A stretch of 14,278 nt of DNA from Pseudomonadota bacterium. Its GTDB lineage: Bacteria; Bdellovibrionota; FAC87; UBA2466. Positions within the stretch are counted from its first letter, which is position 1. The number at the start of each line of letters is the position of its first letter. This document shows, piece after piece, positions 1 to 14,278 of the stretch. The notes beneath the pieces were generated by a model. That model did no database searches. It saw only the letters and a program-made list of their open reading frames with translations, and had not been told where the DNA came from. The translations under genes were made by a program, and so were the position numbers. The DNA lies in contig JAYSWN010000046.1 in the NCBI GenBank assembly GCA_043718025.1, forward strand, positions 1-14,278, written 5' to 3'.

Positions 1-9
1 CCTTTGGGC

Positions 10-46
10 AAAAAAAACGGGAGCTCCGATGCGGAGCTCCCGTTTT
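10..46 (-). terminator. Intrinsic terminator downstream of the clostripain gene (possibly bidirectional)
   Basis: Perfect 11-bp stem CGGGAGCTCCG (18-28) / CGGAGCTCCCG (32-42) with a 3-nt loop. A8 at 10-17 gives U8 on the minus strand, and T4 follows at 43-46. The stem lies about 40 nt past the stop at 85. Confidence 0.88.
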
Positions 47-84
47 ACAAGTTCTATTTTTCTATTTTTCTGCTTTTAATGTGG

Positions 85-1272
85 TCAGTTTTTGTAAACG
101 TGAGCGAGGGCTTCGTTCCAGCGGGTGTCTTTTGCGAATTTCAGCTTCCCGTACCGGTCCGAGTAGAGATTGAAACTATAACTATTACTAGGCACCCAAA
201 TCGACACGCCCGTGGCCCGAATAAGCCCGGGAGACACTTGACTGTCGATCACGTAGGTGCGCATCGCATTCTTAATGCCATCGAGTTCAGGCTTTAACTT
301 GAGATCGGTCTTTTCTAACTCGACCACGAGATCGCCAAGGTCACGGTAATCTCGAAAGTAGAACGGAAGGGCTAGCTCCATTGCGGCCTTAAACTTTTTA
401 AGGTCGTCGGCGTTCATGGTGAGCACGGCCGCACTCAATGCCCGGATGGCCGTATTGAGTCGTTCGCTCTCATTAAGTTTTGTCGACGATAGACCGACAC
501 TGCGCGCCAAAAAGAAGCCCTTGGCGTACGACTTCACGTACTCATCGTTTAAGATTTTGGTGATGTCTTCAGAGGTGGCGCGGGGATTCTTCACCCAACG
601 CTCCAAAAATTTATCGTAAGGCCAACCAGCTCCGGGCTCCACCTCTTCGGAGGCCACCATCACGTCGGTGCCCGAGGCGATCTCGTTACCCACTTCGGCC
701 ATGCCCATCAAACAGGCATCTAGGCCATAAATATCGACGGGTTTGCCGTAGAGTTTTTTAAGTTCATCGCCGATCTGCCCCATTTGAACGGTGCTGATGA
801 TGTGGTGGGTAAAATCATCATTGCTGATGTCCATCATTCGCATTCCCGGTTGGAGGCCTTTGCGGTGCCAGCCGCCGCCGTGGTTCCAGATTACGAAGAA
901 GGTGCGCTTAGCCGGGTATTTTTCATTGGCCCACTGCGCGAATTTAACCGCCTCTTGCCAGTCTCCCATGTCGACGCGGGGAAGCTCTTGCACGATTGGA
1001 GAGGTGACGTTCACAGAATCATTGTCTTTGGTAACCAATAGGCGTTGGGTCTTTTCATTTTTGCTCGAGGCCCACTGCACCAGCACGTTGATGTCGTCGG
1101 TGGAGCCCACCGTTTCCATCTGGTTTATATTTAACTTGCCGAAAGAATCTAAGTTGTTGTGGCCGTTTAAGAACACAAGAAAATTCCATTCACGGAGGGG
1201 AGCTTTAGCGGACGACGCGTGGGCAACGGGGAGGACGCCAATAAGGACGAGACAAAGCGCCTTTAAGAGCAT
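85..1272 (-). CDS. Secreted clostripain-family (peptidase C11) cysteine protease
   Basis: N-terminal signal peptide (MLLKALCLVLIGVLPVAHA). C11 motifs: WNFLVFLNGHNNL, DMGD, catalytic WNHGGGW (His) and LDACLMG (Cys), ASEEVEPGAGWPY, YRDLGDL and GVSIWVP. GAGG lies 5 nt upstream of the ATG. Confidence 0.92.
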   Translation of the reverse strand: MLLKALCLVLIGVLPVAHASSAKAPLREWNFLVFLNGHNNLDSFGKLNINQMETVGSTDDINVLVQWASSKNEKTQRLLVTKDNDSVNVTSPIVQELPRVDMGDWQEAVKFAQWANEKYPAKRTFFVIWNHGGGWHRKGLQPGMRMMDISNDDFTHHIISTVQMGQIGDELKKLYGKPVDIYGLDACLMGMAEVGNEIASGTDVMVASEEVEPGAGWPYDKFLERWVKNPRATSEDITKILNDEYVKSYAKGFFLARSVGLSSTKLNESERLNTAIRALSAAVLTMNADDLKKFKAAMELALPFYFRDYRDLGDLVVELEKTDLKLKPELDGIKNAMRTYVIDSQVSPGLIRATGVSIWVPSNSYSFNLYSDRYGKLKFAKDTRWNEALAHVYKN

Positions 1273-1316
1273 TGAGACCTCGATTGTTTGTTGGATTGTT
1301 TTGTGGGGACCGGTTT

Positions 1317-1325
1317 ATTTTAGCA
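1317..1325 (-). promoter_or_regulatory. Possible extended -10 sigma70 promoter for the clostripain gene
   Basis: TGCTAAAAT (TGn + TAAAAT) on the minus strand, about 45 nt upstream of the ATG. No well-spaced -35 box. Confidence 0.35.
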
Positions 1326-1349
1326 TGAAACTGGTTTTCAACGAACCGA

Positions 1350-2072
1350 TCAATCGACGAGTAGCCAACTGCCGAGCCACGCCACCATTTCACCTGGAAT
1401 TTTAGCTTCGTTGGGGGTGAGCAGCGAGAACAGCCAACCTGCAAATTCCCACTGCGAGACTTTGACCTGGGGAAATGAGGCAAACAAGATTTCGCGACAA
1501 GCCCCCTTCGAATCCACGGCAGAAATCTCTAAAACACTCGGCGCCACGCTAATTCCCACGCGAAGCATTTTCCCTAAGCACTCTTTCGCCGACCACAAAC
1601 TCAAAAATGCGGCGGGGTGGTGGGGCATGAGGCGCTTCTCATTTGGCGTCAGTCGTTTGTGCAGCGATTGCGCCCGCTTTAACGCCGTGGCATCCAGGGT
1701 TTCCAAATCTAGGGTTAAGGGGAGTTCGAGGGCACTCGCCGCAAACGCTAGCGTCGATGAATGGGTAATGCTCGTATGCCAGGGCGAGGCGATCCAAACG
1801 GGTTGACCAAATACGCCCGGCAGAATTGAGGCCGCCGTTGGCGGGGCTTTTTCACCGAGGGCCGCCGCACTTCTTTTGGCGGCAACCCGGCCAAGTAGAA
1901 AATTGTGTCGCCTCTTTTCTGATTGAAACTGATTTCGTAATTTGCGTTCACTCGGGCTTAGCCACTTGGCGGGGGTTAGGGTCTCGCTATTCGCGGCTAC
2001 GCCCAGGGCGAACTGGTGATTCGAAAGAATCCCCTTGAAGGCGGGGCGCAAGACAGTTCGGCTTAGTGGCAT
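1350..2072 (-). CDS. 4'-phosphopantetheinyl transferase (Sfp-type)
   Basis: 240 aa with ERKLRNQFQSEKRRHNFLLGRVAAK, GQP, SITHS, LDLE (the GxDxE-like Mg-binding motif) and WSAKE..GK...G (WxxKEA motif). Start codon uncertain because no SD is visible. Confidence 0.88.
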   Translation of the reverse strand: MPLSRTVLRPAFKGILSNHQFALGVAANSETLTPAKWLSPSERKLRNQFQSEKRRHNFLLGRVAAKRSAAALGEKAPPTAASILPGVFGQPVWIASPWHTSITHSSTLAFAASALELPLTLDLETLDATALKRAQSLHKRLTPNEKRLMPHHPAAFLSLWSAKECLGKMLRVGISVAPSVLEISAVDSKGACREILFASFPQVKVSQWEFAGWLFSLLTPNEAKIPGEMVAWLGSWLLVD

Positions 2073-2187
2073 GGCACTGGGTTGTAGATGACTTCTTCAC
2101 CAAAAGGAAGGGCCGTAGCTTTAGAGGGTCCCAATCGATGAACATGCCGGGCGATCACTCAGGTTTTTGGAGCTACGTGGCTGGTTC

Positions 2188-2239
2188 GCTGGTCTCCCGC
2201 CGGTACCAGTTAATGAATTGGCACCGTAACGGGACCAGC
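2188..2239. repeat. Imperfect inverted repeat in the divergent intergenic region
   Basis: Outer arms GCTGGTC (2188-2194) / GACCAGC (2233-2239). Inner arms CGGTACCAGTT (2201-2211) / AATTGGCACCG (2216-2226), 9/11 complementary, around a 4-nt spacer. Confidence 0.6.
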
Positions 2240-2266
2240 CGGCGGTTGAACTTGAGCCTAAAAATC

Positions 2267-2283
2267 TTGGCACCAGAGTTGCT
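2267..2283 (+). promoter_or_regulatory. Sigma54 (RpoN) -24/-12 promoter
   Basis: TTGGCACCAGAGTTGCT matches the consensus TGGCACG-N4-TTGCW. GG (2269-70) and GC (2281-82) are exactly 10 nt apart, and the site ends 42 nt upstream of ATG 2326. Confidence 0.82.
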
Positions 2284-2325
2284 TTAGCATCAGTTCAGAA
2301 TTTGTTTAACCACTTGGAGTCTCTC

Positions 2326-2811
2326 ATGAAAAAATCAATTTTAGTTTTAGCCCTGGGAATTTTTGCCATTAATGCTTCGGCCGAAAGCCGCAAATCGGTC
2401 AGCATCAGCTACAACGAAAGAGCTACGGCGTTTGGTGAAAAGATGTTGGGCATGAAGCTCACCACCTTGTTTGTTGAGTACGACGGTTTGGTTCACCGCA
2501 GCGACTGTCCGGTTGGGCTTGAAATCCCCTGTTTTACCAAAGTGGTTGCCAAGTTGGACGCCTATAAGATGGATGAGATTCAGAATCTAATCAGCGACGC
2601 TCATGCGCAAAAAAACAAATTGGTTCTCTCAAAGACTACCGCCCGTTGCATTGCCCCGGCTTCAAAAGAACGTTTTGTTTCTGCCGACAACGATTCGGTA
2701 AAGTTAGAAAAGGGCGATATCTGCTCAGCCGTCTTCGAGAGCAACACGGCCGCCGGTAAAAAACTCACGCAGATAGCGAACGAGTTGGTTCGCAAAACTA
2801 CGAAGAACTAA
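2326..2811 (+). CDS. Small secreted hypothetical protein (161 aa, 4 Cys)
   Basis: GGAG at 2316-2319 precedes ATG 2326, which is preferred over the track start at 2302. Classic Sec signal MKKSILVLALGIFAINASA. Four cysteines. Followed by a terminator. No family recognised. Confidence 0.85.
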   Translation: MKKSILVLALGIFAINASAESRKSVSISYNERATAFGEKMLGMKLTTLFVEYDGLVHRSDCPVGLEIPCFTKVVAKLDAYKMDEIQNLISDAHAQKNKLVLSKTTARCIAPASKERFVSADNDSVKLEKGDICSAVFESNTAAGKKLTQIANELVRKTTKN

Positions 2812-2835
2812 AAAAGATTGGGTTGGGGATAGTGG

Positions 2836-2870
2836 GAGGGCCAGTTCCCGGGGGGGGCTGGCCCTCTTTT
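2836..2870 (+). terminator. Intrinsic terminator between the convergent secreted-protein gene and mscL
   Basis: Stem GAGGGCCAG (2836-2844) / CTGGCCCTC (2858-2866), extendable by G-U pairs, followed by TTTTAATT. Confidence 0.8.
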
Positions 2871-2885
2871 AATTGCGGATAAGAA

Positions 2886-3305
2886 TTACGAGCGCGACTT
2901 TAAGAGGTCGCGGATTTCGCCCAAGAGTTGCTCTTCGTTGGTGGGGGCCGGCGGCGGCACCGGTTTGGCCGCCTCTTTCTGCTTCATCTTAGAGACCATT
3001 TTTAGAAGGGCGAATACTGCCGCTGCCACCAGCGTGAAATCGATCACCTGGTTGATAAACAGACCATAATTGATGGTGGCCGCACCGGCCTTTTTGGCTT
3101 CTGCAAGCGAGGCAAAATCACCGCCGGAGAGGTTGACGAAAAGGCTTGAAAAATCAACCTTGCCCATCAACATGCCCAGGGGGGGCATCATCACGTCGGC
3201 TACGAATGATGAAACGATCTTTCCAAACGCGGCGCCAATGATGATGCCAATCGCCATGTCCAAGACATTGCCCCTAAAAATAAAGTCTTTAAACTCTTTC
3301 AACAT
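2886..3305 (-). CDS. mscL: Large-conductance mechanosensitive channel MscL
   Basis: MLKEFKDFIFRGNVLDMAIGIIIGAAFGKIVSSFVADVMMPP, INYGLFIN and C-terminal EEQLLGEIRDLLK are hallmark MscL sequences. Confidence 0.98.
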   Translation of the reverse strand: MLKEFKDFIFRGNVLDMAIGIIIGAAFGKIVSSFVADVMMPPLGMLMGKVDFSSLFVNLSGGDFASLAEAKKAGAATINYGLFINQVIDFTLVAAAVFALLKMVSKMKQKEAAKPVPPPAPTNEEQLLGEIRDLLKSRS

Positions 3306-3431
3306 AGAATCCCTCGTTAAATAAAGGCCCGTTAATCTCGTCTAAAGGCGATCAAGTCAAAGTTTTTTGGCTTGATGCGTCGAATCGACCGTTGCCGCTG
3401 GATTTTGGAAGAGGGAGTTTTCTTCAAGCTT

Positions 3432-3460
3432 TTGACGGCGTGTCCCCAAGCCCCTAGAAT
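3432..3460 (+). promoter_or_regulatory. Sigma70 promoter of the SPOR-cupin-manC operon
   Basis: TTGACG (3432-3437), 17-nt spacer, TAGAAT (3455-3460). The ATG follows at 3472. Confidence 0.72.
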
Positions 3461-3471
3461 AAGATCACTTC

Positions 3472-4065
3472 ATGATACGAAACCCCTCACGCCGCTTTTT
3501 TCCCAAAGAGGTCGCCGTCCTCTTTGGGCTGTTTGTATTGAATGCGGTGCTTATGTTCGTAGTGGGTTTAAGCATCGGAAAGAGCTGGCGGCCCAAAGCC
3601 AAGATGCAGGCAAGTATTGCGGTGCCAGTTTCAGAGGCGTCGATGGGCGGGCCGCCGCTTCCTGCTCCGGCCTGGGCCCCCGACAAGTGGAAGAGCACGG
3701 TTTCAAGTTCAGACCCCATTCCACCGGTGACCGGCGCGGCGACTAAGGTGGTTAAGACGCTCCCGCTGGCTGAGAAAACGGCCACCGCCGATGTGCTCAG
3801 TTTTCCCAAAGGGCAATTCACCGTTCAGGTGGGCAGCTACTTGAGTGAACCCGAGGCCAATGAACGAATTGAAGAGCTGCGAAAATTGGGTTTTCCCCAC
3901 GCCTATTTTTCGGCTAAGGAGTTGGGTGATCCCAAGTTGCTCTGGTACCGCGTTTGGTTAGGGCACTTCTCTACTAATGAAAGCGCCCGTCGTGGTGGTG
4001 AGTGGTTACAGAAGCGCGGCGAAGTGAAGAGCTATCTGGTCAGAAAGAGTGAGCCAAATGGTTAG
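3472..4065 (+). CDS. Membrane-anchored SPOR-domain protein (FtsN/DedD/DamX-like architecture)
   Basis: Short N-terminal tail, one TM helix (VAVLFGLFVLNAVLMFVVGLSIG) and a Pro/Ala/Thr-rich linker. C-terminal SPOR repeats FTVQVGSY..EANERIEELRKLGF and WYRVWLGHFST..A. Confidence 0.9.
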   Translation: MIRNPSRRFFPKEVAVLFGLFVLNAVLMFVVGLSIGKSWRPKAKMQASIAVPVSEASMGGPPLPAPAWAPDKWKSTVSSSDPIPPVTGAATKVVKTLPLAEKTATADVLSFPKGQFTVQVGSYLSEPEANERIEELRKLGFPHAYFSAKELGDPKLLWYRVWLGHFSTNESARRGGEWLQKRGEVKSYLVRKSEPNG

Positions 4066-4402
4066 AAAAGTTGAAAAGCCTTGGGGCTACGAACTGATTT
4101 GGGCCGAGACGGAAAATTACGTTGGAAAGATTCTATTCGTGAAGGCGGGTGAGAGCCTGAGCTTGCAGTATCACCGAATAAAAGAAGAGACGATGTTTCT
4201 TGAGAGCGGAGAAGTTCTGCTTGAGTCTGGAACCGACGAAAACAATTTGCAACCTGTTTCCTTCGCGGCCGGCACCGCGTTTCATATTTCACCCGGCGTA
4301 TTGCATCGGCTTACGGCAAAAACGGATTGCCGCGTTTTTGAAGTCTCTACTCCTCATTTAAACGACGTCGTGCGCTTAAAAGATAGGTATGGCCGTGGCT
4401 AA
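4058..4402 (+). CDS. Stand-alone cupin, similar to the type II mannose-6-phosphate isomerase domain
   Basis: VEKPWG, LSLQYHRIKEET, HISPGVLHRL, EVSTP and DVVRLKDRYGR are typical of the PMI type II C-terminal cupin. The ATG at 4058 overlaps the SPOR gene end. Confidence 0.88.
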   Translation: MVRKVEKPWGYELIWAETENYVGKILFVKAGESLSLQYHRIKEETMFLESGEVLLESGTDENNLQPVSFAAGTAFHISPGVLHRLTAKTDCRVFEVSTPHLNDVVRLKDRYGRG

Positions 4403-5426
4403 AGCAGTAGCCGTAGTAATGGCAGGCGGCAGCGGCACGCGCTTTTTTCCTTTGAGCCGCAAAGCCCTTCCTAAGCAATACCTTCCTTTGTTTAGCGAAA
4501 AATCGCTTCTTAAAGAGACCATCGACCGGGTTGAGCCGTTGGTAGGTAAGGGCAATGTGTTTCTTTGTTCCGCCGCGTCACAGTCTTTGCTCGCCAAGGA
4601 ACACGCTGGTCCCGGCGTAGGTTTTTTTTTCGAGCCCGAGGCCAAAAATACGGCGCCCTGTTTAATGTGGGCGGTGTTAGGCCTATTGGAGAGTGGCCAC
4701 GCCGAGAGCGAAGTGATGGTGGCGCTACCCGCCGACCATTTTGTTCGAGACGGCGAAAAGTTTCGGACGAGCTTGGCGTTGGCGATTGATCTGGCCCAAC
4801 GCGAAAATATTTTGGTGACCCTGGGGATCACCCCTTCTTCACCGCACACCGGTTACGGCTACATCGAAGGCAAAGAAAAGTGGGGGAGCACGCCCTTCTT
4901 GAAAGTGGCTGGTTTCATCGAGAAGCCGGAGCTCGCCCGCGCGCAAGTTTTTTTTAAACAGAAGACCTATTTTTGGAATGCGGGCATTTTTGTTGGTACC
5001 CTGCAGAGTTTTCGCGCGGCCTTTGAGCGGCATTTGCAAAGCAGTTGGAATAATCTCACCACCGCAAAAGGGCCGGCCCGCGACGCGGTTTACCTTTCGT
5101 TAAAAGCCGAATCCATCGATACCGCCGTGATGGAAAAAGAGACTTCGCTAGTGGTGTTGCCGGTCGGTGACATTGGCTGGAGCGATGTGGGGTCGTGGAG
5201 TGCGTTGGCCGACCTGTTGACCGGTGGCGATAGTATTTCCAACCATGCCCTGAATGGCGGGGTGGAGTCGGTAGATAGCCAAGGTTGCTTCGTTTCGTCG
5301 CAAAAAAAAGTGGCGTTATTGGGCGTTCGCAACCTTATCGTAGTGGATACTGAAGACTGTTTACTGATTGCCAGCCGCAGCCATGACCAGCAGGTGCGGG
5401 AAATAGCTAAGATTTTGGATTCCTAA
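4389..5426 (+). CDS. manC: Mannose-1-phosphate guanylyltransferase (GMP domain only)
   Basis: VMAGGSGTRFFPLSR..PKQY, EPEAKNTAP, PADH, LVTLGITP..TGYGYI, FIEKP, WNAGIF, SIDTAVMEK and WSDVGSW. The protein ends without a cupin domain. Confidence 0.95.
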   Translation: MAVAKAVAVVMAGGSGTRFFPLSRKALPKQYLPLFSEKSLLKETIDRVEPLVGKGNVFLCSAASQSLLAKEHAGPGVGFFFEPEAKNTAPCLMWAVLGLLESGHAESEVMVALPADHFVRDGEKFRTSLALAIDLAQRENILVTLGITPSSPHTGYGYIEGKEKWGSTPFLKVAGFIEKPELARAQVFFKQKTYFWNAGIFVGTLQSFRAAFERHLQSSWNNLTTAKGPARDAVYLSLKAESIDTAVMEKETSLVVLPVGDIGWSDVGSWSALADLLTGGDSISNHALNGGVESVDSQGCFVSSQKKVALLGVRNLIVVDTEDCLLIASRSHDQQVREIAKILDS

Positions 5427-5457
5427 GAGAAATTCCCCAAACCGTTGAAACCATAAT

Positions 5458-5486
5458 TTGACCCAAAATAACTCTCTGCGTATAAG
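5458..5486 (+). promoter_or_regulatory. Putative sigma70 promoter abutting the desaturase start
   Basis: TTGACC (5458-5463), 17-nt spacer, TATAAG (5481-5486). ATG 5494 lies 7 nt beyond the -10 box. Confidence 0.5.
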
Positions 5487-5493
5487 GTCGCCC

Positions 5494-6234
5494 ATGAGTT
5501 ATTGGATCGCTTGTCTTTTAGTTTTTGTTGCCGCCTACCTGCTTAATATTTTTTACATCAGCGTGCTGTACCATCGAGGCCTTACCCACTCCGCCGTAAA
5601 ACTGCGCCCTTGGCTGGTCCGCTTTACCGCGCGCACGGGAAACTGGGTGACCGGCCTCGACCCTAAGGGCTGGACCTGCATGCACCGGATGCACCACCAA
5701 TATTCTGACACGCCGCAAGATCCGCACAGCCCAGTTTTTCAAGGGTTGTTTCCCCTTTTTTTAGGTCAGCTGCATTCGTACAACCGCATTCTGGTGGGGC
5801 TGTTAAAAAAAGAAGAGCCATTCGTTTCGGTGGTCGCCGATCTTCCATTTGGCGTAAGCTGGCTCAATCGAAAAAAACTGTGGATCGCTCCTTACCTTTT
5901 ACAGGTGCTCATCGGCTTGTTGATTGGCTATGCCTTTGGTGGTTTTTGGATCGGTTACGCCTACTGGTTGGGCATGATGAGCCATCCCATTCAAGGCTGG
6001 ATGGTAAACGCATTGGCGCACCGCTACGGATACCGTAATTTTGAAACCCCCGACAACTCGCGCAACAACTGGATGGTGGCCTACTTGGTCTTTGGCGAAG
6101 GGTATCAGAATAATCACCATCAATACCCGAGCCGTGCGAACTTTGCCGTAAAGCGAAGCGAAGTTGATTTAGGTTTCCTGCTTTGCCAGCTCAGCCAAAG
6201 ATTGGGGCTCTTGAAAATTGCGCATTCAGAGTAG
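5494..6234 (+). CDS. Membrane fatty-acid (acyl-CoA delta-9-like) desaturase
   Basis: His boxes YHRGLTH, HRMHH (with DTPQDPHSP), VNALAH..GYRNF..DNSRN and GEGYQNNHH..P.RA. Hydrophobic segments present. ATG 5494 is preferred over TTG 5458. Confidence 0.92.
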   Translation: MSYWIACLLVFVAAYLLNIFYISVLYHRGLTHSAVKLRPWLVRFTARTGNWVTGLDPKGWTCMHRMHHQYSDTPQDPHSPVFQGLFPLFLGQLHSYNRILVGLLKKEEPFVSVVADLPFGVSWLNRKKLWIAPYLLQVLIGLLIGYAFGGFWIGYAYWLGMMSHPIQGWMVNALAHRYGYRNFETPDNSRNNWMVAYLVFGEGYQNNHHQYPSRANFAVKRSEVDLGFLLCQLSQRLGLLKIAHSE

Positions 6235-6286
6235 CTGTCTTAGCCAATTTCCTCATTAGTTGCCATACGGAGATGAAGTCCGTTTG

Positions 6287-6295
6287 TGGTAAACT
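6287..6295 (+). promoter_or_regulatory. Putative extended -10 promoter directly before the response regulator start
   Basis: TGGTAAACT (TGn + TAAACT), then 6 nt, then ATG 6302. No SD sequence is present near the start. Confidence 0.5.
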
Positions 6296-6301
6296 ACCCA
6301 T

Positions 6302-6925
6302 ATGAAAACCGTTTTGGTTGTGGATGACGATACTGAAATTTTAGACATGGTTCGCTTAGTTTTGGAGGAGAAGGGGCACAACGTAGCCACCGCCAAAGAC
6401 GGCAAAGCCTGCATGCGAGATATCATCGTTAAGAAGCCGGATCTCATCATCATGGATCTGAAAATGCCGAATATGGACGGCTTGAACGCCTTAGATTTAA
6501 TTCGGGTAACGCAGTTGAACCGTCAGGTTCCGATTATTATGTGGTCGGGAGACACTGATCCTAATGTGATTGCGCGCGCCGAACGTCTCGGGGCCGACGA
6601 CTTTCTTTCTAAATCGACCCCAATGCCTGAGTTCACCAAAATTGTAGAAGATCATCTTTTTTCTTTGGAGAACGAAGAGGTACTAGAACTCTTGAAAAAG
6701 GGCACCCTGAATAAGGCGAGCGGGTCACTTCCCGGTGGAATGAATCCGGCGGAGTATCCCGGATGGGACACCTATCCGGTTTCGCTGCGGGAGCGCGAGC
6801 TGGCGTTGCAAATGCGCGAGGGCAGCGCCCAAGAAAAGGTGATGGCGCTCACCCCGATGCAGATGAAAGATAACGTACGGCTGTTTCAGAGAATGCCAAA
6901 ACGTTGGAGAATGTTTTATCCCTAA
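6302..6925 (+). CDS. Response regulator: REC domain plus an unrecognised ~85-aa C-terminal domain
   Basis: VLVVDDD, PDLIIMDLKMPNMDG (phospho-acceptor Asp), PIIMWSG and GADDFLSK. The C-terminus shows no HTH, GGDEF or AAA+ motif. Confidence 0.92.
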   Translation: MKTVLVVDDDTEILDMVRLVLEEKGHNVATAKDGKACMRDIIVKKPDLIIMDLKMPNMDGLNALDLIRVTQLNRQVPIIMWSGDTDPNVIARAERLGADDFLSKSTPMPEFTKIVEDHLFSLENEEVLELLKKGTLNKASGSLPGGMNPAEYPGWDTYPVSLRERELALQMREGSAQEKVMALTPMQMKDNVRLFQRMPKRWRMFYP

Positions 6926-6928
6926 GAA

Positions 6929-8641
6929 TTAGTTCGGGCGAAAGCGGAAGGTGAGCTCGAAGTCTACGTTGCGATCATTTCGACTGATTTTCACCGGCGT
7001 GGGATCAATCAAGAGACGCAGGGTGAGGGCGGATTTCAAAAATTCTTGCACCGTTTCGGGGCTATTAGAAAGGCCCTTTAGGGTTAGCACGTTGTCTCTA
7101 TAGGCCAACGATTTTAGTTGGATTTGTGATGGCAAGACTGAGAACAGCTCTTTCAAAGCGCTGCTCATCTGCCACGATCGTCCTTCAATCACCTTCACTA
7201 AACTCAACTTTTTGTCAGTCAGGGCTTCTTTTTTTCGGGCGTTTTCAATGAAGTCTTTTAGCGGTCCTAATGTGGCAATCTCACGTTTCTTTTCTTGAAG
7301 TTGCTTAGTGGTGCCCATGCGCGCCCAAATTGGATACCCGGCCAAGGCCCCCAAAATTAGAATGCCTCCCAAAACGGCCAGCACCTTCGGATTTACGAAC
7401 GAGAAACGATCCAACGTTCCGCCCAGGCTGATCCGGGTAGTGGGGCGAAGGCGTTTAAGGTTTGAGAACAGTGTCTTAAAATTCTTAAGCGAATCTCTCA
7501 TGTTCCGCATGGCTTCTTGAGAGCCGGCGGGCATCAAATTAATTTTGAGGTCGTTCTTCTCAGATAAAGTCGCGCCCAAGGCGGCCACGGTTTCCACTGG
7601 AACCAGCTGGTCTACGGGCAGGGCACGAAGGCCCAAGTCGGCCGAAAGGCTTTCGGTAATCCGGAACAGAGTGGCGCCGACCGACACCAGGCAAAAGTGG
7701 GTGGGCAGATCAATTCCATTTTCGTTACAGCCCGAAAAAAGCTGGGTTTTAAGCTGTTGGCCAAGCGGTACGTAAACGTCGTGAATCGCCTGATTGGCAA
7801 GCACGCGGCGCTCGCGAACTTCAACCGTATTGGCTCCGAGAACCGGCGAATCTTGGTTGTCTACCGGAGGGGGAACGCGAGTCTGCAGCAAACGATCTAA
7901 AAAGGAGTTGATGCCGATTGGCAGGCGAGGGGCCACCAGGCGACCATCTGCACTCAAGATCATGAGGTAGCAATGGTCCCAATCGAGTAACACTAAAAGA
8001 CGGGTGGCGTTTTCAAGCTTCGCGCGCTGCCAAATAAAATTGGCCGATCGGGCCAAGCAGAGCAAGTCGAAATCCCAGCTCTTAATATTTACTTTCGCTT
8101 TTTTTAAAGGGCGAGCAATCTTATCGATGATCCCCTTTTGGATGGCGCCAACGAAATAGTCCACCTGTGCGTCCGCGGACTGTTTTTTGTTACCGTTGAT
8201 CTGAATGTCGCGGATGTCGTCCCAATCTTCGCCACTACTTTGCTTCAATTGAATTCGAAAGGCTTTGACCGCTTGCGGTCGGCCCAAGCGGGGAAGTCTT
8301 GCCAGCACGAAATGGCTGGGCTTTCCGCTGAGGGTCAGGTGAACGGGGAGTTTATTCTTTTTAGCTTCGGCCAGGGTTTTATCTAGGCCGTCAACCAGCT
8401 TATCAATGGCTTCGTGGCCTTGATTCAGAGGAAGGTGCTTAACGATCTGGCGCTTGGAGTTCAAATAAAGAATGTTGGTGCGTTCGGAACCAATGTGCAC
8501 TCCAACGTATTCTGCCGCCTGATTGCCTTCTACGGGCAGGGCGAGTTGAATCGTTTCAGACGTGCCCTTGATCGCTTCGCGAAATGGGCGAAGGACCGAA
8601 TAGAGTGCATCAAGTTCTTCTTGTGTTACCGCCCGTTTCAC
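6929..8641 (-). CDS. PilM-PilN fusion (GspL-like architecture) of a type IV filament system
   Basis: Degenerate actin-like PilM motifs (YVGVHIGS, RLPIGIN, FCLVSVGATL..ITESLSADLGL, AALGATL). These are followed by the PilN INLLP-like motif (INLMP, 7529-7543), one TM helix, a coiled coil and a PilN ferredoxin-like domain (LKELFSVLPSQIQLKSL..LTLKGLS..VQEF..FELTF). GTG start with AGGAG upstream. Confidence 0.78.
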   Translation of the reverse strand: MKRAVTQEELDALYSVLRPFREAIKGTSETIQLALPVEGNQAAEYVGVHIGSERTNILYLNSKRQIVKHLPLNQGHEAIDKLVDGLDKTLAEAKKNKLPVHLTLSGKPSHFVLARLPRLGRPQAVKAFRIQLKQSSGEDWDDIRDIQINGNKKQSADAQVDYFVGAIQKGIIDKIARPLKKAKVNIKSWDFDLLCLARSANFIWQRAKLENATRLLVLLDWDHCYLMILSADGRLVAPRLPIGINSFLDRLLQTRVPPPVDNQDSPVLGANTVEVRERRVLANQAIHDVYVPLGQQLKTQLFSGCNENGIDLPTHFCLVSVGATLFRITESLSADLGLRALPVDQLVPVETVAALGATLSEKNDLKINLMPAGSQEAMRNMRDSLKNFKTLFSNLKRLRPTTRISLGGTLDRFSFVNPKVLAVLGGILILGALAGYPIWARMGTTKQLQEKKREIATLGPLKDFIENARKKEALTDKKLSLVKVIEGRSWQMSSALKELFSVLPSQIQLKSLAYRDNVLTLKGLSNSPETVQEFLKSALTLRLLIDPTPVKISRNDRNVDFELTFRFRPN

Positions 8642-8646
8642 GAGGG

Positions 8647-10332
8647 TTACTCCTTGATATTGATGTGACCAATGGGTACCGAGATGGGGATACCCGCTTC
8701 GTCGTAAAATTTACCCAGGGCATCGTTACCTTGGCGATCGTAGTTTTCTTTAAGCTCATTGGTGACCACTTTGGGAGACAGCAGCACGACAATCTCGGTT
8801 TTTTGGTAACGATCGGAAGTTCCTCCGAACAAGCTGCCGAGCAGCGGCAGATCGCCTAAGATCGGGATGCGGTCGGTTTTGCGTTCGGTGCGATCTCTCA
8901 TCATGCCGGCAATGACAATTGTCTGACCGTTGCGGGCCAAGATTTTGCTCTCGGATTGGGTAGTGGTGGAATTCGGTGAACCGGTAAGAGCGTCGATGGT
9001 TCCATCTGACACTTCCGGTTTTACGTTCATGATAATGTCATTGTTGCCGGTGATGTGCGGTTTAATTTTGAGAATGGTTCCCACGGTTAAAAATTGAATG
9101 TTCTCGGCCGAGCCCGTTGACGAAACGGTAGTAGTTTTAAACCCGAGACGTTGTCCAAGGGTAATGGTGGCTTCGTTATCGGTAAGTGACAATACCCGGG
9201 GGCGGGCCAATAAATCAGTTTTTGATTTCGAGGAAACGGCCGAAATTACGCCGGTGACGCTTTGCCAAGTAAGGCCAAAGAACATGCCTTTTTGGTTGGG
9301 GTTGTTTGGTACCACTGGACTGAGCGCATTCGTACGGACATTATTGATTACTTGAGTGGCCGAGGTCGATCCGTTTTTGATCGTGCCGCTCCAATCAATG
9401 CCGTAGTCTAATGCGTCGCTGCGATCGACCTGGAGGATGGCAGATTCGACTTCGACGAGGCGCGGCTCGACGTCGAGTTGAAGCAGCATCGCCTCAACAT
9501 TTTTTAGGTATTCGTAGCGATCGATCATGAATAAAGAGTTGGTGTTGGGATCAATGCTGATCTGCGCGTCTTTACCGGCAATCTCACGAATGCGGGGCAG
9601 AATCTCAGAAACATCGACGTAACGAATTTTAAAGCTGCGGTAAGTGCGGGCTTCGTTGGCGGTACGGACGATGGTGACATCTCCCATGTGCTCAGCCCGG
9701 TACGCCGTGGGACGTAGTACCAAGTCGATCGCCTGTTCATAAGATAAACCGTCTAAACTAACGGTAACCGTGCCGTTAACGTTACTCGGCAACACTAAGC
9801 TCTTGTTGCTCTCGGCCGCTAGCGACCGAATCACCTTATCCAGGGGCGCACCACGAACGTTAAGGCTAACTTTTTTCGCGCGGGGTCCCGTTGAAGCGGC
9901 TTTGCGAAATGGGTCGTCAGGCACAAGGGCCAAGTCGTTTGAGTTTTGGCGCGCAAATGTAAACGAGTCTGTAGCATCGTGCCACAGGGTGAGGGTGCCC
10001 ACCCCGGTACGAGAGTCCATAATCACTAAAGCTTTTTTTACTCCGCGCCCTTTTTCATTGGTGAAGATGAATTCTTTTTGAAAATTTTGCGGTGAGTTAG
10101 ATTTCCAGCGAACTTCAGAAAGGGTGTTGTCCTTATTGTGGACCACTTGATATTGCGGGGTTTCTGGCGTGAAGCGAAGAATCAGTTTTTTGGTGATTCC
10201 TCGCTCTTCCATTAGAGCGCCGGCGAACGTGGGCACATTTTCTTTGGCCGTCGGAGTGGCGGCACAACCTTCTAAGAGAAGGGCCAGTACCAGCCCGCCG
10301 AAGATTTTAGATTTTAGAGATGTAGTTTTCAT
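8647..10332 (-). CDS. pilQ: Outer-membrane secretin (PilQ/GspD family) with a lipoprotein-type signal
   Basis: Signal ending LLLEG-C. N0 domain KVSLNVRGAPLDKVIRSLA..VNGTVTVSL..YEQAIDLVL and N3-like domain ISIDPNTNSL..LDVEPRLVEVES. Secretin domain LARPRV..DNEATITLG, VGTILKIKPHI, NGQTIVIAG and IPILGDLPLLGSLF. ATGA overlap with the upstream gene. Confidence 0.93.
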   Translation of the reverse strand: MKTTSLKSKIFGGLVLALLLEGCAATPTAKENVPTFAGALMEERGITKKLILRFTPETPQYQVVHNKDNTLSEVRWKSNSPQNFQKEFIFTNEKGRGVKKALVIMDSRTGVGTLTLWHDATDSFTFARQNSNDLALVPDDPFRKAASTGPRAKKVSLNVRGAPLDKVIRSLAAESNKSLVLPSNVNGTVTVSLDGLSYEQAIDLVLRPTAYRAEHMGDVTIVRTANEARTYRSFKIRYVDVSEILPRIREIAGKDAQISIDPNTNSLFMIDRYEYLKNVEAMLLQLDVEPRLVEVESAILQVDRSDALDYGIDWSGTIKNGSTSATQVINNVRTNALSPVVPNNPNQKGMFFGLTWQSVTGVISAVSSKSKTDLLARPRVLSLTDNEATITLGQRLGFKTTTVSSTGSAENIQFLTVGTILKIKPHITGNNDIIMNVKPEVSDGTIDALTGSPNSTTTQSESKILARNGQTIVIAGMMRDRTERKTDRIPILGDLPLLGSLFGGTSDRYQKTEIVVLLSPKVVTNELKENYDRQGNDALGKFYDEAGIPISVPIGHINIKE

Positions 10333-11258
10333 TTCACCACCACGGTTTTGACGGCCGTTCCACTTTTGAGGGTTACACTTTTGGACCGGGTATCCACGCG
10401 CACTATTTTCCAGCTTCCTATGGAATCGCCCTCTTCATAAATACTTTCGTCGGAGACCACGCTGGTACCGACAATCTTTTCAAATTTGGGAAGTTTCGGC
10501 AGGGCTCGACTGTGACCGCCACTGATAATTCGTGCGACTGGAGCCTGGGCCGCCGGTTGCGGCTGCACCGGCGTAGACACGAAGATGCCGCGAAACGCAT
10601 TGGGGTCGGTTTCACTCGCGACCGCCTCAGTGGGATTGGCCGTGGTCGTTTTTTCTTCCTTTTTATCCTTGGCCAGTTTTTCTTCCGGAACCCAGTCAGA
10701 CGGCGCCAAATAGAATTCAAAGAAGAGATTCGCCTTCAGAGTATCCGCCTGATTCTTTTCTTGCGGAACTTCGAACACAAAATCATTGATTCGGAACAAG
10801 CCGTTATATTTTTCCATGTGTTCAACGTAAGGAATCAGCATGGTTTGGTGCATACTGGCTTCGAATCGGTAGCGGGCGGCGCGTGGTTGCGAACTTGCGC
10901 TGCCGGGCAAACCAAAGCTTACCGGACTCACCGATGATTGCGTTGCCGACTGAAAGGCAATGGTGCCTGGATGGTCCCGATCGAACTGAGTAACAAAGTA
11001 GTCAAGCACTTCACTTGAATTGGTTTTGTCGGGGAGTCGCGCCTTTGCCTTACGGTCGGCATCTTCGATCTTCTTTTCCCAGGCTTTGTCGTACTGAGCG
11101 GCATCTAAGCGAACTTGTTGGATCTCTTTGCCAAGTTTTTCCGACTCCACTTTCATGGCTTCCGTCTCTTCAAGGTACGGCGCGCCCAAACGGTAAATAC
11201 CCACGCCGAATACGGCGACGGCTACTATTCCATTTTTTGCGATAGTCTTTACGTTCAT
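10329..11258 (-). CDS. PilO/GspM-like protein with a C-terminal PilP/GspC-HR-like beta domain (probable PilO-PilP fusion)
   Basis: N-terminal TM and coiled coil, then PilO-like RLPDKTNSSEVLDYF and YRFEASMHQTMLIPYVEHMEKYNGLFRINDF. A low-complexity linker with DPNAF leads to IYEEGDSIGSWKIVRVDTRSKSVTL. The gene sits between pilC and the secretin. Confidence 0.62.
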   Translation of the reverse strand: MNVKTIAKNGIVAVAVFGVGIYRLGAPYLEETEAMKVESEKLGKEIQQVRLDAAQYDKAWEKKIEDADRKAKARLPDKTNSSEVLDYFVTQFDRDHPGTIAFQSATQSSVSPVSFGLPGSASSQPRAARYRFEASMHQTMLIPYVEHMEKYNGLFRINDFVFEVPQEKNQADTLKANLFFEFYLAPSDWVPEEKLAKDKKEEKTTTANPTEAVASETDPNAFRGIFVSTPVQPQPAAQAPVARIISGGHSRALPKLPKFEKIVGTSVVSDESIYEEGDSIGSWKIVRVDTRSKSVTLKSGTAVKTVVVK

Positions 11259-11272
11259 GACTTAATTTACAC

Positions 11273-12511
11273 TTACTCGTTACTGCCCTTTGAAGAGGCG
11301 CTTAGTTTGAACAACGGTACGAAAACTGAGATAGCCACCATACAAATCAGGGTGGCGGAGAAGAGAAGCAGCAGTGGCTGTAGCACCGCTGTGGTCTTGC
11401 CTAAAAGTTCGTTGTACTGCTTTTTGTAGTACAGAAAGGTGTTTTCGAGCATCTTGTCGATGTGTCCGGTTTTTTCACCGACCACGAAAAGTTGAAGGGC
11501 CATGTCGGGAATTAGCTGACTACCTTCCATGGCTTTGGAGACTGGCTCCCCTTCTTTGACGCTATTGATGAGCTTTTCGAAAAACTTTCGCTTGGCTTCA
11601 CCGCGAATGGTCTCCTGGCAAATGCGTAAGCCTTCAAGTAAGGGAATGCCCGACTTGATAAGACTGGAGAGCGTCTTGGCGAACAGGGCGACGAACATGG
11701 CCACGAAAACATCTTTGATAAGGGGCAGCGATAGAAATAAATTGTCGCGTGCTTCGGAGGTTGCCTCGCTTTTGAAGAAGTAGGCAATTGAACCCACCAC
11801 GGCGCCAATGCCGCCAAGAATTGTGACCGTATTGCCGCGCAACTGATGGCTACAGTCGATGAAGAACTGAGTTAGAAACGGCAGTTTCACACCGAATCCC
11901 TTAAAGATCTCTTCGAACTGCGGGAACATAAACATCAGAAGACCGATTACCAGGACCAAAACCAGGGAAAGGAGGAAGACGGGGTAGGCCGCGGCCTTAA
12001 CCACCTTGCTGCGAATGTCCTGTTGTTCTTGGACCAGGTCCACCAGCTGATTGAGCGCGCCGTCGAGGTTACCGGACTTTTCTCCTACGCCAATGAGGTT
12101 GGTGTGGAGCGGAGGAAAGCTTTCAGGAAATTTTTGCAGGGCCAGGGAGAGGGGAAATCCTTCGGAAAGTTCAAACATCACCGTCTTTAATATTTCGCTT
12201 AGGCGAGGGTGTTTTAACTGGTCCCCCAACATCTTAATCGCGAGAAAGATGGGAATACCGGCCTTGATCAGAAAGCCCAACTGTTCGTAGAAGGTGAGTA
12301 CGAGTGCGATCGGCACCTTAGGTGCGCCGCCAAAAAGATTTAGGTTAAGGTCTTTCTTCTCGGCGCGCTTGTCGGCGACCGTCTTTACTTCAAGTATCGT
12401 CAGATTGCGTTGTTGAAGAATTTGCATCACTTCGCCTTCGCTCTGCGCTTCAACGTGATCGGAGATTTCTTTCCCCGATTTATCAATGGCTTGGTAGTGG
12501 TAAAAGGGCAT
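11273..12511 (-). CDS. pilC: Inner-membrane platform protein PilC/GspF
   Basis: MPFYHYQAIDKSGK..VEA, QLGFLIKAGIP, GEKSGNLD, AAAYP, LPFLTQ, TLSSLIKSGIPL, VGEKTGHID and QPLL..VFVPLF. Two T2SSF repeats and three TM helices. GAGG SD upstream. Confidence 0.96.
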   Translation of the reverse strand: MPFYHYQAIDKSGKEISDHVEAQSEGEVMQILQQRNLTILEVKTVADKRAEKKDLNLNLFGGAPKVPIALVLTFYEQLGFLIKAGIPIFLAIKMLGDQLKHPRLSEILKTVMFELSEGFPLSLALQKFPESFPPLHTNLIGVGEKSGNLDGALNQLVDLVQEQQDIRSKVVKAAAYPVFLLSLVLVLVIGLLMFMFPQFEEIFKGFGVKLPFLTQFFIDCSHQLRGNTVTILGGIGAVVGSIAYFFKSEATSEARDNLFLSLPLIKDVFVAMFVALFAKTLSSLIKSGIPLLEGLRICQETIRGEAKRKFFEKLINSVKEGEPVSKAMEGSQLIPDMALQLFVVGEKTGHIDKMLENTFLYYKKQYNELLGKTTAVLQPLLLLFSATLICMVAISVFVPLFKLSASSKGSNE

Positions 12512-12540
12512 AAGTGATTCCTCAAAACTCTTCTAGTGTC

Positions 12541-12567
12541 TTATCGTCCCCCGCCCTTTGCTTCTTA
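12541..12567 (-). promoter_or_regulatory. Sigma28 (FliA)-like promoter for the pilC operon
   Basis: The minus strand reads TAAG-N15-GACGATAA against the consensus TAAA-N15-GCCGATAA, with one mismatch per box and exact spacing. The -10 box ends 29 nt upstream of the pilC ATG. Confidence 0.7.
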
Positions 12568-12656
12568 AGTATTTAGAATAATGCGCGGTGTCTAGGTTTA
12601 GGGAGCGGGGGAGCGCTACTGGCCACTGAGGCTACGTTCTTTGCTGATTCACTACT

Positions 12657-12683
12657 TAATTTTTATGAGCTAATTGCCGAAAG
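12657..12683 (+). promoter_or_regulatory. Sigma28 (FliA)-like promoter for the cheX-like/pilB operon
   Basis: TAAT (12657-60), 15-nt spacer, GCCGAAAG (12676-83). The GCCGA core is intact and the spacing is exact. Confidence 0.6.
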
Positions 12684-12736
12684 GAGAGTGAGGCGGGCTC
12701 GTGAGATTTATCGAGCTTACCGTTGGAGAGAATTTC

Positions 12737-13276
12737 ATGCTGAATCTCGATCAGGTGAATCAAATTATCAATGCCGCACTGGTAACTCTGGAGACCCGAG
12801 TGGCGGTTGGTAAAGAGCTGAGCATTAGCAACCCCGAAGTCATTAAAACTTCGGGGGCTTACGGTAGTGTGATTCTCTGCGCTCTTTTTACGGGTGGGGT
12901 CGAGGGCCGACTTACCTGGACTTTGGATTGGGGCACCAGCTTCGCTATTTCTGAGGCCATTTCCGGACAGAAGGCCGATGGGTTTAATGAAGTGACCCAA
13001 CAAGCCCTAGAAGGGCTGTTCCACGAATTTTTGCAAGGAGTGGCGAATGCACTTTCCGAAAGTGGTTTACAGTTGGATATTCGCGTCTTGCCCACTCTAG
13101 TCGATACTAGCGTGTTGCTTAGCGAAGACGGAAATCCCGGCGCCATAAAAATCCCGCTAAATATGGACGGCGGAAACATAACTCTTTATTTATCATTAGA
13201 TGTCGGAACCACGCCCATCGTGGGGGCGGTTTCCGATCCCGAGGCTCCGAGCGTACCCGAGGCCGACGCCGCGTAA
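12737..13276 (+). CDS. CheX/CheC-like protein lacking the ExxN catalytic motif
   Basis: CheX-like pattern: VNQIINAALVTLE, ALFTGGVEGRLTWTL..TSFAISEAISG, QALEGLFHEFLQGVANALSESG.QLDI..PTLV, IKIPLNMDGGNITLYLSL. ATG 12737 has GGAG at 12725-28; GTG 12701 is an alternative start. Confidence 0.72.
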   Translation: MLNLDQVNQIINAALVTLETRVAVGKELSISNPEVIKTSGAYGSVILCALFTGGVEGRLTWTLDWGTSFAISEAISGQKADGFNEVTQQALEGLFHEFLQGVANALSESGLQLDIRVLPTLVDTSVLLSEDGNPGAIKIPLNMDGGNITLYLSLDVGTTPIVGAVSDPEAPSVPEADAA

Positions 13277-13308
13277 TTGATTTTGTATTTTATTGATAGA
13301 AATAAAAC

Positions 13309-14278
13309 ATGATTCAGCTCAAAGAAGGATTTTTTGAAGAGCAGCTTCAGGTTCGTTACAAGATAACGCCTGAACAGATTGCTCAAGCACAAAAACTCAA
13401 TGCGAAGAACCGTCATGGGCTGTTGACGAACCTTCAGCAATTGGGAGTGATCTCTGAAAAGCAGATGATCGAAGTACAGGTTGAGCTATTTGGGACGAAC
13501 TTGCTCCAGCTCAAAAATCACCCCCTTAAAAAAGACGTGGTGGAGCTTATCCCCGAAGACATTCGCGGCCGCCAACAAATTGTTCCGGTAACGCTGGTGG
13601 GTAACATTCTCACTGTAGCCACGGCATCCATTTTCCAAGCTCAGCAGGCATTGCCTGAAATTCAAAAGCACACGAACCATTTCATTCATTTTGTTTTGGC
13701 GTTTCCCTCAGAAATTAACAAGCGTTTGCTCGAGTACTCGAAAACCGAAGCGAACATGGACGAGATGCTCGAAAAGCGCTCGGCGGAGCTGACCGCAACG
13801 AGCGATACCGAGGTGAAGCGCTCTACCGAGGATCCCCATGGCCCGGTGGCCAAGGTGATCGAGTTTTTGGTAAATCAGGCCGTCACTTCCGGGGCCAGCG
13901 ACATGCATTTTGAGCCGCTGGCGACTTACTACCGCGTCCGTTTTAGGCAAGACGGCATTCTCCGCGAGGTTAAGAAGTTCGACAAGGTATTTACGGCCCC
14001 GTTCGCCGCCGCGGTCAAGATCATGGCGAAGTTAGACATTGCGGAATCTCGATTGCCACAAGACGGAACCTTTAGGCAGGCCATCGGAAACCGATTGGTC
14101 GACTTTCGCGTAGCCACCTATCCCACGGAACAAGGCGAGAAGATCGTGGTTCGGGTGCTCGATAGCTCAAAGAGCGCGGTGAGCATCGATAACCTCATGC
14201 TTCCCCCCAGCGAGAAGAAAAAACTTTTGCAGATGATTGAGAATCCCTACGGCTTAATCGTGGTTGCCGGCCCTACGG
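13309..14278 (+). CDS. pilB: PilB/GspE-family assembly ATPase, 3' truncated by the window end (absent from the ORF track)
   Basis: My translation from ATG 13309 is open to the window end: MIQLKEGFFEEQ...ELIPEDIRGRQQIVPV...LTVAT...PVAKVIEFLVNQAVTSGASDMHFEP...RVRFRQDGILRE...KIMAKLDIAESRLPQDG...DFRVATYPTEQGEKIVVRVLD...PYGLIVVAGPT. It ends at the start of the Walker A motif. Confidence 0.95.
   Translation, partial: MIQLKEGFFEEQLQVRYKITPEQIAQAQKLNAKNRHGLLTNLQQLGVISEKQMIEVQVELFGTNLLQLKNHPLKKDVVELIPEDIRGRQQIVPVTLVGNILTVATASIFQAQQALPEIQKHTNHFIHFVLAFPSEINKRLLEYSKTEANMDEMLEKRSAELTATSDTEVKRSTEDPHGPVAKVIEFLVNQAVTSGASDMHFEPLATYYRVRFRQDGILREVKKFDKVFTAPFAAAVKIMAKLDIAESRLPQDGTFRQAIGNRLVDFRVATYPTEQGEKIVVRVLDSSKSAVSIDNLMLPPSEKKKLLQMIENPYGLIVVAGPT

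Follow-up and report, generated by a model that had tools for sequence, protein, structure and literature searches.

A divergent type IV filament locus with fused alignment subunits in one family of Bdellovibrionota

Gene content and domain architecture of the locus

The window analyzed here, a 14,278-nucleotide stretch of DNA, makes up the whole of contig C175, in a Bdellovibrionota genome of 4.14 Mb that is 92% complete. Its open reading frames resolve into a minus-strand run of pilC, pilOP, a secretin gene, and pilMN, in which pilC and pilOP are 14 nt apart, pilOP and the secretin gene share the four letters ATGA, and 5 nt lie before pilMN, and a plus-strand pair, cheX-like and pilB, that diverges from this run. 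An earlier sequence-only reading had described the same frames, spacings, and divergent layout, and the coordinates obtained from the open reading frames agree with it.

6302..6925, plus strand: flanking response regulator gene, convergent on pilMN
6929..8641, minus strand: pilMN, a fusion of PilM actin-like and PilN ferredoxin domains
8647..10332, minus strand: secretin gene (Pfam, NCBIfam, PDB profile search, alignment, tree)
10329..11258, minus strand: pilOP, also written pilO(P) (predicted structure, Foldseek, Atlas)
11273..12511, minus strand: pilC, inner-membrane platform of the PilC/GspF family (two Pfam T2SSF matches, NCBIfam, tree)
12737..13276, plus strand: cheX-like gene, start placed by homologue alignment; translation could also begin farther upstream, at the GTG at 12701
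13309..14278, plus strand: pilB, extension ATPase, residues 1-323, cut by the end of the window and contig
PilMN residues ~42-362: PilM actin-like domain (predicted structure)
PilMN residues 366-371: NLxP motif (motif search)
PilMN residues ~420-438: one transmembrane helix (transmembrane prediction)
PilMN residues 491-566: PilN ferredoxin domain, preceded by a coiled coil
PilOP residues 75-186: PilO ferredoxin domain, preceded by an N-terminal helix/coiled coil
PilOP residues 254-309: PilP/GspC-HR-like beta domain, preceded by a disordered linker

Pfam and NCBIfam back the platform, the secretin, the ATPase, and the PilN tail; the CheX match is weak. The order pilC-pilOP-secretin-pilMN, divergent from pilB, is kept in all eight of the other carrier genomes, either whole or in the part that their contigs cover, so neither chance nor assembly error explains it, and the synteny in related genomes that had been proposed as a check is borne out. 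Relative to same-genus orthologues, the five genes tested, cheX-like included, are 78–86%, 85–93%, and 39–45% identical at the first, second, and third codon positions; because the third position has diverged and the first two are conserved, purifying selection is indicated. A pseudogene or a misassembly is ruled out by this codon-position divergence and by contigs from other runs. No sigma-70 promoter was found in 12400–13400. The response regulator at 6302..6925, which adjoins pilMN only within the same genus and differs from the LuxR-type regulator linked to the pilins described below, is probably outside the core system. The system is real and conserved, and it includes more parts than lie within the window.

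Both of the alignment-subunit fusions named in the sequence-only reading are backed by predicted structures. The model of the 570-residue PilMN (pLDDT 65) aligns with PilM 2ych (VIA; Z 21.4, rmsd 4.2, 292 aligned), and its best nine Foldseek matches are all PilM. By HMM, the protein matches PilM with an E-value of 0.05, and its tail, to which Pfam assigns PilN, is closest to M. xanthus PilN (3jc8_Na, E 2e-5). These predictions support a PilM-PilN fusion in a single protein. The periplasmic part also matches XcpY (Z 11.9) and the overall topology is that of GspL, and no cytoplasmic GspL/EpsL chain occurs among the 50 matches listed for the model, a list too short to argue against one. The earlier description of the fusion as GspL-like is therefore not specific, since the best matches are PilM and PilN and a natural PilMN fusion is known in the C. 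difficile type IVa pilus (T4aP). The host's own GspL also matches the PilM family, so a PilM fold is compatible with a GspL-like role. In ten of ten sequences the first phosphate-loop Asp of PilM is replaced by His and the second loop is altered, and nucleotide binding by this domain has therefore likely been lost. The full-length protein is encoded in eight of the nine carriers, the contig of the ninth (G015) stopping at the secretin. A profile of the C-terminal half also matches stand-alone ORFs of 183–303 aa in 52 other genomes, and the one whose context was read (G051) is the pilN of a pilMNOPQ operon.

The model of PilOP (pLDDT 68.7) aligns with PilO 2rjz (VIA; Z 10.6, rmsd 2.2, 91 aligned), and its best three Foldseek matches are PilO; a PDB sequence search with the protein gave no matches. 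Its C-terminal domain aligns with GspC-HR 3oss_C at a middling Z of 7.9 (rmsd 1.7, 54 aligned); in structure, PilP and GspC-HR are homologues (PMC4471445). The model thus supports the joining of PilO and a PilP/GspC-HR domain in one 309-aa protein. The PilM, PilN, PilO, and PilP subcomplex of T4aP is in this way present as two fusions, PilP being represented by the 54-residue GspC-HR match.

Motor, secretin, and platform relationships and their distribution

The end of the window cuts pilB at residue 323, and the C-terminal half (residues 326-569) lies on contig C181. The ATPase has an N-domain of the MshEN type, in which RLG is the c-di-GMP motif, and lacks that motif: an RLG-like motif is found in none of 23 clade ATPases and is present in the host PilB, the host GspE, and Aeromonas MshE. 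The match to NF053729 is below cut-off. All six clade ATPases tested score 502–535 bits against a PilB cut-off of 675.65, a threshold below which many other PilB-like matches also fall, and none passes as PilB or GspE; the host PilB (691 bits) and host GspE (678 bits) pass their NCBIfam cut-offs.

The ATPase trees comprised 12, 7, or 6 of the 26 clade ATPases and at most 24 of 94 other matches, the main one being a quick C20 tree; reference sampling was thin and included a single MSH system. In these trees the clade is strongly supported and long-branched, and it lies outside a group, supported at 99, of the host PilB, Neisseria, and Acinetobacter. Joining the ATPase with the host PilB is rejected by the AU test (p 0.024), which also discards a duplicate of the host T4aP ATPase as its origin; joining it with core T4aP is marginally rejected (p 0.045), and joining it with GspE gives values above the rejection level (p 0.155, 0.222). 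Since T4aP is described as paraphyletic (PMC6668835), the AU rejection excludes the core T4aP group only. One reduced tree, built with a simple model and containing long branches, unites the clade with MshE at a support of 50; larger trees set the clade apart from MshE. A PilT-rooted tree with the clade at its base was discounted as possible long-branch attraction.

The secretin has a lipobox-like Cys23 (such a Cys is found in four of eight aligned secretins), an N-terminal extra domain, an N0/STN domain, a single N3 repeat, and the secretin domain. There is only one Secretin_N repeat, the N0-N1-N2-N3 set of T2SS-type GspD being missing, and in a PDB profile search PilQ entries align to the secretin profile over 97-524 in one stretch. 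The sequence-only reading had called this secretin PilQ-like, which holds for its domain layout but not for its score: the protein reaches 180.6 bits against the PilQ cut-off of 284 and, with the GspD model, a slightly higher 183.5 bits, itself below the cut-off of 351. Against the MshL model it scores 117.9 bits (cut-off 250). The best NCBIfam model for the platform is GspF, at 301.6 bits (cut-off 424), compared with 239.6 for PilC. In their own trees, the secretins and the platforms of the clade likewise fall into long-branched groups with strong support; AU p-values for alternative placements are 0.26–0.45, and the platform tree separates the clade from the MSH reference. The best trees keep ATPase and platform apart from the GspE and GspF clades, a nesting that the AU tests leave unrejected. 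The trees of ATPase, platform, and secretin that had been called for each yield a long-branched group of its own, and none places the system firmly in T4aP, T2SS, or MSH.

The clade-specific N-terminus of the ATPase occurs in nine of 401 Bdellovibrionota genomes, all of one family and spread over six of its 12 genera. Among the 120 matches listed from the protein database, at least 26 ATPases are 49–100% identical, after which identity drops to at most 42%; sampling outside the Bdellovibrionota is thin. A metagenome scan returned 53 loci at only 23–33% identity, and of the 14 looked at, those with readable pilus genes are ordinary pilB-(pilT)-pilC clusters. Plasmids yielded no match above 60% identity among 884 records, and there was no RNA run among the five runs listed.

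The genome also carries a T2SS on C41, arranged in the customary gene order, together with T4aP genes on C180 (pilB-pilT-pilC), C199 (pilMNOPQ), and C234 (pilA) and two Tad-like loci (so labeled from a reading of their ORFs); its secretins number five. Given a complete T4aP, a T2SS, and two Tad-like loci, the machine with fused subunits is an additional system. That the window secretin serves the C180 motor is ruled out by the canonical pilMNOPQ on C199. No dedicated PilT was found in the loci read, and carriers have no extra copy of this family (2–3, compared with 1–4, mostly 3, in non-carriers); the host PilT paralogues could act in trans.

Pilins, linked contigs, and the CheX-like gene

The pilin genes lie beyond the window. 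Contig C181 carries the rest of pilB, a membrane gene is split between the end of C94 and the start of C181, and C94 begins with the 3′ end of a pilin; these two split genes tie C94, C181, and C175 together. Contigs from two runs, possibly the source of this DNA, extend 5021 bases past the end of the window and fit a C175-C181-C94 scaffold by their length. The pilin adjoins pilB or lies within about 5 kb of it in seven of the eight other carriers, the major pilin directly following pilB in G008, G010, and G012 and lying within ~5 kb in G002, G003, G004, and G015. The pilB contig of G001 is too short, and a pilin there adjoins the same two membrane genes. A second pilin copy is found on C82 of the present genome, and G001 has eight near-complete copies that are 50–90% identical to the locus-linked one. 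Such a wealth of variants is usual among exposed pilins and less so for GspG. The best profile match of the major pilin is the GspG model, at 26–45 bits against a cut-off of 88.85, which the host's own GspG passes at 112.

A V-like minor pilin gene is present in all eight other carriers (broken in G003) and in none of 25 non-carriers, and W- and X-like genes follow it wherever contigs reach. The X-like proteins are 293–654 aa long, two with weak CBM/MAM matches, and a PDB sequence search with the W-like pilin gave nothing informative. The present assembly has no more of this operon than a probable piece of the X gene, located where C141 begins and adjoining the same neighbor gene as in G001. 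Among the neighbors of the minor pilin genes, none was seen that resembles PilY1. In several carriers the pilin genes are accompanied by a histidine kinase and a LuxR-type regulator, of which the present assembly yielded no orthologues. A pilin homologue persists in six genomes that lack the motor, its N-terminus eroded in several of them, and we infer that this pattern agrees with the loss of an ancestral system. The sequence-only reading had held that, with pilins absent from the window, a pilus could not be told from a secretion system; pilins assigned through neighboring contigs and relatives now favor a pilus. Its search list for the region beyond 14278 was answered in part, with pilins on the linked C94 and a pilD homologue on C119 but no dedicated pilT.

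The cheX-like gene is found in seven of the nine carriers (it is absent in G008 and G015) and in none of 25 non-carriers, always just upstream of pilB, with a spacing of -11 to 55 nt in the six loci measured. A profile of its product matches Thermotoga maritima CheX (1xko) over the full length (E 2e-8), and the Pro after the helix is conserved, likenesses shared with the CheX, CheC, and FliY phosphatases. It differs from them in that the catalytic Glu and Asn are replaced and the gene is tied to a pilus ATPase. The helix motif GELGN of CheX is aligned with EGLFH in the window protein, the catalytic E becoming G and the N becoming H. The consensus given for the CheX active site is D/S-x3-E-x2-N-x21-P (PMC12887009); all seven homologues read Q/E-x3-G/E/L-x2-H/A at these positions, with no Asn, and an E-x-x-N at 130-133 in five of the seven lies outside the catalytic helix. 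Neither flagellin nor Pfam CheX was found in the 92%-complete genome, which has two MCP genes. The chemotaxis-type regulatory input that had been attributed to the locus is therefore unsupported, E-x-x-N being absent in 7/7 homologues, the gene in 2/9 carriers, and flagellin from the genes found. An active CheY-P phosphatase giving the machine chemotaxis-type control would draw on the clear CheX homology, the restriction of the gene to genomes with the system, its proximity to pilB, and the MCP genes; set against the lost active-site residues, the gene's absence in two carriers, and the missing flagellin, we regard it as very improbable. The protein is likely a pseudo-phosphatase or an adaptor without catalysis, judging from its active-site residues. 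A possible analogy is the FliM middle domain, a dead scaffold of the CheC fold. A predicted complex of the CheX-like protein (1-160) with PilB (1-190) scored 0.21 against a mark of 0.32 and bears neither way.

Nature of the machine and comparison with known systems

Taken together, these observations describe an additional, family-restricted machine in which PilM is predicted to be fused to PilN and PilO to PilP; we consider it probable that this machine builds a surface pilus for adhesion and has no retraction motor of its own. By extension from T4aP and T2SS biology, the ATPase would dock on PilMN, likely nucleotide-free like GspL, and drive the platform. PilOP would pair with the PilN half, its PilP/HR-like tail reaching the N0 domain of the secretin. 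A shared PilD would process the ~150-aa major pilin, and the three minor pilins, with their variable C-terminal modules, would form the tip and act as an adhesin. Retraction may be absent, or else either the extension ATPase or PilT paralogues of the host may power it, and pilin transcription is likely under the linked histidine kinase and LuxR regulator. The CheX-like protein would likely be an adaptor without catalytic activity, serving the ATPase or a phosphorylated receiver, the weakest step in this scheme.

Several observations count against a pilus: the best models for platform, major pilin, and secretin are those of the T2SS (GspF, GspG, GspD), the host GspL matches the PilM family and the grouping of the ATPase with GspE is unrejected by AU tests, and the minor pilin operon is missing here apart from the C141 fragment, with no PilY1-like gene seen. 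The main rival is another type II-like secretion system of independent derivation, whose short pseudopilus would stay in the periplasm and drive a dedicated substrate out through the secretin, PilMN taking the role of GspL and PilOP those of GspM and GspC. Such a system would account for the best profile matches to GspF, GspG, and GspD, the lack of a dedicated PilT, the fused PilMN with degenerate nucleotide motifs, the GspC-HR match of PilOP, and the unrejected groupings with GspE, GspD, or GspF. We nevertheless judge it unlikely, because the secretin has a single N3 repeat, the minor pilins number three rather than four and bear long variable C-terminal modules, up to eight variant major pilins occur per genome, the host already has a complete T2SS, and no conserved candidate substrate gene was seen in the loci read.

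A divergent MSHA-like pilus would share the PilT-less locus, the single-N3 secretin, and an MshD-like minor pilin. The V-like profile matches, over residues 18-98 (E 3e-8, Z=1000), a gene in the mshD position of an Aeromonas msh region, which we take to be mshD from gene order, the record being unannotated, and the reduced ATPase tree points the same way. The two come out apart, however, in the larger ATPase trees and in the platform tree, the secretin falls far short of the MshL cut-off, the RLG motif of Aeromonas MshE is absent from the clade, the PilMN and PilOP profiles have no match in the Aeromonas msh region, and no mshM/mshN-like gene was noticed by eye in the loci read; this reading seems quite improbable. 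Building on the adhesive-pilus reading, we put forward tentatively, as something we hold less probable than that reading itself, that the system is a separate, unclassified lineage outside core T4aP, T2SS, and MSH, a natural intermediate from PilM and PilN to GspL, with the subunits fused, the nucleotide site gone, and PilT absent, in which a dead CheX-fold adaptor replaces c-di-GMP control of the motor, and a variable attachment pilus of probable predators.

In terms of the generic type IV filament model (PMC6668835), the extension ATPase, inner-membrane platform, and major pilin are all found, with secretin and prepilin peptidase as accessories, and by the definitions of that paper the system is likely either generic or a divergent T4aP. 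It passes none of the cut-offs for PilB, GspE, PilQ, GspD, MshL, and GspF. The proposal of a divergent, streamlined variant, possibly an undescribed subtype, thus stands as to divergence and compactness but cannot draw novelty from the fusions alone, PilMN being known in C. difficile (PMC6916266). ESM Atlas clusters of similar length that combine PilM_2 with PilN or PilO with PilP, which serve as leads only, come from Bacillota, Patescibacteria, Planctomycetota, and Omnitrophota. In the literature searched, neither this system nor a PilO-PilP fusion is described, although related systems could be listed in the genome tables that accompany PMC6668835; the accessible part of a Bdellovibrionota MAG paper (PMC13200544) mentions only Tad/Kil pili, and the parts of PMC13755416, PMC12189002, and bioRxiv 10.1101/2023.06.09.544391 that were available added nothing on the system.

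In the view presented in PMC10191384, loss of PilT and fusion of PilM to PilN turned a T4aP into the T2SS, and a machine that combines these two features with T4aP-type parts offers a natural test of such intermediates. The link of PilP to the assembly complex is described as unclear in PMC4471445, and a PilOP fusion, which fixes PilO and PilP at 1:1, bears on it. With just six genes, the core lends itself to attempts at reconstitution, and a catalytically dead CheX that works with a pilus ATPase would, if true, represent a novel way of controlling a motor. The impact is reduced because both types of fusion occur elsewhere and the carriers are uncultured MAGs of one family, known from genes alone.

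Compared with MSHA pili, the system has in common the PilT-less locus, the MshD-like minor pilin, and a partly lipidated secretin, and differs in an ATPase without the c-di-GMP motif, an MshL score below cut-off, and separate placement in most trees. With the T2SS it shares the equivalence of GspL to PilM plus PilN (PMC10191384), the lack of PilT, best matches to GspF and GspG, and the HR-like domain, whereas its secretin has one N3 repeat, its HR domain is fused to PilO, its three minor pilins are modular, its major pilin is multicopy, and its GspD, GspE, GspF, and GspG scores are all below cut-off. The T4aP of M. xanthus, T. thermophilus, and P. aeruginosa have the same PilM, PilN, and PilO folds, PilP/HR-like domain, single-N3 secretin, MshEN-type ATPase N-domain, and V/W/X-like minor pilins; here, in contrast, four subunits are contained in two proteins, pilC-pilOP-Q-pilMN diverges from pilB, no dedicated PilT or PilY1 was seen, the ATPase lies outside the core group, and the nucleotide motifs of PilM are degenerate. 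The T4aP of C. difficile likewise has a natural PilMN fusion (PMC6916266), but that organism is a monoderm without a secretin, whereas the clade described here has its own ATPase, its own pilin family, and a CheX-like gene.

Genes beside the filament machinery

The rest of the window, the stretch between pilB and the major pilin, and the surroundings of the V-like minor pilin hold further genes, as follows.

Window 85-6234: genes unrelated to the filament system
G000 (this genome) C94:241-3008 and C181:2-1260, and locus L019:6920-10992: genes between pilB and the pilin
Loci L204:2056-2493, L205:5842-6357 and L207:1589-2041: gene for a small predicted secreted protein

The unrelated genes, whose order is mostly conserved within the genus, encode a clostripain-family peptidase, a 4'-phosphopantetheinyl transferase, MscL and a SPOR protein, together with a cupin plus mannose-1-phosphate guanylyltransferase-like gene and a fatty acid desaturase. 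Between pilB and the pilin, this genus has two large membrane genes, one of them Agl23/PMT-family glycosyltransferase-like, and a gene that resembles thioredoxin; the pilin may be glycosylated. In three carriers, the neighbour of the V-like minor pilin is the small predicted secreted protein (145-171 aa); a Pfam scan of two of the three returned no matches.

Pilin copies and a possibly decaying system

Orphan homologues of the major pilin occur in genomes without the system's motor (L128, L130-L133 in genus g11; L126 in G005). They adjoin a tRNA-synthetase-like gene in the four g11 genomes read, and the N-terminal motif is eroded in several copies. A 1.2-kb contig (L178, G001:C330) carries a tandem array of three pilins, whole or fragmentary, possibly a pilin variation cassette. 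In G003, the V-like minor pilin is interrupted by an internal stop (L203/L208, G003:C7) and the CheX-like ORF runs through to 265 aa (L108:4386-5183); the system there may be decaying, or else the assembly may be faulty.

Other filament and secretion loci

The GspL (G000 C41:6095-7699) of the host's own T2SS has a full PilM-family cytoplasmic domain, with PF11104 above cut-off. Another accessory type IV filament locus (L024 in G006, L025 in G016, L026 in G010, L027 in G008) comprises unfused M/N/O/P-like genes, a short secretin, an ATPase and a platform, plus a ~1300 aa gene in two genomes; it co-occurs with the pilMN/pilOP-fusion type in G008 and G010. Its ATPase and platform group loosely, on long branches, with Aeromonas MshE/MshG.
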